Source of the DNA: Escherichia phage vB_EcoS Sa179lw
Reading direction: 5' to 3' (one strand)
DNA: 46,833 nucleotides
Sequence record: NC_054637.1
Shown here: one piece after another, positions 1 to 46,833 of the stretch
Position numbering within the stretch: position 1 is the stretch's first letter
Layout of the letters: each line of letters opens with the position of its first letter
Translations under genes and position numbers: made by a program
The notes under the pieces: model-generated
Database searches by the model: none
What the model saw: only the letters and a program-made list of their open reading frames with translations
Told to the model about the DNA's origin: nothing

Positions 1-127
1 ATTAACAACGCAGGCTTAAAGGTAAAAAAATGATTATCCAGTTAAACGACATCATGAAAGCAGACATTATTCAGCTTGAAGATTATGACATGCAGCTGGC
101 GTTTGAAATTGAAACCGTTGAGCGGCA
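1..127. repeat. Terminal duplication: bases 1-127 are identical to 46707-46833 (circular closure or assembly overlap); genome unit 46706 bp
   Basis: Direct comparison of the two window ends. Confidence 0.9.
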
Positions 128-356
128 ATTGCAATATGCTGATAAGAAGAATGATCGCGTATGGCATGAGAAGGCACTTAAGGCGCGCGACCACATGAAG
201 CGCACGCGAGCACTCATCAAAACGCGGCTTGATAAGCTGTATTACGGAGAGGAAAGGATGTTGCATGGCGCAATTCTGGCTCAAATCCGTAAGGAAATGC
301 CCATTGGCAAGTTTATGTCATACGTTCACCGAGCAAGGCAGGAGGCGGGGTTATGA
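30..356 (+). CDS. Hypothetical protein, 108 aa
   Basis: ORF track; ATGA stop/start overlap with the preceding gene (46335-46739 in the duplicated copy). Confidence 0.55.
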   Translation: MIIQLNDIMKADIIQLEDYDMQLAFEIETVERQLQYADKKNDRVWHEKALKARDHMKRTRALIKTRLDKLYYGEERMLHGAILAQIRKEMPIGKFMSYVHRARQEAGL

Positions 357-499
357 TTCCGTTGCTGTGGATATTATCAGCTTACGCATTCGCAAGGGTA
401 TTTGAGGCTGACACTCTGTACCAGATGATTTGCTATGGCGCTCTGTTCTGCCTTTCAGGCGCTGCTCTTGCATTTATGGATGATGTAATTTCAGACTAA
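353..499 (+). CDS. Small hydrophobic protein, 48 aa
   Basis: ATG overlaps the upstream stop (TTATGA); hydrophobic translation MIPLLWILSAYAF... Confidence 0.35.
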   Translation: MIPLLWILSAYAFARVFEADTLYQMICYGALFCLSGAALAFMDDVISD

Positions 500-639
500 C
501 ACCGTATATCTTTTGTTCATCATGGGCTGCTATCATTTAATCAGGAGGTAGCCCATGAACATAATCCCTATCACTTACTTTCTCACGCTCTACGCGCTCA
601 CTGATTCGCCATTGTTTGCACTGGCTACCGCCTCATGGT

Positions 640-665
640 GTTATATCTCCCTGTGTTATAATTCG
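640..665 (+). promoter_or_regulatory. Candidate extended -10 promoter (TGTTATAAT) upstream of the scaffold-like gene
   Basis: TGT+TATAAT at 654-662; weak -35. Confidence 0.3.
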
Positions 666-693
666 ACCACAAACTAACCGTGGAGAGTTAACC

Positions 694-2573
<1,880 letters not shown>

Positions 2574-2575
2574 TA

Positions 2576-3646
2576 ATGGAAAAGATTATTTTTACCAAAG
2601 ATTTGGTGGCCAACTCCGCAGTGGTGGCTGACCAGTGGAAACATCTCACCATCGACCGTAAAGTGTTCTGCAACGCAGAAGCTGAGCTGGCGAAAACTTA
2701 CGGTGTTAACGCCACCGCACTGGTAACGAAAGATTACTGGCGCGACGTGGATAACGTCACCACCCGTGTTTTCCGCAACGAAGCTGGTCAGGACATGATG
2801 GCTGACCTGATGGGTATCGCGGCAAACATCAACATCGGTAAGACTGTGGCAATCAGCCGTATTGCTTCCGATGCTGGTAAGGTAGTCCGCACTCTGTCTG
2901 GTCAGGAGCCGGAAGATTTGGATAAAACCCGCTACGATTACACTGGCGATGTGATTCCAATCTTCAAGACTGGCTACAGCCGCGAATGGCGTGAGCTGCT
3001 GGGTATGCAGTCTGAAGGCTTCGACCCGCTGCTGGACGATCAGGCCAACGTTACCTTTAACCTGCGTTCCGACATGGCGCAATATCTGCTGACTGGCGAC
3101 CAGACTCTGAACGTGAATGGCGTTTACACTGGCTACGGCATCACCAACCACCCGAACACTGTTCAGGTTAACCTGAACGTTTCCGGTGGCCTGAATATCG
3201 ACCTGCAAACCGCAACGCCAGACGAAATCGTGAAATTCTTCAATCAGGATTTCCAGGCTATTCTGGATGCGCAGAACGTATTCGAGCAGGTTACCTTGTG
3301 GGTTTCTCCAGCAGTGCGTCGCAGCTTCATGCGCCCGTATTCTGATGCAGCTGGCTTCAAAGGCGGCACGGTTGAGCAGTACATCACTCAGTTCGGTAAT
3401 GGTCGCATTGGCAAGATTGGCACCAACTTCCTGCTGACTGGTAACCATTTCGTTGGCTACGTTCGCAACGACATGTACATCCGTCCGCGTGTTGCTCAGC
3501 CGGTTTCCACCTATGCGGCAGCTCGCGATAACCCGCACGATAACTTCAACTTCCTTGTGTGGTCAGCTTTTGGGCTTCAGGTGCGCAAGGATTTCACTGG
3601 CAAGTCCAAAGTGTTCAACGGATACGGTACGCAAACTCCGCTGTAA
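2576..3646 (+). CDS. Major capsid protein, 356 aa
   Basis: Size, position after scaffold/decoration genes, strong terminator immediately downstream. Confidence 0.7.
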   Translation: MEKIIFTKDLVANSAVVADQWKHLTIDRKVFCNAEAELAKTYGVNATALVTKDYWRDVDNVTTRVFRNEAGQDMMADLMGIAANINIGKTVAISRIASDAGKVVRTLSGQEPEDLDKTRYDYTGDVIPIFKTGYSREWRELLGMQSEGFDPLLDDQANVTFNLRSDMAQYLLTGDQTLNVNGVYTGYGITNHPNTVQVNLNVSGGLNIDLQTATPDEIVKFFNQDFQAILDAQNVFEQVTLWVSPAVRRSFMRPYSDAAGFKGGTVEQYITQFGNGRIGKIGTNFLLTGNHFVGYVRNDMYIRPRVAQPVSTYAAARDNPHDNFNFLVWSAFGLQVRKDFTGKSKVFNGYGTQTPL

Positions 3647-3649
3647 TAA

Positions 3650-3676
3650 AAAGGGGGCGAAAAGCCCCTTTGTAAA
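3650..3676 (+). terminator. Rho-independent terminator after the major capsid gene
   Basis: Hairpin AGGGGGCGAAAAGCCCCTTT followed by T-rich tract. Confidence 0.6.
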
Positions 3677-3689
3677 TTTGAGGTGAATA

Positions 3690-3887
3690 ATGGCTAAATA
3701 CGAAGTGATCGCTCGCGGAATCTTTGTAAAAGAGAAAGGCAAGATTCGTGAGTTACAGCTTGGCGAGGTGATTACCGAACCAGACGAGCACCTGCTACCA
3801 AAACTGCGCGTTATGCCAGAACTTGAAAAGTCTTTCGAAGTCGCAACCCCGCAAGAAAAGACGACAAAGAGAAAGAAAGCAGAGTAA
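3690..3887 (+). CDS. Hypothetical protein, 65 aa, lysine-rich C-terminus
   Basis: ORF with RBS GAGGTGA; flanked by terminators on both sides. Confidence 0.45.
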   Translation: MAKYEVIARGIFVKEKGKIRELQLGEVITEPDEHLLPKLRVMPELEKSFEVATPQEKTTKRKKAE

Positions 3888-3889
3888 AC

Positions 3890-3917
3890 TGAACCCGCAT
3901 AATGCGGGTTTTTTATT
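3890..3917 (+). terminator. Rho-independent terminator
   Basis: Hairpin AACCCGCATAATGCGGGTT followed by TTTTTTATT. Confidence 0.7.
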
Positions 3918-3927
3918 GGGGGTTTCT

Positions 3928-4776
3928 ATGGCTGTAAGATACGACATATTCACCACGCGGGAAGATGGTGAGGTGATGCTTGATGAACTGATGTCTGCTG
4001 ACTGGGCGGCGCTACAGGTTAACGTAATGCCGCTTGATTCATCTGGCGAATACACTCCACTTGTCAGCGGCACCGTGTCCGTTAAGGTATCACCATTTGA
4101 ATCAGGTGACTACTGGATTGATGTTAACAATAATAATTATTATGGCATGGCGCTACGCCTGAAGATAATCAAAAACCAGCTGCCAGTAGCGGTTAGTTCA
4201 CTGCGTGTTTCTGTGTGGCGCGCAGGAGTGTCGCCGCAATCGGTAGTTAACGTGTCGCCAGAAGTGAATGTGAGCAATGTCACTTCACAGTCATATTCTG
4301 AGCGAGCTAATAAGCAGGGTAAACTGTTCACTGCATCACGCAGAGTGACGGATGTCGCTGGTAGTTCAAACCTTGACAGCATATTCATCACCGGAACGAA
4401 GCAGGTAATATTCAACCAGCGCATTATTGGCTACACAGGAAAGGGCGTTGTTGCATCAATCTATCGTGGCGCGGTGGCTACTGGCGGAACTGCTGCGGAG
4501 ATTAATAACCCTAACGATATAACTCCGCAGGCAGCCACGGCGCAGCTACTTACTGGCGCTACGGTAACAAGCGTCGGGCAGCTAACGGTCGCGGCAACGT
4601 ACAGCGAGGGTAATGCTTCAAATCAGGGACAGGGGAACTCGCAGGCGCGGCTTGGTGAGCAAATCATCATGGCACCAAACACGACATATTTGCTTCGCAT
4701 AACATCACTGGATACGGCGGCGCAGAATATCAATGCGTATGTTTCGTGGTTTGAGGATGATACTTATCTGGCGTGA
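3928..4776 (+). CDS. Hypothetical protein, 282 aa, possibly virion-associated
   Basis: ATG at 3928; V/S/T/N/G-rich, Cys-free translation; flanked by terminators. Confidence 0.55.
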   Translation: MAVRYDIFTTREDGEVMLDELMSADWAALQVNVMPLDSSGEYTPLVSGTVSVKVSPFESGDYWIDVNNNNYYGMALRLKIIKNQLPVAVSSLRVSVWRAGVSPQSVVNVSPEVNVSNVTSQSYSERANKQGKLFTASRRVTDVAGSSNLDSIFITGTKQVIFNQRIIGYTGKGVVASIYRGAVATGGTAAEINNPNDITPQAATAQLLTGATVTSVGQLTVAATYSEGNASNQGQGNSQARLGEQIIMAPNTTYLLRITSLDTAAQNINAYVSWFEDDTYLA

Positions 4777-4782
4777 TAAAAG

Positions 4783-4807
4783 AAAAGCCCCGTAAAGGGG
4801 CTTTTGA
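4783..4807. terminator. Bidirectional terminator between convergent genes
   Basis: Hairpin AAAGCCCCGTAAAGGGGCTTT. Confidence 0.7.
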
Positions 4808-4810
4808 TTG

Positions 4811-5347
4811 CTATAGTCGCATCGGCATAACAACAATCTTCGCAGTCTCACCAGATGGCGCACTAAGACAGCAAACTGCGGCATTTGTATTTCCATTCAA
4901 TTCAAACTTAACTCCACATAATTTAGGGTTAAATAGCTTCGCAGCTTTCTCGACATCAACAAGATAGCCAGCATTGAAGCCAATTTCCTCTGTTGGCGAG
5001 GTCTGCTTCGGAATGATGCGGTCAATATCCGGGAATCGTCCGCCAATCTCTTCGCAGATACCAGTGCCAACCATCACACCAGCTTCATCATGATACGTTG
5101 CAATTTTCGCTTTGGTATCAATGATGGCGTACTCATAGCGTTTTGTCGGTGACTTGCCAATCTTGATAATCAAATTTTCAGCCAGCTCATTGTCATGGGT
5201 GCCGCCAATAAATGCACGATGACCGTCAGTTGATGCAATGCGACCATCAGGCATAAAGCAGATGCCGTTCAGGTAGTAACGCACATCATTGCGCGCCTGA
5301 AATATTAATGCTGATTCAAGTAATAATTTGCTGATTTTTAGTTTCAT
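4811..5347 (-). CDS. Truncated DNA polymerase III beta sliding-clamp homolog, about 178 aa
   Basis: Translation contains NDVRYYLNGICF, STDGHRAF, GRFPDIDRIIPK, EIGFNAGYLVDV and C-terminal VVMPMRL, matching E. coli DnaN motifs QDVRYYLNGMLF, TDGHRLAV, GRFPDYRRVLPK, EIGFNVSYVLDV, VVMPMRL (recalled from memory). Confidence 0.8.
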   Translation of the reverse strand: MKLKISKLLLESALIFQARNDVRYYLNGICFMPDGRIASTDGHRAFIGGTHDNELAENLIIKIGKSPTKRYEYAIIDTKAKIATYHDEAGVMVGTGICEEIGGRFPDIDRIIPKQTSPTEEIGFNAGYLVDVEKAAKLFNPKLCGVKFELNGNTNAAVCCLSAPSGETAKIVVMPMRL

Positions 5348-5520
5348 CACTTCACCTTAATCATATGCTGTTTTACAACCTTCAGGCATTCTTCAAAAAT
5401 GCCTCCCTTCTTTGCGCTCTGGTTGCGCTTGTAATACTGAATTGCCGCATCAATTGCCCTCTGGTCAATGTCAGGCAGCTTGGCGCGGAGTTGTTTTTCG
5501 ATGAATTTTTCAGGGGTCAT
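5347..5520 (-). CDS. Hypothetical protein, 57 aa
   Basis: TGATG stop/start coupling at both ends; not in ORF track because under 60 aa. Confidence 0.4.
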   Translation of the reverse strand: MTPEKFIEKQLRAKLPDIDQRAIDAAIQYYKRNQSAKKGGIFEECLKVVKQHMIKVK

Positions 5521-5741
5521 CACATCTCCTCCGCGCCACTCATGAACTCAATGAATTCCTTAGTGCATGACAGACAAAGCCACTTGCATTCCTGAATATT
5601 AATTCCTCCGCAGCCCTGACCAATACTGCCTTTGTAGGAGACGGTAAGTTCTCCGCACTCACCATTGATGTACTCATCGGGATTTTTGGTCTCATATCCG
5701 CACCTGTCACATTTGTGGATTGTTATAGTTATTTTTGCCAT
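5520..5741 (-). CDS. Small Cys-rich zinc-ribbon-like protein, 73 aa
   Basis: Motifs CDRCG, CGGINIQEC, CLSC; TGATG coupling. Confidence 0.5.
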   Translation of the reverse strand: MAKITITIHKCDRCGYETKNPDEYINGECGELTVSYKGSIGQGCGGINIQECKWLCLSCTKEFIEFMSGAEEM

Positions 5742-5944
5742 CACATCTTCTCCATCTTCTCAAATTTCTTTAGGCATTGTTTGCATATTGCATCAGGCTT
5801 CCATGCCGATATGTCTTCTCTTCCTCCGCCAAACATCCATTTCCCACATTCACTGATAATTTTCCCATCGCGGAAATAGTGAACTTTCTTAGCCAGTAGC
5901 GGGTCGCCCCATCCTGCAATTAACTTGTCATCACGCTCATTCAT
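5741..5944 (-). CDS. Hypothetical protein, 67 aa
   Basis: ORF track; coupled to the ParB-like gene; contains CKQC. Confidence 0.45.
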   Translation of the reverse strand: MNERDDKLIAGWGDPLLAKKVHYFRDGKIISECGKWMFGGGREDISAWKPDAICKQCLKKFEKMEKM

Positions 5945-6753
5945 CACATCTTCTCCAGAATTGCCATAACCTCGTGAATATCGGCAACAGGAATCTGAAT
6001 GAATTCCTCATCCTCTGCCACTACATGACCAGCAGGAAGAATTACGTGGTCTGCTGGTTTTAGTAACTCAATCAGGCGGTCAACTGGCTTAACCTTTTTC
6101 GACTTAAGCACCTTTGCCGTGACTTTATCTTTGCCTTGCGCTTTGGCTTCTTCGACCGCTTCGTTGATAACTTTAACCGCATCGTCACCATGCTCACGCG
6201 TTACCGCAACGGCGTTTGCATAGCTGATTTGCCCGGCATTGATTCGCGCTTTTACTTCTGCTGGCACATCACCAAGCGACAGGTGCATCTGCACGTCAGA
6301 CACTGAACGGCCTACCTTCTTGGCAATTTCTTCATTCGTCCAGCCAAAGCCTTTCAGTCGTGTGTAAGCCTTTGCGCGCTCAAACGGGTCGAGCTGCTTG
6401 CCCTGACTTGATGACACCATGAACGCGATTTTATCCGCCTCATCGCCAGTAAAGTCCTTGCACTCAATGCGAACGATTGGTGCGCCACGCTCAATGGCTC
6501 GAAGTGCGCCGAGATAGCGATGCTGACCATCAAGAATGCGGATTCCTTTATCGTCAGGAATAACTGTTAATGCTGGTAATGGCTGACCTGATTCCCAGCA
6601 CTGCGCGAAATATTCCACATGTTGCTCATCTGCTTCACGGATGTTGTATCCCGGCTCCAGATAGATTTGCTCCACTGGCACGAGATAGGTTTTGTTAACA
6701 GCGATGCCGTTTCGCGTTTCTTTGTCTGAATAGATTTTGCTTAGTGTTTTCAT
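5944..6753 (-). CDS. ParB N-terminal-like nuclease domain protein, about 269 aa
   Basis: Motif ILDGQHRYLGA typical of the ParB/sulfiredoxin fold; ATG at 6753 after RBS GGTGAGTGAG. Confidence 0.7.
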   Translation of the reverse strand: MKTLSKIYSDKETRNGIAVNKTYLVPVEQIYLEPGYNIREADEQHVEYFAQCWESGQPLPALTVIPDDKGIRILDGQHRYLGALRAIERGAPIVRIECKDFTGDEADKIAFMVSSSQGKQLDPFERAKAYTRLKGFGWTNEEIAKKVGRSVSDVQMHLSLGDVPAEVKARINAGQISYANAVAVTREHGDDAVKVINEAVEEAKAQGKDKVTAKVLKSKKVKPVDRLIELLKPADHVILPAGHVVAEDEEFIQIPVADIHEVMAILEKM

Positions 6754-6754
6754 C

Positions 6755-6946
6755 TCACTCACCACTTTCTTCTAATAAAAGTTCATAGTTTGCAATGTAT
6801 GCATTAGCCAGATGATATATTTGCTCTGCTGCGCAACGCTCTGGCGAGCTAAAGTCATCAATAGAACCAGCATTGCTGAGTGCATCAACACAATTTCGGA
6901 AATCATCCATAGTATTGCGGAACATACAGTAGTACATGTTTGCCAT
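6755..6946 (-). CDS. Hypothetical protein, 63 aa
   Basis: ORF track. Confidence 0.45.
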   Translation of the reverse strand: MANMYYCMFRNTMDDFRNCVDALSNAGSIDDFSSPERCAAEQIYHLANAYIANYELLLEESGE

Positions 6947-6948
6947 GA

Positions 6949-7209
6949 TTACTCCTCATCACCCTGAAAAATGCCACCAAACTCTTCAACGAGTTCATCA
7001 ATACACTGGTCCGCCTCAGCGCAATTACCAGCGGCACTAAGCAGAATATCAACAGCCTCATCATCAGGAATGTTGATTGCTGAGAAGAACTCAACAATGC
7101 ACATTTTCACAACCTGATATTCACCTTCTGTCTGGCAAGAAGCAAAACTGCAAGCGACTGCATCAATCAGCTTGGCTTTGTCGTCACTTGGGTTATCAAT
7201 ATCAAACAT
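6949..7209 (-). CDS. Highly acidic small protein, 86 aa from MFDIDNPSDDK; first gene of an early leftward operon
   Basis: About 21 D/E versus 3 K/R; RBS AGAGGTGA then ATG at 7209; downstream of promoter at 7245-7280. Confidence 0.55.
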   Translation of the reverse strand: MFDIDNPSDDKAKLIDAVACSFASCQTEGEYQVVKMCIVEFFSAINIPDDEAVDILLSAAGNCAEADQCIDELVEEFGGIFQGDEE

Positions 7210-7244
7210 TTCATCACCTCTAACATTTATTGTTGTTTCTACGT

Positions 7245-7280
7245 CACTAACTATAAACGCCACTTCAATCTACGTCAACA
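7245..7280 (-). promoter_or_regulatory. Sigma70-like early promoter: TTGACG, 17-bp spacer, TATAGT (minus strand)
   Basis: -35 at 7273-7278 and -10 at 7250-7255 read on the minus strand; contains the recurring ATCTACGTCA motif. Confidence 0.6.
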
Positions 7281-7325
7281 GTAATATGCTAAAATCATGC
7301 TAATCAAACAACAGGAGATTCAAAC

Positions 7326-7445
7326 ATGGGTTCAACAAACGGTCCGTCTCGTTCACGCGCCACTGGCAATACTAAAACTGGCGGCAAAACTGGCGCAGTG
7401 AAGCCAAACGGCTCTACCCGCTCACCATCACGCGGTAAGAAATAA
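7326..7445 (+). CDS. Small basic protein, 39 aa
   Basis: RBS ACAGGAG then ATG 7326; TAATG coupling to the next gene. Confidence 0.4.
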   Translation: MGSTNGPSRSRATGNTKTGGKTGAVKPNGSTRSPSRGKK

Positions 7446-7885
7446 TGTTCGGCGCAGATATTGCCATCATGATCATGTATGTGCTCGGCTTTTCCTGCAC
7501 AGGCATGATTGCGTTTCTGGTGTTCATTCCGGCAATGGTGATGTCTGTGTATCTTGGATGGGTGCTTGTTGATTCATTTCCCGCCGAATATCTGTATTAC
7601 CTTGCGCAGTCTATGGTCTGGCTGTTCCCAGCTATAGCCTTGCGCAAAAGTACAAAGATGGCGCTCTGCGTGCTGACGATGAGCCTTTACGAATGGCTTG
7701 TGGCTGTCGAGTCATTCGTATGGGAATTTATCACGCCTGTAGAAACGCCGCTTCATGCGCAGTACGCATTTATTATTATTGGCATCCATCTGTTCATCCT
7801 TTCCATCACTTTTAAATGGGGCGGCGAAATTGGATATTATTCTTGGCGTGGTCGCCATCGTTTTTTCGCTGATTCAAATCTATAA
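7445..7885 (+). CDS. Integral membrane protein, 146 aa
   Basis: Several hydrophobic segments in the translation. Confidence 0.5.
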   Translation: MFGADIAIMIMYVLGFSCTGMIAFLVFIPAMVMSVYLGWVLVDSFPAEYLYYLAQSMVWLFPAIALRKSTKMALCVLTMSLYEWLVAVESFVWEFITPVETPLHAQYAFIIIGIHLFILSITFKWGGEIGYYSWRGRHRFFADSNL

Positions 7886-7917
7886 GTGCTGGAAACATAT
7901 CATCAGCGAGACTCGCA

Positions 7918-8202
7918 ATGAACGGAACACTAAGACAAGTCGCAGAGCAGATCATAAGCGGGACGACAGGTCAGGTGATTGACAAAGCTGGCTATGCTTC
8001 CATTGGCACTGGTATCGGCCTTAAGGTTGCAGAACAAACACCTGTCACGCAATCGTATTTTGAAGCAATGATTCCACACTCATTAACAGAGTGGGCGGCA
8101 GTGGCATCAATACTTGGTGCACTGTCTCTGGTAATAAAAAACCTCTTTGAAATGTGGTGGAAGGTACGGGAGTCGAAGAAAAATGGCAGCACCAACACCT
8201 GA
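7918..8202 (+). CDS. Membrane protein, 94 aa, one predicted TM segment
   Basis: Hydrophobic segment WAAVASILGALSLVI. Confidence 0.45.
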   Translation: MNGTLRQVAEQIISGTTGQVIDKAGYASIGTGIGLKVAEQTPVTQSYFEAMIPHSLTEWAAVASILGALSLVIKNLFEMWWKVRESKKNGSTNT

Positions 8203-8575
8203 AGAATTAGTAAGCCAGATGGCATCCCGCGGAATGACTATCACCACAACGGATGCGTCAGGTATTCTGTGCCTTGTGGCATCAATCAGTGAATGCCTTG
8301 AGCTGAATTATCCCAATGATGAATGCCGACAAAATGCGATCATGCTGTGGGCTTCAATCCTGATTGGGGCTAATACCGCAGGCCGCTATGTCACCAGTCA
8401 GAGTGCACCATCCGGAGCATCGCAATCATTTGCTTATGGCAGCAAGCCGTGGGTGGCTCTTTATAACCAGATGAAATTACTGGACAGCGCGGGTTGCACT
8501 GGCGATTTAGTGGAAGACCCTGATGGCGGTAGTAAGCCATGGTTTGTGGTTGTTAGTGGGAGTAGATGCAAATGA
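8183..8575 (+). CDS. Putative head-tail connector / neck protein, about 130 aa
   Basis: Position in a run of overlapping genes between capsid and tail genes; function by synteny only. Confidence 0.45.
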   Translation: MAAPTPEELVSQMASRGMTITTTDASGILCLVASISECLELNYPNDECRQNAIMLWASILIGANTAGRYVTSQSAPSGASQSFAYGSKPWVALYNQMKLLDSAGCTGDLVEDPDGGSKPWFVVVSGSRCK

Positions 8576-8913
8576 CTTCACTTGCTCGGTTTTCTTACAC
8601 GCAACCATGCACCATCTGGCACAAAAGCGGCACGGACAAGTATGGAAAGCCGACTTTTGATGCGCCAGTGGGCATCATGTGTGACTATGGCTTTAACGAT
8701 GATGTATCGACTGATGCGAAAGGTAATGAGATTGTACAGAAGAACACTTTCTGGACAGAATACACTAGCGCTAAGGTAGGTGATTACATCATGATTGGCA
8801 CGGTAACAGATGCTGACCCGCTGGCGGCTGGCGCAAATCAGATTCTGAATGTGATTAATTATGGCAATACGTTCAATCGCGCTGAGCCTCCTGACTTTGC
8901 ACTGGTGACATAA
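8566..8913 (+). CDS. Putative head-tail adaptor protein, 115 aa
   Basis: Synteny; overlapping start/stop with neighbours. Confidence 0.45.
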   Translation: MQMTSLARFSYTQPCTIWHKSGTDKYGKPTFDAPVGIMCDYGFNDDVSTDAKGNEIVQKNTFWTEYTSAKVGDYIMIGTVTDADPLAAGANQILNVINYGNTFNRAEPPDFALVT

Positions 8914-9311
8914 TGCCAGCGAAATTAAGAGGCGTCAGGCAGGCCGTAGAAAGAACATCGCAGATTGTGGATGAGATAATCGCCACGAAAGCTGTGCGCG
9001 CTATGAAGTCAGCGACATACATCATCCGCACAGAATCAGCCACGTTAACGCCGATTGATACATCGACGCTGATTAACAGCCAGTTTGATACCGTGGAAGT
9101 TAACGGAACGCGAATCACTGGTAGGGTTGGCTACTCTGCGAAATATGCCATTTACGTCCACAATGCCAGCGGTAAACTTGCAGGGAAACCGCGCAGCAAC
9201 GGCAATGGTACATACTGGTCGCCGGGCGGTGAACCGCAATTTTTAACCAAAGGTGCGCGGCGCACAAAAGACCTTGTTGATAGCGCAATTAAGAAGGAGA
9301 TGACACTGTGA
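8913..9311 (+). CDS. Putative tail completion protein (HK97 gp10-like), 132 aa
   Basis: Synteny and size. Confidence 0.45.
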   Translation: MPAKLRGVRQAVERTSQIVDEIIATKAVRAMKSATYIIRTESATLTPIDTSTLINSQFDTVEVNGTRITGRVGYSAKYAIYVHNASGKLAGKPRSNGNGTYWSPGGEPQFLTKGARRTKDLVDSAIKKEMTL

Positions 9312-9682
9312 ATATGCTTGAACTGGTTGATGCATATCTTCAGGATGCCGGATTATACGATGGCTGGACTTCGCAGTTGCAGTTCTGGAATGACACCGGA
9401 GACGGCAATGAGCAATTTATTGTCCTGCAATCCAACGGCGGCACACAGGTGATGGATGGCCTCGGCGGTGACTTCTATTTCTCGCTGTATATTGTCGGCA
9501 AACAAGGACAATACAACGTTCAGGATGTTGATGCGAAAGCCAATGAAATTATCGAATACATCAAGACGCATCCGATTGATTCATGCGTGAACTACATCCA
9601 GTTGCAGGCTCCGCTCGGACGACCAATGTTGACGGAAGAGAAGCGCCCTGTGCATGAGTTGCTTTTGCGGGTTGTGAAATAA
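9308..9682 (+). CDS. Putative tail terminator / neck protein, 124 aa
   Basis: Synteny; last gene before the terminator and major tail gene. Confidence 0.45.
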   Translation: MNMLELVDAYLQDAGLYDGWTSQLQFWNDTGDGNEQFIVLQSNGGTQVMDGLGGDFYFSLYIVGKQGQYNVQDVDAKANEIIEYIKTHPIDSCVNYIQLQAPLGRPMLTEEKRPVHELLLRVVK

Positions 9683-9686
9683 ATAA

Positions 9687-9712
9687 AGCCGCACGAAGCG
9701 GCCTTATTACTG
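9687..9712 (+). terminator. Candidate terminator
   Basis: Hairpin GCCGCACGAAGCGGC followed by a weak T tract. Confidence 0.4.
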
Positions 9713-9736
9713 GTTTAAGCATTGCCAGCGTGCTTT

Positions 9737-9801
9737 CTTAACATCCAGCCCCGTACCCATACATACCCCTACATATGATTGCGATAATGCTGGATGTTAA
9801 G
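9737..9801. repeat. Perfect 13-bp inverted repeat (CTTAACATCCAGC / GCTGGATGTTAAG) separated by 39 bp
   Basis: Read directly; lies in a 540-bp non-coding gap. Confidence 0.85.
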
Positions 9802-10174
9802 TGTTGTGGCTCTGGTGCCTCCAGATTGCTGGTCGGTAAATCCAGCAGGCAATCGCAAAACCAAATGGAGTGTATCTTTACCTTGCCGCGTGCGCATAGC
9901 CGCATTACCACAACGGAAAGAGCACTGAGACAAACGTCTTTGTCGCCTGCGCAAAGGGTTCGAGTTCCACTGATATGCGCCAATGCCCTCACCTGTTGTG
10001 CGCCCATTATTAATCACACCGGGCCAGTGCGCCGAATTTGTTTACAAGGAATCGGAAGACCTTGCTGATTTACAGGTTATTACGCCGCCATCAGAACAAC
10101 ATCATCGTTTGCATTTATCTTTGTGGTCAGTTTCTAAAAACCCGCAAAGTCGCTCACGAAAACTATCTGAAATA

Positions 10175-10222
10175 CAATCTACACCACAAAATAATACCTG
10201 TCAACACCTGTGATATAATCAC
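10175..10222 (+). promoter_or_regulatory. Candidate late promoter for the major tail gene: AATCTACACCAC ... TGTCAACACC ... TGATATAAT (extended -10)
   Basis: Extended -10 TGA+TATAAT at 10211-10219; poor -35; same architecture as 12184-12234. Confidence 0.5.
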
Positions 10223-10255
10223 CACGTTAGCAGCTAACACAATTCGGAGATCGAA

Positions 10256-10972
10256 ATGGCTATTTGTGCAAATGATAAAGGAGTTCTGGTCGGTCGCATG
10301 ACCAGACTGTTCCTTGCTGAAGGGTGCGGTGACGCAGTTCCGGAGGCAGGAGACTGGAAGTATTTAGGTTCAACCACCAGTAAAGGAGTTGACTACTCGC
10401 CGCAGACCACTACGTCGGAAGCGGATACCGCTGGCGGCTTTGTTTCCACTCTCGTTACCAGCTCTGATATGACCATCAGCGCAGAGGTGGAAATCCGCAA
10501 GAATGACCCGAGCGATGAGTTTGGATTCCATCGTCTTGTTGAGATTTACGCCACTGAACTGAAAGCGCGTCGCCAGCCCTCTCTGTGGGTGCGTCAGGTT
10601 ACTGGTGCAACTATCGTTACCGCGTACTGCAACATTACCAGCATCAGCTACGAAGGTGGCACGAACGACATCGTCACTGGCAGCCTTGAGTTCAAGGTTT
10701 ACGATTCTGACAGCGTTACCGTCGAAAGCCTTGAACCTCTGGCATTCACTACCGACCTGCAATCAACTGGTAGCACTGGCAGCCCGTTAACTGTTGCTGT
10801 TGAAGGTGGCGTTGCTCCTTACACTTATGTATGGCGCAAAGATGGTGTGGTTGTTGGTAGTGAGTCTGGCGCTTCACTGGCAAGCCCAACCGCTGGCGTG
10901 TATACAGTTACCGTTACCGACTCATCTACTGACCCTGAAATTATTATCAGTACGGCCTGCACAGTATCCTGA
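10256..10972 (+). CDS. Major tail protein with C-terminal Ig-like domain, 238 aa
   Basis: Position upstream of tail assembly and tape measure genes; C-terminal segment VAPYTYVWRKDG...GVYTVTVTDS is Ig-like. Confidence 0.6.
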   Translation: MAICANDKGVLVGRMTRLFLAEGCGDAVPEAGDWKYLGSTTSKGVDYSPQTTTSEADTAGGFVSTLVTSSDMTISAEVEIRKNDPSDEFGFHRLVEIYATELKARRQPSLWVRQVTGATIVTAYCNITSISYEGGTNDIVTGSLEFKVYDSDSVTVESLEPLAFTTDLQSTGSTGSPLTVAVEGGVAPYTYVWRKDGVVVGSESGASLASPTAGVYTVTVTDSSTDPEIIISTACTVS

Positions 10973-10975
10973 TAA

Positions 10976-11008
10976 AGAAAAAGCCCCGAAAGGGGCTTTG
11001 TTTATTCT
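10976..11008. terminator. Bidirectional terminator
   Basis: Hairpin AAAGCCCCGAAAGGGGCTTT followed by GTTTATT. Confidence 0.7.
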
Positions 11009-11199
11009 TGTGGAGGTCCCGGTAGCGGCATCCAGTGGTCGAAGGTGGTCTGTGCTAATTCATCATATTCGTTGTACCAGTCACTCCATGACTCCCCATC
11101 CCAACAAAAAACATTTTTCTGCACTACCTCATTCACGCATACCAAAACAGCGACGTTCGTAGGAGGCATCATCTCACTACACTTAATCCACTGGCTCAT
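11002..11199 (-). CDS. DUF551-like small protein, 65 aa
   Basis: W-rich translation ending DHWMPLPGPP, as recalled for DUF551 phage proteins. Confidence 0.55.
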   Translation of the reverse strand: MSQWIKCSEMMPPTNVAVLVCVNEVVQKNVFCWDGESWSDWYNEYDELAQTTFDHWMPLPGPPQE

Positions 11200-11486
11200 A
11201 ATCCTTCCTCATTCATCTTCAGGAAAACAATCATGGCGGCGCGTAGTGGGTTTCTGTCTTCAGTGGTGAACTTTGAAGCCACGCCAAATGCCGTTGGCCA
11301 AGCCTGTGGGATGGTGTATTGATATGGCACGACTGCGATATGGTTTTCAACAATAATAGGCCATGCATCAGCTGGGTTGCTGCAGTAGTCTTTTGCCTTA
11401 AATGAATTCAATCCTGAAATTTGCATAATCTCTGCGTGCACACGGCAGTTAATTTCAAAATCACTCATCTCTTCATAATTTTTCAT
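11196..11486 (-). CDS. Hypothetical protein, 96 aa
   Basis: ORF track; overlapping start/stop. Confidence 0.45.
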   Translation of the reverse strand: MKNYEEMSDFEINCRVHAEIMQISGLNSFKAKDYCSNPADAWPIIVENHIAVVPYQYTIPQAWPTAFGVASKFTTEDRNPLRAAMIVFLKMNEEGL

Positions 11487-11626
11487 ATCACCTTATCCTC
11501 ATCAAAAATCACACCAATCACACGAAGCAAGTCTTTCGCCATGCGCTCAGCCTCTTCGTAATCGTAACCTGCATCAACATACAGCTCTGTGTAGAAAATC
11601 AGGTCTGATTTTGTTTGTTCGTTCAT
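11483..11626 (-). CDS. Hypothetical acidic protein, 47 aa
   Basis: Manual translation MNEQTKSDLIFYTELYVDAGYDYEEAERMAKDLL...; coupled to neighbours. Confidence 0.3.
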   Translation of the reverse strand: MNEQTKSDLIFYTELYVDAGYDYEEAERMAKDLLRVIGVIFDEDKVI

Positions 11627-11829
11627 TTCTTGTCGCCACTGTTAACTAATGCCCAAACAAGTGCTGCAACCCAACCAATAAAGCTCCATCCGACAAGAAT
11701 ATTCAGCACACAGATTGCGGTAGTATTTGTATGCTTTCTTTGCAATGCCACAAATGATGGGAGAAGATAAGCAAATATCACCAATCCAGCGAAAAACAAC
11801 AAAATAACAACGTCCATAGCTAACCTCAA
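11623..11829 (-). CDS. Small membrane protein, 68 aa, two hydrophobic segments
   Basis: Translation VVILLFFAGLVIFAYLL and ILVGWSFIGWVAALVWALV. Confidence 0.5.
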   Translation of the reverse strand: MRLAMDVVILLFFAGLVIFAYLLPSFVALQRKHTNTTAICVLNILVGWSFIGWVAALVWALVNSGDKK

Positions 11830-11849
11830 CTGTTAATAACTTGTTTATA

Positions 11850-12143
11850 TTACATGCCATTCTTTTCGCACAAAGCAACAGATACATCACGCAATTGCTC
11901 TTTGGTCATATCATTGCGTGCATAAACCATTTCTACGATAGCAAGGCCGATTATTTCTGCTGATTCGTTGTTTTTTGTGGAACCCTTAACTACCACCTCG
12001 GCAAGATTCTTGCTGATACCGTTATCTCGAGCATCGGCAGTGTTCATGGCGACTTCTCCGATGCTTTTACAAACCTCAGAGGTTGCACTCACCGCAAAGG
12101 AGGAAGCAAACAGCACTGATGCAATCAACATTTTAATTTTCAT
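11850..12143 (-). CDS. Secreted or periplasmic protein with N-terminal signal peptide, 97 aa
   Basis: MKIKMLIASVLFASSFAVSA signal-like N-terminus; RBS GAGGTGAG. Confidence 0.55.
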   Translation of the reverse strand: MKIKMLIASVLFASSFAVSATSEVCKSIGEVAMNTADARDNGISKNLAEVVVKGSTKNNESAEIIGLAIVEMVYARNDMTKEQLRDVSVALCEKNGM

Positions 12144-12183
12144 AACTCACCTCATTTATTCATCACTCGTTTCGATGACTTTA

Positions 12184-12234
12184 ATCTACATCACCACCTC
12201 ACAGGTGTCAACACCACCGAGATGATATAATCAA
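12184..12234 (+). promoter_or_regulatory. Candidate late promoter for the tail assembly / tape measure operon; same architecture as 10175-10222
   Basis: AATCTACATCACC ... TGTCAACACC ... TGATATAAT at 12223-12231. Confidence 0.5.
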
Positions 12235-12251
12235 CATCAGTCAAATTCAGG

Positions 12252-12968
12252 ATGCAAAACATGAGCAATCGCACGCCACTAACAGAAATCGGAGAGATGC
12301 GCATCTCGCTTTCTGACAGGAGTTTTTTCTTTAAGCCATCATTCCGCGCCATGAATGAAATCGGCACACCAAAAGAAATCGTAGAGGTGTACGCAAGACT
12401 CAATGGCATTGATTATGTTGCGCCATTGCAGCACGTCGAATACCTGCCATTTGGCGCTCAGATGCAGGTTATGAAGACCATTAGCAAGCCTGTGTATGGT
12501 CGACACGTGCTGAGTGCCGCCTATATCGTCATGCAGTCATGCTGTGAAGATGATATTTCTGTGCTGATTGGTGGATGGAAGCCAACGCCGCGCGGCGTGC
12601 GATACGTTCCCGGCATCATGCCAGTGAGCGACATTATTATTATTGCGCGCAACCTGATGCAGCATGGCATCATCGGCAAATCACCACTCAAAGTTCCTGA
12701 ACGTCTGGAAGAGCAGGGCAAGAAAACCACAAACGAATTTCATGCGTCACAGTACATTATCTCAGCGCGCACGCATTTCGACATGACGCGTGATGAGGCT
12801 GAAAACCTGTCCATGACAGAGTTTCAGATGATGATCAAGAATAAATATCCGGAGCCGAAGGGGCTGACAAAAGAAGAGCGCGCGGCAGAGTACGATCAGG
12901 CTAAGGCAGACCGTGAGCGCATGAAGGCACTGGCTGAACGCAAAGCGAAAAAAGCGAGGAATATATAA
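12252..12968 (+). CDS. Putative tail assembly chaperone, 238 aa
   Basis: Immediately upstream of, and coupled (TAATG) to, the tape measure gene. Confidence 0.45.
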   Translation: MQNMSNRTPLTEIGEMRISLSDRSFFFKPSFRAMNEIGTPKEIVEVYARLNGIDYVAPLQHVEYLPFGAQMQVMKTISKPVYGRHVLSAAYIVMQSCCEDDISVLIGGWKPTPRGVRYVPGIMPVSDIIIIARNLMQHGIIGKSPLKVPERLEEQGKKTTNEFHASQYIISARTHFDMTRDEAENLSMTEFQMMIKNKYPEPKGLTKEERAAEYDQAKADRERMKALAERKAKKARNI

Positions 12969-15909
12969 TGGCTGAAGAAGTCGGCGGAATTGTTTATGAA
13001 GTCGGGATGGATGTATCCGGGCTTAAAGCTGGCGCAAGCTCAGCGGAATCAGAATTATCAAAATTTGACTCCGCTGTAAGTGGCTCCACGAAGAATTTAA
13101 ATAAACTTGACGGGCAAGCGGATTCGACTGGGAAGGAGTTTTCCTCTCTGATCTCCGTAGTTAAAAGCATTGATGCCACACTGAGTAAAATGGCTACCTC
13201 AAGCGATGGTGCATCAAGCGCAGTCAAAGCCACTTCGCAATCTGCTGAGTCAGCAAATCAGGTTATTGATGCATTAAATCAGCAACTGGCAATGATGCAG
13301 CAACAACAGCAACAAGCTGCTGTATCAACCGGAAGGCTGGAAACATCAATTAACGCCGTAACAACCGCAATTCGCGAACTTGGAACGTCAACTGGTGGTG
13401 CTGGAGCAAGTATATCTGGCACAGAAAGACTGATTGAAAGCCTCGGAAATCAGGTCGCTATTCTTGAAGAACAAATGGAGAACGGAGCGAGGAGTGCGGC
13501 AATTCTTGCGGCACAACTACGTGCTGGTGATGGTGCCACGGATGCACAAAAGGCTAAGATTGCTGAACTGACTGGTCGCCTGTATGACATGAAGAATGGC
13601 ACAGAGTCGGCTGGCAAATCCACAAATGGATTCAGGAATGCGCTACAACAGGGAGGCTATCAGGTTCAGGACTTTATTGTTCAGGTTCAGGGTGGTCAGT
13701 CTGCTCTTGTTGCATTCAGTCAGCAGGGTTCTCAACTCGCCTCTGTATTCAGTCCGGTAGCTGGCGCAGTATTGACAATAGCGACAGTTATTGCTGGTTC
13801 TCTGTTGGCATCGCTGAGCAATGGAAAGAATGCCATTGATGCAATGAAGGATGCCATTTCTGCAATGGATCAGGTTATCAGTGTTTCCAGTAATGGCGTG
13901 GCAGCATACTCAGATAAGTTTGCAGCACTAGCAAAAGCCAACACAACTGTTGCAACGCTGATGCGCCAGCAGGCGCAACTTGAACTATCCGCTGCACTAT
14001 CTAAAGCATCAAAGGAAGTATCAAAAGCATCCGGTGAGTTCGTCACCTTTGGTGACAGACTTTTCGCATCTTTTGCTGGTGCAAACGTCAGCGTTAAATC
14101 ATTCAACGATTACCTCTCAATGCTGAATATCACCACCAATGATTTTAGCGAGGCAATGAAGCAGGCTGCATCTGCCGGACTTGCCGGGCAATCTACGATG
14201 AATAACATGATTGCTACGGTTGGCGCTCTGGCAAGTCGCTTTGACCTGACAGACCAGCAGGCATTTGAGTTTGCCAAGCAGCTTTCAGAGATTGCGAAAA
14301 ATCCGAGCAATGAAAAACTTAATGAGTTAATTGTTACTCTGCAAAAGGTAGGTGAAGGCCAGTCATCTGGCGCTCAAAAAGCCAGAGAGTATGCCGCTCG
14401 TTTGCTGGAAATTGCAACCACAACAACTGACGCAACAATGCGTCTGAAAGCCCTTAAGGAAATGACAGATAACCTGACATCAAGTCAGGACAGGGCATTG
14501 CAAACTGCTCGCCAGACATTATTTATTGAGAAGCAAACTGGCGATGAAAAACTAAAAGCTCAGGCGTGGCGTGATGCGGAGGCGCAGGGGTTAAAGCAGA
14601 ACACTGCCGCTTTCCGCGAATACTACAATGTGCGCCTTGAAACCTACCGCCAACAGGAAAGGAATGCGCAGGCAGCAAAAGATGAGCGCAATGCAAATAA
14701 CCAGCTTAAGACAGAGTTAAAGCAACAAGAAACAATCCAGCAAAAATTAAATAAACTTCGCGATGAGGCTTTGCTCGCTGGTCAGGCAGAATCAACAAAA
14801 GAACTCTCCCGTGAACAAGCTATTCTTAATGCTCAGCAGTCGCTTGGCAAGGCGGCTACTCAGGAGCAGATAAAGCTGGCTGGAGAATACGCCGCTAAGA
14901 TTTGGGACCAGAAGAATGCGTTGAAGGAGCAGGCAGCAGCGGAGAAGGAAAGGCAGCGTGTAGAAAAATCATATCAGGGACTACGCGCCATTGCGTCGCC
15001 AACATCTGGCATTGATAGCGAATACCAGCAGCGTATGGCTGACCTTGATGCTTATGCTGCTGCGTACCCGCAGAAAATTACGGAGATTGAACAGACTCGC
15101 GCATCGATTGAAGCACAATACCGCCAGCAGAGAATGGATGCTATGTGGGATGAATGGCAGCAGCAAAGCCTCGGGGCGCAACTGTTCGGCACAGCACTGG
15201 ATTCTGCGATGAGCACAGCATCAAACAGTATTACCGGATTACTGACAGGCACAATGAGCGTTCAGGATGCCATGCGTAGTCTCGGCTCTACGGTGCTTAA
15301 CTCACTGGTAAACAGCTTCGTCGAGATGGGCGTGCAGTGGGTGAAATCTGCGGTAATGGGGCAGACAGCACAGGTTGCAGCGACTGCTACCACAACGGCG
15401 GCGCAAACAGCGGGATTGGCAACTACCACAGCAGCCTCCACTGCGGCGGCAGCCACCACCACGGCGGCATGGACCCCCGCTGCAATCGTTGCGTCAATCG
15501 GTTCATTTGGTGGGGCGGCTGCAATTGGTGTAGGTGCTGTCCTTGGGGCGCTGGCGATGGGTATTGCTGGTAAGCGCAAGAATGGCGGTCCTGTTAGCGC
15601 TGGAAGTATGTATGAAGTGGGTGAAAATGGCTTACCTGAGATATTCCAGGCATCCAACGGTCGCCAGTACATGATTCCAGGAAATGATGGGTCCGTTATT
15701 AGCAACAAAGACCTTACCGGAGGTGATGGAGGAGTTGTGGTTTATAATAACGTTATCAACAACAGCTCTGCTCAGGTTAGTAGCAGCGCCAGAGATAACG
15801 GTGATGGCAGCGTGACAATTGAGACTATAGTTAGTGACATCGAGAACAACGGCCCTATAGGGCAAAGCATTAGCCGCAACTACTCAGCAAACCGGAGAGC
15901 AACAGAATA

Positions 15910-15910
<1 letters not shown>
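12968..15910 (+). CDS. Tail tape measure protein, 980 aa
   Basis: Length; coiled-coil-like Q/A/E/K-rich regions; Ala/Thr-rich hydrophobic C-terminal segment; position. Confidence 0.85.
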
Positions 15911-19711
<3,801 letters not shown>

Positions 19712-19750
19712 TACAATATACATCAAATTCACAAAGGAGCATTTATTATA

Positions 19751-22297
19751 ATGGCTACCACACCAACTAATAAACCAATTCCGTCAGAAGACCCGCGCGA
19801 CCTCAAGTTTAACGCCGGGAAGATTGATGAGGTAGTGACATCTGATGCGCATTACTATACAGATCGCTTTGGCGTGCGCAGATTTACTATCGAAGGATTT
19901 CAGCACACCGCAGAAGAGGCTATACGCAACTATGGCTATATTACGATGTACAGCTTTGAAGATGGTGCGACACTGACGCTTCCTAATCAGGTGCTGCGCT
20001 ATGAGGCTACTGGCGAATATTATCGTTTTGATGGCGACCTACCAAAAACAGTGCCAGCGGGTTCAACTCCTGAAACTTCTGGTGGAATTGGTTTAGGTAA
20101 GTGGATTAGCGTTGGTGATGCTTCACTGAGGTCCGAATTAAATGGTCAGAACGGTATAAGGATAATTTCTGGTTCTGAAATTATTGTCGATAAATTTAGC
20201 GACGCTCTGCTTCTTTCTGGAGTGAAATCAAAGGTTGTTAGAACGCTATCGCACCATGATGGTAATCATGGTGGTGCGTCATATAAAAGAACAGGAAACA
20301 CAGGAACACCATCAACAGGTTCTGTAGAGTTATTTTATGACGCAGAAGGTAATGAGTGGTCGCTTTCAGTTGATTACATTGATTACTATATGTTTGGTGC
20401 TGAACTTAATGGTACTACCGATGATACACTATCGATAGTTGCAGCGCATACTTACGCAAACACCAATAAAATTCCTATTGTGCAGAATGGTGGTAACGCT
20501 TTCGTCACCCCAAACGACTCCTCCAGGCAGATTGCATTTAACACTGATGCCACATTTACCGGTGGGTTTAAGTTCATCTCAAACTCAATCACTGGCCGGG
20601 GTTTTGTCGTACGTTCTATCGCCGATGAGGTAACTCTCTCACAGAGTGACGTTGTTATTTCTGAATTCGTAGCAACACGGATGAAGATTCCAAGTCTGTC
20701 CGGTTACGAAAACTGTTACGCAGCTATTCAGTCTACGGAAACCGACCTAAATCGTAAACGTGACACCGGCCCGGCATTGCAACTTAAACGTCAACCGGTA
20801 GTAATTGGCAAGGATGGAACTCTTGATGCACCACTGTGGGCGACTTTCAACTCAATATCTGCGATTAAAATTCAAAGTATCCTTCTACCAACCATAACCA
20901 TTGATGGTTTCCGGTTACGGTCTGAGGGTACGTTAACCAATGCCAACCCCTTCGGCGTTCAAAGGAACAACGTTGTCATAAAAAATTTCTACTATGAGAA
21001 AGGCACGACATCGGCAACAATACCGGTTCAATCCCTACTCAGTGTAGAATTCTGCTATAACGTAACCATAGATGGCATCTCATGCGACCCGTTGAGTGTC
21101 GGTATCGTTGATTACAACTACGTTATAAACACATGGACAAGTTCTAAAATTTCCATCAGAAATATGACATCTTTTGATGGCTGGGCGCAGCTTGACGGCA
21201 ACTATTGCCGAAATGTTTCTATTAGTGATTCTGTAATCGACCGTGTCGGCTCTCACTTTAGGTGCTACGACTACACTTTCAAAAACCTCACAGCACGAAG
21301 GGGGCGCTGCATCGCTGTTTCCGGAGGAGGATTACTCCATGTGGAAAACATCAAGGTTTATGCGGAATCATCCACGGTATCCGATGAACAGTACACTGTT
21401 GTAACCATTCGAGGTGACTACGGTGCTGAGTGGGACGGCGCTGTCGTAGTTAAGAATGTTATTTTCGACTTCAGTAACTTCTACTCATCGTCTACTGGCA
21501 TAACGGCATCTATAGTGTCGGCGTTTATCGATTCCACCGTGGGTGCACACGATTTTATGCGTACAGTCGTTATGCCCAAGAGCATATCTATTAAAGATTG
21601 CACTTTCATCATAAACACCATGCCTGGAAGTTATCTTCGTGCATTAGGGGTTGGTTGTACTTCTGCAATAGTCTCTAGTGTTATTTACCCAAGTAATATA
21701 GATGTAGAAAACATAACGTGTGATAACAGTTCTGGTACAAATAAATTTAAGGTCCGCGGGGTGGAATGGAACACTTTACAGCGTTCTGAGATACGTCGAC
21801 ATGACGTGAACATCCGCGTTAAAGGTGTTGTAAATATAGACCCGGCGACCTACGGAGAGACCATACTTGATGACACTACCAGCACAAATACCATCCTTAC
21901 TACCGGAACAAACACCAGAATCTATATGACTGTTCGTGATTGCCCGTGGCAGAGCTTACGCACGGAAGGTAACTATATCCGCACAAAAGTTTATGGTGGG
22001 AGCATTACTTACTTCACAGGCACGGCAGGTACATCAAACCGTATATCTTTTTATGGAACTGAGTTCAACGGAACAAGGTTTCGCGGTGCGATAAAGGTTA
22101 CTATCCAGGACTGTATTTTCAACAATTATGTTGATTACACATCCGCATCTGTTCCCATAGGGAACGGACAGAGTGTTGATACCAACACGACTTTTATCAT
22201 TGGGACTGCTACAGAGTTCGGAGCTACCATAACTGGCACTGCTGTTACGGCCTCAACAGCAAAAACGGGATACTCGCAATCTGGTTACTATCAATAA
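19751..22297 (+). CDS. Tailspike / tail fiber (receptor-binding protein), 848 aa
   Basis: Last large structural ORF; S/T/N/G/V-rich repetitive body consistent with a beta-helix; strong terminator downstream. Confidence 0.6.
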   Translation: MATTPTNKPIPSEDPRDLKFNAGKIDEVVTSDAHYYTDRFGVRRFTIEGFQHTAEEAIRNYGYITMYSFEDGATLTLPNQVLRYEATGEYYRFDGDLPKTVPAGSTPETSGGIGLGKWISVGDASLRSELNGQNGIRIISGSEIIVDKFSDALLLSGVKSKVVRTLSHHDGNHGGASYKRTGNTGTPSTGSVELFYDAEGNEWSLSVDYIDYYMFGAELNGTTDDTLSIVAAHTYANTNKIPIVQNGGNAFVTPNDSSRQIAFNTDATFTGGFKFISNSITGRGFVVRSIADEVTLSQSDVVISEFVATRMKIPSLSGYENCYAAIQSTETDLNRKRDTGPALQLKRQPVVIGKDGTLDAPLWATFNSISAIKIQSILLPTITIDGFRLRSEGTLTNANPFGVQRNNVVIKNFYYEKGTTSATIPVQSLLSVEFCYNVTIDGISCDPLSVGIVDYNYVINTWTSSKISIRNMTSFDGWAQLDGNYCRNVSISDSVIDRVGSHFRCYDYTFKNLTARRGRCIAVSGGGLLHVENIKVYAESSTVSDEQYTVVTIRGDYGAEWDGAVVVKNVIFDFSNFYSSSTGITASIVSAFIDSTVGAHDFMRTVVMPKSISIKDCTFIINTMPGSYLRALGVGCTSAIVSSVIYPSNIDVENITCDNSSGTNKFKVRGVEWNTLQRSEIRRHDVNIRVKGVVNIDPATYGETILDDTTSTNTILTTGTNTRIYMTVRDCPWQSLRTEGNYIRTKVYGGSITYFTGTAGTSNRISFYGTEFNGTRFRGAIKVTIQDCIFNNYVDYTSASVPIGNGQSVDTNTTFIIGTATEFGATITGTAVTASTAKTGYSQSGYYQ

Positions 22298-22299
22298 AA

Positions 22300-22330
22300 C
22301 TAACCCCGCTCCGGCGGGGTTAGTTTTTAT
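22300..22330. terminator. Bidirectional terminator between tailspike and the replication operon
   Basis: Hairpin AACCCCGCTCCGGCGGGGTT followed by AGTTTTT. Confidence 0.7.
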
Positions 22331-22332
22331 CA

Positions 22333-22449
22333 TCAAAACGGAATGTCGTCATCGAAGTCCATTGGAGGCTCATTTCCTCCTTGTGGGCTTTGTTGTTTTG
22401 GTAGCTGTTGCTGTCGTTGCGGTTGTTGTCCTGATTGCTGGCGTGGTTG
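22333..22449 (-). pseudogene. SSB C-terminal tail remnant (Q-rich linker plus GNEPPMDFDDDIPF), in frame directly after the VRR-NUC stop codon
   Basis: Manual minus-strand translation QPRQQSGQQPQRQQQLPKQQSPQGGNEPPMDFDDDIPF; no start codon; upstream TAA at 22450-22452 is the VRR-NUC stop. Confidence 0.5.
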
Positions 22450-22905
22450 TTAAAAACCATCAAATATCAATGGCTCTGATGGTTTTTTATATTTTGGGTA
22501 ATTCATTGCTCTCCAGTCGTTAAATGCCATCATTGCAGCTTCCCAACCAAGGCATACACACGCGAAGGAACCTAATTCTTTTGCCGCCTTTAGGTATGCC
22601 ATTTGACCGGGCTGCCATTTTGATAAAGTATGATCCATTCTTTTCATCTCCATAACGAATGATTGCTTTCCGCTAATAATGATGTCTGACGCCCCGAAGT
22701 TTAGCGCGCCTTTTTTCTTCAGGTTTTCAACTTCATACCCTTTACGCTTTCCTTCATTTGGTACATGAATCATAACTCTTGCAAAGTCAGGGTATAGCTT
22801 CCTTATCTGATTAACAAAAGTCTCCAGTTCAGCGTCTTCTGACGGGCACTTTTTGTTTCTGTAATCTAAATTTCCATATACCTTAACGCCTTCTGGAAAA
22901 ATCAT
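22450..22905 (-). CDS. VRR-NUC domain nuclease, about 151 aa
   Basis: Motifs PNEGKRKG ... GASDIIISGKQSFVMEMKR; ATG at 22905 overlaps the helicase stop (ATGA). Confidence 0.7.
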   Translation of the reverse strand: MIFPEGVKVYGNLDYRNKKCPSEDAELETFVNQIRKLYPDFARVMIHVPNEGKRKGYEVENLKKKGALNFGASDIIISGKQSFVMEMKRMDHTLSKWQPGQMAYLKAAKELGSFACVCLGWEAAMMAFNDWRAMNYPKYKKPSEPLIFDGF

Positions 22906-24767
22906 AATACCCCCCAATACATGCCTTTAACGTTGAAATATTTACTACCCTTATCTCTTCTGAACATAATCACTGATGGCGCGACAGCCTCATCTCTTTT
23001 AGATATTGCATCATCAATTGACATGTTATGTTCACCAAAGCACTTCTCACAAAATTCTTCCCACTCCTTCTTCATCCATTCCTTCTCAGAGTTTGGATTG
23101 TAGAACTTGCTAACAAAAAATGGTTTCTGTTCAATAGCAAATTTTACGTGCACCAAATCTTCACCGCTTGAAACGTAATGCTTCATGATGTTCATCATGG
23201 TTACGCTTGATTGCTTGGTTGCATAAGGAGAAGAATCAAGCCTGTCAGCTTCTTCCTTTAGCTTTTGGTTGGGGTCAATAATTTCAGCTCCGCATGATGT
23301 GCAATTTCTTGCTGCTATATCATTTTCAAACCCACAATCGGGACACTCCTTTACCGACCATTTATAAGTACACCTATGCATTTCCCTTAGTGGTCCATGC
23401 ATAACGTAGTTTTTACACCGCCTACCAAAATGAGCAGGCATAGGCTTGCTCCCAATCTTTTCACCTGACTTATCAAAAATATCAATCATTACTCTGTCAC
23501 CCGCCAAATCCAGCCAGTAACCTTCCTTGTCAACTTCAAGATTTTCAGGATTTGGGCGCACACCAAATTCATTAATAAAGCCACAAAGAGGGCACTTGAC
23601 ATCCATTGGCACGGATGGTTTTTTCCTTGTTGCTTTTATTTCTGGAGTGAATAAGTCCCCAGTCTCAGAAAAGTGGCGCTGAATGTTGCCTGCGTAATCG
23701 CTGACAAGAAAATCTTCCTTGCCTTCATAAAGGCGCGTCCCTCTGCCAATTATTTGCTGGTAGAGCCTTGGTGATTCTGTGGCTCTCATTACTGCTATAT
23801 GATCACAATGAGGAACATCCACCCCTACAGTAAGGATATTCTGGTTAACGATGTATTTAACTTTTTGTGCCTTGAAGTCTGATATTGCCTTATTGCGTTC
23901 CGTTGTCGGCATGTCACCAAAAACATAACTATAAGAACCGGGAGGAAGTGACTCCATTATCTCCATAGCGTGCTTCTTGGTGCTGGCAAAAATCATCGTT
24001 CCGCGCCGATTAACAGAGCGACGGATAATATCTTCAACAATACGTGATGTTTTCCTTCCTTTGCCAACCATCGCCTTTTCAACTGAAGCTGTCGTGTACC
24101 GACCTAACTTATCCTTTTCAAGACAAGACGTATCATACTCGTCAAAAACAGGCTCTGTTACTGGAGGAGTAAGGTATCCGTTTTCGATGAGAAATTTAGC
24201 TTCAAGCTCATAAACGACTTTGTCGTAATATGGGTCTATGGCTGTTTCTTCATCTGTAGGACCGTCGAGGTAATGCTCTTTGTAGATGTATCCAGTTCCA
24301 AGGCGGTAAGGCGTAGCGGTCATTCCAATAACGCGCAGTTTTGGATTGCGACGCTTCATCTCATTAATAATAAATTTAATGGTTGGCGTTATTCCATCAC
24401 ATTCATCAATAATGACAGCACCATACTTATCACCAAACATCTCTATTGAGTTCTTGATTGTAACTGGTGAACCAAACACCACAGGATGACGCAGGTTTTT
24501 GGGACCAGCTTTTGCACTGAACATGCTGGCTGGTTCTCCTGTAAGAAGATATTTAGCGCGATTTTGTGTGACGAGTTCCGCCGTGGGAGCAATGCACAAA
24601 ACTCGCTTTTTGCTGATACCATAAATACGAGATGCAAGCTCTGCTACAACCATAGATTTTCCTGCACCTGTCGGGAGGATGATAACGCATGATGAGATAG
24701 TGCTGCGAATGTGTGCCATAGCCGCGTCAACTGCTTCCTGTTGGTATGGCCTTAGCGTGTATTTCAT
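22902..24767 (-). CDS. Superfamily 2 (DEAD/DEAH-like) helicase with C-terminal Cys-rich zinc-ribbon region, 621 aa
   Basis: Walker A PTGAGKS, motif II DECD, motif III-like TATP; CPLCGF and CPDCGF...CTSCG near the C-terminus. Confidence 0.8.
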   Translation of the reverse strand: MKYTLRPYQQEAVDAAMAHIRSTISSCVIILPTGAGKSMVVAELASRIYGISKKRVLCIAPTAELVTQNRAKYLLTGEPASMFSAKAGPKNLRHPVVFGSPVTIKNSIEMFGDKYGAVIIDECDGITPTIKFIINEMKRRNPKLRVIGMTATPYRLGTGYIYKEHYLDGPTDEETAIDPYYDKVVYELEAKFLIENGYLTPPVTEPVFDEYDTSCLEKDKLGRYTTASVEKAMVGKGRKTSRIVEDIIRRSVNRRGTMIFASTKKHAMEIMESLPPGSYSYVFGDMPTTERNKAISDFKAQKVKYIVNQNILTVGVDVPHCDHIAVMRATESPRLYQQIIGRGTRLYEGKEDFLVSDYAGNIQRHFSETGDLFTPEIKATRKKPSVPMDVKCPLCGFINEFGVRPNPENLEVDKEGYWLDLAGDRVMIDIFDKSGEKIGSKPMPAHFGRRCKNYVMHGPLREMHRCTYKWSVKECPDCGFENDIAARNCTSCGAEIIDPNQKLKEEADRLDSSPYATKQSSVTMMNIMKHYVSSGEDLVHVKFAIEQKPFFVSKFYNPNSEKEWMKKEWEEFCEKCFGEHNMSIDDAISKRDEAVAPSVIMFRRDKGSKYFNVKGMYWGVL

Positions 24768-24777
24768 AAATCAAATC

Positions 24778-24966
24778 CTAATATAAATCGCAATGATTTA
24801 GATCTAAAATATCATCATCTATCTCAGTAACCTGAGACTCATTGAATAATGGAATACCATCTGGACTTCTAAAGCTTGATTTTTCACCTTTTATTACTGT
24901 AAAACCAAATTCTCTCCACGCGGAAAAACTCATGAACTTTTCATGTTTTTCTTTATTTTCTTTCAT
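24778..24966 (-). CDS. Hypothetical protein, 62 aa
   Basis: ATG at 24966 preceded by TTCGAGAGGACATT; lies downstream of a terminator. Confidence 0.4.
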   Translation of the reverse strand: MKENKEKHEKFMSFSAWREFGFTVIKGEKSSFRSPDGIPLFNESQVTEIDDDILDLNHCDLY

Positions 24967-24984
24967 AATGTCCTCTCGAATAAA

Positions 24985-25012
24985 AAGGGCCACGAATGGC
25001 CCTGATTCAAAT
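24985..25012 (-). terminator. Rho-independent terminator or attenuator after the SSB-like gene
   Basis: Minus-strand hairpin GGGCCATTCGTGGCCC followed by TTTTTATT. Confidence 0.6.
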
Positions 25013-25017
25013 CTAAA

Positions 25018-25539
25018 TTAAAACGGAACGTCGTCATCAAAGTCCATCGGTGGTTCATTAGATGACGCTGATTGCTTAGGAGCAGGTGTTGCTTTTGTTT
25101 GTTGACGACTAAAAACACCAGCCACATAGTTACCAGTTTTTTGCTTATCCTCAGACTCCCAAACTCGCAGAAGAAGAATCATTGGGCGATTTGCAAGCGC
25201 ACTTGCAATAGCCAAATCAGTAGGCTCTTTTCCTGACGCCATCAGCTTACCTCCAGCATTTGCATCAATTGCTGCAAGCATAGTGATAGCATTATCCCGC
25301 TGTTTCTCTTTTGAGCTAAACACCTTCAGCTTCTGGAAGATGATTCGATTTTTATACTCACCTTCAAGGATTCGCCACTTAAGATTGAAGAATCGCTCAC
25401 CTTCCCACTGATCATCTTTACATTCCTCAACAGCAGCCAGAACACGGCTGCCATCAGGAATTACCTCAAAACCACCACCCAATTCAAATTCAGATTTAGA
25501 TTCAACAGCTTTACCGTCAGAAAGATTCCAGAAACCCAT
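25018..25539 (-). CDS. ssb: SSB-like single-stranded DNA-binding protein with E. coli-type C-terminal acidic tip, 173 aa
   Basis: C-terminus SSNEPPMDFDDDVPF; ATG at 25539 preceded by AATCGAGAGGACAC; N-terminal domain not obviously a canonical OB fold by eye. Confidence 0.6.
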   Translation of the reverse strand: MGFWNLSDGKAVESKSEFELGGGFEVIPDGSRVLAAVEECKDDQWEGERFFNLKWRILEGEYKNRIIFQKLKVFSSKEKQRDNAITMLAAIDANAGGKLMASGKEPTDLAIASALANRPMILLLRVWESEDKQKTGNYVAGVFSRQQTKATPAPKQSASSNEPPMDFDDDVPF

Positions 25540-25556
25540 TTTTGTGTCCTCTCGAT

Positions 25557-26036
25557 TTATTTGATGATCAGTTTTGGTTTGCCGTCGGTGATGGCACAAC
25601 CCTTAATTTCAATCCCGGCTTTTATCGCATTTTTAATTGCTGCATTATCTGCCGACACTTTCACAACTCGGTACTGCTCAGGAAGCTGCTCAACAGGAAC
25701 AAACACATCAAGAACTGGTGACGGCTTGCCAAGAGTGATACTGAACAACTTACCTTTGATATTTGTCTTTCCTGACGCCATCATGTTCTGACGAAGATAA
25801 TCTTTAAGGTTATCAATCTTCGCAACTAAAACACGCTTACGTTCAGAAAGGCGATCAATCTCTGACTTAAGTCCAGCTTCATCAGCTTCAAGCTCACGAA
25901 TGTAAGCAGCAACCATTTCTGCTTTTCCTTCAAACTCCTCTTCAATAAGATTGATGGTATCTTCAATCTGCTCCCGTGGAATATCCTCCATCGCCAGCAG
26001 TTCATTAAGCTGTTTGGTTATCTCATAGAGATGCAT
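25557..26036 (-). CDS. Siphovirus Gp157-like protein, about 159 aa
   Basis: Sequence pattern and position next to the Sak4-like ATPase and SSB; start (ATG 26036 or GTG 26051) uncertain. Confidence 0.55.
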   Translation of the reverse strand: MHLYEITKQLNELLAMEDIPREQIEDTINLIEEEFEGKAEMVAAYIRELEADEAGLKSEIDRLSERKRVLVAKIDNLKDYLRQNMMASGKTNIKGKLFSITLGKPSPVLDVFVPVEQLPEQYRVVKVSADNAAIKNAIKAGIEIKGCAITDGKPKLIIK

Positions 26037-26847
26037 AATATTTAATCTCACTCAAAAGCGGGTTCTCACCCTTTTCAAAAGGAATTTCAGGCTCAAGGTT
26101 GTATCTGTTTTTTGCATTAACATATCCAACTCTACCATCGCCAGAGGTAATAAGAACTCGCTGACCAGTCTGAACAACCTTTCCAAACTTGGTCACCTGC
26201 CCTTTCTTATCAGTCTCAGTTCCTTTCACGAACTCCTCATTCCTGATGTAAATAACAGCATCGCTAAGATTCACATAGCCAGAAACAGAAGCATCATGCA
26301 TATCAAGTGTGTAAACAGTGTATTCATCAGCATCAGGGCGATTTTTCATCTTTTTAACACCTGCGTGTGCAAGATAAATAATGCTCATTCCTTTTTCTTT
26401 GCGAAGATACTTACATGCATTTATTATTTCAGCGTGCATTTCAGAAACAACAATATATCCTTTGTTGTAACCACCGGCCGCAGAACCTACGTTGTCAACA
26501 CCGTAATTTTCACAAACCTCATGCTCAAACATTGAATGTAGGCTTGTGATTGAGTCAATTACAAGCGTTTTGTAATTATGTTCCTCAGTAATTAATGCGC
26601 GTAGCTGTGACAGCAAATCATCCTTTGTGCTTGTTTTGCGTTTAGCATCAGCTCGCTTCAGTACAGGAAATGAATCAGGTTTCTTCTCATCATCCCAATC
26701 ATCAAAAACACCAGTTATTTCTTCTGCCTGAATGAATACCGGATTTGGGAACAAAGCAGCAAGCGTTGTCTTGCCGACACCAGGTGTTCCAACCAATGTT
26801 ATGATTGGTGCTGCTGGTTTTGGTTTTTGAATCATTGATAAGCTCAT
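26023..26847 (-). CDS. Sak4-like RecA-fold ATPase (AAA_24-type), 274 aa
   Basis: Walker A GTPGVGKTT; size; neighbours Gp157-like and SSB-like. Confidence 0.65.
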   Translation of the reverse strand: MSLSMIQKPKPAAPIITLVGTPGVGKTTLAALFPNPVFIQAEEITGVFDDWDDEKKPDSFPVLKRADAKRKTSTKDDLLSQLRALITEEHNYKTLVIDSITSLHSMFEHEVCENYGVDNVGSAAGGYNKGYIVVSEMHAEIINACKYLRKEKGMSIIYLAHAGVKKMKNRPDADEYTVYTLDMHDASVSGYVNLSDAVIYIRNEEFVKGTETDKKGQVTKFGKVVQTGQRVLITSGDGRVGYVNAKNRYNLEPEIPFEKGENPLLSEIKYYASL

Positions 26848-26981
26848 AGTGTCCTCTCGATTTAACTCAGCATTTCGCTGGTGTGAATTAAAGATACGTC
26901 AATGCGATGGTAAACGCAACACCTTGACGAAAATTTTTTTTGAGTTCATTATTGCTACATACAGATAGTAGAGGTAATCAC

Positions 26982-27224
26982 ATGAAAAGTATTGCAGAAC
27001 AAATAAGGGAAATGGAACAGAAAAAGCTGTCAGAGCTGATTAATTATGTTGGCGGACAGTCTCAACTGGCAAGGTTCCTTGGCGTATCAAAACAGGCGGT
27101 CAATCAATGGGTATCAAGAGGAAGAATTAGTGCTACAGAGGCTATTCATGCTGAAATGCTAACTGGTGGTGCTTTCAGGAAAGAAGATTTAAGGCCAGCC
27201 GTTACAAAGTGGATAGTGAAATGA
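26982..27224 (+). CDS. Cro/YdaS-like HTH DNA-binding protein, about 80 aa
   Basis: HTH segment QSQLARFLGVSKQAVNQWVSRG; encoded opposite to the surrounding operon; own terminator. Confidence 0.6.
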   Translation: MKSIAEQIREMEQKKLSELINYVGGQSQLARFLGVSKQAVNQWVSRGRISATEAIHAEMLTGGAFRKEDLRPAVTKWIVK

Positions 27225-27225
27225 T

Positions 27226-27256
27226 AAAGCCCGCGATTGCGGGCTTTTTTTTTAAA
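27226..27256 (+). terminator. Rho-independent terminator after the HTH gene
   Basis: Hairpin AAAGCCCGCGATTGCGGGCTTT followed by TTTTTTTT. Confidence 0.7.
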
Positions 27257-27647
27257 TTCCTTTTGAGCTTAAACTATCTTTCTCACGCCTTCCGATATAC
27301 TCTTTGCTTACATCATCATACAAAACACCAAACGCCTTGCAGAAATTAAATAGCGCGTCACCTGCGAATACTTCGCTCGGATGCCAGCTTCCTGATTTCA
27401 TTGCAACATCCCTGTATGATGCTGTTAATATACCGACATTGTTTTTGTGTTTTATCCTGCAAAACAAAACGTCATCATCAATGCAGACTCCCATATTGCA
27501 ACGGAACACGGGAAACTTCCAGTAGTAAACCTCCATCAGGTGTTTTCCTGTCATCAGGGAGATGGCGTTGTTATGTGCATGCTCAGGATTTTCTGATTCA
27601 AAGTAGTCATACAACCCTTTCATCACCAGAAACTTGTAGTTAATCAT
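27252..27647 (-). CDS. Hypothetical protein, 131 aa
   Basis: ORF track; coupled to the primase-polymerase gene. Confidence 0.5.
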   Translation of the reverse strand: MINYKFLVMKGLYDYFESENPEHAHNNAISLMTGKHLMEVYYWKFPVFRCNMGVCIDDDVLFCRIKHKNNVGILTASYRDVAMKSGSWHPSEVFAGDALFNFCKAFGVLYDDVSKEYIGRREKDSLSSKGI

Positions 27648-29977
27648 ATTTCAACCTCATCATTTGTTAATTTGTAAATAACTACAGCATTGCTTGTTCT
27701 TTTTGCGCTTTCATCTTTCTCAATAACACCATCTTCAATAAGTTTCTCTATACATCTTTTCACATCTTCGCGTTTATATCCGCCTTCTTTTGCCACGCCT
27801 CTAACTATTGCAGTTTTAGTCATTCCACGCTTCACATATTCTTTAACCATTGAGAAAATACCTTCAATTCTTTCTTCCATGGCTTTAGACTTCGCTCCGG
27901 CTATACTATCAGCACGCATCATCAGGTCGCTTGTTGATTTGATTGTTAATGCTACTGCATATCGCAAGTGCTCCATGGTTATAACTCCGGTATCGCACGC
28001 AAGAATGCCAGCAATCTTTGCAACTTTAACAGCACATCTGTTTATCAAAGGGTGATAACCAGTCCCGTTCTCTACATGCTTTCTTGCAATAGTCTTAATC
28101 CATGAGAAAAACTCTTTAGCAAGCCGTGACACCTCTGGTGTGGCCTTTATAATTCGTCTTTCATTTTGACTGATGATTGAATCGGTCCAGTTTTTGTATC
28201 CGGCAGCTCCTCCATTTATTATTGTTTTTATGGTCATTTGCATATCCATCGGGAGATCGCAGTAATTAACATTTTCGTTTTCGTCAGCAATCTCCTGCAA
28301 CTCCTGCATAATCATTGCACGACCCATAAGCCCTGACTTGATGTTCTCCTCAGTAATTAGGCGCTTGAACTGGTCATCAGTAGAAACACCGAAAATTGAG
28401 AAAAATGGATTTCTTATCGCTCCGTCAATTCGGTTTATGACTTCATCAAACTGACGCTTAATGTCAGCAGGGTCAGCTTGAATTTCGTTTTCTTCAATAG
28501 CCATCAACAACATAGCTTTTCTCTTTTCGAAAGCCTTAATGAACTCCTCTGTCACTCGTTGATCGCAATAAAGAACTTCAGATGTGTAAGCCTCCATGAT
28601 GGCACCAGCGGTTGCCATGTTGTACTCGCTTACCTTCTGACCAACAACACTCCCAAGTTTTATACCAATCTCATCCATGATGAGATTAAACATCTGGTTA
28701 GCACAAAGACCTTCATATATTGCACGCTCAGAGCGTATCTTGCCTGCAACTGTCTTACTCAGCCCTGAACAATCAATTATCTTTTGTAACGCTGCAAGAA
28801 CATCACCCTTACCAGAGCCCGAACCAGCGATACCAATGGCAAACAGATTTGGCAAAGCCTTCCTGTTTGTAAGATAAATATCAGATGACGCTCCGCAAAT
28901 CATGGATGCAGCGTGCAACGCAGCGAGTGCCGAAATGTTTTCACGCTTCTCTGCACAGTTCTTATTAATCCATGCTGTAAGACGCCCAACAAATCCTGGT
29001 GGATAACGAACATCAACACTCTTGTACTCTATTGGGCATTCACCAACACCCATTGCCATTTCTCTCTCGAAAGACTCAAGCTTCTCAATTTCCTCTGGCG
29101 TAGCCTCAAAAGTTACTTGCCTTACCCATCCACCCTCTTGTGCGAGATAAACCAGCGTTGCTTCTGTTATCTTTTCGCTAACACCGTCCTTACCGAATGA
29201 GTGCCATTTAGCGTCCATTTCCTCAGCTCTGTACTTGCTGAACTGAGAAGACCAGTTATCCCAAAGATCAAAACCATTGCCATCGGTGGCTTCGTGGATA
29301 GCCATCCCAACATGAATCCACGGGTCATACTCGTCTCCATCTTTGATGTATTTGAGCATATCCTCCATTTCGGCAATGCTGTAATTTTTACTATCAAGCG
29401 TAAAAATCTCATCTTCCGTTCGTTCAGGCCTAAGCAAAAGCTCAATAAGTTCAGATGGCGCTTCCGTTATCTCTGAAGGAGAACCGTGCTCTGCTTCGTA
29501 AAAGTTTCCTGACTTATGGAAAGAACCGCAGCCAATAACGAAACCAGATGATTTAAAGTCAATACCTTTAAATCTCCTGTCGTGAGATCGCAGCTTCACA
29601 TCAGCAGGAAGCTTGTAATAGATATGGCGACCACATCCACCAGTCTTAACCGTAAAACCAGCTTCGTCAGCAAGTTCAACATCTAACGTATCACAAAGCG
29701 CCTCGTATCCATCATTACCGCCATTTCTTGGGTCAATATCAACAACAAGGTACCCATTCACAAGAACGCCGAATGACTGTAACTTGCCATACTTAGCCAT
29801 GCTTTCAATCTGCTCATCATCCCACTGGACACCAAGCTGCCAGTTACTCATAACCGGATGCTTTCCAGCAGCCTTACATTCCGGATTTCCACAGGTACAG
29901 TTGCGATCCTCATCCATCGGATGAATGTCGATAATAGGGAAGCCGCATTTACGGTAATCTTCATAACCAATCATCAT
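27644..29977 (-). CDS. Bifunctional DNA primase-polymerase (PrimPol N-terminal domain plus C-terminal helicase-like region), 777 aa
   Basis: N-terminal primase-polymerase-like motifs (VVDIDPRNGG, KTGGCGRHIYY); large C-terminal domain; first large gene of the leftward operon. Confidence 0.75.
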   Translation of the reverse strand: MMIGYEDYRKCGFPIIDIHPMDEDRNCTCGNPECKAAGKHPVMSNWQLGVQWDDEQIESMAKYGKLQSFGVLVNGYLVVDIDPRNGGNDGYEALCDTLDVELADEAGFTVKTGGCGRHIYYKLPADVKLRSHDRRFKGIDFKSSGFVIGCGSFHKSGNFYEAEHGSPSEITEAPSELIELLLRPERTEDEIFTLDSKNYSIAEMEDMLKYIKDGDEYDPWIHVGMAIHEATDGNGFDLWDNWSSQFSKYRAEEMDAKWHSFGKDGVSEKITEATLVYLAQEGGWVRQVTFEATPEEIEKLESFEREMAMGVGECPIEYKSVDVRYPPGFVGRLTAWINKNCAEKRENISALAALHAASMICGASSDIYLTNRKALPNLFAIGIAGSGSGKGDVLAALQKIIDCSGLSKTVAGKIRSERAIYEGLCANQMFNLIMDEIGIKLGSVVGQKVSEYNMATAGAIMEAYTSEVLYCDQRVTEEFIKAFEKRKAMLLMAIEENEIQADPADIKRQFDEVINRIDGAIRNPFFSIFGVSTDDQFKRLITEENIKSGLMGRAMIMQELQEIADENENVNYCDLPMDMQMTIKTIINGGAAGYKNWTDSIISQNERRIIKATPEVSRLAKEFFSWIKTIARKHVENGTGYHPLINRCAVKVAKIAGILACDTGVITMEHLRYAVALTIKSTSDLMMRADSIAGAKSKAMEERIEGIFSMVKEYVKRGMTKTAIVRGVAKEGGYKREDVKRCIEKLIEDGVIEKDESAKRTSNAVVIYKLTNDEVEI

Positions 29978-30189
29978 TTAATTCTCCGAACAGATACTTC
30001 ACCAAACCCCGCCTTTCTTGTTACAAAAACCCATGAGTTATCTTTCGCAACGCAACACAGACTTGCTCTGAATTTTTCAATACTGCTATTGGCGCGGAAA
30101 TCATCAATAATAAAAAACCGCACATCACCAACAGACATCCCATTAACAAACTCATACGCCTCAGCCATCGCACTACCAAAACGATACAT
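29974..30189 (-). CDS. Hypothetical protein, 71 aa; first gene of the leftward replication operon
   Basis: ORF track; ATGA coupling to the primase-polymerase gene. Confidence 0.45.
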   Translation of the reverse strand: MYRFGSAMAEAYEFVNGMSVGDVRFFIIDDFRANSSIEKFRASLCCVAKDNSWVFVTRKAGFGEVSVRRIK

Positions 30190-30214
30190 AACAACACCCT
30201 CTCCAGTAATCTAA

Positions 30215-30250
30215 ATACAATATACCAACATTCCTATAATTAGGCAACAT
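30215..30250 (-). promoter_or_regulatory. Candidate leftward early promoter: TTGCCT, 17-bp spacer, TATATT (minus strand)
   Basis: Read on the minus strand at 30242-30247 and 30219-30224. Confidence 0.5.
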
Positions 30251-30356
30251 ACTCAATACACACAAAACAAATGAACAGCGTTGACAAGAAAAAACAAAAG
30301 GTGTATCAATACAGGTATGTTGTGTAAGTGGTTGTTTTGAAAAGAAAAAGAATCCG

Positions 30357-30591
30357 ATTTGCCAGCTATTTGCCAGCTATTTTCCAATGATAAGTTACTG
30401 ATTTTTAACTATTTACCCTAATTTCCTATTTGACACGGCTCTAAACGATATTTGATGTCCGGGAATAAAATTTATAGACCACCCGTGGCAAATAGGGCAA
30501 ATAGAAAATAGAAAAAAACAAAAGCAAAAACAGCAACTTAAAAACAAAAAAGTTTGGCAAATAGAAAGAAAATAGAAAGAAAATAGAAAAC
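30357..30591. repeat. Iteron cluster: tandem TTGCCAGCTAT x2, GGCAAATAG x3, AAAATAGAAAG x3, with A-rich tract; candidate replication origin or operator array
   Basis: Direct reading; non-coding; flanked by divergent promoters and an AT-rich stretch at 30640-30780. Confidence 0.7.
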
Positions 30592-30789
30592 AGGAAACAA
30601 ACCACAAGTAACCAGCTTAACTGCTGGTTTTCGTGTTTCTGTGAACTAAGTTATTAATATCTATAATAAATATAAAGAAGATCTTAATATACTTTATAGA
30701 TGTAATAAACAAAGGTTACTATTAATAATATATGTAACTATATGCTTAAGCTAGCGTTCACTAACATCTATTAATATTTTTCTCCATGT

Positions 30790-30825
30790 GCATTGACGTA
30801 GAATCATTGTTGATGTAGATTAAAA
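30790..30825 (+). promoter_or_regulatory. Rightward early promoter: TTGACG, 17-bp spacer, TAGATT
   Basis: -35 at 30793-30798, -10 at 30816-30821; carries inverted copies of the ATCTAC(A/G)TC motif. Confidence 0.6.
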
Positions 30826-30851
30826 TCATCGGAACAAATGAGGAATCAAAG

Positions 30852-30998
30852 ATGGAAATCAAAGACCGTGAAGAATTTGAAGATGCACAGGCTATGGCGC
30901 GAATTGCTATTGATCGCACAAACAACAGCATTCCAGCAGAAGCATTCTGGAACGCAGCAATGCAGGCTTTAATCTCAGCGTATGGGCTTAGCAAATGA
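30852..30998 (+). CDS. Hypothetical early protein, 48 aa
   Basis: Manual translation MEIKDREEFEDAQAMARIAIDRTNN...; first ORF after the promoter. Confidence 0.45.
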   Translation: MEIKDREEFEDAQAMARIAIDRTNNSIPAEAFWNAAMQALISAYGLSK

Positions 30999-31090
30999 CA
31001 GGAGCAGCATTCGAACTTATCGCCAGCCTGGTTATTGTGGCGTTTATTATCATCGCAGTGGCAGTTTCTAAATCAGGATATAAGGAGTAA
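30995..31090 (+). CDS. Small hydrophobic peptide, 31 aa
   Basis: ATGA coupling; translation MTGAAFELIASLVIVAFIIIAVAVSKSGYKE. Confidence 0.3.
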   Translation: MTGAAFELIASLVIVAFIIIAVAVSKSGYKE

Positions 31091-31179
31091 CAGAATGAGC
31101 AACTGGCATAACGAACACATCATGCATTGGTATCGTCGCCGCATTAAGGCAATCACTAACTCTTACGAGGTTTAACTAA

Positions 31180-31338
31180 ATGAGCAACAAACCAATCCAG
31201 CCAACAGAAGAAATGATTGAGGCAGGTATCCGTGAGCTTATGGAAAACATTGATGTTGAGTGTATGACAAATGATGATATGAGTGACGCAGTGGTTTTCA
31301 TCTGGCAAGCAATGTATCAGGCGCACGTGGAGAAATAA
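31180..31338 (+). CDS. Hypothetical early protein, 52 aa
   Basis: Manual translation MSNKPIQPTEEMIEAGIRELMENIDVE... Confidence 0.4.
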   Translation: MSNKPIQPTEEMIEAGIRELMENIDVECMTNDDMSDAVVFIWQAMYQAHVEK

Positions 31339-31341
31339 CAA

Positions 31342-31524
31342 ATGGCAAAGACTATCTATCGTCGAGAGAAGCTGGAGCAAGAACTTGGACACGTTGGCGC
31401 GCAGAACTTTATGAGCAAGCAGGCACGCAATGCAATGGAATCTATCCGCGTAAATCGCGTTGTTCGCGTGTTTAATGGTGAAGGTAAGCGAAGAGTAATG
31501 GATGAGCTGATTATCGTATTTTGA
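31342..31524 (+). CDS. Hypothetical early protein, 60 aa
   Basis: ORF track. Confidence 0.45.
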   Translation: MAKTIYRREKLEQELGHVGAQNFMSKQARNAMESIRVNRVVRVFNGEGKRRVMDELIIVF

Positions 31525-31560
31525 CCTCGATTCAGCAGTCTTATTTCTAATGGTGATGAT

Positions 31561-31794
31561 ATGGCAAAAGTGAAAACATACGAATTCTGGTTTGTGCAGA
31601 ACAAAATGTATGCGAGCAAGACAATCAAGCGAGCGCACTGGTTGAATAAGTGGCTAATCCTGTCAGGATGCATTGTGCTGGCAAAGTGCAAATTCAAAGC
31701 GATTGACATCACAGATGAGGATGCGCTCAAAATCGCAAAGATTGAGTTTGAAGAAGATGGTTATTACGAAGAAATTATGGTGGTTAGGGTATGA
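31561..31794 (+). CDS. Hypothetical early protein, 77 aa
   Basis: ORF track. Confidence 0.45.
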   Translation: MAKVKTYEFWFVQNKMYASKTIKRAHWLNKWLILSGCIVLAKCKFKAIDITDEDALKIAKIEFEEDGYYEEIMVVRV

Positions 31795-32258
31795 GTGAAG
31801 TTAAGCGTTATGACCTTGTTGGAGATATGGATGGAAACTGCAATCTTAACGAAGCAAGAATGGAACTGTCGGATGATGGTGTTTATGTAAAGCACAGTGA
31901 CTATGGGGCGCTTCAAGCTAAATGCGCGGCGCTGGCAGCGGAGAATGCGGGGTTGAAGTCTGGCGCTATGGACGAAATCAAGGTTATCAACCGTGGAGGG
32001 CAGGCATATTGCGTAAAAGATGGAGTGCAAGTTAATCCCATGTATGCAAGAGGGTGGAATGACTATCGCGCAAAGTCTCTGCAATCAGACACCACGGCCA
32101 CCGATGCTTTCCTGGCTGAAATCGAAAACAAAGCAATCCGCAGGTTCATTAACAGCATTGAACACATCCTACGCGACAGGTTGTCACCGTATGACACCGA
32201 GGAGATGCTTGAAGCTATGCGTATTTTTCTGGAAGAACAGAGTGGTGAGCAAAAATGA
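31791..32258 (+). CDS. Hypothetical early protein, 155 aa
   Basis: ORF track; ATGA coupling. Confidence 0.5.
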   Translation: MSEVKRYDLVGDMDGNCNLNEARMELSDDGVYVKHSDYGALQAKCAALAAENAGLKSGAMDEIKVINRGGQAYCVKDGVQVNPMYARGWNDYRAKSLQSDTTATDAFLAEIENKAIRRFINSIEHILRDRLSPYDTEEMLEAMRIFLEEQSGEQK

Positions 32259-32602
32259 CAATCACAAAACAACGAGTAGAAGAGATCATATCGCGCATTG
32301 AAATGTATGGGCATGGTGCAGGGTATACAGCGGAAGAGGTTTATGACCTGGCTGTACTTGCGCTGAATTTATCAAATATCGCAAACCTGAAGAGATACGA
32401 GCTTGATATGGATGGTTGTGACTCATGCGGTCAGGATTGCGGTGCTGACATGACTGAAGACCCTGAAGGCGAATTTGTAATGTTTGACGATGTTGTCAAG
32501 ATGTTTCAGTTTGACACAACCGCGCAGCAATTCGAAAGCCTAAGCAACCACAAGCATCACTTCATTAATGGCACTTGCGTACAGTGCCTGAAAAGTGAAT
32601 AA
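32255..32602 (+). CDS. Cys-rich zinc-finger-like protein, 115 aa
   Basis: CDSCGQDCG and CVQC motifs. Confidence 0.5.
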   Translation: MTITKQRVEEIISRIEMYGHGAGYTAEEVYDLAVLALNLSNIANLKRYELDMDGCDSCGQDCGADMTEDPEGEFVMFDDVVKMFQFDTTAQQFESLSNHKHHFINGTCVQCLKSE

Positions 32603-32659
32603 CTACCCGTTCATATTAATTATCAGTGCGCTATATGTGGCGCACGCTTTAGCGGAGAT

Positions 32660-33052
32660 ATGTTGATGAGCAATAGATATATTTATCACTACAATGCAAT
32701 ATCTGCAGGTGGCGCGTCATCAGTGGCTGGCATAGCTCAGTTGACGTTCCGAATTAAATCGCAAGAAGATGTCGAGGTGCTGAAGAGTTTGATTAGCAGT
32801 GACAGGTTTACGGCAGTGGCAATCACGTCGCTCTCATATCTCGGACGGGAGAAAGACGACGAAAAGTACGACGCAACAAAATTCGACCAGGCGTTTTTGA
32901 TTAACAAATTCTACGAGCGTTATCCGCTTTCTGAATTTAAGAGCGACTCAGAGCGAGCAGAGGCGCTTGGTTACTTCATGGCCGGCGCAGAGTTGCAGCG
33001 ACTTGGAAAGTTTATCGAATACAATGATGAGGATGATGACGATGATTACTAA
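32660..33052 (+). CDS. Hypothetical protein with poly-acidic C-terminal tail (DEDDDDDY), 130 aa
   Basis: ORF track. Confidence 0.5.
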   Translation: MLMSNRYIYHYNAISAGGASSVAGIAQLTFRIKSQEDVEVLKSLISSDRFTAVAITSLSYLGREKDDEKYDATKFDQAFLINKFYERYPLSEFKSDSERAEALGYFMAGAELQRLGKFIEYNDEDDDDDY

Positions 33053-33144
33053 ATACCAACGACGCCGATACACCACTGGCGCTAAAATCTTCCTTGCTGT
33101 GTACGCTCTGGCTCTGGTAGCCGCTATCGCAGGAGTTGTGCATT

Positions 33145-33324
33145 ATGTTTAACGATATCAGTGACGCAATGCAAAACATGTGGGAGCGCTACTGGGACAG
33201 TATGAAGACATGTCATTACATGATGGTGCAGATAGGTAATTACATTGAGGTTGTGCCTGACAATGGCGTGCATAACATTAAGTGCATGTGCTCCACGAGG
33301 GATTATGCTAATGCAAACCACTAA
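33145..33324 (+). CDS. Hypothetical protein, about 59 aa
   Basis: ORF track with internal ATG start chosen. Confidence 0.35.
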   Translation: MFNDISDAMQNMWERYWDSMKTCHYMMVQIGNYIEVVPDNGVHNIKCMCSTRDYANANH

Positions 33325-33484
33325 GCAGAAAGTCTGGCACATCGCCAAACAGCACCAGCTGGACGACTTCGTCGTAAAGGTCGCAAAGACATTCCCTGAT
33401 GCACTTGAAATCGTTCATGTGCAGACGCGTAATGAAAATGCATGGTGCTATGCTGGCAATCGCGATAATGATGGTGTACAATAA
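33308..33484 (+). CDS. Hypothetical protein, about 58 aa
   Basis: ORF track with internal ATG start chosen. Confidence 0.35.
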   Translation, partial: LMQTTKQKVWHIAKQHQLDDFVVKVAKTFPDALEIVHVQTRNENAWCYAGNRDNDGVQ

Positions 33485-33527
33485 GCACATAACCACCATT
33501 GCTTTCCTCATATCATCACCCAACCTT

Positions 33528-33556
33528 TAACCCGCCTTGTGCGGGTTCTTTTTTGC
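33528..33556 (+). terminator. Rho-independent terminator ending the early rightward operon
   Basis: Hairpin AACCCGCCTTGTGCGGGTT followed by CTTTTTTG. Confidence 0.7.
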
Positions 33557-33595
33557 CTTTGTGATAGAATGGACATAAATATCAAGAGGTGAATT

Positions 33596-34057
33596 ATGTC
33601 AGATAAACCAATCGGGCGACCGACAGAATACAAACCTGATTACGATGAGCAGGCTTACAACTATTGCCTGCTTGGCGCTACCGATAAGCAGCTTGCAACT
33701 TTCTTTGATGTGAGCGAGCAGACAATAAACGCGTGGAAGCACAAGCACCCTTCGTTTCTTGAGTCCTTAAGGCGCGGAAAGGAAATTGCAGATGCGCGAG
33801 TTGCTCAGGCTTTGTTCAGTAGGGCTACCGGTTATGAGCACCCAGAAGACGATATCAAGGCGGTTAATGGTGAAATAGTAATCACACCAACAATAAAAAG
33901 ATACCCGCCAGACCCTACATCAATGATTTTCTGGCTAAAAAACAGACAGCCAAAATTGTGGCGAGATAAACCTGAGTCGGAAGGTTCTGATGGTGACGGC
34001 GCAATCCATAAAGTGCAGATTGAGGTGATTAGTGCAGATAAGAGTAACGGCAACTGA
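33596..34057 (+). CDS. terS: Terminase small subunit, 153 aa
   Basis: Immediately upstream of and overlapping the large terminase; N-terminal HTH-like segment. Confidence 0.65.
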   Translation: MSDKPIGRPTEYKPDYDEQAYNYCLLGATDKQLATFFDVSEQTINAWKHKHPSFLESLRRGKEIADARVAQALFSRATGYEHPEDDIKAVNGEIVITPTIKRYPPDPTSMIFWLKNRQPKLWRDKPESEGSDGDGAIHKVQIEVISADKSNGN

Positions 34058-35339
34058 GCCACAAGCCAGATACCTGAATCTTAAGTGTAAATTCCCGGCT
34101 TTTATTGCTGGCTTTGGCACTGGAAAGTCAGAAACCATGTGCAACTCAGCACTTCTTGATAGCCTTGAGGGTGGTTCAGATAGTCTGGTCGCTTTGTATG
34201 AGCCGACCTATGACCTCGTGCGTCTTATTCTTGCCCCCCGCATGGAGGAGAAACTAATCGACTGGGGTGTCAGGTACAAATACAACAAGGCAGAGAACAT
34301 AATTTACACGTCATCAGGACAGATGGGGGATTTTGTCCTCAGGACTCTTGATAATCCAGCGCGAATAGTTGGTTATGAGTCGTTCAGGGCAAAGATAGAC
34401 GAAATTGACACCCTTAAGCAAGAACATGCATCTGAGGCGTGGATAAAAATAATTGCCCGTAATCGACAGCGCCCAAGAACTTATATGGATACCTCAGGAA
34501 AGCCAATGAACACTGTTGGCATATTCTCAACCCCAGAGGGGTTCCGGTTTGTTTATGACAGATGGGTAAAGAACAAAAAGGATGGGTACGAAATGGTGCA
34601 GGCAAGCACTATGAGCAACCCTTTCCTTCCTGATGATTACGTTCAGTCGCTGCGAGATAGCTATCCACCGCAACTCATTGAGGCATATTTGCAGGGCGAG
34701 TTTGTAAACCTCACATCTGGCACTGTCTATCCTCAATTCGACAGGAATCTTAATCACAGCGATGAGGAATACAGGACGGGTGAGCCAGCCCATGTCGGCA
34801 TGGACTTCAACGTAGGAAAGATGTCTGCGATTATCCATGTTGAAAGGAATGGCGACCCGATCGCAGTTGGCGAGATACTCGGAGCTTACGATACGCCGGA
34901 AATGATTCGGTTAATAAAACAGCGCCTGTGGAGGGAGACATCAAATGGCGAGTTTGAGAAACTGTGTGAAATTTATGTTTATCCTGATGCATCGGGCGGT
35001 AGCCGTAAAACCGTGAACGCTGGCACGTCAGATATAGCCTTATTGAGAGATGCTGGCTTTCATGTTATGGCTGACAGTAAGAACCCGCCGGTCAGGGACC
35101 GCATCAACTCTGTTAACGCGATGTTCTGCAACGCTGAAGGCGAGCGCAGATACAAGGTAAATACAAAGCTGTGCCCAATCTACACTGAGGCGAGAGAGCA
35201 GCAGATTTACAACAAGCAGGGAGAACCAGACAAAACTCACGATAAGGACCACCCGAACGATGCGGCTGATTATTACATTTATAATAAGTTCCCACTCGTA
35301 CGACCAATGGCAGCAATGCTAATTCGGCGCAGGCGTTAA
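34032..35339 (+). CDS. terL: Terminase large subunit, 435 aa
   Basis: Walker A GFGTGKS near the N-terminus; C-terminal nuclease-like acidic motifs; GTG start after GAGGTGA. Confidence 0.85.
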   Translation: MQIRVTATEPQARYLNLKCKFPAFIAGFGTGKSETMCNSALLDSLEGGSDSLVALYEPTYDLVRLILAPRMEEKLIDWGVRYKYNKAENIIYTSSGQMGDFVLRTLDNPARIVGYESFRAKIDEIDTLKQEHASEAWIKIIARNRQRPRTYMDTSGKPMNTVGIFSTPEGFRFVYDRWVKNKKDGYEMVQASTMSNPFLPDDYVQSLRDSYPPQLIEAYLQGEFVNLTSGTVYPQFDRNLNHSDEEYRTGEPAHVGMDFNVGKMSAIIHVERNGDPIAVGEILGAYDTPEMIRLIKQRLWRETSNGEFEKLCEIYVYPDASGGSRKTVNAGTSDIALLRDAGFHVMADSKNPPVRDRINSVNAMFCNAEGERRYKVNTKLCPIYTEAREQQIYNKQGEPDKTHDKDHPNDAADYYIYNKFPLVRPMAAMLIRRRR

Positions 35340-35342
35340 AAA

Positions 35343-35366
35343 TAAAGCCCTCAAATGAGGGCTTGT
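35343..35366. terminator. Bidirectional terminator between terminase and a convergent gene
   Basis: Hairpin AAGCCCTCAAATGAGGGCTT; T tract on the minus strand. Confidence 0.55.
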
Positions 35367-35369
35367 TGG

Positions 35370-35723
35370 CTAGTGTGTGTACATGATGCTTTTGCACGTT
35401 TTCATTGGCACACCGATTGCATCCCAAAATTCGACGTTTTCACAAGCCAAAAAGCAAAACAGCATTGATTGAGGCCATGAAGAATGAGCACTTTTCCAGT
35501 AGGTGCCGCGCTTGATTTGCTCGGCTTCATCGTTGAGGCAGTGAATAAAGAATTCTGTGCCATCGCTGGTTTCATTCCATTCGTGTGATTTACCCAAGCA
35601 GAAATGGTGCAGAAAGCGGTCTATGTAGGATGATTTGCTTGCTGATATCCCCATTACAATCATTCTGATAACCCTAATAGCATATACGTTCTGCACTTCA
35701 GCACTTCGTTCATGACCTTGCAT
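35370..35723 (-). CDS. Hypothetical protein, 117 aa
   Basis: ORF track; ATG 35723 lies downstream of the promoter at 35768-35800. Confidence 0.5.
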   Translation of the reverse strand: MQGHERSAEVQNVYAIRVIRMIVMGISASKSSYIDRFLHHFCLGKSHEWNETSDGTEFFIHCLNDEAEQIKRGTYWKSAHSSWPQSMLFCFLACENVEFWDAIGVPMKTCKSIMYTH

Positions 35724-35767
35724 TGCCTTATCCTAATTCATCTGCGACCCCGCGCCGCTCTATGAGT

Positions 35768-35800
35768 TAAATCTACATCACCAACATATCTACGTCAACA
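35768..35800 (-). promoter_or_regulatory. Leftward early promoter: TTGACG, 17-bp spacer, TAGATT (minus strand)
   Basis: -35 at 35793-35798, -10 at 35770-35775 on the minus strand. Confidence 0.55.
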
Positions 35801-35834
35801 TTTATTATTGTTGTTGATAAATCCACACCACAAC

Positions 35835-35868
35835 ACTTGACCAATCTACACCGTGCGCATATAGTTAT
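35835..35868 (+). promoter_or_regulatory. Rightward early promoter: TTGACC, 17-bp spacer, TATAGT
   Basis: -35 at 35837-35842, -10 at 35860-35865; AATCTACACC in the spacer. Confidence 0.6.
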
Positions 35869-35896
35869 CTACATCGGAAACATCGGAGGTGCTACT

Positions 35897-36103
35897 ATGC
35901 GCAGCTATGCAGGATTTACACAGGAGGAAAAAGAGCAGGTTTATTCACTGGCGCGTGCTGGTGTGCCTGATGATGTGATTTGCCGTCGGTATGACATCGA
36001 CGAGGATTTCCTGCTGCGCGTCATTGATGATGTCTTCGTTAACCTGCAAGAGAAGCGTGGGTACAAGGGTATCTGCTGCAAGAATGATTTTTTGAGAGGG
36101 TGA
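35897..36103 (+). CDS. Hypothetical protein, 68 aa
   Basis: ATG at 35897 preceded by GGAGGTG. Confidence 0.5.
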   Translation: MRSYAGFTQEEKEQVYSLARAGVPDDVICRRYDIDEDFLLRVIDDVFVNLQEKRGYKGICCKNDFLRG

Positions 36104-36294
36104 TTATGAGAGATTTTGTAAGAGATTTTCTGTTATTGGTATTAAGTACACCATCGCATTGGTGATTGCTTTCCCGCTTATCTGGCTGATTAGATGGGAA
36201 GCGCCAAGTATTGATGACATTCTAAACTGGCAGGTTTTCAGGATTTTTATCGGCTTGTGGATTTTATCAGCCATTGCCGCATGGTGGGTTAATC

Positions 36295-36702
36295 ATGTTC
36301 AGGAATAAACTAAAGAAAATAATCCGCGACGCTGCGGATAAGAAATACACCAAAAAGATTGATATATCATTCATTGACGGCACTGGAATGTACAACCACG
36401 CATGTCATCTGAATGCGGTAAATCGTGCGCGTGATGGGAGTTCGTGCGCAGTGGTTGAGGTTGTGGTGATTGATGACAAATCGGTGACCGCTCATTACAT
36501 CAATATGCAGTCAGACGGTACATACATCGACTACACGCTCGGCTGGCACTGGTCTGGTGCTGATTACCGATTTGTGCGCTTCGTCCCGTTCACGGAATGG
36601 GCTGATATTACTGGCGCGCTAAACAGGCTTAAAGCTGAACTGTGCAAGCCGGTGGCTAAATGGCAGAAGTTGTTAATGGTAACTGATGGTGAACTTTGTT
36701 GA
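36295..36702 (+). CDS. Hypothetical protein, 135 aa
   Basis: ORF track with internal ATG (MFRNKLKK) chosen. Confidence 0.5.
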   Translation: MFRNKLKKIIRDAADKKYTKKIDISFIDGTGMYNHACHLNAVNRARDGSSCAVVEVVVIDDKSVTAHYINMQSDGTYIDYTLGWHWSGADYRFVRFVPFTEWADITGALNRLKAELCKPVAKWQKLLMVTDGELC

Positions 36703-36711
36703 GGTGATGTG

Positions 36712-36906
36712 ATGATTATTGATGAAACAGAAAATGCATATGACATGCACGTAACTGAGCAAGAGCTTGAGGATGGAACCCCTGTCGTAGAGTTGTATCA
36801 AGAGAATGGCTCAGGTGTCGACTCATTTATTGGCATAGACAAACACCAAGCCTCGCAACTAATCGAAGTCCTGCAACGCTGGGTTAATGGTGAGGAGATT
36901 GAGTGA
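36712..36906 (+). CDS. Highly acidic small protein, 64 aa
   Basis: About 16 D/E versus 2 K/R; RBS GAGGTGA. Confidence 0.5.
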   Translation: MIIDETENAYDMHVTEQELEDGTPVVELYQENGSGVDSFIGIDKHQASQLIEVLQRWVNGEEIE

Positions 36907-37136
36907 TGATGAATACCAAACAAAGATACAGGATGGGATATTGCGTCTGGCTGCAAGAGACTATTAGTGATTTTCTTGATAAGAAAATGTTGGCAGACAT
37001 GGTTTATGGATTGTTGTGTTTCCTGCTGCTTATCTCTTTTCCAGTTTCAATGCCGATGGTTGCTGCAATAAGAATGATAGTAACCAAGCGGAATATTAGA
37101 AAACAGTATGCTCGCGATGAACTGATGGAGGATTGA
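36903..37136 (+). CDS. Small membrane protein, 77 aa
   Basis: Hydrophobic segment LADMVYGLLCFLLLISFPVSMPMVAAI; coupled to neighbours. Confidence 0.45.
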   Translation: MMMNTKQRYRMGYCVWLQETISDFLDKKMLADMVYGLLCFLLLISFPVSMPMVAAIRMIVTKRNIRKQYARDELMED

Positions 37137-37139
37137 GTG

Positions 37140-37451
37140 ATGAGCATAAAAAATCCAATGCACCCGGGCGAGTTTCTGCTGGAGGCATTCATGAAGCCAT
37201 TCGGAATTGGTGTTAAGAAAATGGCCGATGCACTTGGGGTTTCGCAGTCAACAGTTAGCAGGCTCATCAACAAGAAGGCTGATTTAACTGCCGACATGGC
37301 TGTCAGATTGTCCGTTGTTGTTGGGAGGTCACCAGAGTCATGGTTGAATATGCAAAACAATTACAGCCTAAATAGACTTACCGCCGATAATGGTCGCTTA
37401 CTGTCATCTTTGAAGCCAATTAAATTTGATTTTGATTACAAGGTGGAGTGA
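37140..37451 (+). CDS. higA: HigA-like XRE-family HTH antitoxin homolog, about 103 aa
   Basis: HPGEFLLEAF...SQSTVSRLINKKADLTADMAVRLSVVVGRSPESWLNMQNNYSL closely parallels the recalled E. coli HigA sequence; no HigB/RelE-like partner adjacent. Confidence 0.8.
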   Translation: MSIKNPMHPGEFLLEAFMKPFGIGVKKMADALGVSQSTVSRLINKKADLTADMAVRLSVVVGRSPESWLNMQNNYSLNRLTADNGRLLSSLKPIKFDFDYKVE

Positions 37452-37654
37452 TGGACAGAAAACATCTTCACGAGATGGCTGTTGAACTCAGAAAAAGGGT
37501 TGAGGGCATCTGGTTTGATAGTCATGATAAATTCAATAATAAGCAGTATCAGGTTTACGCAAAATGCAGGGGGTTGGTGCTCGGCGATAGGATGGAAAAC
37601 GCTGTATTCCATCACAGTAACGCCATGATACACAAGCGAGCTTTCGACTACTGA
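37448..37654 (+). CDS. Hypothetical protein, 68 aa
   Basis: ORF track; ATGA coupling to the HigA-like gene. Confidence 0.45.
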   Translation: MMDRKHLHEMAVELRKRVEGIWFDSHDKFNNKQYQVYAKCRGLVLGDRMENAVFHHSNAMIHKRAFDY

Positions 37655-37664
37655 TACCATGCTA

Positions 37665-37695
37665 TAATCCCTCCATCGTGAGGGATTTTTTATTG
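37665..37695 (+). terminator. Rho-independent terminator before the portal gene
   Basis: Hairpin ATCCCTCCATCGTGAGGGAT followed by TTTTTATT. Confidence 0.65.
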
Positions 37696-37702
37696 GTGAC
37701 AT

Positions 37703-39115
37703 ATGTCAAAAATTGATGCATTAGACGCCTATATACGCGACCGCGTGGCGAACAATAACCGGGCTATTCAACAGCAGCGGCTTTGTGCTGGAGGGAAGAA
37801 TCTTGACCAGAAACATGACAGGTTGTGGCAGGAATGCGGATACCCGCAGGAAATCACCGCTGAGATGTTCCGCTATGCCTACGAACGGCACCCAGCAGCC
37901 GCAGCTGGCATTAACCGCATTATTAATAAATGTTGGCAGAAATACCCCGAAGTGGTAGAAGATGGCGAGGATGACAAGAATTCAACGTCGTGGGAGTTGT
38001 CCATCAATGACATGATGAAGCGTGCATACCCGTTCATCAAAGAGGCTGACAAGCGCAACGCCATCAACCGCTATTCCGCCGTTATCCTGCAAATCCGCGA
38101 TGGTAAACAATGGAGTGAGCCGGTAGACATCACCAAAACACGCCGCATTAAAGATAAATCCATTGTTCGCTTTATTCCTGTGTGGGAGGAGCAACTCCGC
38201 GTCAGTGCGTGGAATAACGACGAAACCAGCGAAGACTACGGTATGCCTGAGATGTACGAATACCAGGAAAGCGCCGTGGAAGATTTCGATAGTGACGGCA
38301 AGCCTGAACGTTCCGTGCAGATTCACCCTGACCGCATTATTATTCTTGCAGAGGGTAGCTTTGATGGCAGCATGTTCAGTGGCATCCCGATGCTACGTGC
38401 TGGCTACAACAGCCTTATCGACATGGCAAAGGTTTCAGGCAGTTCCGCGGAAGGCTTCCTGAAGAATGCCAGTCGTCAGCTGGCTGTTAACTACACGAAG
38501 GATAACGTAACACCAGTGAGTCTTGCGCAGTCGATGGGTGTCGATATTGAAGAGCTCACCGACATCATGAATGAGAACATTGAGGCACTGAACTCCGGGA
38601 TTGACGCCGCTATGTTCACAATGGGCGCGGATGCAAAAGTTCTCGCTGTGACTCCCGCTGACCCAAAACCAACATGGGAAGTGGCTGCCAACCAGTTCGC
38701 TGCGTCAATGGCGCTTCCGTTTACTGTTATTTTTGGGCAACAGACCGGAAGGCTTGCAAGCGATGAGGATAAGATGCAGGAGGCAATGACCGCCAAGCAG
38801 CGCCGCGAAACGTGGGTTGATTATGTCATCTCAATGTTCGTTGAGCGCATGATTCAGTTCGGCATTGTCGATAAAGCACCGGCAAATGGCTACAAAGTTA
38901 AGTGGGATGATTTGCTGGCACCATCGGAACTTGATAAGGCTGAATTGCTGTCCAAGCTCGCCACTGCGAATAAGTCATTCTTTGATGCTGGTCAGTCTGC
39001 GTTGCTGAGCGTCGATGAAGCTCGTGGCATGGTTGGTATGGAGCCGATTGAACTCGACGAAAGCTACCGCGAAGACACGCCTCCGGAAGACGAAAATGAA
39101 GATACTCCGGTTTAA
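37703..39115 (+). CDS. Portal protein, 470 aa
   Basis: Size and position between terminase and the head morphogenesis gene; acidic C-terminus. Confidence 0.65.
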
Positions 39116-40046
39116 CGCACGCCTTCCACAGCCGCGCATATCACAGAGCCTGACCGACCCGCTGGGCTCTGCAACTCGCCTGTCGAAGATGGACAAAGCG
39201 ATAACGCGCAAATACAAACAGCTCAGGTCTCGTGCGCTTGAGTTGTTTCGCACTATTCCGAGCAGTCAGGCCAACGCAGAATCAAGTGGGTTGTATTTCT
39301 ATGACTTCAGTAGTGCGCGAGCTGCAACTTTCATGGATGAGTTGCAGGCGCTGATTGATGAGATTCTGCTGGAAGGTGATGATTTCGGTCACGGCAGGAT
39401 GTGGGCGAACGTGTTCATTGGTGATGCGTATCAGGCCGGAACGCAGAAGGCCAACTCTGAGCTGTCAATCCTGTCTCCCGTTTACGCCGAGCAACGACCG
39501 ATTGCTGCGATACTCTATAGCGAACCATACCTTAACCGCCTGCAACTGGCTTACACGGCGGGATACAGTGACTGGCGCGGCTTGAGTGATTATTCACGGC
39601 AGCAGCTGGCATCTGTCATTATGGAAGGCATTGCCCGTGGCGCAAATCCTCGCGACGTTGAGGCTGATATTGTTAAGCGTGTTGATGTGTCGCACAGTTA
39701 CGCCAAGCAAATTGCGCAGACTGAAATTACCGGAACACTACGTCAAGCCAACAGGCGTGAGGTCATTGAGGCTCGCGAAGAGTTAGGCATTGAGACTGTA
39801 ATGCTGTGGCAGTCGGCACTGATGCGAACAACCCGCCAGACTCACGCGTCGAGACATGGGCGGTTTTATACGCCAGAAGAGATTGATACGTTTTATAGCG
39901 AGGTAGCAAACCGCAGAAATTGCCACTGCAGCCAAGTCCCAGCACTTGTGATGGATGGTAAGCCAGTAATTCTTGAATCATCACAAGAGCGGTTGGATAA
40001 GCAACGCGAAGCGTGGCAATCAGCAAACAAAAAGCCCTCTAAGTGA
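39096..40046 (+). CDS. Putative head morphogenesis protein (Mu gpF / SPP1 gp7-like), about 316 aa
   Basis: Position directly after portal; start chosen at internal ATG overlapping the portal end. Confidence 0.5.
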
Positions 40047-40060
40047 GGGCTTTGATTTAT
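40031..40060. terminator. Bidirectional terminator overlapping the stop codon
   Basis: Hairpin AAAGCCCTCTAAGTGAGGGCTTT. Confidence 0.6.
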
Positions 40061-40129
40061 CTTATCAGCATGCACAGAACAAATATTATTATCGCATAGC
40101 ACAATATCTCTACGACGCTGAATATTGTT

Positions 40130-40774
40130 TTAATCATCCAGTTTAACGCCGGGAATTTTGCCTGCCGCGATGGCGTCGTAAATGATTTCGTATTCGCTAT
40201 AAATCCAGTTATCGCCCTCGTCAGCTTCTCTCTGCATTGCTTCCACTGCTGCATCGCGCTTCCTTTCCGCTTCAGTGATGGCTGGTTTTAGGCTTTCTGG
40301 TACGAAGCAACATGACCTTCCTGCGCCGCGTTCATCCCAATAACAAACTGCCACATTATTGCCATCCGTTGTTGTCTTGTGTGCAACCACTTCCATTTCA
40401 GTGCCAGCATCAGGAATCCAGGCGTTTCTGTATCCAATTTTTGGATTAATGAAGAACTCAACTTTCTCACCAACTGGCGGCAGACCTTCGCCGTTCCATG
40501 CTGGCTTTTGCGATGCGGCGAGTGCTGCTTTATATTGCCAATAGGTCACTATCGACTCCCTGTGGTCGCAAGATAAAGGTACACCCTCAATTCCATGCCA
40601 GTAATACACAAGGCTATTCCCAGTGTGATGTTTCCATGAAAATCCATCATAGTGGGGATCATTCGTGTCCCATACACACAGCGAACCGTCATCATCTTGA
40701 GTAATTGACAGAGCACCATCAGGCCACCCGCCACGCTTAGGTAATTCTTGAACTAACATGTCGATAAGTTTCAT
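40130..40774 (-). CDS. Hypothetical protein, 214 aa, W/H-rich
   Basis: ORF track with start at MKLIDMLVQ; ATGA coupling to upstream small gene. Confidence 0.5.
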   Translation of the reverse strand: MKLIDMLVQELPKRGGWPDGALSITQDDDGSLCVWDTNDPHYDGFSWKHHTGNSLVYYWHGIEGVPLSCDHRESIVTYWQYKAALAASQKPAWNGEGLPPVGEKVEFFINPKIGYRNAWIPDAGTEMEVVAHKTTTDGNNVAVCYWDERGAGRSCCFVPESLKPAITEAERKRDAAVEAMQREADEGDNWIYSEYEIIYDAIAAGKIPGVKLDD

Positions 40775-40950
40775 TTTGTTTCTCCAAAAAAGTACGCGTG
40801 ATTCGATTGCTTGGTAATGATTGGCAGCCAAAGATTGCTATCTCTTCCAATCCTCATTGCTTCTCGATCATTAAACCATCGCAGCTTTTTATTATTTGAC
40901 TCCCAGTGGTCAAGTTTTAATAATCTGCGAGCCACTTTGTTACTTTTCAT
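40771..40950 (-). CDS. Hypothetical basic protein, 59 aa
   Basis: Manual translation MKSNKVARRLLKLDHWESNNKKLRWF...; RBS GGGAGAAAACAG. Confidence 0.4.
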   Translation of the reverse strand: MKSNKVARRLLKLDHWESNNKKLRWFNDREAMRIGRDSNLWLPIITKQSNHAYFFGETK

Positions 40951-41216
40951 CTGTTTTCTCCCAGTGCCTTATTAACCGCCGCACGCGCATTATCCAGAGC
41001 GCGACGCTTGCTTGATGTTGTCCAGACTTTGCCGGAGTGGTCGTCGTAGATTTCCAGTATTTGCTGGAGTGCTGAAAGCATAGCTTTGTTATTGTCGTGG
41101 CAATATCCAACAGAAAACCCAAACCAAAGCCAGTCCACTTCCCTATCAGTCATGTCGCAAAAACCAACGGAATCGAACCACTTGTTAAATAATTGGTGCA
41201 GTTCTCGCTTCGTCAT
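40947..41216 (-). CDS. Hypothetical protein, about 89 aa
   Basis: ORF track with ATG at 41216 after GAGG. Confidence 0.45.
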   Translation of the reverse strand: MTKRELHQLFNKWFDSVGFCDMTDREVDWLWFGFSVGYCHDNNKAMLSALQQILEIYDDHSGKVWTTSSKRRALDNARAAVNKALGENR

Positions 41217-41223
41217 CACAGCC

Positions 41224-41382
41224 TCACTTAATATATTCAACAATCTCACACTCGCGCATTTGCATCAAACCAAATGGTGCAACTACCTTTCCGCACGGAC
41301 TGATTTTGATTTGCTCAAGATCGAACACTCCGCAGCGTCCGTTTTCTTTGAATTTGACAATTACCATTTTGCAACCATCCAT
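41224..41382 (-). CDS. Hypothetical Cys-containing protein, about 52 aa
   Basis: Manual translation MDGCKMVIVKFKENGRCGVFDLEQ...; start uncertain. Confidence 0.3.
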   Translation of the reverse strand: MDGCKMVIVKFKENGRCGVFDLEQIKISPCGKVVAPFGLMQMRECEIVEYIK

Positions 41383-41522
41383 TTCATTTCTTTGACCATG
41401 CGTTGAGCTGCTTTCTTGGTGTGACCGGCAGCCATCAATTGCTTCACCTTTGCTTTTTTGTTGGCAGCCTTCGCAGCCTTCGGATTTGGCTCACTGTAAA
41501 AAGCAACGTCACGCGGATTCAT
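41361..41522 (-). CDS. Small basic lysine-rich protein, about 53 aa
   Basis: ATG at 41522 six nt after GAGGTG; first gene after the promoter at 41545-41585. Confidence 0.45.
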   Translation of the reverse strand: MNPRDVAFYSEPNPKAAKAANKKAKVKQLMAAGHTKKAAQRMVKEMKWMVAKW

Positions 41523-41544
41523 TTTCATCACCTCACTCATCATT

Positions 41545-41585
41545 TGATGTAGATACTATGCACCACCACTCAATCTACGTCAATA
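41545..41585 (-). promoter_or_regulatory. Candidate leftward early promoter with TTGACGTAGATTG motif (minus strand)
   Basis: -35 TTGACG at 41578-41583 on the minus strand; -10 TAGTAT lies at 19-bp spacing, so the exact -10 is uncertain. Confidence 0.4.
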
Positions 41586-41627
41586 GCCATTGTGATAGAA
41601 TTAATCATTATTTGAACAGGAGGCAGA

Positions 41628-41906
41628 ATGAAACTATCGCGACGCGGCAAAGAGACGCTTGGAATCACCGATGCCGTGGATATATCGCCTTACATCACCA
41701 CCGAGACGACACAGAATCAGTTTGATGCGCTGACGAGCCTTGCTACTGACATTGGCATTGACGTGTTCCGTAAATCAACGCTTCTGAAGAAGCACAATCT
41801 CCGCTGCTTCTCATGTGCTGTTGCGCATTTCATCGTGTGGGGCGAGAAGACTGGCGACAAAGCAAAACGCAAAGCTGAAAAAGAGGTTTACTGGTATGGC
41901 TATTAG
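41628..41906 (+). CDS. Hypothetical hydrophilic protein, 92 aa, overlapping the endolysin start
   Basis: RBS AGGAGG before ATG 41628; no transmembrane segment seen. Confidence 0.5.
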   Translation: MKLSRRGKETLGITDAVDISPYITTETTQNQFDALTSLATDIGIDVFRKSTLLKKHNLRCFSCAVAHFIVWGEKTGDKAKRKAEKEVYWYGY

Positions 41907-42360
41907 CAAAAACATGAAGGCATTTTTGGATATGCTGGCGTACAGTGAGGGCACGGATAACGGGCGACAGAAAACTAATAATCATGGCTATGATGTGATT
42001 GTTGGTGGCTCACTGTTTACTGACTATTCCGACCACCCACGCAAGCTGATTAGCCTGCCAAATCTGGGTATCAAATCCACTGCCGCCGGGCGCTATCAGG
42101 TGCTGGCTAAGTTCTATGATGCGTACAAAAAGCAGTTGCGCCTGCCTGACTTCTCTCCCGCATCGCAGGACGCTATTGCAATACAGCTAATTCGTGAATG
42201 CAAAGCCACCGCCGATATTGAGGCTGGTCGCATTGCTGATGCTATTCATAAATGCCGTTCCCGCTGGGCCTCACTGCCGGGCGCTGGTTATGGTCAGCAT
42301 GAGCAAAAACTGGATAAGCTGATTCAGGTGTACAAGTCCGCTGGCGGGACGGTCGCATGA
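41896..42360 (+). CDS. R: Endolysin, lambda R-like lytic transglycosylase, 154 aa
   Basis: KAFLDMLAYSEGTDNGRQKT.NHGYDVIVGG.LFTDYSDHPRKL and WASLPGAGYGQ match the lambda R sequence as recalled. Confidence 0.85.
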   Translation: MAISKNMKAFLDMLAYSEGTDNGRQKTNNHGYDVIVGGSLFTDYSDHPRKLISLPNLGIKSTAAGRYQVLAKFYDAYKKQLRLPDFSPASQDAIAIQLIRECKATADIEAGRIADAIHKCRSRWASLPGAGYGQHEQKLDKLIQVYKSAGGTVA

Positions 42361-42596
42361 AAAAGCTAAGCAACTGGCTGCTTGGCCTGTGGATTTCATT
42401 CTGCTCGCTATTGCAGATATGGCCTGAGTCCATGCTTTATGTGTGGGCCATGATGCCGGACGACCTGAAATCTGCGCTGCCACCTTTTGCTGTTAAAGGG
42501 GTCAGTTATTCCGTTATGCTGGCGGCGATTCTTGGCAAGATGCATGCGATGAATAAGGCGAATAAGAGGCTAAAAGATGAGAGTAATGATGCGTGA
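42357..42596 (+). CDS. Candidate holin (two hydrophobic segments, charged C-terminus), 79 aa
   Basis: Hydrophobic segments LSNWLLGLWISFCSLLQIW and VSYSVMLAAILG; ATGA coupling to the endolysin gene. Confidence 0.45.
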   Translation: MKKLSNWLLGLWISFCSLLQIWPESMLYVWAMMPDDLKSALPPFAVKGVSYSVMLAAILGKMHAMNKANKRLKDESNDA

Positions 42597-42718
42597 AATA
42601 CATAAGTCCATAAAGGCGCGAGGTGGTTTTTATTCTGCATATCAGACCACCAAGGGATTGCACCTCATAACCAATTGCATGGCATTCCCACATCTGTGGC
42701 TGGCGGGAGCACTGAAAG

Positions 42719-43210
42719 ATGATGGCAATTCTCACTAAATACTGGCGACCGCTGGCAATTATTATAATTGTCGCTATCTGCGCGCTATGGGTTGTTAACA
42801 AGGTGTCCAGCTATGGTGAGCAGAGATACAACGACGGGTATGCGAAGGCTGTAGCAGAACAGAAGGCCGCAAACAAAAAAGAGGAGCAACGACGCAATGC
42901 AGAACTGCAAAAGATTCAGGCTGACGCACAACAAAGGATTGATGCTGCGCGCAACGATGCTGTCAACGCTGCTGCTAAGTCTGGCAGGTTGCAGCAACAG
43001 CTCGCAAATATCCGCAAGCAGCTTGTCGGATATTCCGCCGCTGAGTTCATTGGCAATCCAGCCGCAGAAACCGGAGTTTTGCTTGCCGACGTGCTCAGCA
43101 AATCTGTCGAAAGAAATCGACAGCTGGCAGATTACGCTGACAGGGCAAGAGAAGCAGGATTAGCGTGTGAGGCGCAGTACAATTCGCTGCGCAATAAAAA
43201 AGCCCCGTAA
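42719..43210 (+). CDS. Rz: Rz-like i-spanin, 163 aa
   Basis: N-terminal TM segment followed by coiled-coil-like Q/A/R/E-rich periplasmic domain; position after the endolysin. Confidence 0.65.
   Translation: MMAILTKYWRPLAIIIIVAICALWVVNKVSSYGEQRYNDGYAKAVAEQKAANKKEEQRRNAELQKIQADAQQRIDAARNDAVNAAAKSGRLQQQLANIRKQLVGYSAAEFIGNPAAETGVLLADVLSKSVERNRQLADYADRAREAGLACEAQYNSLRNKKAP
42942..43163 (+). CDS. Rz1: Rz1-like o-spanin lipoprotein, embedded in the +1 frame of the Rz-like gene
   Basis: Lipobox-like LSLAGC followed by a Pro-rich segment; entirely within the Rz-like gene. Confidence 0.55.
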   Translation: MLRATMLSTLLLSLAGCSNSSQISASSLSDIPPLSSLAIQPQKPEFCLPTCSANLSKEIDSWQITLTGQEKQD

Positions 43211-43228
43211 TGGGGCTTGTGTTTAATT
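43196..43228. terminator. Bidirectional terminator after the lysis cassette
   Basis: Hairpin AAAAAGCCCCGTAATGGGGCTT followed by GTGTTT. Confidence 0.65.
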
Positions 43229-43349
43229 GGCTTGATCTGAGCTTTCTCTCTGCTTCCACATTTGCTTCAGCTGGAAATAAGCATACGCCTCATCACCATC
43301 TTTCGCATTGCGCTCCATTTGCTCACACCATGCTGATGGTTTTGGTGGC

Positions 43350-43655
43350 TCACTCTGCTGGTAATGTTGTTGGCTCATCAACAGATTCCTCGACCGCAGC
43401 TTCAACGATGCGCACCAACGAACACTCAAGGTTCGGCGCATTATAATTGCCAGCCAGAAACAGCACGCTACCAGTGCTAATCAACACCTGTTTTGCGCTT
43501 GCCTGCGACAGATTCTGCACGATGAATTGTGCTGTTTCGGTACCAATTTTTAGCACTGCGCTGCCGTCGCTGTTCAGTGATACCAGTTGTGCGGATGTGT
43601 CAGCGATGTTGGTGTAGTTCGCGTTTCGTTGCGCGATTGTGATGTCTGTGAACAT
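43350..43655 (-). CDS. Hypothetical protein, 101 aa
   Basis: ORF track; ATG lies one nt after the stop of the upstream reading frame. Confidence 0.5.
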   Translation of the reverse strand: MFTDITIAQRNANYTNIADTSAQLVSLNSDGSAVLKIGTETAQFIVQNLSQASAKQVLISTGSVLFLAGNYNAPNLECSLVRIVEAAVEESVDEPTTLPAE

Positions 43656-43656
43656 A

Positions 43657-43877
43657 TTAGCCTCTTACGTTTAATTTGATTTTTCCATCCACGTCGCGTG
43701 ATGCACACTCAACAGTGATTGTTAACTTGGTGATCTCTTCGACGTCTGCATCAAGAATCAAGCGGATGCAACCACCAACTATTCTACCATCCTGATCAAC
43801 AACGCGAATTTTATCATCGACTCTTTCAACGTGGAGCCAGACTTTTTTTCGTCACACCCGTTATTGAGGATTGCCAT
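43657..43877 (-). CDS. Hypothetical protein needing a -1 frameshift at A_AAA_AAG (or containing a homopolymer indel); fused product about 73 aa
   Basis: ATG at 43877 after GGAGAG; frame 0 stops after 32 codons; the -1 frame continues without a start codon to a stop at 43657-43659. Confidence 0.4.
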
Positions 43878-44416
43878 TATTTAATCTCTCCATTCAGTTC
43901 ATTGACAATTAACGTCGCATAGCCAGCAATATCTTTCCAGCTATCATCATATGTCGGGTCGCCATTCAGGATGCGCCCAATCTTGTGCTGAATCATGTCT
44001 AGCGCCTCGCGTTGGCTTGGCGTCAGATTGTGCCACCCATCCACTTCGCGCATCACATCTTTCAGCTCCTGCATGATTTCAGCACCGTCTTTGAACTTAC
44101 CGTATCGACTGCCGCGTTCGGTGATGAGTTGCTCAGTAGTATCAGCTTCCGGCGCGCCAATGCAATCATTGAGGTCTTGTTCGTCGTTGATTGGTTTACG
44201 ATGAGCGATAACCTCATACATATCCATGTCTTCGACAAATTGATTAACGCGACCATTGTTGGCAACATCTTGATATGCGCCATATTTATTCAAGTGCTCA
44301 ACGAAATAATATTTCGAATCAATCAACCTCCCCTTGAGAGTCGCCCAGTCTGGCGCACCATCAAAATCCTTCTCGCAACCTTTCAGGTATTTCCACGCTT
44401 TCATTTCTCTCTCCAC
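43877..44416 (-). CDS. Hypothetical protein, 179 aa
   Basis: ORF track; TAATG coupling downstream. Confidence 0.5.
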   Translation of the reverse strand: MEREMKAWKYLKGCEKDFDGAPDWATLKGRLIDSKYYFVEHLNKYGAYQDVANNGRVNQFVEDMDMYEVIAHRKPINDEQDLNDCIGAPEADTTEQLITERGSRYGKFKDGAEIMQELKDVMREVDGWHNLTPSQREALDMIQHKIGRILNGDPTYDDSWKDIAGYATLIVNELNGEIK

Positions 44417-44625
44417 TTAATCATCTCGCGTCGCGGCATTGTGACGCGGTTGTATTCATCAACATTAAAATTCGCCCTAATCAAATCATACATCTCATCC
44501 TTTGGCATATCAGCCAGTGCCACATAGCAACGGGCAAAGTAGCGAACATCACGGAGTGTTAGCGGCTGTCGCTTCTCCACAATGCTGGTGATAATGTCCA
44601 TCGGCTCTCGTCGTGGTCTTGGCAT
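44401..44625 (-). CDS. Hypothetical protein, about 74 aa
   Basis: ATG at 44625 after AAAGGAG. Confidence 0.45.
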   Translation of the reverse strand: MPRPRREPMDIITSIVEKRQPLTLRDVRYFARCYVALADMPKDEMYDLIRANFNVDEYNRVTMPRREMIKWREK

Positions 44626-44725
44626 ATTTACTACTCCTTTTTCGAAATTATTGTTGACCAATCTACATCATTTAGTCAATACTTATTGACGTAGATTGTA
44701 CCACAACGGAAAAGGTGATGTGGAA

Positions 44726-44923
44726 ATGCGATACAAAGAAATAGCAGCAAGATATCAGAAAGAGGTGCGCGAGGTTATGGAAATACTTAATGTTCGCGAG
44801 GATACCATTAAGTATGTGGAAACTGCCATGTGTTCACTGGCGCTTGAAGCGGAGGTTGCTGGTCGTGAAAAGGCTGACGAACTTATATCTGCGGTGGTTT
44901 ATAGTTCAACCAGTAACTGTTGA
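44726..44923 (+). CDS. Hypothetical protein, about 65 aa
   Basis: ATG at 44726 after AAAGGTGATG. Confidence 0.45.
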   Translation: MRYKEIAARYQKEVREVMEILNVREDTIKYVETAMCSLALEAEVAGREKADELISAVVYSSTSNC

Positions 44924-44983
44924 AGATGAAGGTTACCTGTGCGTTGAGCACGTTGTTATTAAATTCTACGGGAGAAATTACAA

Positions 44984-45178
44984 ATGGCGAATGACGAGCT
45001 GTACGAAAAATCGTTAATCCAGCGACTGAATGAAGTCGAAAGCACTCGCGAATGGCTGGAGCGTGAATTGCGTGAAGTGCGAAACCGCCTGCAACGCAAG
45101 CGTAGTCAGCAGAAAGACATTATTGACTGGTCCGGCGATAAGCCTAAGTTTAATAATATTGGGGAGTGGACGAAGTGA
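44984..45178 (+). CDS. Hypothetical coiled-coil protein, 64 aa
   Basis: ORF track; E/R/L-rich. Confidence 0.45.
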   Translation: MANDELYEKSLIQRLNEVESTREWLERELREVRNRLQRKRSQQKDIIDWSGDKPKFNNIGEWTK

Positions 45179-45489
45179 ATGATTTAAGCGTTGGCGACAA
45201 AGTTGTCATTAGAAATAGATATGGAGTAACCATCTCAAGAATCGTTCGTGAAACGGCTAAGCAATGGATTGTAGAAGGTACAGAGAACGGCAGCGTAAGG
45301 AGATTCAGAAAATCAGACCTTATTGAGATTGGTTGCGATGTGTGGCACATAGTTAGCATATCAAAATGCACTGACGACATAGAGAATGAGATTCGCAAAA
45401 AACAAATAGTCAGGATGATTGAGGTTAAGGGTGACTTAAGCAAGCTACCACTTACTGAGTTAGTTTCTTTATGGGAGAAAGTTAAATGA
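45166..45489 (+). CDS. Hypothetical protein, 107 aa (GTG start)
   Basis: ORF track; overlaps neighbours. Confidence 0.45.
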   Translation: MDEVNDLSVGDKVVIRNRYGVTISRIVRETAKQWIVEGTENGSVRRFRKSDLIEIGCDVWHIVSISKCTDDIENEIRKKQIVRMIEVKGDLSKLPLTELVSLWEKVK

Positions 45490-45731
45490 CAGCACCACAT
45501 ATGCCGATGATGAATGATGAAGGCTTGCTGGAGTGCCCATTCTGCAACAGCCATGAAATCAAGTTATATAACGACGATGGGATGTATTTCGCCATGTGCG
45601 AGTGCGGCTGCTCAAGTGATGTTCACATAACGAAGTTGGCGGCCGCCACCCAATGGAACACTCGCAACGGACGCCTCTACACCGCTGACGATTTCAATCA
45701 GACAGCTGAGGAGCGCGAACATGGACTATAA
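45486..45731 (+). CDS. lar: Lar-family-like restriction alleviation protein (Cys-rich), 81 aa
   Basis: LLECPFCNSHEI ... MCECGCSSDVH ... ATQWNTRNG matches the recalled Lar-family pattern (CPFCG ... second Cys pair ... AWNRR). Confidence 0.55.
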   Translation: MTAPHMPMMNDEGLLECPFCNSHEIKLYNDDGMYFAMCECGCSSDVHITKLAAATQWNTRNGRLYTADDFNQTAEEREHGL

Positions 45732-46209
45732 ATCACAAATCATGCGCGTGATTATCAATCATCCAGGCGCAACTCGCGCATACATTGAGAAGCATTGCGG
45801 AGGAAAGCATTCAAGCACCACAACGCATCGTTTGCATGAGATGCTTGCGCTTGGCTTTATTCGCCGTGAGAAGTCAGTGATTCGTGGTGGCAAGTGGCAG
45901 TACAAGTATTTCATCTCTGATGATGCTGCTGGCATTGATGATGCTATCAGGTGTCACTTGCTGGGCAATGCTGGCTCAGAGGTGAAAGAAATTAGTGCCG
46001 CCACTGGCATTGACTACCGAATCGTGAAAAGCCGCATCCGCATCATGTTCCATAACAGCGATGTTACGCGAAGCTATGACCACCACAAGAAGCTGTGGCG
46101 TTACTCATGGCAGGAGCGGGAAGTAAATGTGAGCAACCTGTTTAATTCACTTCTTCGCAATGCAAGGAGTCATCATGGGGAAAGCCAAGCGCAAGAAACA
46201 AGAGTATGA
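45721..46209 (+). CDS. Putative winged-helix DNA-binding protein, 162 aa
   Basis: wHTH-like segment THRLHEMLALGFIRRE; function tentative. Confidence 0.4.
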   Translation: MDYKSQIMRVIINHPGATRAYIEKHCGGKHSSTTTHRLHEMLALGFIRREKSVIRGGKWQYKYFISDDAAGIDDAIRCHLLGNAGSEVKEISAATGIDYRIVKSRIRIMFHNSDVTRSYDHHKKLWRYSWQEREVNVSNLFNSLLRNARSHHGESQAQETRV

Positions 46210-46351
46210 ACCGCTACCGCCATACGAAATATCAGGCATGCCTCAGCAGGAGGATGTGATTCTCACCGAAGCTGAATGGCGCAAAGTGGCAAGAGTGCAA
46301 ATCATGTTCCGCAAACTTGCCGAGGATGTACTAAATGAGATGGGCTATTAA
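46175..46351 (+). CDS. Hypothetical protein, about 58 aa
   Basis: ATG at 46175 five nt after AAGGAG. Confidence 0.4.
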   Translation: MGKAKRKKQEYEPLPPYEISGMPQQEDVILTEAEWRKVARVQIMFRKLAEDVLNEMGY

Positions 46352-46739
46352 GCATAAATCCGGCAGAACTCTGTTTGTGACATCAGATGAGTTTATTGCC
46401 AATAACCGTAGAAAGATGGGCTGGATAGTGGAGGAAGTGAAGATGACGAGTAGAGAGCGGTTTGAAGAAGAAATGAGCGATAAATATGAGTGGTTCAGTG
46501 ATGCGATCGCTTGTGCTGATTTTTGCGGTGACGATGATGATGGCTACTATGTTGGCGGTGATTATCTCTATTATGGAACTTCATGTTCAGAGGCTTTGTT
46601 CTGGTTATGGCGAGGATGGCAGGCATCGCGAGCGGCTATTCAGATTCAGGCATGCCCATACCCAAACAACCACGGACCACATGTTGATGACTATTACCTC
46701 GACCAAATTAACAACGCAGGCTTAAAGGTAAAAAAATGA
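46335..46739 (+). CDS. Hypothetical protein, 134 aa, with acidic Cys-containing segment
   Basis: ORF track; coupled (ATGA) to the gene at 30-356 via the duplicated end. Confidence 0.5.
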   Translation: MRWAIKHKSGRTLFVTSDEFIANNRRKMGWIVEEVKMTSRERFEEEMSDKYEWFSDAIACADFCGDDDDGYYVGGDYLYYGTSCSEALFWLWRGWQASRAAIQIQACPYPNNHGPHVDDYYLDQINNAGLKVKK

Positions 46740-46833
46740 TTATCCAGTTAAACGACATCATGAAAGCAGACATTATTCAGCTTGAAGATTATGACATGCA
46801 GCTGGCGTTTGAAATTGAAACCGTTGAGCGGCA
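46707..46833. repeat. Second copy of the 127-bp terminal duplication
   Basis: Identical to bases 1-127. Confidence 0.9.

Follow-up and report, generated by a model that had tools for sequence, protein, structure and literature searches.

Behind the stop codon of the VRR-NUC-like nuclease gene of Escherichia phage vB_EcoS Sa179lw (NC_054637.1), the same reading frame goes on to encode the C-terminal tail of an SSB protein. This raises the question of what the tail is: a relic of a lost gene, a concealed extension of the nuclease, a small product in its own right, or a stretch of DNA that serves recombination. We addressed the question using the whole stretch of 46,833 nt (the window) and relatives gathered by viral-contig and GenBank searches. 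The sample comprised nine clade-1 genomes (the window's own clade), 12 clade-2 Klebsiella phages, in which the nuclease is 64–66% identical to that of the window, and further sub-clades.

Layout of the locus

The features of the locus, by position in the window, are as follows.

22450..22905, minus strand: coding sequence of the VRR-NUC-like nuclease, 151 aa plus a TAA stop at 22452-22450
22336..22449, minus strand: putative ssb 3′ remnant, 38 sense codons in the nuclease frame, without a start codon of its own
22378..22449, minus strand: left 72 nt of the remnant (linker), probably changing in place at a roughly neutral rate
22336..22377, minus strand: right-hand 42 nt of the remnant (GGNEPPMDFDDDIPF), probably replaced by recombination
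22330..22335, minus strand: tandem TGA TGA stops, the same TGATGA that follows intact ssb genes
22296..22327, both strands: bidirectional rho-independent terminator hairpin with a perfect 14-bp stem and a 4-nt loop
19751..22297, plus strand: convergent tailspike gene, of which the receptor-binding part (20379-22303) is a mobile cassette

The ORF listing and translation placed the nuclease ORF, the remnant and the stops all on the minus strand. The nuclease codons occupy 22905-22453 and end in ...PLIFDGF (...KKPSEPLIFDGF). Two observations of a preliminary description of this DNA were confirmed, namely that the SSB tail follows the VRR-NUC stop directly and in frame, as 38 codons at 22449-22336 on the minus strand, and that it has no start codon. 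ATG, GTG and TTG are all absent from its beginning, and the sole in-frame Met is the M of MDFDDDIPF. The encoded sequence, QPRQQSGQQPQRQQQLPKQQSPQGGNEPPMDFDDDIPF, ending NEPPMDFDDDIPF, combines a disordered Gln/Pro-rich linker with the acidic tip D-D-D-I-P-F, and its last nine codons (22336-22362) spell the canonical SSB-Ct sequence. The two stops that follow (first TGA at 22335-22333, second at 22332-22330) appear to be inherited from ssb. The arms of the hairpin (22296-22309 and 22314-22327) form a stem flanked by A/T runs, such that a GC-rich hairpin with a T run is found on both strands; the hairpin is shared with ssb-bearing relatives, and its homolog in ASO78B is annotated as a terminator on both strands.

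Homology to intact ssb genes and probable module replacement

Megablast searches of phage genomes matched the 114 nt of the remnant together with the terminator to the ssb 3′ ends of Segz_1, ASO78B and PHA46_2, at 89–91% identity (E about 1e-47 to 1e-49) and far beyond chance. These ssb genes are annotated as bacterial-type. Homology starts at the first codon past the nuclease stop and extends through the common terminator, with the junction reading GGT TTT TAR / CAA CCA CGC in the remnant and GGT CAG / CAA CCA CGC in ssb. The entire nuclease-plus-tail arrangement was found by megablast at 92–95% identity in Sf11 (Cedarrivervirus), ECO111 5-P and YX3973, and the match to ASO78B, Segz_1, PHA46_2 and others was confined to the tail and terminator.

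In ASO78B, Segz_1, PHA46_2, ZX4 and VLCpiS13a, a functional, intact ssb occupies this very position, before the same terminator and tailspike. The intact genes have approximately 122–123 further codons (PF00436 at E = 7.5e-38), and the N-terminal OB-fold that characterizes bacterial-type ssb (PF00436) is missing from the remnant, upstream of which lies the nuclease. The operon of these sister phages reads HNH / helicase / VRR-NUC-like / exonuclease / recombinase / ssb, followed by the same hairpin and the convergent tailspike, and that of the window reads Sak4-like annealase / Gp157 / DUF669 SSB-like / helicase / VRR-NUC, with the nuclease as its last intact gene. A simple deletion of exonuclease, recombinase and ssb was rejected as the origin of the arrangement, since helicase similarity between the two architectures is only remote, which argues for replacement of the module. 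The homology from the first post-stop codon through the shared terminator thus supports the earlier suggestion that the tail is a relic of an ssb 3′ end, such that the 114 nt are probably the leftover of an ssb gene lost when the recombination module was swapped.

The remnant was not described in the literature that we searched, where nothing relevant on Cedarrivervirus remnants was found, and the tail frame was not annotated in the GenBank records examined. Sf11 gp12, a +1-frame ORF running through the terminator, is a wrong-frame gene call.

Decay states behind the nuclease stop

Across the relatives, the sequence between the nuclease stop and the terminator occurs in five states.

Clade 1 (9 genomes): 38–39 codons in frame, without a start codon; an extra TAG in L009
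Clade 2 (12 genomes): TGA-ATG (ATT in L021), then 21–23 codons (KPSNTQKPPANEPPMDFDDDIPF)
Type 3 (L124, VLCpiS13b): +1-frame tail of 15 codons (QQPSNSPPMEDDIPF), the stop not followed by ATG
Type 4 (L122, L123, L126): spacer of ~22 nt with an 11-mer (AACCACCAAAA) in common with the clade-1 linker, tip gone
Type 5 (L125, ECO95 1-6-1, gmqsjt-1): terminator directly adjoining the stop

Frame, length and presence of the tail are therefore not conserved among relatives. The clade-2 tail has its homologs in ssb genes of Klebsiella phages (ZX4, VLCpiS13a), at their 3′ end. Type 3 has a deletion inside the remnant, and its tip carries a D-to-E change (MEDDIPF); among intact ssb alleles in viral contigs, no exact match to this tip was found. 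Yersinia P400 also has no remnant, and its nuclease C-terminus differs. That the ssb fragment lies directly against the nuclease stop may be explained by the arrangement in type 5, where the terminator adjoins the stop, leaving no spacer beforehand. We also considered the idea that the clade-2 ATG is the original ssb start, left in place by an in-frame internal deletion, but the viral-contig and GenBank searches found no genome with a full ssb directly behind this nuclease.

Shared and private variation in the remnant

Pairwise differences between remnants are strongly biased toward third codon positions (14 of 19 in Sf11 vs. YX3973, for example). We compared nine remnant alleles with 17 intact ssb alleles of the same phage group and found that the remnants do not form one lineage, their nearest neighbors being mostly intact ssb alleles. 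Remnant and intact alleles have in common a CCA/CAA polymorphism at codon 2 as well as the DDD and DDS tips, and one remnant indel, a 3-nt insert in L043, also occurs in the intact genes of L057 and L068. These shared variants are the source of the third-position bias in the pairwise comparisons. States found in remnants alone are distributed differently: the 13 in clade 1 fall 8/1/4 on codon positions 1/2/3 and include Q-to-stop, G-to-C, P-to-S, N-to-G, E-to-N and P-to-T, while 8 of the 10 in clade 2 are nonsynonymous. With private states mostly at codon positions 1 and 2, changes made in place look neutral, and the synonymous-looking variation looks imported from intact ssb alleles. Taken together, the remnants show nonsynonymous and nonsense changes, indels, changes of frame and loss from sister lineages, as would be the case under relaxed constraint. 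The exception is the tip, the variation of which is probably imported. All 23 remnants that reach the ssb end keep ...D-D-[DS]-I-P-F, and none of the 13 private clade-1 changes lies in the last 33 nt (estimated chance under a uniform distribution (84/117)^13, ~0.014).

Divergence along the locus was discordant. Between the window and L010/L011, the nuclease gene differs by 2.4–2.6% overall (about 97.5% identical) and by 6.6% at third positions, the first 72 nt of the remnant by 6.9–11%, and the last 42 nt by 24–29%. The jump from 6.9–11% to 24–29% inside the remnant suggests that the tip was replaced, by crossovers within the remnant, and did not diverge in place. Given the split into shared and private variants and the comparison with synonymous divergence, we rejected the codon-position bias, and with it purifying selection on the tail, as evidence of translation.

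Exchange of the tip with tailspike and fiber cassettes

Tip alleles in the relatives co-vary with the downstream terminator and fiber type and match those of particular intact-ssb phages. The same terminator (GGGCCGAATGGCCC) and fiber end occur in YX3973 (clade 1), in L017, L018 and L023 (clade 2), and in ZX4, L103, L109 and L110 (intact ssb), and the tips of these genomes differ by few substitutions, L018 in addition missing two DF codons. Likewise, the intact ssb of VLCpiS13a has the same 6-nt-deletion tip allele (PMDDDIPF) and the same sequence downstream as XY3 and VLCpiS13c, and in L022 tip and downstream sequence match L098 and L114. These associations point clearly to co-transfer of tip and cassette in the relatives, with breakpoints inside the remnant and the flanking cassette common to otherwise divergent genomes, as would be seen for a homology arm.

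The receptor-binding part of the window's tailspike is 94.6% identical to that of Kagunavirus ST20, and only the N-terminal ~430 nt of the tailspike gene are common to most relatives. The homology with ST20 ends in the hairpin, which suggests that the terminator side of the cassette is a recurrent exchange boundary. This is the one cassette boundary found for the window, and it lies in the terminator hairpin, outside the remnant; we infer a crossover inside the window's own remnant from the divergence jump and not from a shared cassette.

The second tail-coding copy

The preliminary description had also pointed to two near-identical tail-coding repeats in the window as a possible recombination substrate. 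The second copy belongs to the following gene.

25018..25539, minus strand: DUF669 SSB-like gene, ending NEPPMDFDDDVPF (PF05037, E = 1.9e-5; phrog_9002)

This second copy is real and corresponds to the last 43 nt of the gene (25017-25059), but it is not near-identical to the first, as 22332-22374 and 25017-25059 share 86% identity over 43 nt and exact runs of only ~9 nt. In L009 and L010, the DUF669 protein ends in MDFDSDVPF but the remnant tips read MDFDDDIPF and MDFDDSIPF, respectively. The two tips thus seem to evolve independently, and without concerted evolution between the copies their role as substrates for recombination with each other is not supported; the recombination that is visible appears to be that of the remnant with ssb genes of other phages. 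Both copies in the window read GAT-GAC-GAC and both in Sf11 read GAC-GAC-GAC, yet this codon sharing fails in L009, L010, L011 and L013, and we treated it as chance and rejected gene conversion between the remnant and DUF669 tips.

Could the tail be translated?

The tail could be translated on its own, yielding a free peptide that competes with host SSB for its partners (Exo I, RecQ, PriA, Pol III chi and others) or for phage proteins that read the DUF669 tip. In clade 2, the route would be termination–reinitiation at TGA-ATG, giving a peptide of 22–24 aa, and in clade 1 an internal ATG, giving MDFDDDIPF. We consider such an expressed SSB-tip decoy unlikely, by either route and for either set of targets. 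An ATG directly behind the stop is present in 11 of 12 clade-2 genomes, and a Q-to-K change (AAA) at the second codon of the mini-ORF in 10 of 12 (9 of 11 distinct alleles), but no Shine-Dalgarno sequence precedes this ATG, L021 has ATT there, and a single change in 3 nt over 12 genomes is approximately the neutral expectation (a rough estimate). Clade 1 has AAGGAGG 13 nt upstream of the internal ATG, but the motif is nothing more than the QGG codons that all intact ssb genes have, and a distance of 13 nt is unfavorable. The tip itself is intact in 23 of 23 remnants that reach it, none of the private changes in clades 1 and 2 alters an amino acid of MDFDDxIPF, and the last 33 nt are free of the 13 clade-1 private changes (an estimated ~1.4% chance under a uniform distribution). 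Imported alleles account for this conservation, however. Type 3 carries a changed tip (MEDDIPF) and no ATG behind the stop, the tip was lost in type 4, and there is none in type 5. The nine-residue SSB-Ct alone does bind partner proteins in vitro (PMC10018359, PMC7913777), but no phage-encoded free SSB-Ct peptide was found in the literature searched.

SSB-Ct peptides bind their partner proteins with micromolar affinities, and a decoy would accordingly need high expression. In its broadest form, with the retained tip expressed as the coupled 22–24 aa peptide in clade 2 and, in the window's clade, as the bare SSB-Ct or within a rare nuclease isoform made by readthrough, the idea seems to us improbable. 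If it were true, the decoy would titrate host SSB-interacting proteins at their binding pockets or modulate interactions of the phage DUF669 tip. As a phage-encoded competitive inhibitor of the SSB interactome it would be the first of its kind, and it would be a new phage route to interfere with host genome maintenance.

A second way to translate the tail is as part of the nuclease. The window nuclease had no Pfam match at E ≤ 0.01, and hence none to the VRR_NUC model, and it belongs to PHROG 824, a family without assigned function. The VRR-NUC label that it had been given is nonetheless acceptable, because a family profile built from 30 homologs matches the VRR-NUC structure PDB 4QBL over the core (E = 4.4e-5) and because D74, E86 and K88, consistent with a D ... 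E-x-K catalytic motif, are invariant across these 30 homologs. The family also keeps a C-terminal extension with a Phe end, ...[DEN]-x-F, across sub-clades (LIFDGF, IQIDSF, IDIESF, VIIDNF, ITINHF, IIKEF), which suggests that the stop after ...DGF marks the native end of the nuclease.

Low-level readthrough of this stop, as previously proposed, would produce a minor nuclease isoform carrying the SSB linker and tip, which would dock the nuclease on SSB-partner sites or on proteins that recognize the tip. Clades 1 and 2, which make up two of the three remnant types, have the remnant in the nuclease frame. In E. coli, termination is weakest where C is the fourth base, directly following the stop codon, and TGA is the leakiest stop codon; the stop is followed by C in clade 1, by A in clade 2 and by either of the two in type 3, and clade 2 uses TGA. 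However, the stop toggles among all three codons at the homologous position (clade 1, TAA 2/9 and TAG 7/9; clade 2, TGA 11/12 and TAA 1/12; type 3, TGA 2/2), such that there is no conserved leaky stop with its context. Nor is the extension open and in frame everywhere, as the linker of L009, a close clade-1 relative, contains another in-frame stop (TAG) and type 3 (L124, VLCpiS13b) is in the +1 frame. Readthrough would moreover bury the conserved ...[DEN]-x-F end, private changes in the linker are neutral-like and without third-position bias, and the window encodes no tRNA and therefore no phage suppressor. Using the hypothetical readthrough product as query, we found no nuclease–SSB tail fusion, and thus no sense-codon variant of the stop, among 5.8 billion proteins; the nuclease matches in this search (P0001-P0051) were 119–152 aa long and covered at most 79% of the query. 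Comparison with related genomes for a fused ORF gave the same answer, as none was fused and the stop was kept throughout (8 distinct close relatives, 12 Klebsiella phages and 2 further genomes). We therefore regard readthrough as very improbable.

At the RNA level, the remnant and terminator could act as a 3′-UTR element or a 3′-derived small RNA, which we hold to be highly improbable. The region 22293-22363 gave a match to the Rfam sRNA STnc370 and 22290-22470 a folding z-score of −4.1, but the match is below threshold (30.6 bits vs. a gathering score of 54), both signals come mainly from the stem of a generic terminator hairpin, and the consensus of the STnc370 model is unlike an ssb end. 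The CAA-rich linker is largely unstructured, and the remnant is missing or shorter in sister lineages. We rejected the STnc370 identity on these grounds, and a literature search on this sRNA returned nothing bearing on ssb.

The possibility that a sequencing or assembly error hides a true nuclease–SSB-tail fusion, for which the in-frame arrangement alone speaks, is negligible, because the homologous stop, as any of three stop codons, is present in 23 independently sequenced isolate and metagenome genomes, that is in every independent genome with the arrangement, and the C-terminal Phe of the nuclease is conserved there.

Discussion

Our preferred reading, which we consider probable, is that the tail is a fragment of an ssb pseudogene, untranslated, which sits at a module junction and also serves as a homology arm. 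Its homology to ssb, the position of the junction, the decay series, the neutral private changes and the discordant divergence are borne out by the sequences compared, and it is most likely that the remnant is not translated. The early operon of the sister architecture ends in helicase / VRR-NUC-like / exonuclease / recombinase / ssb, followed by the terminator and the convergent tailspike. A heterologous module of Sak4-like annealase / Gp157 / DUF669 / helicase / VRR-NUC would have replaced the sister-type module in the window's lineage, presumably in this direction, with the right-hand illegitimate junction falling in the ssb linker, flush with the nuclease stop, and leaving the ssb tail and terminator behind. 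From then on, the left part of the untranslated remnant would drift neutrally, and the tip and terminator would be the sole homology on that side of the tailspike in common with ssb-bearing relatives. Exchange of fiber and tailspike cassettes would lead to crossovers inside the remnant, by which the tip is overwritten with functional ssb alleles. The tip would thus appear to be under purifying selection because recombination refreshes it from functional ssb genes, although selection on a translated tip would account for its conservation as recombinational refreshing does. A benefit of the remnant as a homology arm, in the form of easier acquisition of host-range cassettes, may follow.

For annotation, 22336-22449 should be marked as an ssb remnant and not as a gene. 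For method, a dead fragment can show a strong synonymous signature when its variation comes from live copies, and codon-position bias alone would have wrongly suggested a translated peptide here. More broadly, a near-universal SSB tip motif and a common terminator can provide a portable left boundary for the exchange of tailspike and fiber cassettes, spanning phages with different recombination modules and hosts (Escherichia/Shigella/Salmonella and Klebsiella). Such a boundary bears on host-range prediction and engineering in therapeutic-candidate phages of this group.

Comparison with known systems

The remnant resembles bacterial-type SSB (PF00436) in that its end, MDFDDDIPF, is identical to the canonical SSB-Ct (PMC10018359) and its DNA is ~90% identical to phage ssb genes over their final 38 codons; both the nine-residue SSB-Ct and the many proteins that partner with it are well documented (PMC10018359, PMC7913777). 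It differs from such a gene by having no OB-fold, start codon or ribosome-binding site and by sitting behind another gene's stop. DUF669 SSB-like proteins of Sak4-type modules, one of which is encoded by the same phage, also have an SSB-Ct-like tip, which means that this phage makes genuine use of the tail motif. Their tip, however, sits on a full-length conserved protein and evolves apart from the remnant.

The A1 protein of Qbeta is an extension made by programmed stop-codon readthrough, and the remnant is similar in that an open frame past a stop encodes a recognizable functional motif. In contrast to that system, the stop, frame and openness of the remnant vary among relatives, and no extended protein is known.

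The closest parallel is with mosaic junctions. In lambdoid and P22-like phages, module junctions are known to hold gene remnants and conserved boundary sequences, and remnants of this kind are an established feature. Mosaicism has been documented in the present phage group (PMC11769527). As at other mosaic junctions, a gene truncated at an illegitimate junction appears to be reused for legitimate exchange of the neighboring host-range cassette. Two differences stand out. Here, a host-like protein contributes its most conserved short coding motif as the anchor, and the fragment would stay intact-looking because its SSB-tip motif can pair with the ssb genes of many phages; and the five decay states found behind one nuclease gene make up an unusually complete series.

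Host-type tips in the recombination module

The DUF669 SSB-like protein, which has a non-OB fold, ends in an E. coli-like SSB tip in the window (25018-25539, minus strand) and in every relative (upstream regions of L009-L023). The tip reads MDFD[DS]D[VI]PF in clade 1, which comprises the window and its close relatives, and VDFDDD[VI]PF in the Klebsiella phage clade (clade 2). Because every relative has it, the host-type tip is truly used by the phage module. An additional Cys/His-rich ORF of 128-143 aa (...CHIGMFD..QCE.VV.WC..) separates the DUF669 gene from the helicase gene in several relatives; the window lacks it, and the corresponding position (24778-24993) holds only a 71-aa ORF.

Cys/His-rich ORF between DUF669 and helicase genes
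L009, L010, L011, L013, L018, L021 and L023, around 713-1142

Sequence and boundaries of the ssb remnant

The remnant begins, in both clades, at a CAG-CAA-CCA motif of its own ssb linker, and the linker positions of the two starts are non-homologous. These starts could reflect microhomology-guided junctions or secondary deletion between repeats.

Left junctions of the remnant
Clade 1: window 22441-22452
Clade 2: L016-L023, around 3454-3468

In the close relative L009 (= L052), whose nuclease protein is 97% identical to that of the window, remnant codon 8 carries a second in-frame amber (GGA TAG CAA vs GGA CAG CAA) and is followed by CAA, as is the first stop. In the clade 1 phage Sf11, a 60-aa 'hypothetical protein' annotated in GenBank as gp12 is the +1 frame across the remnant; it crosses the terminator hairpin, extends into the tail gene, and is probably a spurious gene call.

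Sf11 gp12 (GenBank annotation)
L001 4490-4672, matching window 22320-22463, minus strand

An Rfam match to the enterobacterial sRNA STnc370 spans the tip and terminator (window 22293-22363, minus strand); at 30.6 bits, below the gathering score of 54, it was judged a generic terminator resemblance and set aside.

Flanking genes

The VRR-NUC-like nuclease family has a conserved C-terminal extension of 13-14 residues, in which a hydrophobic/acidic pattern (LIFDGF, IQIDSF, IDIESF, VIIDNF, ITINHF, IIKEF) leads to an invariably terminal Phe. This extension could itself act as a tail for protein interaction. The nuclease of the remnant-free relative ECO95 1-6-1 has an early TAG immediately upstream of it (KQN-stop-PSSPITISHF-stop).

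Nuclease C-terminal extension
Window 22453-22491, minus strand; conserved across P0002-P0016 (matching database proteins) and L016-L023

On the other side of the terminator, the receptor-binding part of the tailspike (window 20379-22303) is 94.6% identical to its counterpart in Kagunavirus ST20, a phage of E. coli O165:H8 that differs from the window phage in genus and upstream module. This part is a host-range cassette transferred across genera, with one boundary within the terminator hairpin.

What the first reader, a model, noticed from the sequence alone, without database searches (positions are those of the whole stretch)
30190..30850. Central control region with iterons, A-tracts and divergent promoters: candidate origin of replication
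A 660-bp non-coding region separates the leftward replication operon from the rightward early genes. It holds three iteron clusters (TTGCCAGCTAT x2 at 30358-30381; GGCAAATAG x2 at 30487-30504; GGCAAATAGAAAG followed by AAAATAGAAAG x2 at 30556-30591), with the first cluster containing the reverse complement of GGCAAATAG. These are followed by A-rich tracts and a very AT-rich stretch (30640-30780) that could act as a DNA-unwinding element. Divergent promoters flank it. It lies next to the primase-polymerase operon.
Basis: seen in the sequence. Interest (0 to 1): 0.5.

Follow-up and report, generated by a model that had tools for sequence, protein, structure and literature searches.

The report
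Phage replication origin with swappable iterons
The non-coding stretch next to this phage's primase-helicase gene is very probably its replication origin: an array of short repeats whose sequence changes, from one related phage to the next, together with a small DNA-binding domain at the end of that enzyme.

Summary
Window 30190-30851 is a 662-bp non-coding region. It carries about 11 copies of GGCAAATAG or its weaker form AAAATAG: five point left (30355-30434) and six point right (30487-30586), either side of a 52-bp spacer. The outer triplets are spaced at 11 bp. All four exact copies in the 46.8-kb genome lie here.

Ten related phages and contigs with the same gene order keep the same layout but use different repeat words:
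- TGGCAAATAG
- TGGCATTTAG
- CGGGAAATAG
- GGGAAGC(G/C)

The repeat class tracks one protein segment only: the last ~75 residues of the adjacent 777-aa primase-polymerase. The predicted structure has an MCM-like ATPase with a C-terminal winged helix. Of nine alignment columns that separate two repeat classes, eight fall in the recognition helix, the following strand or the wing.

The AT-rich block at 30643-30742 is the least stable duplex in the genome. A conserved promoter (30281-30309) and a terminator hairpin (30610-30641) bracket the array. The right arm is the most purine-rich stretch of the genome.

Best reading (confidence 0.65): an iteron origin recognised by a self-loading primase-helicase, as in staphylococcal pathogenicity islands (SaPIs). 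This rests on comparative inference; neither binding nor initiation was tested. It is a new variant of a known kind.

The parts
27644..29977 (-). 777-aa primase-polymerase / helicase-like ATPase / winged-helix protein: the proposed initiator
   Evidence: Pfam finds Prim-Pol, PriCT_2 and DUF3987. PHROG 3022 'DNA primase'. AlphaFold2 model with mean pLDDT 84.8. Foldseek best hits are MCM2-7 subunits (E 2.5e-4), then Orc1/Cdc6 bound to origin DNA, 2qby_A (1.6e-3), and archaeal MCM, 6mii_E (2.3e-3).
27644..27880 (-). Segment encoding residues 700-777, the C-terminal winged helix: H1 700-716, H2 721-732, H3 736-748, strand 752-754, wing loop 755-766, strand 767-770
   Evidence: Secondary structure of the model. 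A solved winged-helix domain (2dk5) aligns over 77 columns, TM-score 0.56. This is the only part of the gene that diverges between phages with different iteron classes. Eight of the nine class-separating columns are residues 737-764.
29974..30189 (-). orf71, the first gene of the leftward operon; function unknown
   Evidence: No Pfam family. PHROG 28700, unknown function. Only about 8 homologues found. AlphaFold2 pLDDT 93 with an alpha-beta-alpha-beta-beta topology, and no significant fold match. Its relationships do not follow iteron class: types A and C are 85% identical.
30219..30247 (-). P_L, sigma-70-like promoter of the leftward replication operon (TTGCCT, 17-nt spacer, TATATT, with an extended -10 TG)
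   Evidence: The equivalent hexamers are readable in the type C relatives in the printed sequences.
30281..30309 (+). P_R1, rightward sigma-70-like promoter (TTGACA, 17-nt spacer, TATCAA) at the left edge of the iteron array
   Evidence: Read from the sequence. A 9-11/12 match with a TTGAC-type -35 hexamer (TTGAC followed by A, G or C) is present 284-329 nt upstream of the hairpin in 13 of 14 loci, at exactly -329 in types A, B and D, whose arrays cannot be aligned.
30355..30434 (-). Left iteron arm: five copies pointing left (30355-63 GGCAAATCG, 30366-74 GGCAAATAG, 30377-85 GGAAAATAG, 30409-17 GGTAAATAG, 30426-34 GTCAAATAG). The first three are 11 bp apart.
30435..30486 (.). Central 52-bp spacer between the innermost opposed iterons (GC 41%). 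It is conserved between types A and B. By eye it looks AT-rich, often flanked by a C-run and a G-run, in other types.
   Evidence: Inverted repeat I5; GC; relatives (no composition was computed for the relatives).
30487..30511 (+). Right inner iterons: GGCAAATAG at 30487-95 and 30496-504, and degenerate AGAAAATAG at 30503-11
30556..30586 (+). Right outer iterons with 11-bp phasing: GGCAAATAG at 30556-64, AGAAAATAG at 30567-75 and 30578-86
30487..30611 (+). Right arm as a whole: the most purine-rich 125 nt of the genome on the plus strand (79% purine, 62% A, 10% T)
   Evidence: Relatives of all iteron classes share the bias (58-78% purine).
30610..30641 (+). Hairpin AACCAGC-N6-GCTGGTT followed by a T-rich tail: an intrinsic-terminator-like element at the right edge of the array
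   Evidence: unique in the genome. Arms are invariant in types A-E. More distant relatives have different stems that still pair: AACCCGC/GCGGGTT and AACCCGG/CCGGGTT, with predicted folding energies of -10.7 to -13.7 kcal/mol; L031 keeps only a short stem.
30642..30790 (.). Conserved AT-rich block, the candidate DNA-unwinding element
   Evidence: Least stable duplex in the whole window: 30643-30742, z = 5.65. Pairwise identity across iteron types is 91-92% for 30642-30750, the same as the neighbouring coding sequence, against 76% for the next 40 nt (30751-30792). It includes a long invariant run.
30793..30821 (+). P_R2, sigma-70-like promoter of the rightward early operon (TTGACG, 17-nt spacer, TAGATT)
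   Evidence: 92% mean pairwise identity across types A-E; the surrounding stretch 30752-30843 also matches Skatevirus genomes at about 78% identity, and TTGACG-17-TAGATT can be read in SeSz-2.
30852..30998 (+). e1, the first rightward early gene (48 aa, PHROG 2180, unknown function). It marks the right boundary.

Best explanation
The region is the phage's origin of replication, of the iteron type.

Anatomy. Two opposed arms of short repeats (core GGCAAATAG, weaker AAAATAG) flank a 52-bp spacer. A conserved hairpin and then the least stable AT-rich DNA of the genome follow on the right.

Proposed mechanism.
1. The 777-aa protein encoded next door is a fusion of an archaeo-eukaryotic-type primase-polymerase, a PriCT-2 domain, a DUF3987 ATPase with an MCM-like fold, and a C-terminal winged helix. 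It binds the repeats through the winged helix: the recognition helix reads the 5' half of the repeat and the wing reads the A/T-rich 3' half.
2. It assembles on both arms in opposite orientations, as self-loading helicases do.
3. It melts either the central spacer or the adjacent AT-rich block.
4. It primes synthesis with its own primase-polymerase domain, without DnaA.

The host-type promoter P_R1 and the terminator that bracket the array probably drive transcription across it. That could help opening or set timing. Initiator binding may in turn regulate P_R1 and P_L.

Shown here: the anatomy, its conservation, the co-variation of repeat word with winged-helix sequence, the predicted fold, and the stability minimum. 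Inferred: binding, helicase loading, the site of melting, and any role for transcription.
For: 1. Single-locus array. Eight of the 13 matches with up to 1 mismatch, and all four exact copies, lie in 210 bp. They are strand-polarised, and the outer triplets have 11-bp phasing.

2. Concerted replacement of the repeat word. The layout is conserved, and the innermost opposed sites lie 61-76 bp apart at similar distances from the hairpin. The word differs by type:
- A: TGGCAAATAG
- B: TGGCATTTAG
- E: CGGGAAATAG
- C and D: GGGAAGC(C/G)
- L028: TGTCAAATAG

3. Co-swapping with the winged helix. YX3973 (type B) and gmqsjt-1 (type E) share 88-100% nucleotide identity per 60-nt window (mostly 93-100%) through the primase gene from the ATG to about nt 2100. 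Identity drops to 70-86% only in the last ~230 nt, then returns to 98-100% in the next gene. In that stretch, from the Cro gene to the primase ATG, the only other markedly divergent patch is the iteron region with its adjacent small genes. L015 against L017 and the window against L013 show the same drop, though the window-L013 pair is only about 80-95% identical elsewhere in the gene, so its contrast is weaker.

4. Unbiased column test. Only 9 of 777 alignment columns separate the AAATAG class (4 loci, core identity 84-99%) from the GGGAAGC class (8 loci, core identity 68-100%). Eight of them are residues 737-764, in helix H3, the following strand and the wing.

5. Type E is a hybrid in both partners. 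It has the G-class residues at 737, 740, 748, 753 and 754 and the A-class N763. Its repeat joins the G-class half CGGGA to the A-class half AATAG.

6. Other candidates fail. The Cro-like helix-turn-helix is invariant across classes. The 131-aa protein, orf71, e1 and, in the two relatives whose fetched DNA reaches that gene, the small terminase do not track class.

7. Fold. The best structural matches are MCM subunits and Orc1/Cdc6 bound to origin DNA, and a winged helix sits at the C-terminus.

8. Modular exchange. Skatevirus SeSz-2 has at the same place a 495-aa homologue of the ATPase part (24% identity) next to a different repeat-rich, AT-rich region. In the Klebsiella-phage group a stand-alone paralogue of the winged helix (29% identity over 75 aa, E 4e-5) is encoded beside a different array.

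9. The AT-rich block is the stability minimum of the genome and is conserved at the level of coding sequence.

10. Precedent. SaPI Rep helicases recognise penta- or hexanucleotide iterons through a C-terminal winged helix, with iterons pointing in opposite directions on both sides of an AT-rich centre (PMC9371898; PMC7581432).
Against: - There are no experimental data on binding or initiation for any phage of this group. Literature searches found none.
- The co-variation rests on few independent events: at least two replacements of the winged-helix patch.
- Types A and B have identical winged helices, yet their repeats differ at two central positions (AA versus TT). This fits the model only if those positions are read through the minor groove or not at all.
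- Within the class II relatives, several repeat words share the same wing sequence.
- The central spacer of the window is not AT-rich (GC 41%), so the melting site is uncertain.
- The array always lies next to the early-operon promoter as well, so synteny alone cannot separate an origin from a transcriptional control region.
- The GC-skew minimum at 30-31 kb coincides with the switch in gene orientation and is uninformative.
- The conserved promoter-terminator unit and the extreme purine bias of the right arm are not required by a purely protein-driven origin.
Confidence: 0.65

Rival explanations
1. The array is a transcriptional operator region only. The repeats bind a phage protein, either the winged helix of the primase-helicase or another factor, to switch the divergent promoters P_L, P_R1 and P_R2 on or off. 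Replication starts elsewhere or by recombination.
For: Three sigma-70-like promoters lie in or at the edges of the region. In type C one repeat copy sits in the spacer of P_R1. The array is next to the early operon in all gene arrangements examined. The genome encodes recombination functions: a Sak4-like AAA_24 protein, a Gp157 protein and DUF669. The pRN1 plasmid pairs a small repressor with its primase-polymerase gene (PMC4234260 abstract).
Against: Most copies lie 110-340 bp from P_L and more than 200 bp from P_R2, and do not overlap their hexamers. The only recognisable classical regulator nearby, the Cro-like protein, has an invariant helix-turn-helix across repeat classes. There are 11 copies with 11-bp phasing in two opposed arms next to the least stable DNA of the genome, which is more than promoter control needs. 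Autoregulation by an initiator is compatible with, and common at, iteron origins, so this rival is partly a subset of the main model.
Confidence: 0.15
2. The functional product is a non-coding RNA of about 326 nt, transcribed from P_R1 to the hairpin terminator. The opposed repeats are the two sides of RNA helices, and the concerted changes in relatives are compensatory base-pair changes.
For: The promoter is conserved in 13 of 14 loci. The terminator stem shows compensatory changes. Predicted transcript length is 290-326 nt in seven loci of five repeat types whose arrays cannot be aligned with one another. The plus-strand RNA folds better than shuffles (z = -3.0), with the opposed repeats pairing. 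The right arm is the most purine-rich stretch of the genome.
Against: The minus strand folds even better (z = -3.9), as any DNA with inverted repeats would. Tandem direct copies at 7-11-nt spacing and unequal copy numbers on the two sides cannot all pair at once. No Rfam family matches. Predicted folds differ between types. An RNA model does not explain why the repeat word tracks residues 737-764 of a winged-helix domain.
Confidence: 0.08
3. The array is a packaging-recognition (pac or cos) site, or some other cis site bound by terminase or a partition protein.
For: Repeated short motifs occur at some packaging sites. The deposited Shigella phage Sf11 record begins inside the central spacer of its array.
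Against: The small-terminase-like gene lies 2.7 kb away (33596-34057) and is 97-99% identical between phages of different repeat classes, so it does not co-vary. Record start points differ between related phages. No partition genes were seen.
Confidence: 0.03

Closest known systems
Replication origins of Staphylococcus aureus pathogenicity islands (SaPIs) and their Rep or Pri-Rep self-loading helicases
   Same: The initiator is itself the helicase. It recognises short iterons through a C-terminal winged helix. Six to twelve iterons lie next to the gene, in two sets pointing in opposite directions around a central region. Specificity differs between related elements. In SaPI5 the primase and the helicase are fused (PMC9371898; PMC7581432).
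   Different: The paper describes the SaPI Rep ATPases by comparison with the superfamily III and MCM clades, and I did not test which clade they belong to; here the ATPase is DUF3987 with an MCM-like predicted fold, and I did not compare the primases. The SaPI ori lies downstream of rep; here the array lies upstream of the operon in the window's group and downstream in the class II relatives. The window's central spacer is not AT-rich, and a separate conserved AT-rich block lies beyond a terminator hairpin. I found no mention of a bracketing promoter-terminator pair in the passages I read of the two SaPI/SCCmec papers. This is a virulent phage, not a satellite.
Satellite phage P4 alpha protein with ori and crr (from my own knowledge; not checked in the paper library)
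   Same: A single polypeptide combines primase, helicase and a C-terminal winged-helix origin-binding domain. It binds short iterons present in direct and inverted orientation.
   Different: The P4 primase is not of the archaeo-eukaryotic type. P4 needs a second cis site (crr) about 4.5 kb away; no second cluster exists here. There is no sequence similarity to solved structures.
Primase-polymerase fusions of mobile elements: Bacillus cereus prophage BcMCM, pRN1 ORF904, and the PrimQH-type AEP / PriCT / DUF3987 / winged-helix proteins
   Same: Domain order: AEP primase-polymerase, PriCT, P-loop ATPase, C-terminal winged helix. DUF3987 was predicted to be a new helicase family (PMC5862659; PMC3273815; PMC2777425).
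   Different: In the passages I read of the bioinformatic survey, DUF3987 is called experimentally uncharacterized and no cognate origin is mentioned. The pRN1 origin is not an iteron array of this type (PMC4234260 abstract).
Iteron plasmids and phage lambda ori (from my own knowledge of these systems; the review PMC4980987 appears only in a search listing and was not read)
   Same: Repeated initiator-binding sites lie next to an AT-rich unwinding element. In lambda, transcription near the origin activates it.
   Different: Those initiators are not helicases and recruit host DnaB, and many need DnaA. The lambda ori lies inside the initiator gene. Here no DnaA box or IHF consensus is found in the region.

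Membership tests
Iteron-type replication origin | Multiple copies of a short repeat clustered at one locus | tested here: met
   About 11 copies in 30355-30586. Eight of the 13 matches with up to 1 mismatch, and all four exact copies in the genome, lie here.
Iteron-type replication origin | Adjacent AT-rich DNA-unwinding element | tested here: met
   30643-30742 is the least stable duplex of the 46.8-kb window (z = 5.65). That melting actually occurs there was not tested.
Iteron-type replication origin | Cis-linked initiator gene whose DNA-binding specificity matches the repeats | tested here: met
   The test is indirect. The repeat class co-varies with the C-terminal winged helix of the adjacent primase-helicase and with nothing else tested.
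Iteron-type replication origin | Initiator binds the repeats, and replication initiates there | not testable with these tools
   This needs gel-shift or footprinting assays, marker-frequency analysis and plasmid replication assays.
SaPI-like origin with a self-loading helicase | Initiator is a helicase-type ATPase with a C-terminal winged helix | tested here: met
   AlphaFold2 model. Foldseek hits to MCM and Orc1/Cdc6, with winged-helix topology at residues 700-770. Helicase activity was not tested.
SaPI-like origin with a self-loading helicase | At least two iterons on each side of a central region, pointing in opposite directions | tested here: met
   Five minus-oriented copies on the left and six plus-oriented copies on the right of 30435-30486.
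SaPI-like origin with a self-loading helicase | The central region between the two iteron sets is AT-rich | tested here: not met
   The window's spacer has 41% GC and a stability z of only about 0.6-1.5. The spacers of several relatives look AT-rich in the printed sequences, but I computed no composition for them.
SaPI-like origin with a self-loading helicase | Homology of the initiator to SaPI Rep | not tested
   No comparison with a SaPI Rep sequence or structure was made. No solved structure matches the whole protein by sequence at E up to 1. The best structural matches are MCM subunits.
DnaA-dependent (oriC-like) origin | Cluster of DnaA boxes (TTATNCACA) | tested here: not met
   None of the 61 genome-wide matches with up to 1 mismatch lies in 30190-30850.
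Lambdoid ori | Origin located inside the initiator gene and bound by an O-like protein | tested here: not met
   The array is intergenic. No O-like protein is present among the neighbouring genes.
Cro/CI-type operator region | Operator sequence co-varies with the recognition helix of the helix-turn-helix regulator | tested here: not met
   The Cro/YdaS-like protein (26940-27224) has an identical helix-turn-helix (QSQLARFLGVSKQAVNQWVSRG) in types A-E.
Known RNA family (Rfam) | Match to a curated covariance model | tested here: not met
   No match at gathering thresholds anywhere in the window. No tRNA or tmRNA.

The most novel reading that the evidence does not exclude
The origin is a hybrid of protein-driven and transcription-driven initiation. 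The iteron array is a dedicated transcription unit: conserved promoter P_R1, about 326 nt, conserved terminator. Its purine-rich RNA would form a stable R-loop over the right arm. That R-loop would open the duplex for the winged-helix-guided primase-helicase or act as a primer, and the terminator would place the RNA 3' end at the edge of the unwinding element.

In addition, the winged helix and the iterons form an exchangeable specificity cassette. It defines replication 'incompatibility groups' among nearly identical virulent phages, perhaps under selection from co-infecting phages or from satellites that hijack origins.
Probability: 0.15. Interest if true: 0.7.

Novelty: new variant of a known kind. 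Interest (0 to 1): 0.45.

Why it matters
DUF3987-type primase-polymerase fusions are widespread in phages and other mobile elements. The homology search returned 250 relatives with E-values of 1e-10 or below among the candidates it scored. My literature searches found no origin or DNA-binding specificity described for any of them.

This locus gives a concrete model that can be tested directly:
- which DNA is bound;
- which roughly 30 residues read it;
- which half of the repeat is read by the helix and which by the wing.

Natural swap variants (types A, B, C/D and E) already exist as controls. It would add a Gram-negative, virulent-phage counterpart to the SaPI self-loading helicase paradigm. 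It also offers a compact two-part replicon, one gene plus about 450 bp, for phage engineering. The transcribed, purine-rich arm is a separate unexplained feature worth probing.

Tried and rejected
- GC skew as origin evidence. The cumulative minimum is at 30-31 kb, but it coincides with the switch from leftward to rightward genes, and skew follows gene orientation elsewhere in the genome. Uninformative.
- RNA folding z-scores. Both strands beat the shuffles (-3.0 and -3.9), so they do not discriminate.
- orf71 as the repeat reader. There are few homologues, no Pfam family, a confident model with no significant structural match, and relationships that cut across repeat classes. Rejected as the specificity determinant; its role is unknown.
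Its helix-turn-helix is invariant. Rejected.
- The 131-aa protein, e1 and the small terminase. None co-varies with repeat class, though the terminase could be compared in only two relatives.
- A second repeat cluster like the P4 crr. The small group of near-matches at 17336-17393 lies inside a tail gene and looks like chance.
- Sequence search of the C-terminal domain against solved structures. Nothing significant.
- Scans of viral and metagenome collections with the invariant 30-mer from the AT-rich block. They added only one new locus of a known type.
- A protein search of GenBank phages with the C-terminal domain. It found only 18 records, so the available diversity is exhausted.
- An alignment-based pair count for the hairpin. 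MAFFT mis-registered the shorter stems, so each hairpin was folded separately instead.
- A hidden coding gene in the array. No conserved ORF on either strand.
Full report
CONTEXT. The window is a complete siphophage genome of about 46.8 kb. It is related, at about 84-91% identity over part of its length, to Klebsiella phage YX3973, Salmonella phage gmqsjt-1, Escherichia phages ECO111 5-P and ECO95 1-6-1, and Shigella phage Sf11. It is more distantly related to Skatevirus. The finding lies between a leftward replication and recombination operon and a rightward early operon.
- Leftward operon: orf71 at 29974-30189; a 777-aa primase-polymerase at 27644-29977; a 131-aa ORF; a Cro/YdaS-like gene on the opposite strand; then Sak4-like, Gp157, DUF669 and helicase genes.
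- Rightward operon: starts with a 48-aa ORF at 30852.

The 662-bp interval has no conserved ORF on either strand. They are parts of one larger pattern.
- Five copies of the 9-mer point left: 30355, 30366, 30377, 30409 and 30426.
- Six point right: 30487, 30496, 30503, 30556, 30567 and 30578.
- They flank a 52-bp spacer.
- The outer three copies on each side are exactly 11 bp apart.

Genome-wide, GGCAAATAG with up to one mismatch is no more frequent than chance: 13 matches against 12.1 expected. But eight of the 13, and all four exact copies, fall within 210 bp and are sorted by strand. The weaker AAATAGAAAG form is enriched genome-wide: 11 against 3.4 expected, with 0 of 100 shuffles reaching 11. 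The AT-rich stretch is the global minimum of duplex stability.

- A strong rightward sigma-70-like promoter, TTGACA-17-TATCAA at 30281-30309, sits at the left edge of the array.
- A hairpin with a T-rich tail at 30610-30641 sits at its right edge.
- Both are conserved in relatives. The promoter is found in 13 of 14 loci, at -329 relative to the hairpin in three repeat types whose arrays cannot be aligned.
- The hairpin has different stem sequences that still pair in the more distant relatives.
- The array therefore looks like a transcription unit of about 290-326 nt.
- Its right arm is the most purine-rich 125 nt of the genome, a bias shared by relatives.

COMPARATIVE EVIDENCE. I fetched homologous loci from IMG/VR, GenBank phages, one metagenome scan and the contigs that encode homologous proteins. 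All relatives with the window's gene order keep the same layout: P_L, P_R1, array, hairpin, AT-rich block, P_R2, e1. Across types A-E the AT-rich block is 91-92% identical, the same as the e1 coding sequence. The array cannot be aligned between types, because every copy of the repeat has changed to a different word:
- window and L015: TGGCAAATAG
- YX3973: TGGCATTTAG, with ATTTAAAAAG as the phased outer copies
- gmqsjt-1 and ECO111: CGGGAAATAG
- Sf11, ECO95 and six metagenomic contigs: GGGAAGC(C/G)
- L028: TGTCAAATAG or GGTAAATAG

The words form a graded series. The innermost opposed sites stay 61-76 bp apart, at similar distances from the hairpin. Concerted change of all copies is what is expected of binding sites for a factor whose specificity has changed.

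WHICH FACTOR. I compared every neighbouring protein with the repeat class.
- The Cro-like protein has an identical helix-turn-helix in all types.
- The 131-aa protein, e1 and, where the fetched DNA reaches it (two relatives), the small terminase do not follow class.
- orf71 homologues of types A and C are 85% identical although their repeats differ completely, and L028, which is in the AAATAG class, has a more distant orf71.
- The primase-polymerase does follow class, but only in its last ~75 residues.

YX3973 (type B) and gmqsjt-1 (type E) share 88-100% nucleotide identity per 60-nt window (mostly 93-100%) from the start codon to about nt 2100. Identity falls to 70-86% in the last ~230 nt and returns to 98-100% in the next gene. 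In that stretch the only other markedly divergent patch between them is the iteron region with its adjacent small genes, more than 2 kb away. The same isolated patch separates L015 from L017; the window and L013 show the same drop against a more divergent background.

An unbiased scan of the 14-sequence alignment finds nine columns out of 777 whose residues separate the AAATAG class from the GGGAAGC class. Eight of them are residues 737, 740, 748, 751, 753, 754, 763 and 764. The classes cut across overall similarity: three loci of the GGGAAGC class (L029, L030, L031) have cores only 68-73% identical to the other five loci of their class. Those five are 93-96% identical to three of the four AAATAG-class cores (the window, L015 and L001) and about 83% to the fourth, L028.

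STRUCTURE. An AlphaFold2 model built on 40 homologues (mean pLDDT 84.8) shows the N-terminal primase-polymerase, a helical PriCT-2 region and an ATPase domain. The C-terminal unit has three helices plus a beta-hairpin: H1 700-716, H2 721-732, H3 736-748, strands 752-754 and 767-770. Foldseek against the PDB gives MCM2-7 subunits first (E 2.5e-4), then the Orc1/Cdc6 heterodimer bound to origin DNA (2qby_A, 1.6e-3) and archaeal MCM. A solved winged-helix domain covers the C-terminus. The class-specific residues therefore lie at the start of the recognition helix, on the following strand, and at the wing tip, which are the usual DNA-contact surfaces of a winged helix.

Type E is informative. It has the GGGAAGC-class residues at 737, 740, 748, 753 and 754 and the AAATAG-class asparagine at 763. 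Its repeat joins CGGGA to AATAG. Types A and B have identical winged helices, and their repeats differ only by AA versus TT in the centre. Minor-groove or shape readout would not distinguish these. That last point is my inference.

MODULE BEHAVIOUR IN MORE DISTANT PHAGES.
- In Skatevirus SeSz-2 the gene left of the same early promoter is a 495-aa homologue of the ATPase part only. A separate zinc-ribbon primase is present, and the intergenic region carries other repeats (GGATAAA-like) and its own AT-rich stretch.
- In the Klebsiella-phage, Yersinia P400 and related contigs the primase operon is inverted relative to the early genes. A large repeat-rich non-coding region (CTAAAGAC/TC, TTAGAGACG, TTAGAAGCG) still lies between the two.
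- In the Klebsiella-phage group a 190-aa protein encoded beside the array is a paralogue of the primase's winged helix.

MECHANISM AND RIVALS. The closest worked-out system is the SaPI origin. There, Rep or Pri-Rep helicases bind short iterons through a C-terminal winged helix. The iterons point in opposite directions on both sides of an AT-rich centre. The helicases self-load without ATP or host initiators (PMC9371898; PMC7581432). The window matches this logic, with four differences: the ATPase family, a central spacer that is not AT-rich, a separate conserved unwinding block beyond a terminator, and the bracketing promoter. No DnaA box or IHF consensus occurs in the region, which fits a self-contained initiator.

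I rate the iteron-origin model at 0.65. The rivals are:
- a purely transcriptional operator array (0.15), which overlaps with the autoregulation expected at such origins;
- a structured RNA (0.08), disfavoured by the phased tandem copies, by the equally good folding of the other strand and by the protein co-variation;
- a packaging site (0.03), since the small terminase, comparable in two relatives, does not co-vary.

NOVELTY. The domain architecture has been described bioinformatically, with DUF3987 predicted to be a helicase (PMC5862659). I found no report of an origin for this family or for these phages. The kind of system is known; this is a variant with a new initiator family, a transcribed array and natural specificity swaps. 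All functional statements are inferences from sequence comparison and a predicted structure.

Noticed in passing
window 30487-30611: This is the most purine-rich 125-nt stretch of the genome on the plus strand (79% purine, 62% A, 10% T; genome mean 51%). Relatives of every repeat class share the bias. It lies inside the putative P_R1-to-terminator transcript, so an R-loop is conceivable. Iteron binding alone does not explain it.
   Followed up: partly
L017 about 4340-4440; revcomp printouts of L029 at about 450-500 and of L030 at about 440-500; L013 about 6835-6850: In several relatives the central spacer between the opposed iterons carries a run of 8-10 C and a run of 8-10 G about 35-45 nt apart, either side of AT-rich DNA (a potential 8-bp G:C-clamped hairpin). 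The window has no such runs.
   Followed up: no
L016 (Shigella phage Sf11, MF158038), record position 1: The deposited linear record begins inside the central spacer of the Sf11 iteron array, in an A-run. This could be an assembly break at a homopolymer or a real end. Start points of related records differ.
   Followed up: no
L005, oriented as in /scratch/w/all.fa, 3010-3582 (+): In the Klebsiella-phage group a 190-aa protein encoded right beside the repeat array is a stand-alone paralogue of the primase's C-terminal winged helix (29% identity over 75 aa, E 4e-5). It has no PHROG family; Pfam was not searched. It could be a separate origin-binding or regulatory protein.
   Followed up: partly
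L020 (Salmonella phage SeSz-2) 2331-4084 and 4085-4600: Skatevirus has, at the same position, a different replication module: an 88-aa ORF, a 495-aa homologue of the DUF3987 ATPase without a primase-polymerase domain, and a separate zinc-ribbon primase. Beside it lies a different repeat-rich, AT-rich region (CTCAAAAATCTAT x2, GGATAAA-like). The whole initiator-plus-array unit appears to be exchanged.
   Followed up: partly
L001 3154-3815, L003 6328-6989, L017 3462-4109: Types B, D and E carry an extra 134-140-aa gene between the orf71-like gene and the primase. By eye, its C-terminal half resembles orf71, so this small unknown domain seems to be duplicated. No family was found for the 138-aa and 82-aa proteins of L001, the only ones searched.
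   Followed up: partly
window 26940-27224 (+): A Cro/YdaS-like helix-turn-helix gene lies on the opposite strand inside the leftward operon. Its helix-turn-helix is identical in types A-E, so it probably binds something conserved. Its target was not identified.
   Followed up: partly
window 24760-24909 and 27587-27778: These are among the next least stable duplex stretches of the genome after the origin region (z about 3.5 and 2.9-3.1). They lie at gene junctions in the leftward operon (helicase start, primase end).
   Followed up: no
window 17336-17393 (-): A small group of near-matches to the repeat (AAATAGAAAT, AAAAAGAAAG, GGCAAAAAG) lies inside a tail gene (17225-19711). I judged it to be chance.
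   Followed up: yes

Follow-up and report, generated by a model that had tools for sequence, protein, structure and literature searches.

What does a homolog of the antitoxin HigA do in the genome of a virulent phage, and what kind of region carries it? The window analysed here is the complete 46,833-bp genome of a virulent, Skatevirus-like siphovirus. Between its terminase and portal genes lies an array of small genes, which are on the plus strand and translationally coupled, and one of which encodes a helix-turn-helix (HTH) protein of the HigA family. A preliminary description of the locus had offered two readings of this gene, a lone antitoxin directed against a host toxin and an Aca-like regulator in an acr-aca operon. 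Here, the locus was compared with 33 related loci and its products were searched against profile and structure collections. We describe the region as an insulated, hypervariable array of accessory genes in which HigA, whose role we infer, is most likely an orphan antitoxin; the two parts taken jointly are a tentative reading, to which we give somewhat less than an even chance. The features of the array and its flanks are listed in Table 1.

Table 1 Features of the small-gene array and its flanks, in window coordinates.
Feature	Position	Strand	Remarks
Large terminase gene, left core flank	34032..35339	+	Terminase_6N/6C type; Pfam PF03237, PF17289
Palindromic hairpin, terminator of the minus-strand gene	35345..35364	.	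8-bp stem, then T run on the minus strand; perfect 9-nt inverted repeat I3
117-aa gene, second variable slot upstream of the array promoter	35370..35723	-	phrog_19403, E = 4.5e-60
ATCTACRYC motif, four copies (35771, 35788, 35844, 35867)	35771..35875	+	bracket and overlap the promoter
Sigma-70-type array promoter TTGACC-17-TATAGT	35837..35865	+	10/12 consensus positions
O1, constant 68-aa leader gene	35897..36103	+	predicted three-helix helix-turn-helix
O2, small membrane-protein gene, frameshifted here	36106..36308	+	one nucleotide of a T run missing compared with BS5, IME207 and C1
O3, 135-aa cassette	36295..36702	+	phrog_6596
Acidic 64-aa cassette	36712..36906	+	phrog_13627; 16 D+E vs 2 K+R, net -14
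Junction repeat, copy 1: acidic-gene 3' end, stop, next gene's GTG ATG start	36897..36909	+	GATTGAGTGATGA, exact repeat
76-aa membrane-protein cassette, inserted at the acidic gene/HigA junction	36906..37136	+	hydrophobic peak 2.28, residues 37-55
Junction repeat, copy 2	37131..37143	+	GATTGAGTGATGA, exact repeat
Orphan HigA-family helix-turn-helix antitoxin homolog, 103 aa	37140..37451	+	TIGR02607, phrog_1381
O7, 67-aa cassette	37451..37654	+	phrog_17303
Composite right boundary: extended -10 element TGCTATAAT (37660-37668) overlapping the terminator 5' arm (37666-37687)	37660..37687	+	hairpin, then T run
Portal gene, right core flank	37703..39115	+	PF06381, phrog_146

The Terminase_6N/6C type of large terminase is found at 97-98% identity in only three of the 33 related loci, and related loci with called or annotated genes have a Terminase_3 type of 473-475 aa instead. 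A hairpin separates the terminase gene from the minus-strand gene, which is missing in all 33 related loci; other minus-strand genes can occupy this slot in relatives, for example a PAPS reductase (L051) or an annotated polynucleotide kinase (L037). Downstream of this slot, the sigma-70-type promoter named in the preliminary description is present. Its match to the consensus is by itself not above chance, with 3 promoter-like sites in 4.5 kb against 8.2 expected from shuffles, and the call is supported because the sequence is near-invariant across the 33 related loci. Relatives without HigA, two of which carry O1 alone and no further cargo, have an essentially unchanged promoter region. The ATCTACRYC motif around it occurs 12 times in the genome (0.78 expected), 11 of the copies being intergenic and beside promoter-like sequences. 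The two promoter-proximal copies are essentially invariant in the related loci, with or without HigA. Upstream of the -35 element there are 6-nt inverted repeats only, in a stretch that is largely conserved in these loci regardless of HigA.

On the right, the terminator said to stand just before the portal gene was also recovered, as a hairpin of -16.4 kcal/mol (z = -3.4) fused to an extended -10 element. This arrangement, in which TGNTATAAT is followed by a hairpin, is found in 34 of 34 loci; the stem sequence takes several forms, and pairing is kept in each. The promoter, O1 and the terminator/portal boundary are constant throughout the 33 related phages; O1 is 93-100% identical and strongly constrained, and every related locus has a portal gene.

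What lies between these anchors varies greatly from one close relative to another. Measured from the start of O1 to that of the portal gene, the interval spans 303 to 1806 nt in the 33 related loci, and the cargo is drawn from a pool of about 23 gene families, HNH endonucleases and small membrane proteins among them, that keep a roughly collinear order. The number of small genes carried by a phage of the family runs from none to about eight, few of the 33 architectures are seen again in a second locus, and none of 156 phage records covers at least 80% of the region in megablast. The island has neither an integrase gene nor attC-like sites among all ORFs of the 35.3-37.7 kb segment. Judged from these sequence comparisons, the array is self-contained and rapidly reshuffled. 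It resembles the accessory regions described in phages, in which small genes of fast turnover lie between conserved genes, differ among close relatives and are expected to handle host defences (10.1101/2023.04.06.535777). In comparison with those regions, the frame is unusually well defined here, by a promoter with O1 on one side and a terminator fused to an extended -10 element on the other, and the array has collinear slots with a near-universal TGA GTG ATG junction; the counter-defence role of its cargo is putative.

The junctions point to how cassettes may be exchanged. The repeat GATTGAGTGATGA occurs exactly twice, at 36897 and 37131 (0.19 expected by chance), and it flanks the membrane-protein cassette on both sides. 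In eight further loci with HigA, the acidic gene runs directly into HigA through a junction of the form ...GAGGAGATTGAGTGATGAGC, while in the present genome the membrane-protein cassette is found between the two, with the same junction on either side. Among the 33 related loci this cassette is found only in KFS-SE2 (L007), a genome without HigA. The copy there is 88% identical, follows the acidic gene, precedes a gene other than the one found here, and has the junction at both of its ends as well. The cassette shuffling that had been suggested from the shared 13-nt junctions is therefore well supported, since the same junction flanks the membrane cassette in two contexts. More generally, a near-universal junction is composed of the preceding cassette's conserved 3' end, with a Shine-Dalgarno-like GAGG/GGAG, followed by a TGA stop and a GTG ATG start, and three linker classes, all ending in TGA GTG ATG, stand ahead of most cassettes. 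Such junctions would couple translation of whichever gene follows, and they may also serve as short homologies where recombination gains, loses and exchanges cassettes.

In mosaic lambdoid phages, boundary or linker sequences at gene junctions coincide with points of modular exchange, and in integron cassette arrays one promoter drives interchangeable cassettes. The present array shares with them the short conserved gene-boundary sequences at exchange points and the single promoter with interchangeable cassettes. It differs from integrons and lambdoid linkers in that the island lacks an integrase and attC-like sites, and in that its linkers are translation-coupling signals joined to conserved 3' ends of coding sequences.

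The run of small genes was largely as first listed, although one gene between those of 68 and 135 aa had been overlooked. This gene, O2, is intact (67-69 aa) in BS5, IME207 and C1, and is split in the present genome into ORFs of 19 and 49 aa. The first gene, O1, has a predicted fold resembling sigma region 4 and the DNA-binding domains of LuxR/GerE; if a dedicated regulator of the array exists, O1 is a better candidate for it than HigA. O3 belongs to a family of 130 representative clusters, in whose alignment C37, N40, H67 and G83 are invariant and N34, D79 and T81 near-invariant. The family profile gave nothing above noise against the PDB and Pfam. The idea that O3 might be a thiol enzyme draws only on the invariant Cys and His together with an Asp that is near-invariant. 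A relative of O7 can be recognised in 17 of the 33 related genomes, and HigA is missing from most of these.

The very acidic character of the 64-aa protein, with a charge of about -14, agrees with our computation. In the alignment of its family, the N-terminal beta region is variable and the C-terminal helix is invariant. Its AF2 model (pLDDT 75) has a beta-beta-beta-alpha arrangement that found no significant match in the PDB with Foldseek, AcrIF24 appearing only at a probability of about 0.2. A weak resemblance of the model to the beta-beta-beta-alpha PUR repeat was also seen and is not interpretable. Acidic-family genes are present in about 20 of the 33 genomes compared. Those adjacent to HigA belong to several subtypes, some of them 86-100% identical to genes of HigA-less genomes; a dedicated HigA-linked acidic subtype was rejected on account of these near-identical counterparts.

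When all small ORFs were scanned against Pfam, PHROGs, NCBIfam and PADLOC, HigA alone received a functional label. For O1, O3, the acidic protein and the membrane protein, there was no match to an annotated family of Pfam, NCBIfam or PADLOC, nor to a PHROGs entry with a functional label. The HigA-type identity proposed for the helix-turn-helix protein is borne out by a score of 102.6 bits against TIGR02607, antidote_HigA (cutoff 47.7), and the protein also matches PF01381, HTH_3, at 32.6 (cutoff 23). Its relatives in the PDB are GraA, which is the best match, PaHigA, PvHigA and CFT073 HigA. The reported lack of an adjacent HigB/RelE-type toxin extends to the whole 46,833-bp genome, the best E value being 0.85 in tblastn with two PF05015 HigB proteins. 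Nor was HigB found by tblastn in the other 33 IMG/VR loci (BS5 included) or in IME207, and the remaining HigA-bearing loci have no HigB family among their called or annotated genes.

HigA is present in two of the 33 distinct genomes compared and belongs to a phage-only clade of about 29 clusters with identities of 60-99%, the longest on phage-sized contigs of 41-48 kb. Its slot is identical in all nine HigA-bearing loci examined, with an acidic-family gene upstream that is directly adjacent in eight. The C-terminal tail (residues ~80-103) is specific to the phage clade, in which the recognition-helix residues are strictly conserved. The dN/dS ratio, for pairs with measurable dS, is 0.07-0.33 overall, 0.04-0.23 in the HTH core and 0-0.61 in the C-terminal tail; HigA is under purifying selection.

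The nearest cellular HigA is 60% identical and is encoded on a Rep3 plasmid, where its gene immediately follows that of a PF05015 HigB, and the cellular HigA-1, with 48% identity to the phage protein, is likewise located after HigB. Relatives of 51% identity are found on Klebsiella and E. coli plasmids of 3.5-3.7 kb, one of which, when examined, proved to be of ColE1 type and to carry a HigB-like toxin gene as well; a 93-aa PF05015 HigB toxin (WP_032440460.1) is known from such small E. coli and Klebsiella plasmids. By these relationships, HigA descends from plasmid-type HigB-HigA modules. A DNA-level search with the HigA gene in 5,426 E. coli genomes gave no match, which argues that there was no recent transfer from E. 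coli. Two unrelated virulent phages, T4-like Aes012 and ICP1-like JSF14, likewise have orphan HigA genes. Our survey of the literature found no tested phage HigA.

In comparison with the canonical HigB-HigA modules (Rts1, V. cholerae HigBA-1, GraTA and PaHigBA), the phage protein shares membership of TIGR02607, the HPGE N-terminal motif and the HTH recognition helix, and its gene is likewise the downstream one with an overlapping start codon. It differs from them in that it lacks HigB, lies in a multi-gene operon with no promoter or operator of its own, and has the phage-specific C-terminal tail.

We hypothesize that the most likely role of HigA is counter-defence as an orphan antitoxin. In this scheme, the host HigA would be depleted by host shut-off or by a trigger from the phage, which would free a HigB-like, ribosome-dependent mRNase of the host; HigA made by the phage could then bind the freed toxin and keep phage translation running. 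Several reports bear on this proposal. Toxin-antitoxin-chaperone systems that contain HigB abort phage infection (10.1101/2024.02.24.581848), the accessory regions of phages concentrate counter-defence genes (10.1101/2023.04.06.535777), and an orphan DarG-like antitoxin is used by a lytic phage for counter-defence (PMC11257639). The latter, AdfN, a DarG1-like protein of T4-like phages, is similar to the present case in that the antitoxin homolog is found in a virulent phage that lacks the toxin, with a proposed neutralisation of host toxin-antitoxin defence. However, AdfN is a type IV enzyme that reverses the modification made by the toxin, whereas HigA is of the binding type II, normally of narrow specificity, and its activity is putative. 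Since type II antitoxins are usually specific to their cognate toxin (PMC11257639), the best enterobacterial relatives are only about 51% identical and the E. coli genomes gave no DNA match, cross-neutralisation by HigA is uncertain. Moreover, retained DNA binding is favoured, because a pure toxin sponge would not need the conserved recognition helix.

This last point leads to the strongest of the alternatives, in which HigA is a DNA-binding transcription factor, either an Aca-like autorepressor of the array or a protein that rewires host or plasmid genes with HigA operators. Repression is an established activity of HigA antitoxins, and PaHigA has mvfR and pel under its control as well (PMC6987408). 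Aca6, Aca9, Aca10 and AcrIIA1 resemble HigA2 and GraA (PMC9410906), and GraA is the best PDB match of the phage protein. Furthermore, the HTH core with its recognition helix, SQSTVSRLINKK, is conserved with the cellular HigAs, and its dN/dS is the lowest of HigA. We nevertheless judge this alternative rather unlikely. HigA is rare among the related genomes, yet the promoter and its flanking repeats are essentially unchanged without it, and no promoter changes specific to HigA-bearing phages were found in the related loci. There is no intergenic space or operator immediately 5' of HigA, and the gene has no promoter of its own. The TTRACGTYAA palindrome, of the GraA/PaHigA type, has 6 matches against 5.35 expected, none of them at the promoter, and the ATCTACRYC repeats are spread across the genome and kept at the array promoter whether or not HigA is there.

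The acr-aca layout with HigA as the Aca, which had been proposed at first, is not upheld by these observations. The array and acr-aca operons do have in common small uncharacterised genes, one of them very acidic, and an HTH gene whose type of fold also occurs in certain Aca families (PMC9410906). However, HigA is not the conserved partner of the acidic family (2/33 against ~20/33), the promoter is the same without it, and the conserved HTH-like gene is O1, at the 5' end. Profile searches in Pfam, NCBIfam, PADLOC and PHROGs returned no Acr or other anti-defence match for any of the small ORFs, and the Foldseek search of the acidic-protein model against the PDB returned none by fold, so by these searches no known anti-CRISPR lies upstream of HigA.

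A further alternative, which we regard as unlikely, takes the array to consist of host-takeover, superinfection-exclusion or selfish genes rather than anti-defence genes, with HigA as a passenger of modest or no fitness effect. Nearly all cassettes are without assignable function in the profile scans, and the HNH endonucleases and small membrane proteins of the pool would fit such cargo. In addition, the Skatevirus isolates of the BASEL collection show marked sensitivity towards restriction-modification systems as well as Old (10.1101/2024.09.12.612763), which indicates that the array gives no broad resistance to either. Against this alternative, HigA is under purifying selection across a clade that has diverged to 60% identity, and hypervariable accessory regions are generally enriched for counter-defence genes (10.1101/2023.04.06.535777).

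It is very improbable that HigA forms an unconventional toxin-antitoxin or addiction pair with the neighbouring membrane protein, O7 or the acidic protein. The order is higBA-like, with a small upstream gene and overlapping stop and start codons, and an acidic-family gene is found upstream of HigA in all nine HigA-bearing loci. However, the membrane protein is found without HigA in KFS-SE2 and HigA without the membrane protein in eight loci, and genomes that lack HigA commonly have O7, a gene of the c0 family or the acidic gene. Several subtypes are represented among the acidic genes adjacent to HigA, a number of them with counterparts of 86-100% identity in HigA-less genomes, and no neighbour resembles HigB/RelE. 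An obligate partner of HigA among these three was rejected, as their distributions are independent of HigA. Least credible is a HigA gene in decay, left over from a captured higBA module whose toxin was lost, a notion that the plasmid higBA modules, as the nearest relatives, would suit but that is disfavoured by an ORF intact in nine loci and about 29 clusters, the low dN/dS, the fixed slot with its precise coupling junction, and the conservation of the phage-specific tail within the clade.

The reading of HigA as an orphan antitoxin in an accessory-gene array can be extended to a more specific proposal, which is unlikely to hold in all its parts at once, though slightly less so than the non-defence view of the cargo. 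The array would be integrase-free and linker-mediated, the fixed promoter and the sigma region-4-like O1 would drive exchangeable counter-defence genes, and the cassette 3' ends with TGA GTG ATG would act as both couplers and recombination sites. HigA would then be the first binding-type, type II orphan antitoxin of a lytic phage directed against HigB-family abortive-infection toxins.

If the antitoxin role of HigA is true, orphan-antitoxin counter-defence would extend from the enzymatic case, AdfN against DarT, to binding-type type II antitoxins, and host HigBA modules, including those on the very common small ColE1-type plasmids, would matter for phage infection. The array itself amounts to a compact natural collection of about 23 small gene families, clearly framed and with clear exchange junctions. 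Close relatives exist as isolates (BASEL Bas77-81, BS5, KFS-SE2 and IME207), so its cassettes are individually testable, and the fixed frame and junctions could offer a naturally occurring insertion site for cargo when therapeutic phages of this group are engineered.

The genome is complete (46,833 bp) and identical to IMG/VR contig UViG_2974745789_000001. The phage falls within the Skatevirus-centred cluster of small virulent siphoviruses, among them BS5, IME207, KFS-SE2, C1, swi2, DS8 and BASEL Bas77-81. The BASEL paper characterises the members of this cluster as O-antigen-dependent siphoviruses of 46-48 kb with a marked sensitivity to restriction-modification systems and Old (10.1101/2024.09.12.612763). 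Between the terminase and portal genes lies an array of small genes. The promoter, the run of genes up to the portal gene and the terminator just before it, all reported in the preliminary description, were confirmed. By itself the promoter match is not above chance (3 promoter-like sites vs 8.2 expected in shuffles); all related loci carry it, and the sequence around it, almost unchanged.

Features of the array and of its surroundings in the phage genome
Feature	Position	Strand	Remarks
Large terminase gene	34032-35339		Terminase_6N/6C type
117-aa gene	35370-35723	-	own terminator
Array promoter, TTGACC-17-TATAGT	35837-35865	+	sequence match and near-invariance in related loci
O1, 68 aa	35897-36103	+	constant leader gene
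O2	36106-36308		small two-segment membrane-protein gene, frameshifted
O3, 135 aa	36295-36702	+	
Acidic protein, 64 aa	36712-36906	+	
Membrane protein, 76 aa	36906-37136	+	
HigA, 103 aa	37140-37451	+	
O7, 67 aa	37451-37654	+	
Terminator hairpin and T run	37666-37687		-16.4 kcal/mol, z = -3.4
Portal gene start	37703		
ATCTACRYC copies	7268, 10177, 12184, 30812, 35771, 35788, 35844, 35867, 41546, 41573, 44661, 44688		

Using O1 as a probe, we gathered 34 IMG/VR loci, including the genome's own copy, throughout which O1 is 93-100% identical. Between the starts of O1 and of the portal gene there are as few as 303 nt, where O1 is alone, and as many as 1806 nt in the window, which has the longest interval. 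The ORFs cluster into about 23 cassette families, whose order is roughly collinear. O1 is followed by one of the families c11, O2, c35, c17, c25 or c59, then by O3 and the acidic gene, after which the membrane protein and HigA are sometimes found, and then c0, c20, c5, O7, c4 or c32. HNH endonucleases are interspersed among the cassettes (in loci L005, L008, L020 and L053), and homing endonucleases within the array could promote cassette exchange. The c17 cassette, a 163-167-aa family found in L019, L022, L023, L025, L030 and L037, is annotated 'peptidase HslV family' in Klebsiella phage VLCpiS13d.

Nearly every junction consists of the preceding cassette's conserved 3' end, then TGA GTG ATG. 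These linkers fall into three main classes, which are the 3' ends of O1 (...GATTTTTTGAGAGGGTGA), of the acidic gene (...AATGGTGAGGAGATTGA) and of c0 (...GATAAATTCGAAAAGGTGGA). The linker holds a GGAG/GAGG resembling a Shine-Dalgarno sequence, with stop and start adjacent or overlapping, and so should couple the translation of the next gene, whichever it is. The 13-mer GATTGAGTGATGA, previously noticed at the junctions, is present in exactly two copies, at 36897 and 37131 (0.19 expected), and is the linker of the acidic class. The acidic gene directly adjoins HigA in eight further loci that carry HigA, through ...GAGGAGATT(G/A)AGTGATG(AGC/AGA/AGT/TAT). The window has the membrane-protein cassette between these two genes, with the linker on both its sides; in KFS-SE2, the same cassette (88% identical) has the acidic gene before it and c0 after it, and is likewise flanked by the linker at both ends. 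This linker-flanked cassette in two contexts is direct comparative evidence of exchange at the junctions, and bears out the shuffling suggested earlier. Compared across relatives, the locus is very probably an insulated accessory-gene array, whose cargo is swapped at the linker junctions.

The 3' boundary of the array is composite (37660-37687). All 34 loci have an extended -10 element (TGNTATAAT) that overlaps the terminator hairpin on its 5' arm; the hairpin stem has several different sequences, each still pairing. These approximately 30 nt would both end the array transcript and start the portal transcript. Only four TGNTATAAT sites are found in the window (654, 10211, 12223 and 37660), all on the + strand; the last is directly upstream of the portal gene, and the two viewed in context, at 10211 and 12223, are in intergenic leaders directly 5' of long ORFs. 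These elements are likely promoters of structural operons. Another motif, ATCTACRYC, has 12 genomic copies (0.78 expected). The 11 copies placed (all except that at 30812) are intergenic and adjoin promoter-like sequences, in pairs that are direct or inverted. At the array promoter, the copies at 35771, 35788, 35844 and 35867 form direct repeats. ATCTACRYC looks like a site for a regulator acting genome-wide in the phage.

The 117-aa minus-strand gene (phrog_19403, labelled 'head protein') was found in 0 of 33 related loci. It occupies a second variable slot, from the terminase gene to the array promoter, in which related loci have other minus-strand genes, such as a PAPS reductase (L051) and an annotated polynucleotide kinase (L037). 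Only 3 of 33 related loci share the window's terminase type (97-98% identity). The related loci for which genes were called or annotated encode an enzyme of the Terminase_3 type instead (473-475 aa), with an HNH endonuclease gene just 5' in two cases. There are two types of portal gene, with about 94-100% versus about 66-71% identity. The packaging module has been swapped beside the array.

The protein described as very acidic has 16 D+E against 2 K+R (net -14). Its predicted fold is β-β-β-α (pLDDT 75); no known structure matched it significantly, and no Acr matched the protein. In its family, the N-terminal half (about 35 residues) is highly variable and the C-terminal helix, IDKxQAxQLIEVLQRWVNGEEIE, is invariant; the conserved 3' end of the gene is also the commonest inter-cassette linker. 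The membrane protein does have a hydrophobic segment, at residues 37-55 (peak 2.28). The O3 family has 130 representative clusters, nearly all of 80-195 aa, in which C37, N40, H67 and G83 are invariant and N34, D79 and T81 near-invariant, which suggests a Cys-His(-Asp) enzyme. No sequence match to this family was found in Pfam and the PDB. One O3 relative of 1360 aa (P0228) has 8 matched stretches. Compared with BS5, IME207 and C1, O2, overlooked in the preliminary description, lacks 1 nt of a T run (about 36144-36146), and its frameshift reflects either a pseudogene or a sequencing error.

HigA family membership was confirmed with TIGR02607, a curated NCBIfam model (102.6 bits, cutoff 47.7). 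In PHROGs it is assigned to phrog_1381 ('plasmid antitoxin with HTH domain'), and the closest solved structures are GraA, PaHigA, Proteus HigA and CFT073 HigA. As had been stated, no HigB/RelE-type toxin is adjacent, and two PF05015 HigB queries found no HigB in the whole genome (best E-value 0.85). The HigA clade comprises about 29 clusters of 86-110 aa, with homologs 60-99% identical, on contigs that do not exceed about 48 kb, the longest being phage-sized (41-48 kb). Nine HigA loci were examined, from the window, BS5, VLCpiS13d and six metagenomic loci. In all nine, HigA follows an acidic-family gene, in the same slot of the island between terminase and portal, and in none is a HigB-like gene beside it. 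Outside the phage clade, the nearest relatives are cellular proteins. On a Rep3 plasmid of roughly 5 kb, a PF05015 HigB gene is immediately followed by the gene of a 102-aa HigA, which has 60% identity over 75% of the query, and HigA-1 proteins (48%) are located after HigB. Klebsiella and E. coli plasmids of 3.5-3.7 kb encode a HigA with 51% identity over 91% of the query. The plasmid examined among these, of ColE1 type from E. coli (L047, NZ_CP029114.1), also encodes a 93-aa HigB-like toxin. Its two genes (positions 880-1791) are divergent and 337 nt apart, whereas the usual higBA operon is co-directional.

The phage clade has kept the HPGE motif and the recognition helix, and has added a clade-specific C-terminal tail. 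Pairwise dN/dS, for pairs with measurable dS, is 0.07-0.33 overall, 0.04-0.23 for residues 1-80 and 0-0.61 for the tail. These values indicate that the gene is functional and not a remnant. The membrane protein, O7, c0 and the acidic gene are all found without HigA, which excludes them as obligate partners; the acidic genes beside HigA are of several subtypes, several with 86-100% identical counterparts in HigA-less genomes. HigA genes with no HigB upstream are also found in T4-like Aes012 (Aeromonas) and ICP1-like JSF14 (Vibrio), so that orphan HigA is recurrent among unrelated virulent phages.

HigA could be an orphan antitoxin, as first proposed, which would bind a HigB-like ribosome-dependent mRNase freed during infection. 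We favour this role tentatively, at somewhat less than an even chance. HigB-containing toxin-antitoxin-chaperone systems abort phage infection (10.1101/2024.02.24.581848; PMC11980606), T4-like phages have an orphan DarG-like antitoxin, the first example in a lytic phage according to its authors (PMC11257639), and counter-defence genes concentrate in phage accessory regions (10.1101/2023.04.06.535777). The weaknesses of the anti-toxin role are that enterobacterial HigAs are only about 51% identical to the phage HigA, that type II antitoxins usually match their own toxin specifically (PMC11257639), and that the strictly conserved recognition helix suggests retained DNA binding. A purely regulatory HigA is less likely than the anti-toxin role. 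Our literature search found no paper that tests a phage HigA. The other early proposal, an acr-aca layout with HigA as the Aca, was reasonable because some Aca families resemble HigA2 and GraA (PMC9410906), but the evidence speaks against it, since acr-aca is defined by a conserved HTH gene with variable cargo, while HigA is found in 2 of 33 distinct genomes and the acidic family in about 20, and the promoter is essentially the same without HigA (over the 200 nt upstream, HigA-bearing BS5 differs from two O1-only relatives at just one or two positions). Also against an Aca role, the direct repeats at the promoter belong to the genome-wide ATCTACRYC motif, the GraA/PaHigA-type palindrome (PMC6987408) is not enriched in the window, and the acidic protein gave no Acr match.

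O1 is a better candidate than HigA for an array-linked regulator. It has a dN of 0.009 and a dS of 0.31 (ratio about 0.03), tighter than the portal gene in the same genome pairs. AF2 predicts three helices (residues 9-20, 25-31 and 36-53; pLDDT 81), and the Foldseek matches of the model, not significant, are to sigma region 4 and LuxR-GerE kinds of domain; Pfam gave no match. With moderate confidence, O1 is HTH-like, and we speculate that it possibly acts through the ATCTACRYC sites.

Hypervariable accessory regions and orphan-antitoxin counter-defence are already known kinds. What is new is the combination of a sharply framed array having a near-universal coupling and recombination linker, a constant leader gene that is predicted to be sigma region-4-like, and a clade of type II (binding-type) orphan antitoxins limited to one slot of the array.

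Follow-up and report, generated by a model that had tools for sequence, protein, structure and literature searches.

We have found that a short open reading frame (ORF) and an adjoining hydrophobic frame without a start, located on the plus strand at 36106-36308 of the genome of Escherichia phage vB_EcoS Sa179lw, are the two halves of one conserved 67-codon gene split by the loss of a single base. The window referred to throughout is the whole 46,833-nucleotide stretch of DNA that was analyzed (NC_054637.1). This is an ordinary case of an accessory gene that has been either broken or mis-sequenced, and not a new coding mechanism. The gene is a conserved accessory gene of Jersey-like (C1 / IME207 / BS5-type) enterobacterial siphoviruses, present in the window as a frameshifted copy, and it is probable, in our judgment, that the deletion is genuine, recent and loss-of-function.

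Two halves of a 67-codon gene

The first half of the gene is preceded by a Shine-Dalgarno (SD) box, GAGAGGG (36094-36100, + strand), which serves the ATG at 36106-36108 and forms an anti-SD duplex of -6.6 kcal/mol, among the best ~9% of positions. The sequence around this box, GAGAGGGTGATTATG, is invariant across the alignments of the relatives; the only exception is PSH-1, where a single G/A difference lies immediately 5′ of the box. The earlier note had described the ATG as opening a 19-codon ORF, and this was confirmed, with the refinement that the ATG has a good, conserved SD; the product is MRDFVRDFLLLVLSTPSHW*, terminated by TGA at 36163-36165. The window sequence over this region reads …GAGAGGGTGATT-ATG-AGA-GAT-TTT-GTA-AGA-GAT-TTT-CTG-TTA-TTG-GTA-…-TGG-TGA. 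Its first nine codons (36106-36132, + strand; MRDFVRDFL) are native-frame codons 1-9 of a 67-codon membrane-protein gene and are identical to codons 1-9 of C1 and IME207. They are followed by an out-of-frame tail, LLVLSTPSHW, and the premature TGA (36133-36165 in all, + strand).

The lesion lies at the junction. Codon 10 is reduced to a remnant 'TT' (36133-36134, + strand), where relatives have TTT, TTC or CTT, such that codons 9-11 read CTG-TT-ATT in the window and CTG-TTT-ATT, CTG-TTC-ATT or CTT-CTT-ATT in the relatives. DNA alignments with C1, IME207, Bas78, BS5, PSH-1, EcoIv28_Lewi and metagenome scaffold L008 contain a single gap column, which is found in the window only and falls inside codon 10, and blastn against C1 reports an isolated 1-nt deletion at ~36135. 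The span from ATG to TAA is consequently 203 nt in the window vs 204 nt in relatives. Across the lesion, the deletion allele is CTGTTATTGG and the intact allele is CTGTTTATTGG or CTGTTCATTGG. When one base is restored, a 67-aa protein, MRDFVRDFLFIGIKYTIALVIAFPLIWLIRWEAPSIDDILNWQVFRIFIGLWILSAIAAWWVNHVQE, is obtained. Of the options that had been offered for this locus, an indel is therefore the one that held: alignment with eight relatives shows that the 67-codon gene is continuous but for one base missing from codon 10. The window copy has no uninterrupted 67-codon ORF running from the conserved SD and ATG, and thus represents a disrupted member of its family.

The second half comprises codons 11-67 and the stop codon TAA at 36306-36308 (36135-36308, + strand), and lies in the -1 frame relative to the ATG at 36106. 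The frame is open from 36096 to this TAA and encodes EGDYERFCKRFSVIGIKYTIALVIAFPLIWLIRWEAPSIDDILNWQVFRIFIGLWILSAIAAWWVNHVQE* with no Met codon at all; its translation from 36096 begins EGDYERFCKRFSVIGIKYTIAL and ends WWVNHVQE, and the 57-residue hydrophobic string quoted previously corresponds exactly to 36135-36305. The only canonical start codons in the frame are the adjacent TTG (36159) and GTG (36162), which occupy 36159-36164 on the + strand, and the GTG overlaps the premature stop as GTGA. Anti-SD pairing in the 20 nt upstream of these codons amounts to just -0.9 kcal/mol, vs a window-wide background mean of -2.1 kcal/mol; the value for the start of the downstream 135-aa gene is -5.4 kcal/mol. 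The description of the hydrophobic frame as having no ATG and no ribosome-binding site is accordingly correct, because its TTG and GTG pair with the anti-SD more weakly than the background mean.

Ribosomes initiating at the family's normal SD and the ATG at 36106 would read nine native codons and then, because one base of codon 10 is missing, ten out-of-frame codons before stopping at the TGA at 36163. The remaining 57 native codons (36135-36305) would be stranded in the -1 frame, with neither a start codon nor an SD to serve them. From the genome as written, a peptide of 19 aa would thus be made, but no functional 67-aa protein.

A near-repeat had also been reported in this region, and it is real: GAGATTTTG at 36110-36118 and GAGATTTTC at 36122-36130 are spaced 12 nt apart and in frame. 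They encode a doubled tripeptide R-D-F (MRDFVRDF), and relatives carry the same doubling. The repeat was rejected as a slippage or indel cause; it is coding sequence (RDF-V-RDF) that intact relatives share, and the second copy ends 3-4 nt upstream of the gap.

Intact orthologues, constraint and predicted structure

Eight related Escherichia/Salmonella siphoviruses have the gene as one unbroken ORF of 204 nt that uses the same SD and ATG: C1, IME207, Bas77, Bas78, BS5, PSH-1, EcoIv28_Lewi and scaffold L008. In the first five, a 204-nt CDS is annotated at this position, beginning 2 nt after the 68-aa gene; in PSH-1, EcoIv28_Lewi and L008, the equivalent ORF is present. The intact orthologues, all labelled 'hypothetical protein', include Escherichia phage C1 gp56 (YP_010054331.1 / AYR02300.1), Salmonella phage IME207 ANW46800.1, VB_StyS_BS5 QHB48586.1, Bas78_0006 (XPK42949.1) and Bas77_0006 (XPK40618.1). 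The window copy has the same position, SD and ATG as its orthologues, and once the base is restored its protein is 82-91% identical to theirs over all 67 residues. It differs from them in the base lost from codon 10 and in private substitutions, namely RIF for RLV/RLF at residues 46-48, L54 and V62.

Searches with the repaired protein placed it within a wider family. All 67 residues aligned in each of the eight phage genomes (82-91% identity, E 1e-33 to 1e-27), and identity to ~25 Klebsiella-phage records was 31-35%. It was matched by 36 database protein clusters, all 36 at 100% query coverage and 34 of them exactly 67 aa in length. The family N-terminus across these clusters is M-R-x-F-[AV]-R-D-F-L, and the family-invariant residues (F8, T16, I17, L19, W27, L28, I29, N41, V44, L51, W52, S55, I57 and W60) are all kept in the repaired copy. 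Two family clusters, P0003 and P0023, have a called length of 86 aa owing to 19 additional N-terminal residues, MSLLVMIFAIWLTDFERVI-MREF…, which probably reflect an upstream alternative start in contigs with a different preceding gene. A distant 67-aa homologue with a GTG start, MMKRFLFSWLYLF…SFPVCWLIKWQPP…, lies at 2498-2701 of locus L025 (Klebsiella phage vB_Kpn_F14) and is absent from its GenBank annotation. That record instead annotates a minus-strand 208-aa CDS (2470-3096) across the homologue, which looks spurious. Profile searches with the repaired protein against Pfam, PHROGs (v4), NCBIfam and PADLOC returned no family, and a literature search on phage C1 / Deseoctovirus returned nothing on the 67-aa gene.

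The gene is under purifying selection in the relatives. Far from lacking coding potential here, which the earlier note had named as the observation that would speak against its reading, related phages are strongly constrained, with dN/dS values of 0.04-0.33 at dS values of 0.16-0.52 (pairwise Nei-Gojobori comparisons of the eight intact copies). The repaired window copy falls at 0.14-0.31 and contains no further stop or indel. Since there is no second lesion and dN/dS is normal, the break in the window should be either recent or artefactual.

A hydropathy scan of the protein gave two hydrophobic peaks, at residues ~7-31 and ~43-62. An AlphaFold2 model was built on P0002, an 88%-identical homologue, with a 34-sequence alignment, and contained helices at 2-30 and 42-66 (mean pLDDT 82). 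The helices are joined by a conserved loop, RWExPSIDDILNWQ, and this motif is present in the window's frame-3 translation. The 67-aa protein is thus predicted to form a two-helix membrane hairpin. A Foldseek search of the P0002 model against BFVD gave a best match of E = 3 and nothing below.

Class II holins or pinholins, such as S21-68 of phage 21, are ~65-95 aa in length and have two transmembrane helices. The 67-aa protein is alike in size and in its predicted two-helix hydrophobic hairpin, but this is a resemblance only. No holin profile or fold was found for it in Pfam, PHROGs, NCBIfam or PADLOC, and a single 'Holin' match in BFVD had E = 6.9. Unlike holins, its gene lies outside the lysis cassette, in which holin, endolysin and spanin homologues occupy ~41628-43207, ~5.3 kb away, and which includes the window's own holin homologue (42357-42578).

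Origin of the deletion

We infer that the deletion is biological rather than technical. A genuine mutation is favored over an artefact because no other gene is broken, because the ends of the record carry a 127-bp k-mer-type overlap, and because no long homopolymer is involved. The competing explanation is that the phage is truly intact at the 67-codon gene and that the T was lost from the record through an error in sequencing, consensus calling or assembly, which we consider possible but rather unlikely. An error would leave the rest of the gene undamaged and evolving like its intact homologues, as is seen, and shortening of a short T run (TTT to TT) belongs to the commonest class of indel error. 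The allele is also unique among the collections searched: the deletion-allele pattern had no matches in IMG/VR, JGI metagenomes or GTDB genomes, while an intact-allele control pattern had three matches in IMG/VR and one in the metagenome collection. Because of these zero matches in three collections, the deletion allele stands without independent confirmation in nature. Exact-protein matches were likewise absent from the records for the 135-aa neighbor, for the 49-aa TTG-start ORF and for the 435-aa TerL.

Several observations speak against an error. When 156 annotated C1 and Sf11 proteins were compared with the window by tblastn, no frame break was found in other genes, and ~60 well-conserved shared genes were single-frame over the homologous span. 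A split-gene scan with 1,315 stop-to-stop ORFs from all fetched loci flagged, within coding sequence, only ~36130; its other flags were intergenic (4790, 10140, 33490-33510 and 35860-35870) or reflected IME207-private differences (43460). Window bases 1-127 and 46707-46833 form an exact 127-bp direct repeat. Rather than a biological terminal repeat, this is the k-mer overlap left when a circular contig is built from short reads by a k=127 de Bruijn assembler, although it marks the assembler's k-mer and not a lack of later long-read polishing; because of the overlap, a gene at 30-353 is partly duplicated at 46736-46831. The overlap points to short-read de Bruijn assembly, in which consensus indels at runs of 2-3 nt are rare. 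The lesion context is TT(T), and longer T runs nearby (TTTT at 36114, TTTT at 36126 and TTTTT at 36244) are intact.

A functional split gene would require either a -1 slip on U-UUU (36114-36117 or 36126-36129), giving the full-length protein, or reinitiation at the GUGA of 36162-36165, giving 48-49 aa, and is in our estimation very improbable. The native frame would be restored by a -1 shift anywhere in codons 1-19, and a tRNA-Phe slip at GAU-UUU-C, as read from the sequence, would yield MRDFVRDF-SV-IGIKY..., which is near wild type. The 91-nt stretch downstream also folds somewhat better than shuffles (z = -2.1). However, no X XXY YYZ heptamer occurs in 36106-36165, where there are just the two TTTT runs, and the sole hairpin (5 bp, 36149-36164) begins 19 nt after the second TTTT, whereas a stimulatory structure would be expected 5-9 nt from the slip site, and has a stem that is not conserved in C1. 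Every relative (8/8) and every cluster (36/36) is single-frame, so nothing has selected for recoding. The layout is superficially like that of programmed -1 frameshifting in the tail assembly chaperones G/GT and in E. coli dnaX, in that a short, well-started ORF is overlapped by a start-less -1 ORF; unlike those systems, it has neither a slippery heptamer nor a conserved stimulator, and no relative shows the two-frame layout. The suggestion of a frameshift, if taken to mean a programmed one, was thus not upheld, as there is no slippery heptamer and a frame change is needed in none of the eight genomes and none of the 36 clusters. Because the GTG at 36162 overlaps the stop TGA at 36163, weak termination-reinitiation at GTGA is conceivable, but neither the TTG nor the GTG has an SD, and the product would keep ~11 residues of helix 1, too short for a membrane span.

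Least probable is a role for the 19-codon ORF as a regulatory leader peptide (uORF) of a downstream membrane-protein gene; a short leader peptide had also been proposed. The ORF is short, has a good SD and lies directly upstream of the hydrophobic frame, but none of the relatives contains it as an independent ORF, its first nine codons are the N-terminus of the 67-aa protein, its last ten are frameshift read-out, and the frame that follows offers no initiation signals on which it could act. Even combined, the recoding, reinitiation and leader alternatives carry at most a very small likelihood.

Genomic setting and significance

The genome is that of a ~46.8-kb Jersey-like enterobacterial siphovirus that shares ~90% identity with Shigella phage Sf11 and Escherichia phage C1 across large parts of its length. 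No record identical to the window was found in the phage collection. A resident prophage region was considered as its source and rejected, as megablast against E. coli complete genomes gave no match.

The 67-aa gene belongs to an operon of small genes between the terminase and the portal, bordered by terminator-like hairpins at 35345-35364 and 37666-37687. A promoter-like site, TTGACC-17-TATAGT (35837-35865, + strand), precedes this operon; it is identified solely by its match to the consensus, at 10 of 12 positions. Upstream of the 67-aa gene is a 68-aa gene (35897-36103, + strand; stop TGA at 36101-36103) assigned to phrog_13301, a label without a function. The exact 68-aa protein occurs in 563 blocks of public assemblies, and its C1 and Sf11 homologues are 97-99% identical. 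Downstream is a 135-aa gene assigned to phrog_6596 (36295-36702, + strand), the ATG of which lies inside the end of the 67-codon gene, giving a 14-nt overlap; this overlap is also annotated in C1, IME207, Bas77 and Bas78. The window copy therefore has the syntenic position of the family: between terminase and portal, it directly follows the 68-aa gene (phrog_13301) and overlaps the 135-aa gene (phrog_6596). Scaffold L008 has the same order and overlap. A mild polar effect on the overlapped gene is possible: with the premature stop located ~130 nt earlier, the 135-aa gene would have to rely for its translation on its own SD, which is moderate.

This terminase-portal region is hypervariable, and the 67-aa gene is an exchangeable, dispensable cassette within it. 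Ten contigs encoding the identical 68-aa protein have widely differing gene sets directly after it. The 67-aa gene is dispensable because it is cleanly absent in contigs L011 and L015, where it is missing exactly at the start-codon boundary and the sequence runs …GAGAGGGTGAT|GTG-TTT-AAT… straight into the 135-aa gene; the junction of the 68-aa and 135-aa genes without the cassette lies at 3205-3212 in both. Since the cassette is exchangeable and dispensable, loss of the gene should be tolerated. The borders of the cassette in the window (36094-36108 and 36283-36297) carry similar SD-start strings, GGGTGATTATG and GGGTTAATCATG. Gain or loss of the cassette by recombination at gene-start micro-homologies is suggested.

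Several other features of the region and of the genome were observed. The large terminase (34032-35339) is 435 aa and contains Pfam Terminase_6N and Terminase_6C; tblastn showed no similarity between it and the large terminases (473/474 aa) of C1 and Sf11, which are otherwise the closest relatives. At the same position, related contigs L009-L016 encode 474-aa terminases with Pfam Terminase_3/Terminase_3C, and scaffold L008 carries the window's terminase type at 91% nt identity. From these sequence comparisons, the pattern looks like a swap of the terminase module. Between the terminase and the 68-aa gene, ~480 bp (35340-35815) have no counterpart in C1, IME207 and Bas78, where the spacer measures 76 nt. 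This insert contains a 117-aa minus-strand ORF (35370-35723) matching phrog_19403 'head protein' (E 4.5e-60), along with the terminator-like hairpin at 35345-35364. Other relatives have different minus-strand genes at this site, for example a PAPS reductase in L011 and L013.

The motif ATCYACRYC occurs in 16 copies vs 2.4 expected (maximum of nine in 100 shuffles). Five same-strand copies are clustered at 35771-35875, ahead of the 68-aa gene and across its promoter-like site, and further copies lie at 7268, 10177, 12184, 30812, 41546, 41573, 43687, 44661 and 44688, most of them apparently in intergenic regions or divergent promoters. Judged by its distribution, the motif looks like a phage-wide operator or promoter element. 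Farther downstream, a 104-aa ORF (37137-37451) belongs to the HigA family of antitoxins (TIGR02607, E 8e-30, above the curated cut-off); no HigB toxin was recognizable beside it, and the ORF that precedes it (36903-37136) encodes a hydrophobic 77-aa product with no family match.

For annotation, the appropriate entry is a single frameshifted gene or pseudogene with C1 gp56 and IME207 ANW46800 as its homologues; a 19-aa peptide with an orphan ORF, or a recoding site, is not. The finding indicates that a conserved two-helix membrane protein is dispensable, which fits its pattern of presence and absence in the hypervariable terminase-portal region. If the deletion is real, the phage is a natural knock-out that can be compared with intact relatives for phenotype. 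It is speculative, and in our view improbable, that the deletion was selected, with the membrane protein knocked out, or reduced to a trace through a rare -1 slip at U-UUU-C, as it may be toxic in the propagation host or sensed by that host's defence. Were this the case, the broken gene would mark a phage protein that triggers host immunity.

Follow-up and report, generated by a model that had tools for sequence, protein, structure and literature searches.

The window, the whole stretch of 46,833 nucleotides of Escherichia phage vB_EcoS Sa179lw (NC_054637.1) that was analysed, carries a short minus-strand coding stretch split between two reading frames (Table 1). The start codon described in an earlier note on this DNA, at 43877-43875, shares its first base with the TAA stop (43879-43877) of the 175-aa gene upstream, forming TAATG. 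The ribosome-binding site named in the same note, GGAGAG, occupies 43891-43886, 8 nt 5' of the ATG. Frame 0 is read as reported for 32 codons (MAILNNGCDEKKSGSTLKESMIKFALLIRMVE), and its TAG stop occupies 43781-43779. The codons GAC GAA AAA AAG place the heptamer A_AAA_AAG in frame in the canonical X_XXY_YYZ phase at 43848-43842, and the run of seven A residues is indeed the plus-strand T run at 43843-43849; the minus-strand sequence here reads ...GGAGAGATTAAATAATGGCAATCCTCAATAACGGGTGTGACGAAAAAAAGTCTGGCTCC... The -1 frame opens just after a TGA at 43854-43852. Read from GTC 43842, it gives 61 residues (VWLHVERVDDKIRVVDQDGRIVGGCIRLILDADVEEITKLTITVECASRDVDGKIKLNVRG), with the TAA at 43659-43657 one base before the ATG of the next gene at 43655, again as the note had described. 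A shift at the heptamer would yield a product of 73 aa.

Table 1 Features at the split small gene of Sa179lw and their positions in the window
Feature	Position	Strand	Basis or remark
Copy of a conserved accessory gene of 73 codons, very probably disrupted by a frameshift	43657..43877	-	Full-length homologues, PHROG 38236 match
Frame-0 segment: ATG, 32 codons, TAG; family match in the first 12 codons only, other 20 out of frame	43779..43877	-	
A7 run followed by G; A_AAA_AAG at 43848-43842	43842..43849	-	One base shorter here than in every relative
-1 frame segment: 61 codons VWLHVERVDD...KLNVRG + TAA; conserved protein body	43657..43842	-	Translation, homologue alignment
Upstream gene, 175 aa, DUF6378 domain, AVP40262 = gp78	43877..44404	-	ORF list, domain match
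Downstream gene, 101 aa, AVP40261 = gp77, PHROG 16624; own AGAGG Shine-Dalgarno	43350..43655	-	

The statement that the -1 frame lacks a start codon holds for ATG and GTG but not for TTG, which is present at 43761 and gives a 34-aa ORF. As an alternative start this TTG was rejected because its product lacks the conserved N-terminal half, and a GTG at 43857-43855 was rejected because the TGA comes immediately after it. The proposal that the -1 frame is coding is borne out by homologues that match it at E ~1e-37. The GenBank and RefSeq annotation of Sa179lw (MH023293) skips the 221 nt between gp77 and gp78, and homologues of the skipped stretch are annotated CDSs in related phages. Exact-sequence matches gave the accessions AVP40260, AVP40261 (gp77), AVP40262 (gp78) and AVP40263-40265 for the flanking neighbours, and none of the 32-aa, 34-aa and 73-aa conceptual products occurs in a collection of 15 billion proteins. 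The consecutive accessions of gp77 and gp78, together with the absence of the conceptual products from this collection, indicate that 43657-43877 is unannotated in the record.

Comparisons with relatives showed one uninterrupted ORF at the equivalent place. A single ORF of 70-73 codons is present at all 20 loci from isolates and metagenomes (16 close and 4 distant, with 12 distinct sequences). Similarly, all 14 protein clusters recovered by a search with the conceptual 73-aa product are single ORFs of 72-73 aa, with 74-95% identity over the full length. The phages ClaudiaMuster_Bas77, SandraMuster_Bas78, SusanneMuster_Bas79 and EcoIv28_Lewi have 95-96% nucleotide identity to the Sa179lw stretch, which is annotated as one 73-codon CDS with the same two neighbour genes in the first three (hereafter Bas77, Bas78 and Bas79) and is an unannotated ORF in EcoIv28_Lewi (hereafter Lewi). 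Over all 73 residues, the conceptual product has 93-96% identity to these three CDSs and the Lewi ORF. The distant homologues Akira gp57, Skate gp22, IME207 gp26 and ZC2 gp23 are single CDSs of 70-71 aa with 34-39% identity, and the gene order around them is the same as in Sa179lw.

The conceptual 73-aa product matches PHROG 38236 (E 2e-14, residues 10-71 against profile positions 7-68 of 70), a small phage protein family without assigned function; the 32-aa frame-0 product has no PHROG match. A Pfam search with the 73-aa product gave nothing above threshold, and a hit to SufE (17 bits, cut-off 27) was disregarded as sub-threshold. An AlphaFold2 model of the family, built from the 14-sequence alignment, has a pLDDT of 56 and a pTM of 0.30, values too low to base a fold search on.

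Alignment with Bas77-79 and Lewi showed a single-column gap in Sa179lw, located precisely at the A-run. The site reads GAT GAA GAA AAG GTT TGG in Bas77-79, GAT GAA GAC AAA GTT TGG in Lewi and GAC GAA AAA AAG TCT GG in Sa179lw. Across the relatives the site takes the forms GAA GAA AAG GTT, GAA GAC AAA GTT, GAA AGC AAG GTA or GAA AAA AAG GTT, and Sa179lw is one base shorter than every one of them within AAAAAAA(G)G. Among the 14 protein clusters, residue 11 is variable (K, E, D, N or S), and V13, W14 and L15, the first residues past the junction, are invariant. Adding back one A or one G gives ...CDEKKVWLHVE..., which is identical at that place to the relative P0004. This relative (locus L009) is the only one with the heptamer A_AAA_AAG, which it carries as GAT GAA AAA AAG GTT TGG in an ORF that stays in frame 0. 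Thus, the heptamer can sit in the gene without a frame change, and the motif is neither conserved nor coupled to one. The same sequence indicates that Sa179lw may have lost a G (AAAAAAAGG to AAAAAAAG) and not an A (A8 to A7). No second copy of the allele turned up in scans of viral_contigs and metagenome_contigs with the window-specific flank, with and without a variable A-run, and exact-protein matches to the Sa179lw 101-aa and 175-aa neighbour genes returned no other contigs.

The small gene is unevenly distributed. It is present in two of the ten contigs that carry an identical 64-aa neighbour gene, and the other eight are cleanly without it, their flanking genes abutting. The relative whose upstream gene is most similar to the 175-aa gene (98% identity) does not have it either, and 42 phage records contain a homologue of the small gene compared with 153 that match the flanks. 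This distribution marks the gene as a dispensable accessory cassette, whose loss of function would be tolerated. In most of the close relatives compared (L024-L034), the DUF6378 gene is followed directly by the 101/102-aa gene at a TAATG junction; in other relatives the 70-73-codon gene is inserted precisely between the two. The upstream DUF6378 gene (43880-44404, minus strand) is itself highly mosaic, with versions of 143, 152, 154, 159, 163, 173, 175, 202 and 214 aa. The 175-aa version of Sa179lw is found in only one relative cluster at an identity of at least 90%, and shares 46% identity with the 143-aa gene of Bas77 in the N-terminal half only.

Judged from these comparisons, 43657-43877 is very probably a conserved, dispensable 73-codon gene disrupted by a single-base indel in or next to the homopolymer. 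The homologues have one ORF that is colinear with both frame segments, and the difference is a single base in the homopolymer whose restoration gives the family protein. The loss of one base, from A8 to A7 or from AAAAAAAGG to AAAAAAAG, would put the gene body in the -1 frame relative to the start codon, and the in-phase A_AAA_AAG would be an automatic remnant of the deletion rather than an evolved recoding signal. Since the heptamer would be left over in both deletion scenarios, its place at the frame junction needs no further explanation. The suggestion of a mis-called homopolymer length, made in the earlier note as the alternative to recoding, is upheld in that Sa179lw is shorter by one base than all relatives; however, the base may be a G, and the change may be a genuine mutation. 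The locus belongs to the class of ordinary homopolymer-associated frameshift-disrupted genes. The one-base length difference and its place, the single ORF of all relatives, the dispensability of the gene and the lack of stimulators are observed, whereas how the indel arose and how much leaky decoding takes place are inferred.

An evolved programmed -1 frameshift of the dnaX or IS type, which was the other proposal, would fix the ratio between a 32-aa frame-0 product and a trans-frame product of 73 aa. This reading draws support from the canonical A_AAA_AAG in the correct phase, from a -1 frame that is open and coding and has no ATG or GTG, and from a weak Shine-Dalgarno-like GGGUG 6 nt 5' of the heptamer. 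However, the two-frame layout is unique to Sa179lw; all relatives carrying the gene have a single ORF, and the layout was seen in none of the 20 loci, 14 protein clusters and 7 annotated phage genomes. Besides an X_XXY_YYZ heptamer in zero-frame phase, which Sa179lw has, programmed sites are recognized by a stimulatory element (a hairpin or pseudoknot 5-9 nt 3', a Shine-Dalgarno-like sequence ~10 nt 5') and by conservation of the heptamer and the two-frame architecture in homologues, neither of which was found here. No stimulatory hairpin or pseudoknot of the kind named in the earlier note lies 3' of the heptamer, where the sequence folds no better than shuffled sequence: the first 48 nt give -5.7 kcal/mol (z = +1.1 against dinucleotide shuffles) and the first 83 nt give -16.5 kcal/mol (z = +0.5). 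The sequence 3' of the heptamer is nearly identical in relatives without the shift, indicating that no part of it evolved for frameshifting. GGGUG, the sole Shine-Dalgarno-like string upstream, corresponds to Gly-Cys codons that are also present in relatives without a slippery site, and its spacing is below the ~10 nt of dnaX. Furthermore, the 20 frame-0 codons past the heptamer are conserved coding sequence read out of frame, and their product has no homologue. A programmed site at this locus is thus highly improbable.

The sequence AAAAAAG occurs 10 times on the two strands of Sa179lw, compared with 11.9 +/- 2.9 expected from shuffles. The count matches chance, and the motif itself is therefore unremarkable. 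Bacterial RNA polymerase is reported to slip efficiently on runs of ~9 A or T (PMC5009743); the Sa179lw run has 7 A, below the ~9 or more A/T that characterize transcriptional slippage. Another AAAAAAG, at 12948-12954 on the plus strand, lies 8 nt before the stop of a 238-aa gene and directly 5' of the 980-aa tape-measure gene, whose ATG overlaps that stop (TAATG). This is a position where a tail-chaperone frameshift might be expected. The string is probably not a tail-chaperone shift site, its phase being AAA AAA G and not X_XXY_YYZ.

With base loss as the preferred reading, the deletion may be a real mutation, arising by replication slippage and fixed in the isolate, or a miscall in the deposited sequence; the evidence leans slightly to the former. 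A pure sequencing or assembly artefact, which is a sub-case of the base-loss explanation, would mean that the real phage has A8 (GAA AAA AAA GTC) or A7GG (GAA AAA AAG GTC) and an intact gene. The length difference sits precisely in a homopolymer tract, the depositors left the stretch unannotated without a pseudogene mark, and the rest of the gene is undecayed, all of which speak for an artefact. The first 36 nt of the small gene contain 7 differences from Bas77, and the next 183 nt a single substitution. Such an undecayed copy is consistent with an event in the very recent past, with an artefact or with continued selection. The uneven spread of the Bas77 differences suggests a recombination boundary close to the 5' end of the gene.

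Against an artefact stands the state of the other genes. A screen for frameshifts using six-frame ORFs mostly flagged non-coding frames and was repeated with annotated CDSs. When ~110 annotated CDSs of Bas77 and Akira were compared with Sa179lw, each shared gene proved intact in one frame and no further conserved gene was frameshifted; the partial matches are module replacements and not changes of frame. The absence of other broken conserved genes speaks against a general tendency of the assembly to indels. A real mutation is thereby slightly favoured over a miscall, with no support gained for programmed recoding. The laboratory that described Sa179lw reportedly sequenced its phages on Illumina instruments, and an Illumina consensus rarely miscalls runs of 7-8 nt, which also argues against an artefact. 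Other long homopolymers are few. T8 (26934-26941) and T9 (27245-27253) are situated within intergenic DNA or at its edge, so homopolymer accuracy cannot be judged independently from them. An artefact is a quite credible account of the indel, with somewhat less than an even chance.

Several other features of the genome were observed in the course of these comparisons. The T8 and T9 runs, the longest homopolymers, are separated by ~300 nt within a mostly intergenic stretch that lies between the genes 26023-26847 (minus strand) and 27252-27647 (minus strand), which were called divergent; this stretch may be an AT-rich promoter or an origin-like region. The distal part of the tail fibre and the replication module, at 20140-30850, have little or no similarity to Bas77 or Akira, and many of their CDSs lack a tblastn match. 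The rest of the genome shows 85-99% protein identity, a pattern of large-scale module exchange. At 9682-10256 on the plus strand, a gap of ~570 nt without a convincing ORF separates a 124-aa gene from the major tail protein gene. Within it, 10004-10141 encodes the C-terminal 46 residues of a Bas77_0057-like protein with 89% identity, and the gap may be a gene remnant. In Akira the corresponding place holds a tRNA-Met; ARAGORN found no tRNA anywhere in Sa179lw. A cro-like gene of Sa179lw is reported in the DeepPL paper, where the lifestyle of the phage is called 'questionable' (PMC11521287).

If the deletion is real, standard decoding would yield a useless 32-aa peptide with its last 20 residues out of frame, and in roughly 0.3-4% of translation events unprogrammed -1 slippage would give back exactly the family sequence. 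Few heptamers in E. coli shift as readily as A_AAA_AAG (PMC4066793, PMC5009743); in the absence of stimulators it frameshifts at ~0.3%, and the most favourable 3' context raises this to ~3.7% at most (PMC4066793). Near the start codon of an over-expression vector, C_AAA_AAA gave 25-60% frameshifting (PMC1851650), and leaky decoding at the Sa179lw site could therefore exceed the estimate. Some full-length protein would probably be made from a really deleted gene. Slippage of this sort would count as adventitious or compensatory, as reviewed in PMC5009743, and not as programmed recoding.

A second sub-case of base loss is a real deletion that is functionally compensated, either by incidental slippage at A_AAA_AAG or by a population mixture of A7 and A8 acting as an on/off switch. 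The exact return of the family sequence by a -1 shift and the high shift-proneness of the heptamer are in its favour, and there are documented cases of indels compensated by frameshifting, among them the G-run of the herpesvirus thymidine kinase (PMC5009743). However, the low efficiency expected without stimulators (PMC4066793) weighs against compensation, as does the dispensability of the gene in most relatives, owing to which compensation need not be invoked. Functional compensation is accordingly unlikely. It is likewise improbable that an accessory gene with a real deletion is kept partly on through fresh A_AAA_AAG slippage or A7/A8 toggling in the population; if true, the locus would be a snapshot of a recoding site or phase-variable switch born from a homopolymer indel.

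For annotation, the preferred reading of a base lost at the homopolymer means that the 221 nt between gp77 and gp78 of MH023293 would contain a conserved small gene in frameshifted form, and the stretch should be marked as frameshifted or corrected after resequencing. The locus also calls for caution. A textbook slippery heptamer at a frame junction arises automatically when an A-run loses a base, so the motif alone is no evidence of programmed recoding, and it is the comparison with relatives that decides between programmed recoding and base loss.

In comparison with E. coli dnaX, the Sa179lw site has the same heptamer in the same codon phase and the same single tRNA-Lys in the host translation apparatus. 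However, the dnaX site is conserved and has two stimulators, an upstream Shine-Dalgarno-like sequence and a downstream stem-loop, whereas in Sa179lw there is no downstream structure and GGGUG is incidental. Frameshifting at dnaX reaches ~50%, compared with the ~0.3-4% expected at the Sa179lw site, and the Sa179lw two-frame layout is common to no homologue. The 'savior indel' mutants of the herpes simplex thymidine kinase G-run likewise carry a homopolymer indel at which slippage can restore some full-length protein (PMC5009743). The low-level herpesvirus product is demonstrably selected, whereas the Sa179lw gene is missing from most relatives and a need for its product is only conjectural. The attB1 C_AAA_AAA of pDEST17 is similarly an unselected A-rich heptamer near a start codon that rescues single-base deletions (PMC1851650), but it shifts at 25-60% in an over-expression vector, whereas the shift level of the Sa179lw phage gene is only estimated. 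The site also resembles the homopolymer frameshift pseudogenes and miscalls of phage records, in which an A-run that differs in length by one base likewise splits an ORF found intact in all relatives and the stretch is left unannotated, and from this class Sa179lw is indistinguishable.

Follow-up and report, generated by a model that had tools for sequence, protein, structure and literature searches.

A mosaic Lar-family gene with a hypervariable core in the small-gene operon of Escherichia phage vB_EcoS Sa179lw

Lar, Ral and the wider family

The Lar protein of the Rac prophage relieves EcoKI restriction and raises modification by the same enzyme (King & Murray 1995, as cited in PMC11482910 and PMC4041452), and the Ral protein of phage lambda speeds the de novo methylation that type IA enzymes carry out, acting through HsdM's N-terminal domain (PMC12707154). 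In the literature that we searched, Rac Lar (RalR) is the only experimentally characterised member of the Lar family besides one observation of conditional essentiality in phage Bas63, and the same search returned no solved structure or mechanism for the family. The family is very large, with 7380 representative clusters found by a profile of the clade studied here (E <= 1e-3), yet in the literature searched the function of these thousands of clusters rests on one genetic study from 1995. Many proteins of the wider family contain two to five tandem CPFC...WNxR domains (the 295-aa protein P0063 has five; P0065-P0069 are further examples), an architecture that is absent from the family name.

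Here we describe a Lar-like gene in the genome of Escherichia phage vB_EcoS Sa179lw (NC_054637.1), for which the whole stretch of 46,833 nucleotides was analysed (hereafter, the window).

The gene and its operon

The window is the nearly complete genome of a small siphovirus in the Skatevirus cluster. Its closest record is Escherichia phage ChristineMuster_Bas80 (hereafter Bas80; PQ850597, 47,021 bp), with ~90% identity over the region of the Lar-like gene. The layout of the window is as follows.

616 to ~22300, plus strand: structural genes (PHROG annotation)
22450 to ~31700, minus strand: replication genes (PHROG annotation)
34032-40046, plus strand: terminase, portal and head genes (PHROG annotation)
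41815-43210, plus strand: lysis genes (PHROG annotation)
43350-44625, minus strand: small genes (PHROG annotation)
44626..44719, no strand assigned: divergent intergenic region at the start of the small-gene operon with the Lar-like gene (promoter-like hexamers and inverted repeat)
45166..45489, plus strand: 107-aa ORF with a GTG start and a stop codon overlapping the Lar-like ATG; a rare, replaceable cassette (ORF listing)
45473..45477, plus strand: Shine-Dalgarno-like GGGAG, 8 nt 5' of the Lar-like ATG (read from the sequence)
45486..45731, plus strand: Lar-family gene for a predicted zinc ribbon (ORF, PF14354, PHROG 599, dN/dS and AF2 model)
45721..46209, plus strand: 162-aa winged-helix (MarR-like) gene with an 11-nt overlap with the Lar-like gene (PHROG 1687)

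The rightward small-gene operon, in which the Lar-like gene is the fourth gene, runs past the end of the window and resumes at its start, and the same layout is found in Bas80, LPST10, Bas78, Klebsiella phage YX3973 and Vibrio phage pYD38-A (Roufvirus). Overlapping promoter-like hexamers, which are consensus matches only, lie on both strands of the intergenic region 44626-44719. An imperfect inverted repeat of 26 nt in the same region (44651-44676 / 44681-44706), whose halves are 77% complementary, contains recurring TTGAC motifs; this element (44651-44706) could be an operator.

The two genes that flank the Lar-like gene are less constant than the operon itself. The 107-aa protein encoded upstream occurs in 4 of 50,697 phage records, all of them Salmonella Enteritidis phages; its ORF is not in LPST10, and Bas80 and Bas78 have other sequence at the site. 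Its match to Phage_ProQ_C_like is weak and sub-threshold (E 0.013). The 162-aa protein encoded downstream matches PHROG 1687 'MarR family' over its full length (E 1.6e-57) and reaches 18.5 bits against Pfam MarR_2 (cutoff 27); its second half also weakly matches a PHROG for 'Ren-like exclusion protein' (E 2.9e-5). This winged-helix gene adjoins the Lar-like gene in Bas80, YX3973 and pYD38-A and is represented by two ORFs in LPST10, and an HNH endonuclease gene takes its place in Bas78. The earlier note on this DNA, made by a model from the letters and ORF translations, had placed the Lar-like gene in a cluster of small genes beside a putative winged-helix regulator and had taken this setting as consistent with an anti-restriction role. 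Both the cluster and the neighbour were recovered, the latter through PHROG 1687. As functional evidence the adjacency to the winged-helix gene adds little or nothing, because it is not universal, as Bas78 demonstrates.

Several other features of the window were recorded. Just 5' of the head decoration and major capsid genes lies a 496-aa ORF with a listed TTG start (616-2106, plus strand), which falls in PHROG 760 (unknown function) and has only a faint match to a family of head maturation proteases. The counterpart in Bas80, a hypothetical protein, is annotated with 470 aa, so that translation of the ORF probably starts further downstream than listed. A 134-aa protein with several Cys and Asp runs (46335-46739, plus strand; PHROG 343, unknown function) has a weak, sub-threshold match at residues 94-111 to the phage Rmf/CrpP-fold family (E 0.012). 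The BASEL table lists one tRNA for Bas80; tRNA and Rfam scans of the whole window detected no tRNA gene and no Rfam family.

In the ORF listing, the Lar-like ORF (45486..45731, plus strand) has an ATG start, 81 codons for amino acids and a TAA stop. The protein is MTAPHMPMMNDEGLLECPFCNSHEIKLYNDDGMYFAMCECGCSSDVHITKLAAATQWNTRNGRLYTADDFNQTAEEREHGL, with five Cys (C17, C20, C38, C40 and C42) and with the motifs CPFC at residues 17-20, CECGC at 38-42 and WNTR at 57-60. Its ATG forms an ATGA overlap (45486-45489) with the TGA stop of the 107-aa ORF, and its TAA sits 11 nt within the next ORF, which begins with the ATG at 45721. Internal ATGs at codons 6, 8 and 9 were read as having no Shine-Dalgarno-like sequence upstream of them. 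We found that the ratio dN/dS to the Bas80 orthologue is 0.11 (21 synonymous and 15 non-synonymous differences), which indicates purifying selection, and that full-length homologues occupy the same operon position in ~200 phage records. On the strength of these two results, the Shine-Dalgarno-like sequence and the ATGA overlap, the ORF is a real gene, and its start and stop signals suggest a genuine, translationally coupled gene in a packed phage operon. That the ORF arose by chance, or that it is a gene in decay without function, could be argued from its short length (81 codons) and from the mosaic surroundings, in which cassettes are gained and lost. The low dN/dS and the breadth of full-length homologues speak against this, as do Cys and WNTR positions that are invariant over 59 homologues and a ribosome-binding signal and overlapping start and stop codons of the kind usual for a packed operon. 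The conservation data effectively refute it, and we assign it a vanishingly small probability.

Family membership, predicted fold and a hypervariable core

The Lar-like protein belongs to the Lar family. In the Pfam scan, PF14354 (Lar_restr_allev) was matched with 34.8 bits against a gathering score of 28.6 (E 2e-8), residues 13-61 aligning to model positions 2-58 of 58, and PHROG 599 'Lar-like restriction alleviation protein' was matched with E 3.8e-13. The score against TIGR03655 (anti_R_Lar) was 31.6 bits (E 1.5e-7), under the cutoff of 39.6; for comparison, Rac Lar scores 55.3, and positional orthologues with other core types pass (P0043, 52.0; P0049, 40.1). By BLASTP, the K-12 Lar/RalR protein is 30% identical over 54 aa, with the CPFC motif, the second Cys pair and WNxR aligned, and comparing a profile built from 26 clade members with Rac Lar gives an hhalign probability of 97.4% (E 1.2e-11). 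All 26 sampled clade members match PF14354 and 25 match TIGR03655, some of them above its cutoff; the columns for CPFC, the second Cys pair and WNxR do not vary within the clade or among distant family members. Against the RalR equivalog model NF007260, the Lar-like protein reaches 13.8 bits (cutoff 113; Rac RalR itself 166), which makes it a member of the Lar family and not a Rac Lar orthologue. Orthology to the RalR toxin was rejected on the same score.

Many GenBank and RefSeq orthologues are already labelled Lar-like, among them those of Bas80, STGO-35-1, DS8, LPST10 and IME207, and the best cluster representative among the matches returned from a collection of 5.8 billion proteins is 85% identical to the protein described here. 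Some GenBank records carry the label 'primase-helicase zinc-binding domain' instead, which was rejected, as the protein has no Zn_Ribbon_Prim match and the phage has its own primase. The earlier note had picked out an 81-aa Cys-rich ORF at 45486-45731 and read it as a Lar-like candidate from its CPFC, a second Cys pair and a WN(T)R segment near the C-terminus. The ORF and all three motifs are present; only the position given for the last is a rough one, because WNTR closes the predicted zinc-ribbon domain, after which comes a tail of 21 residues. The profile search against the Lar family that the note had proposed was positive (PF14354 above its gathering score, PHROG 599 and the hhalign comparison), and the reading as a Lar-like candidate is borne out by the profiles and by the annotation of the orthologues. 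'Candidate' is also the right word, since restriction alleviation is deduced from ~30% identity to a single characterised member. The gene is an unremarkable member of the Lar family that had been recognised correctly; its protein adds one more sequence to a known kind, and on its own the ORF matters little beyond confirming a routine annotation.

The gene is divided into four segments that differ in conservation.

45486..45545, plus strand: near-invariant N-terminal segment MTAPHMPMMNDEGLLECPFC, with the first knuckle C17-P-F-C20 at 45534-45545 (59 clade homologues)
45546..45653, plus strand: hypervariable core, codons 21-56, with the second Cys cluster C38-E-C40-G-C42 at 45597-45611
45654..45671, plus strand: WNTRxG (W57 N58 T59 R60 N61 G62), helix end and family hallmark (clade conservation)
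45672..45728, plus strand: clade-specific C-terminal tail RLYTADDFNQTAEEREHGL, with a predicted helix at residues 67-78, outside the Pfam domain

In the first knuckle, which aligns to the CPFC of Rac Lar, C17 and C20 are invariant and P and F are at least 95% conserved over the 59 homologues; the residue after it, usually G, is N21 here. C38 and C40 of the second knuckle are invariant in the clade. The arrangement seen here, CxC spacing plus a third Cys (C42), is rare, with CxxC or CxxCxC in most homologues. W57, N58, T59 and R60 are invariant or nearly so in the clade, and correspond to WNKR in Rac Lar and to WNTR or WNxR in distant members. The AF2 model (pLDDT 84.7) places a beta-hairpin at residues 25-38 and helices at 50-57 and 67-78, with pLDDT dropping to 51-78 in the tail; the Pfam match stops before the tail, at residue 61. 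In the predicted fold, a beta-hairpin is clamped by two Cys knuckles and followed by a helix that ends in WNTR and by a clade-specific C-terminal helix. Zinc binding is probable from the four-Cys ribbon pattern and from structural matches of the model to zinc ribbons.

To describe variation within the clade, we compared the 59 homologues and grouped their cores into types with a threshold of 55%. The mean identity between pairs is 0.87 for residues 1-20, 0.28 for the core (residues 21-56; at least 28 unrelated types) and 0.47 from residue 63 to the end (8 types), and WNTRxG (57-62) is invariant or nearly so. Only C38, C40 and A53 are kept across the clade within the core. The same core type can carry different C-terminal tails, and the tail types combine with different cores, which indicates recombination. 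The same pattern is visible in DNA: identity to LPST10 is 77-93% at 45480-45539, 83-87% at 45660-45719 and ~90% in the downstream genes, and falls to ~40-47% across the core (45570-45659). This drop places the mosaic boundaries inside the Lar-like gene. Within one core type (the gene described here compared with Bas80), dN is 0.047 and dS is 0.687 in the core, which again indicates purifying selection, and the alleles are therefore discrete and maintained and not simply decaying. The core type found here is common only to Bas80, STGO-35-1, EI_sp1/2 and DS8-like phages. We found no simple correlation between core type and host, because this one type is present in phages of E. coli as well as in those of Shigella and Salmonella.

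Discrete core types that are under purifying selection and recombine with tails are compatible with a host-adapted binding surface, and the hypervariable core may be a swappable region that sets the host target recognised. A bolder version of this idea, to which we give a low probability, is that the locus would be a cassette-type counter-defence locus, in which a fixed scaffold (the N-terminal 20 residues, the four Cys and WNTRxG) would carry an exchangeable 36-residue core. Dozens of discrete alleles under purifying selection would then be shuffled by recombination in the conserved gene ends, each allele recognising its own variant of a host target that is polymorphic, for example type I restriction-modification (R-M) families or another defence protein. 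If true, the locus would offer a naturally occurring library of specificities for an anti-restriction family that is mechanistically unsolved. The architecture of scaffold plus variable core is the only aspect of the locus worth follow-up, and if it reflects target specificity it would provide an experimental handle on the Lar family. The Skatevirus clade would serve this purpose as a compact natural experiment, with one scaffold, many core alleles and phages (BASEL Bas77-81) able to plate on derivatives of E. coli K-12.

Restriction and rival functions

The explanation that we prefer, with moderate confidence, is that of a genuine, translationally coupled gene whose product, probably a zinc-binding ribbon protein of the Lar family, would serve host takeover in the way suggested by homology to Rac Lar, with the core perhaps setting the target. 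By binding to the methyltransferase core of a type I (type IA-like) R-M enzyme of the host, the Lar-like protein would tip this enzyme away from cleaving unmodified phage DNA and towards its methylation. The outcome would be a partial, system-specific relief from restriction. What the analysis shows is that the gene is real, conserved, mosaic and a member of the Lar family; zinc binding, the target and any effect on restriction are what we infer for this protein. Features that sit uneasily with this explanation include the missed TIGR03655 and RalR cutoffs and the non-canonical CxC(xC) second knuckle. The gene is a plausible accessory counter-defence gene, which is relevant where such phages are considered for therapy or biocontrol.

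Published plating data bear on the strength of any such effect. In the BASEL extension paper, the Skatevirus phages Bas77-81, all of which carry the Lar-like gene, are described as 'markedly sensitive to RM systems' (PMC11990801). Bas80 has an EOP of 0.04-0.2 on EcoKI with 1 site and of 2e-4 to 1.3e-3 on the type I system EcoCFT_I with 3 sites; the sister phages that carry the gene range from 0.02 to 0.2 on EcoKI at 1 site and from ~1e-4 to 1e-3 on EcoCFT_I at 2-3 sites, Bas78 and Bas79 plating similarly to Bas80 on both systems (PMC11990801 supplement). That these sister phages are still restricted means that any alleviation is partial or aimed at other systems, and a strong general anti-type-I activity of the Lar-like protein is unlikely. 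The window contains two EcoKI sites (AACN6GTGC), compared with 6.7 +/- 2.7 expected from shuffles, and the BASEL Skatevirus relatives Bas77-81 have 1-2 each.

11438-11450, minus strand: EcoKI site
41268-41280, plus strand: EcoKI site

This mild depletion suggests some site avoidance, alongside any anti-restriction gene, rather than reliance on an inhibitor. The EOPs and EcoKI site counts are not decisive on function, since the comparison is not isogenic, all phages in it carrying the Lar-like gene, and since type I restriction at a single site is weak in itself.

The rival that we take most seriously, although we consider it rather unlikely, keeps the fold and the family and changes the target: the Lar-like protein, a small zinc ribbon, would bind another host factor (another defence, such as type IV restriction, or a host enzyme) and neutralise or hijack it, and 'restriction alleviation' would be a label carried over from Rac Lar. 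A single function is unlikely for a family of 7380 representative clusters, with tandem arrays and a fusion to the C-terminus of DnaE1 (PMC3919608). A Bas63 gene reported as 90% homologous to Lar is conditionally important in strains without an intact type I R-M system, for which the authors suggest type IV (PMC11482910), and both the sensitivity of Skatevirus phages to the two type I systems tested and the hypervariable core on a fixed scaffold would fit a different target. None of our results indicates an alternative target, however, and the sole experimental precedent in the Lar family is type I alleviation. The BASEL assays include only phages with the Lar-like gene, which leaves room for partial alleviation.

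The two remaining rivals are far less probable. A nucleic-acid-binding zinc ribbon in phage replication or transcription is suggested by the label 'zinc-binding domain of primase-helicase' on the orthologues of LPST10 (KY860935) and ZCKp20p, by one clade member that matches Pfam Zn_Ribbon_Prim (E 1.5e-4) and by the top structural match, Elf1, an RNA polymerase-associated zinc ribbon. The Lar-like protein itself gives no Zn_Ribbon_Prim match even at E <= 1, a separate 777-aa primase is encoded at 27644..29977 in a different, oppositely oriented module, and a hypervariable core would be unusual for a replication component, so that we regard this reading as improbable. A RalR-like toxin or DNase that cuts DNA non-specifically, for example host DNA in infection, has a marginally smaller chance still. 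One study reported that RalR (= Lar) acts as a non-specific endonuclease, whether or not the DNA is methylated, and that it serves as toxin in a type I toxin-antitoxin pair (PMC4041452), and NCBIfam names the prototype accordingly. The score against the RalR equivalog model stands far below its cutoff, the predicted model contains no nuclease fold or catalytic motif and has plain zinc ribbons as its structural matches, and a hypervariable core is hard to square with a conserved active site. Nor did an antisense RNA family come to light: no Rfam family reached its gathering score anywhere in the window, a scan that a trans-encoded sRNA acting as a RalA-type partner could escape.

Comparison with known systems

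The preferred reading of a Lar-family protein acting on a type I enzyme can be set against known systems. The closest are the positional orthologues annotated as 'Lar-like restriction alleviation protein' in Skatevirus and Roufvirus (Bas80_0028, XPK40551.1; LPST10 gp49; YX3973 gp46), which occupy the same place in the operon, and for which the literature searched contained no experimental work. Their N-terminus and WNTRxG are identical to those described here, whereas the core is one of at least 28 types and the gene immediately upstream differs; the Bas80 protein is 88% identical to the Lar-like protein. At the other extreme, the generic zinc ribbons Elf1, the C-terminal domain of aIF2-beta and the ClpX ZBD give weak structural scores, are without WNxR and belong to unrelated biology, and the resemblance to them shows only that the Lar-like protein is a zinc ribbon.

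Rac Lar/RalR of E. coli K-12 (b1348, 64 aa) has the same CPFC knuckle, second Cys pair, helix and WNxR, and both proteins are small, phage-borne and encoded in an operon of small accessory genes. The Lar-like protein differs in an 8-residue N-terminal extension, in a CxCxC second knuckle where Rac Lar has CxxC, and in a 21-residue helical tail in place of the unrelated Gly/Asn-rich tail of Rac Lar. The genetic setting also differs, as the Lar-like gene lies in a virulent siphovirus and Rac Lar in a cryptic lambdoid prophage, and Rac RalR is accompanied by the RalA antisense RNA, whereas the Rfam scan detected none with the Lar-like gene. Lambda Ral is a functional analogue with no sequence relationship; it is not a Cys-rich zinc ribbon, and the Ral family gave no match to the Lar-like protein in the Pfam scan at E <= 1. 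Both proteins are small and encoded among small accessory genes and, if the homology to Rac Lar is a sound guide, the phenotype expected of the Lar-like protein would be that of lambda Ral, a partial alleviation of type IA restriction via enhanced de novo methylation (PMC12707154).
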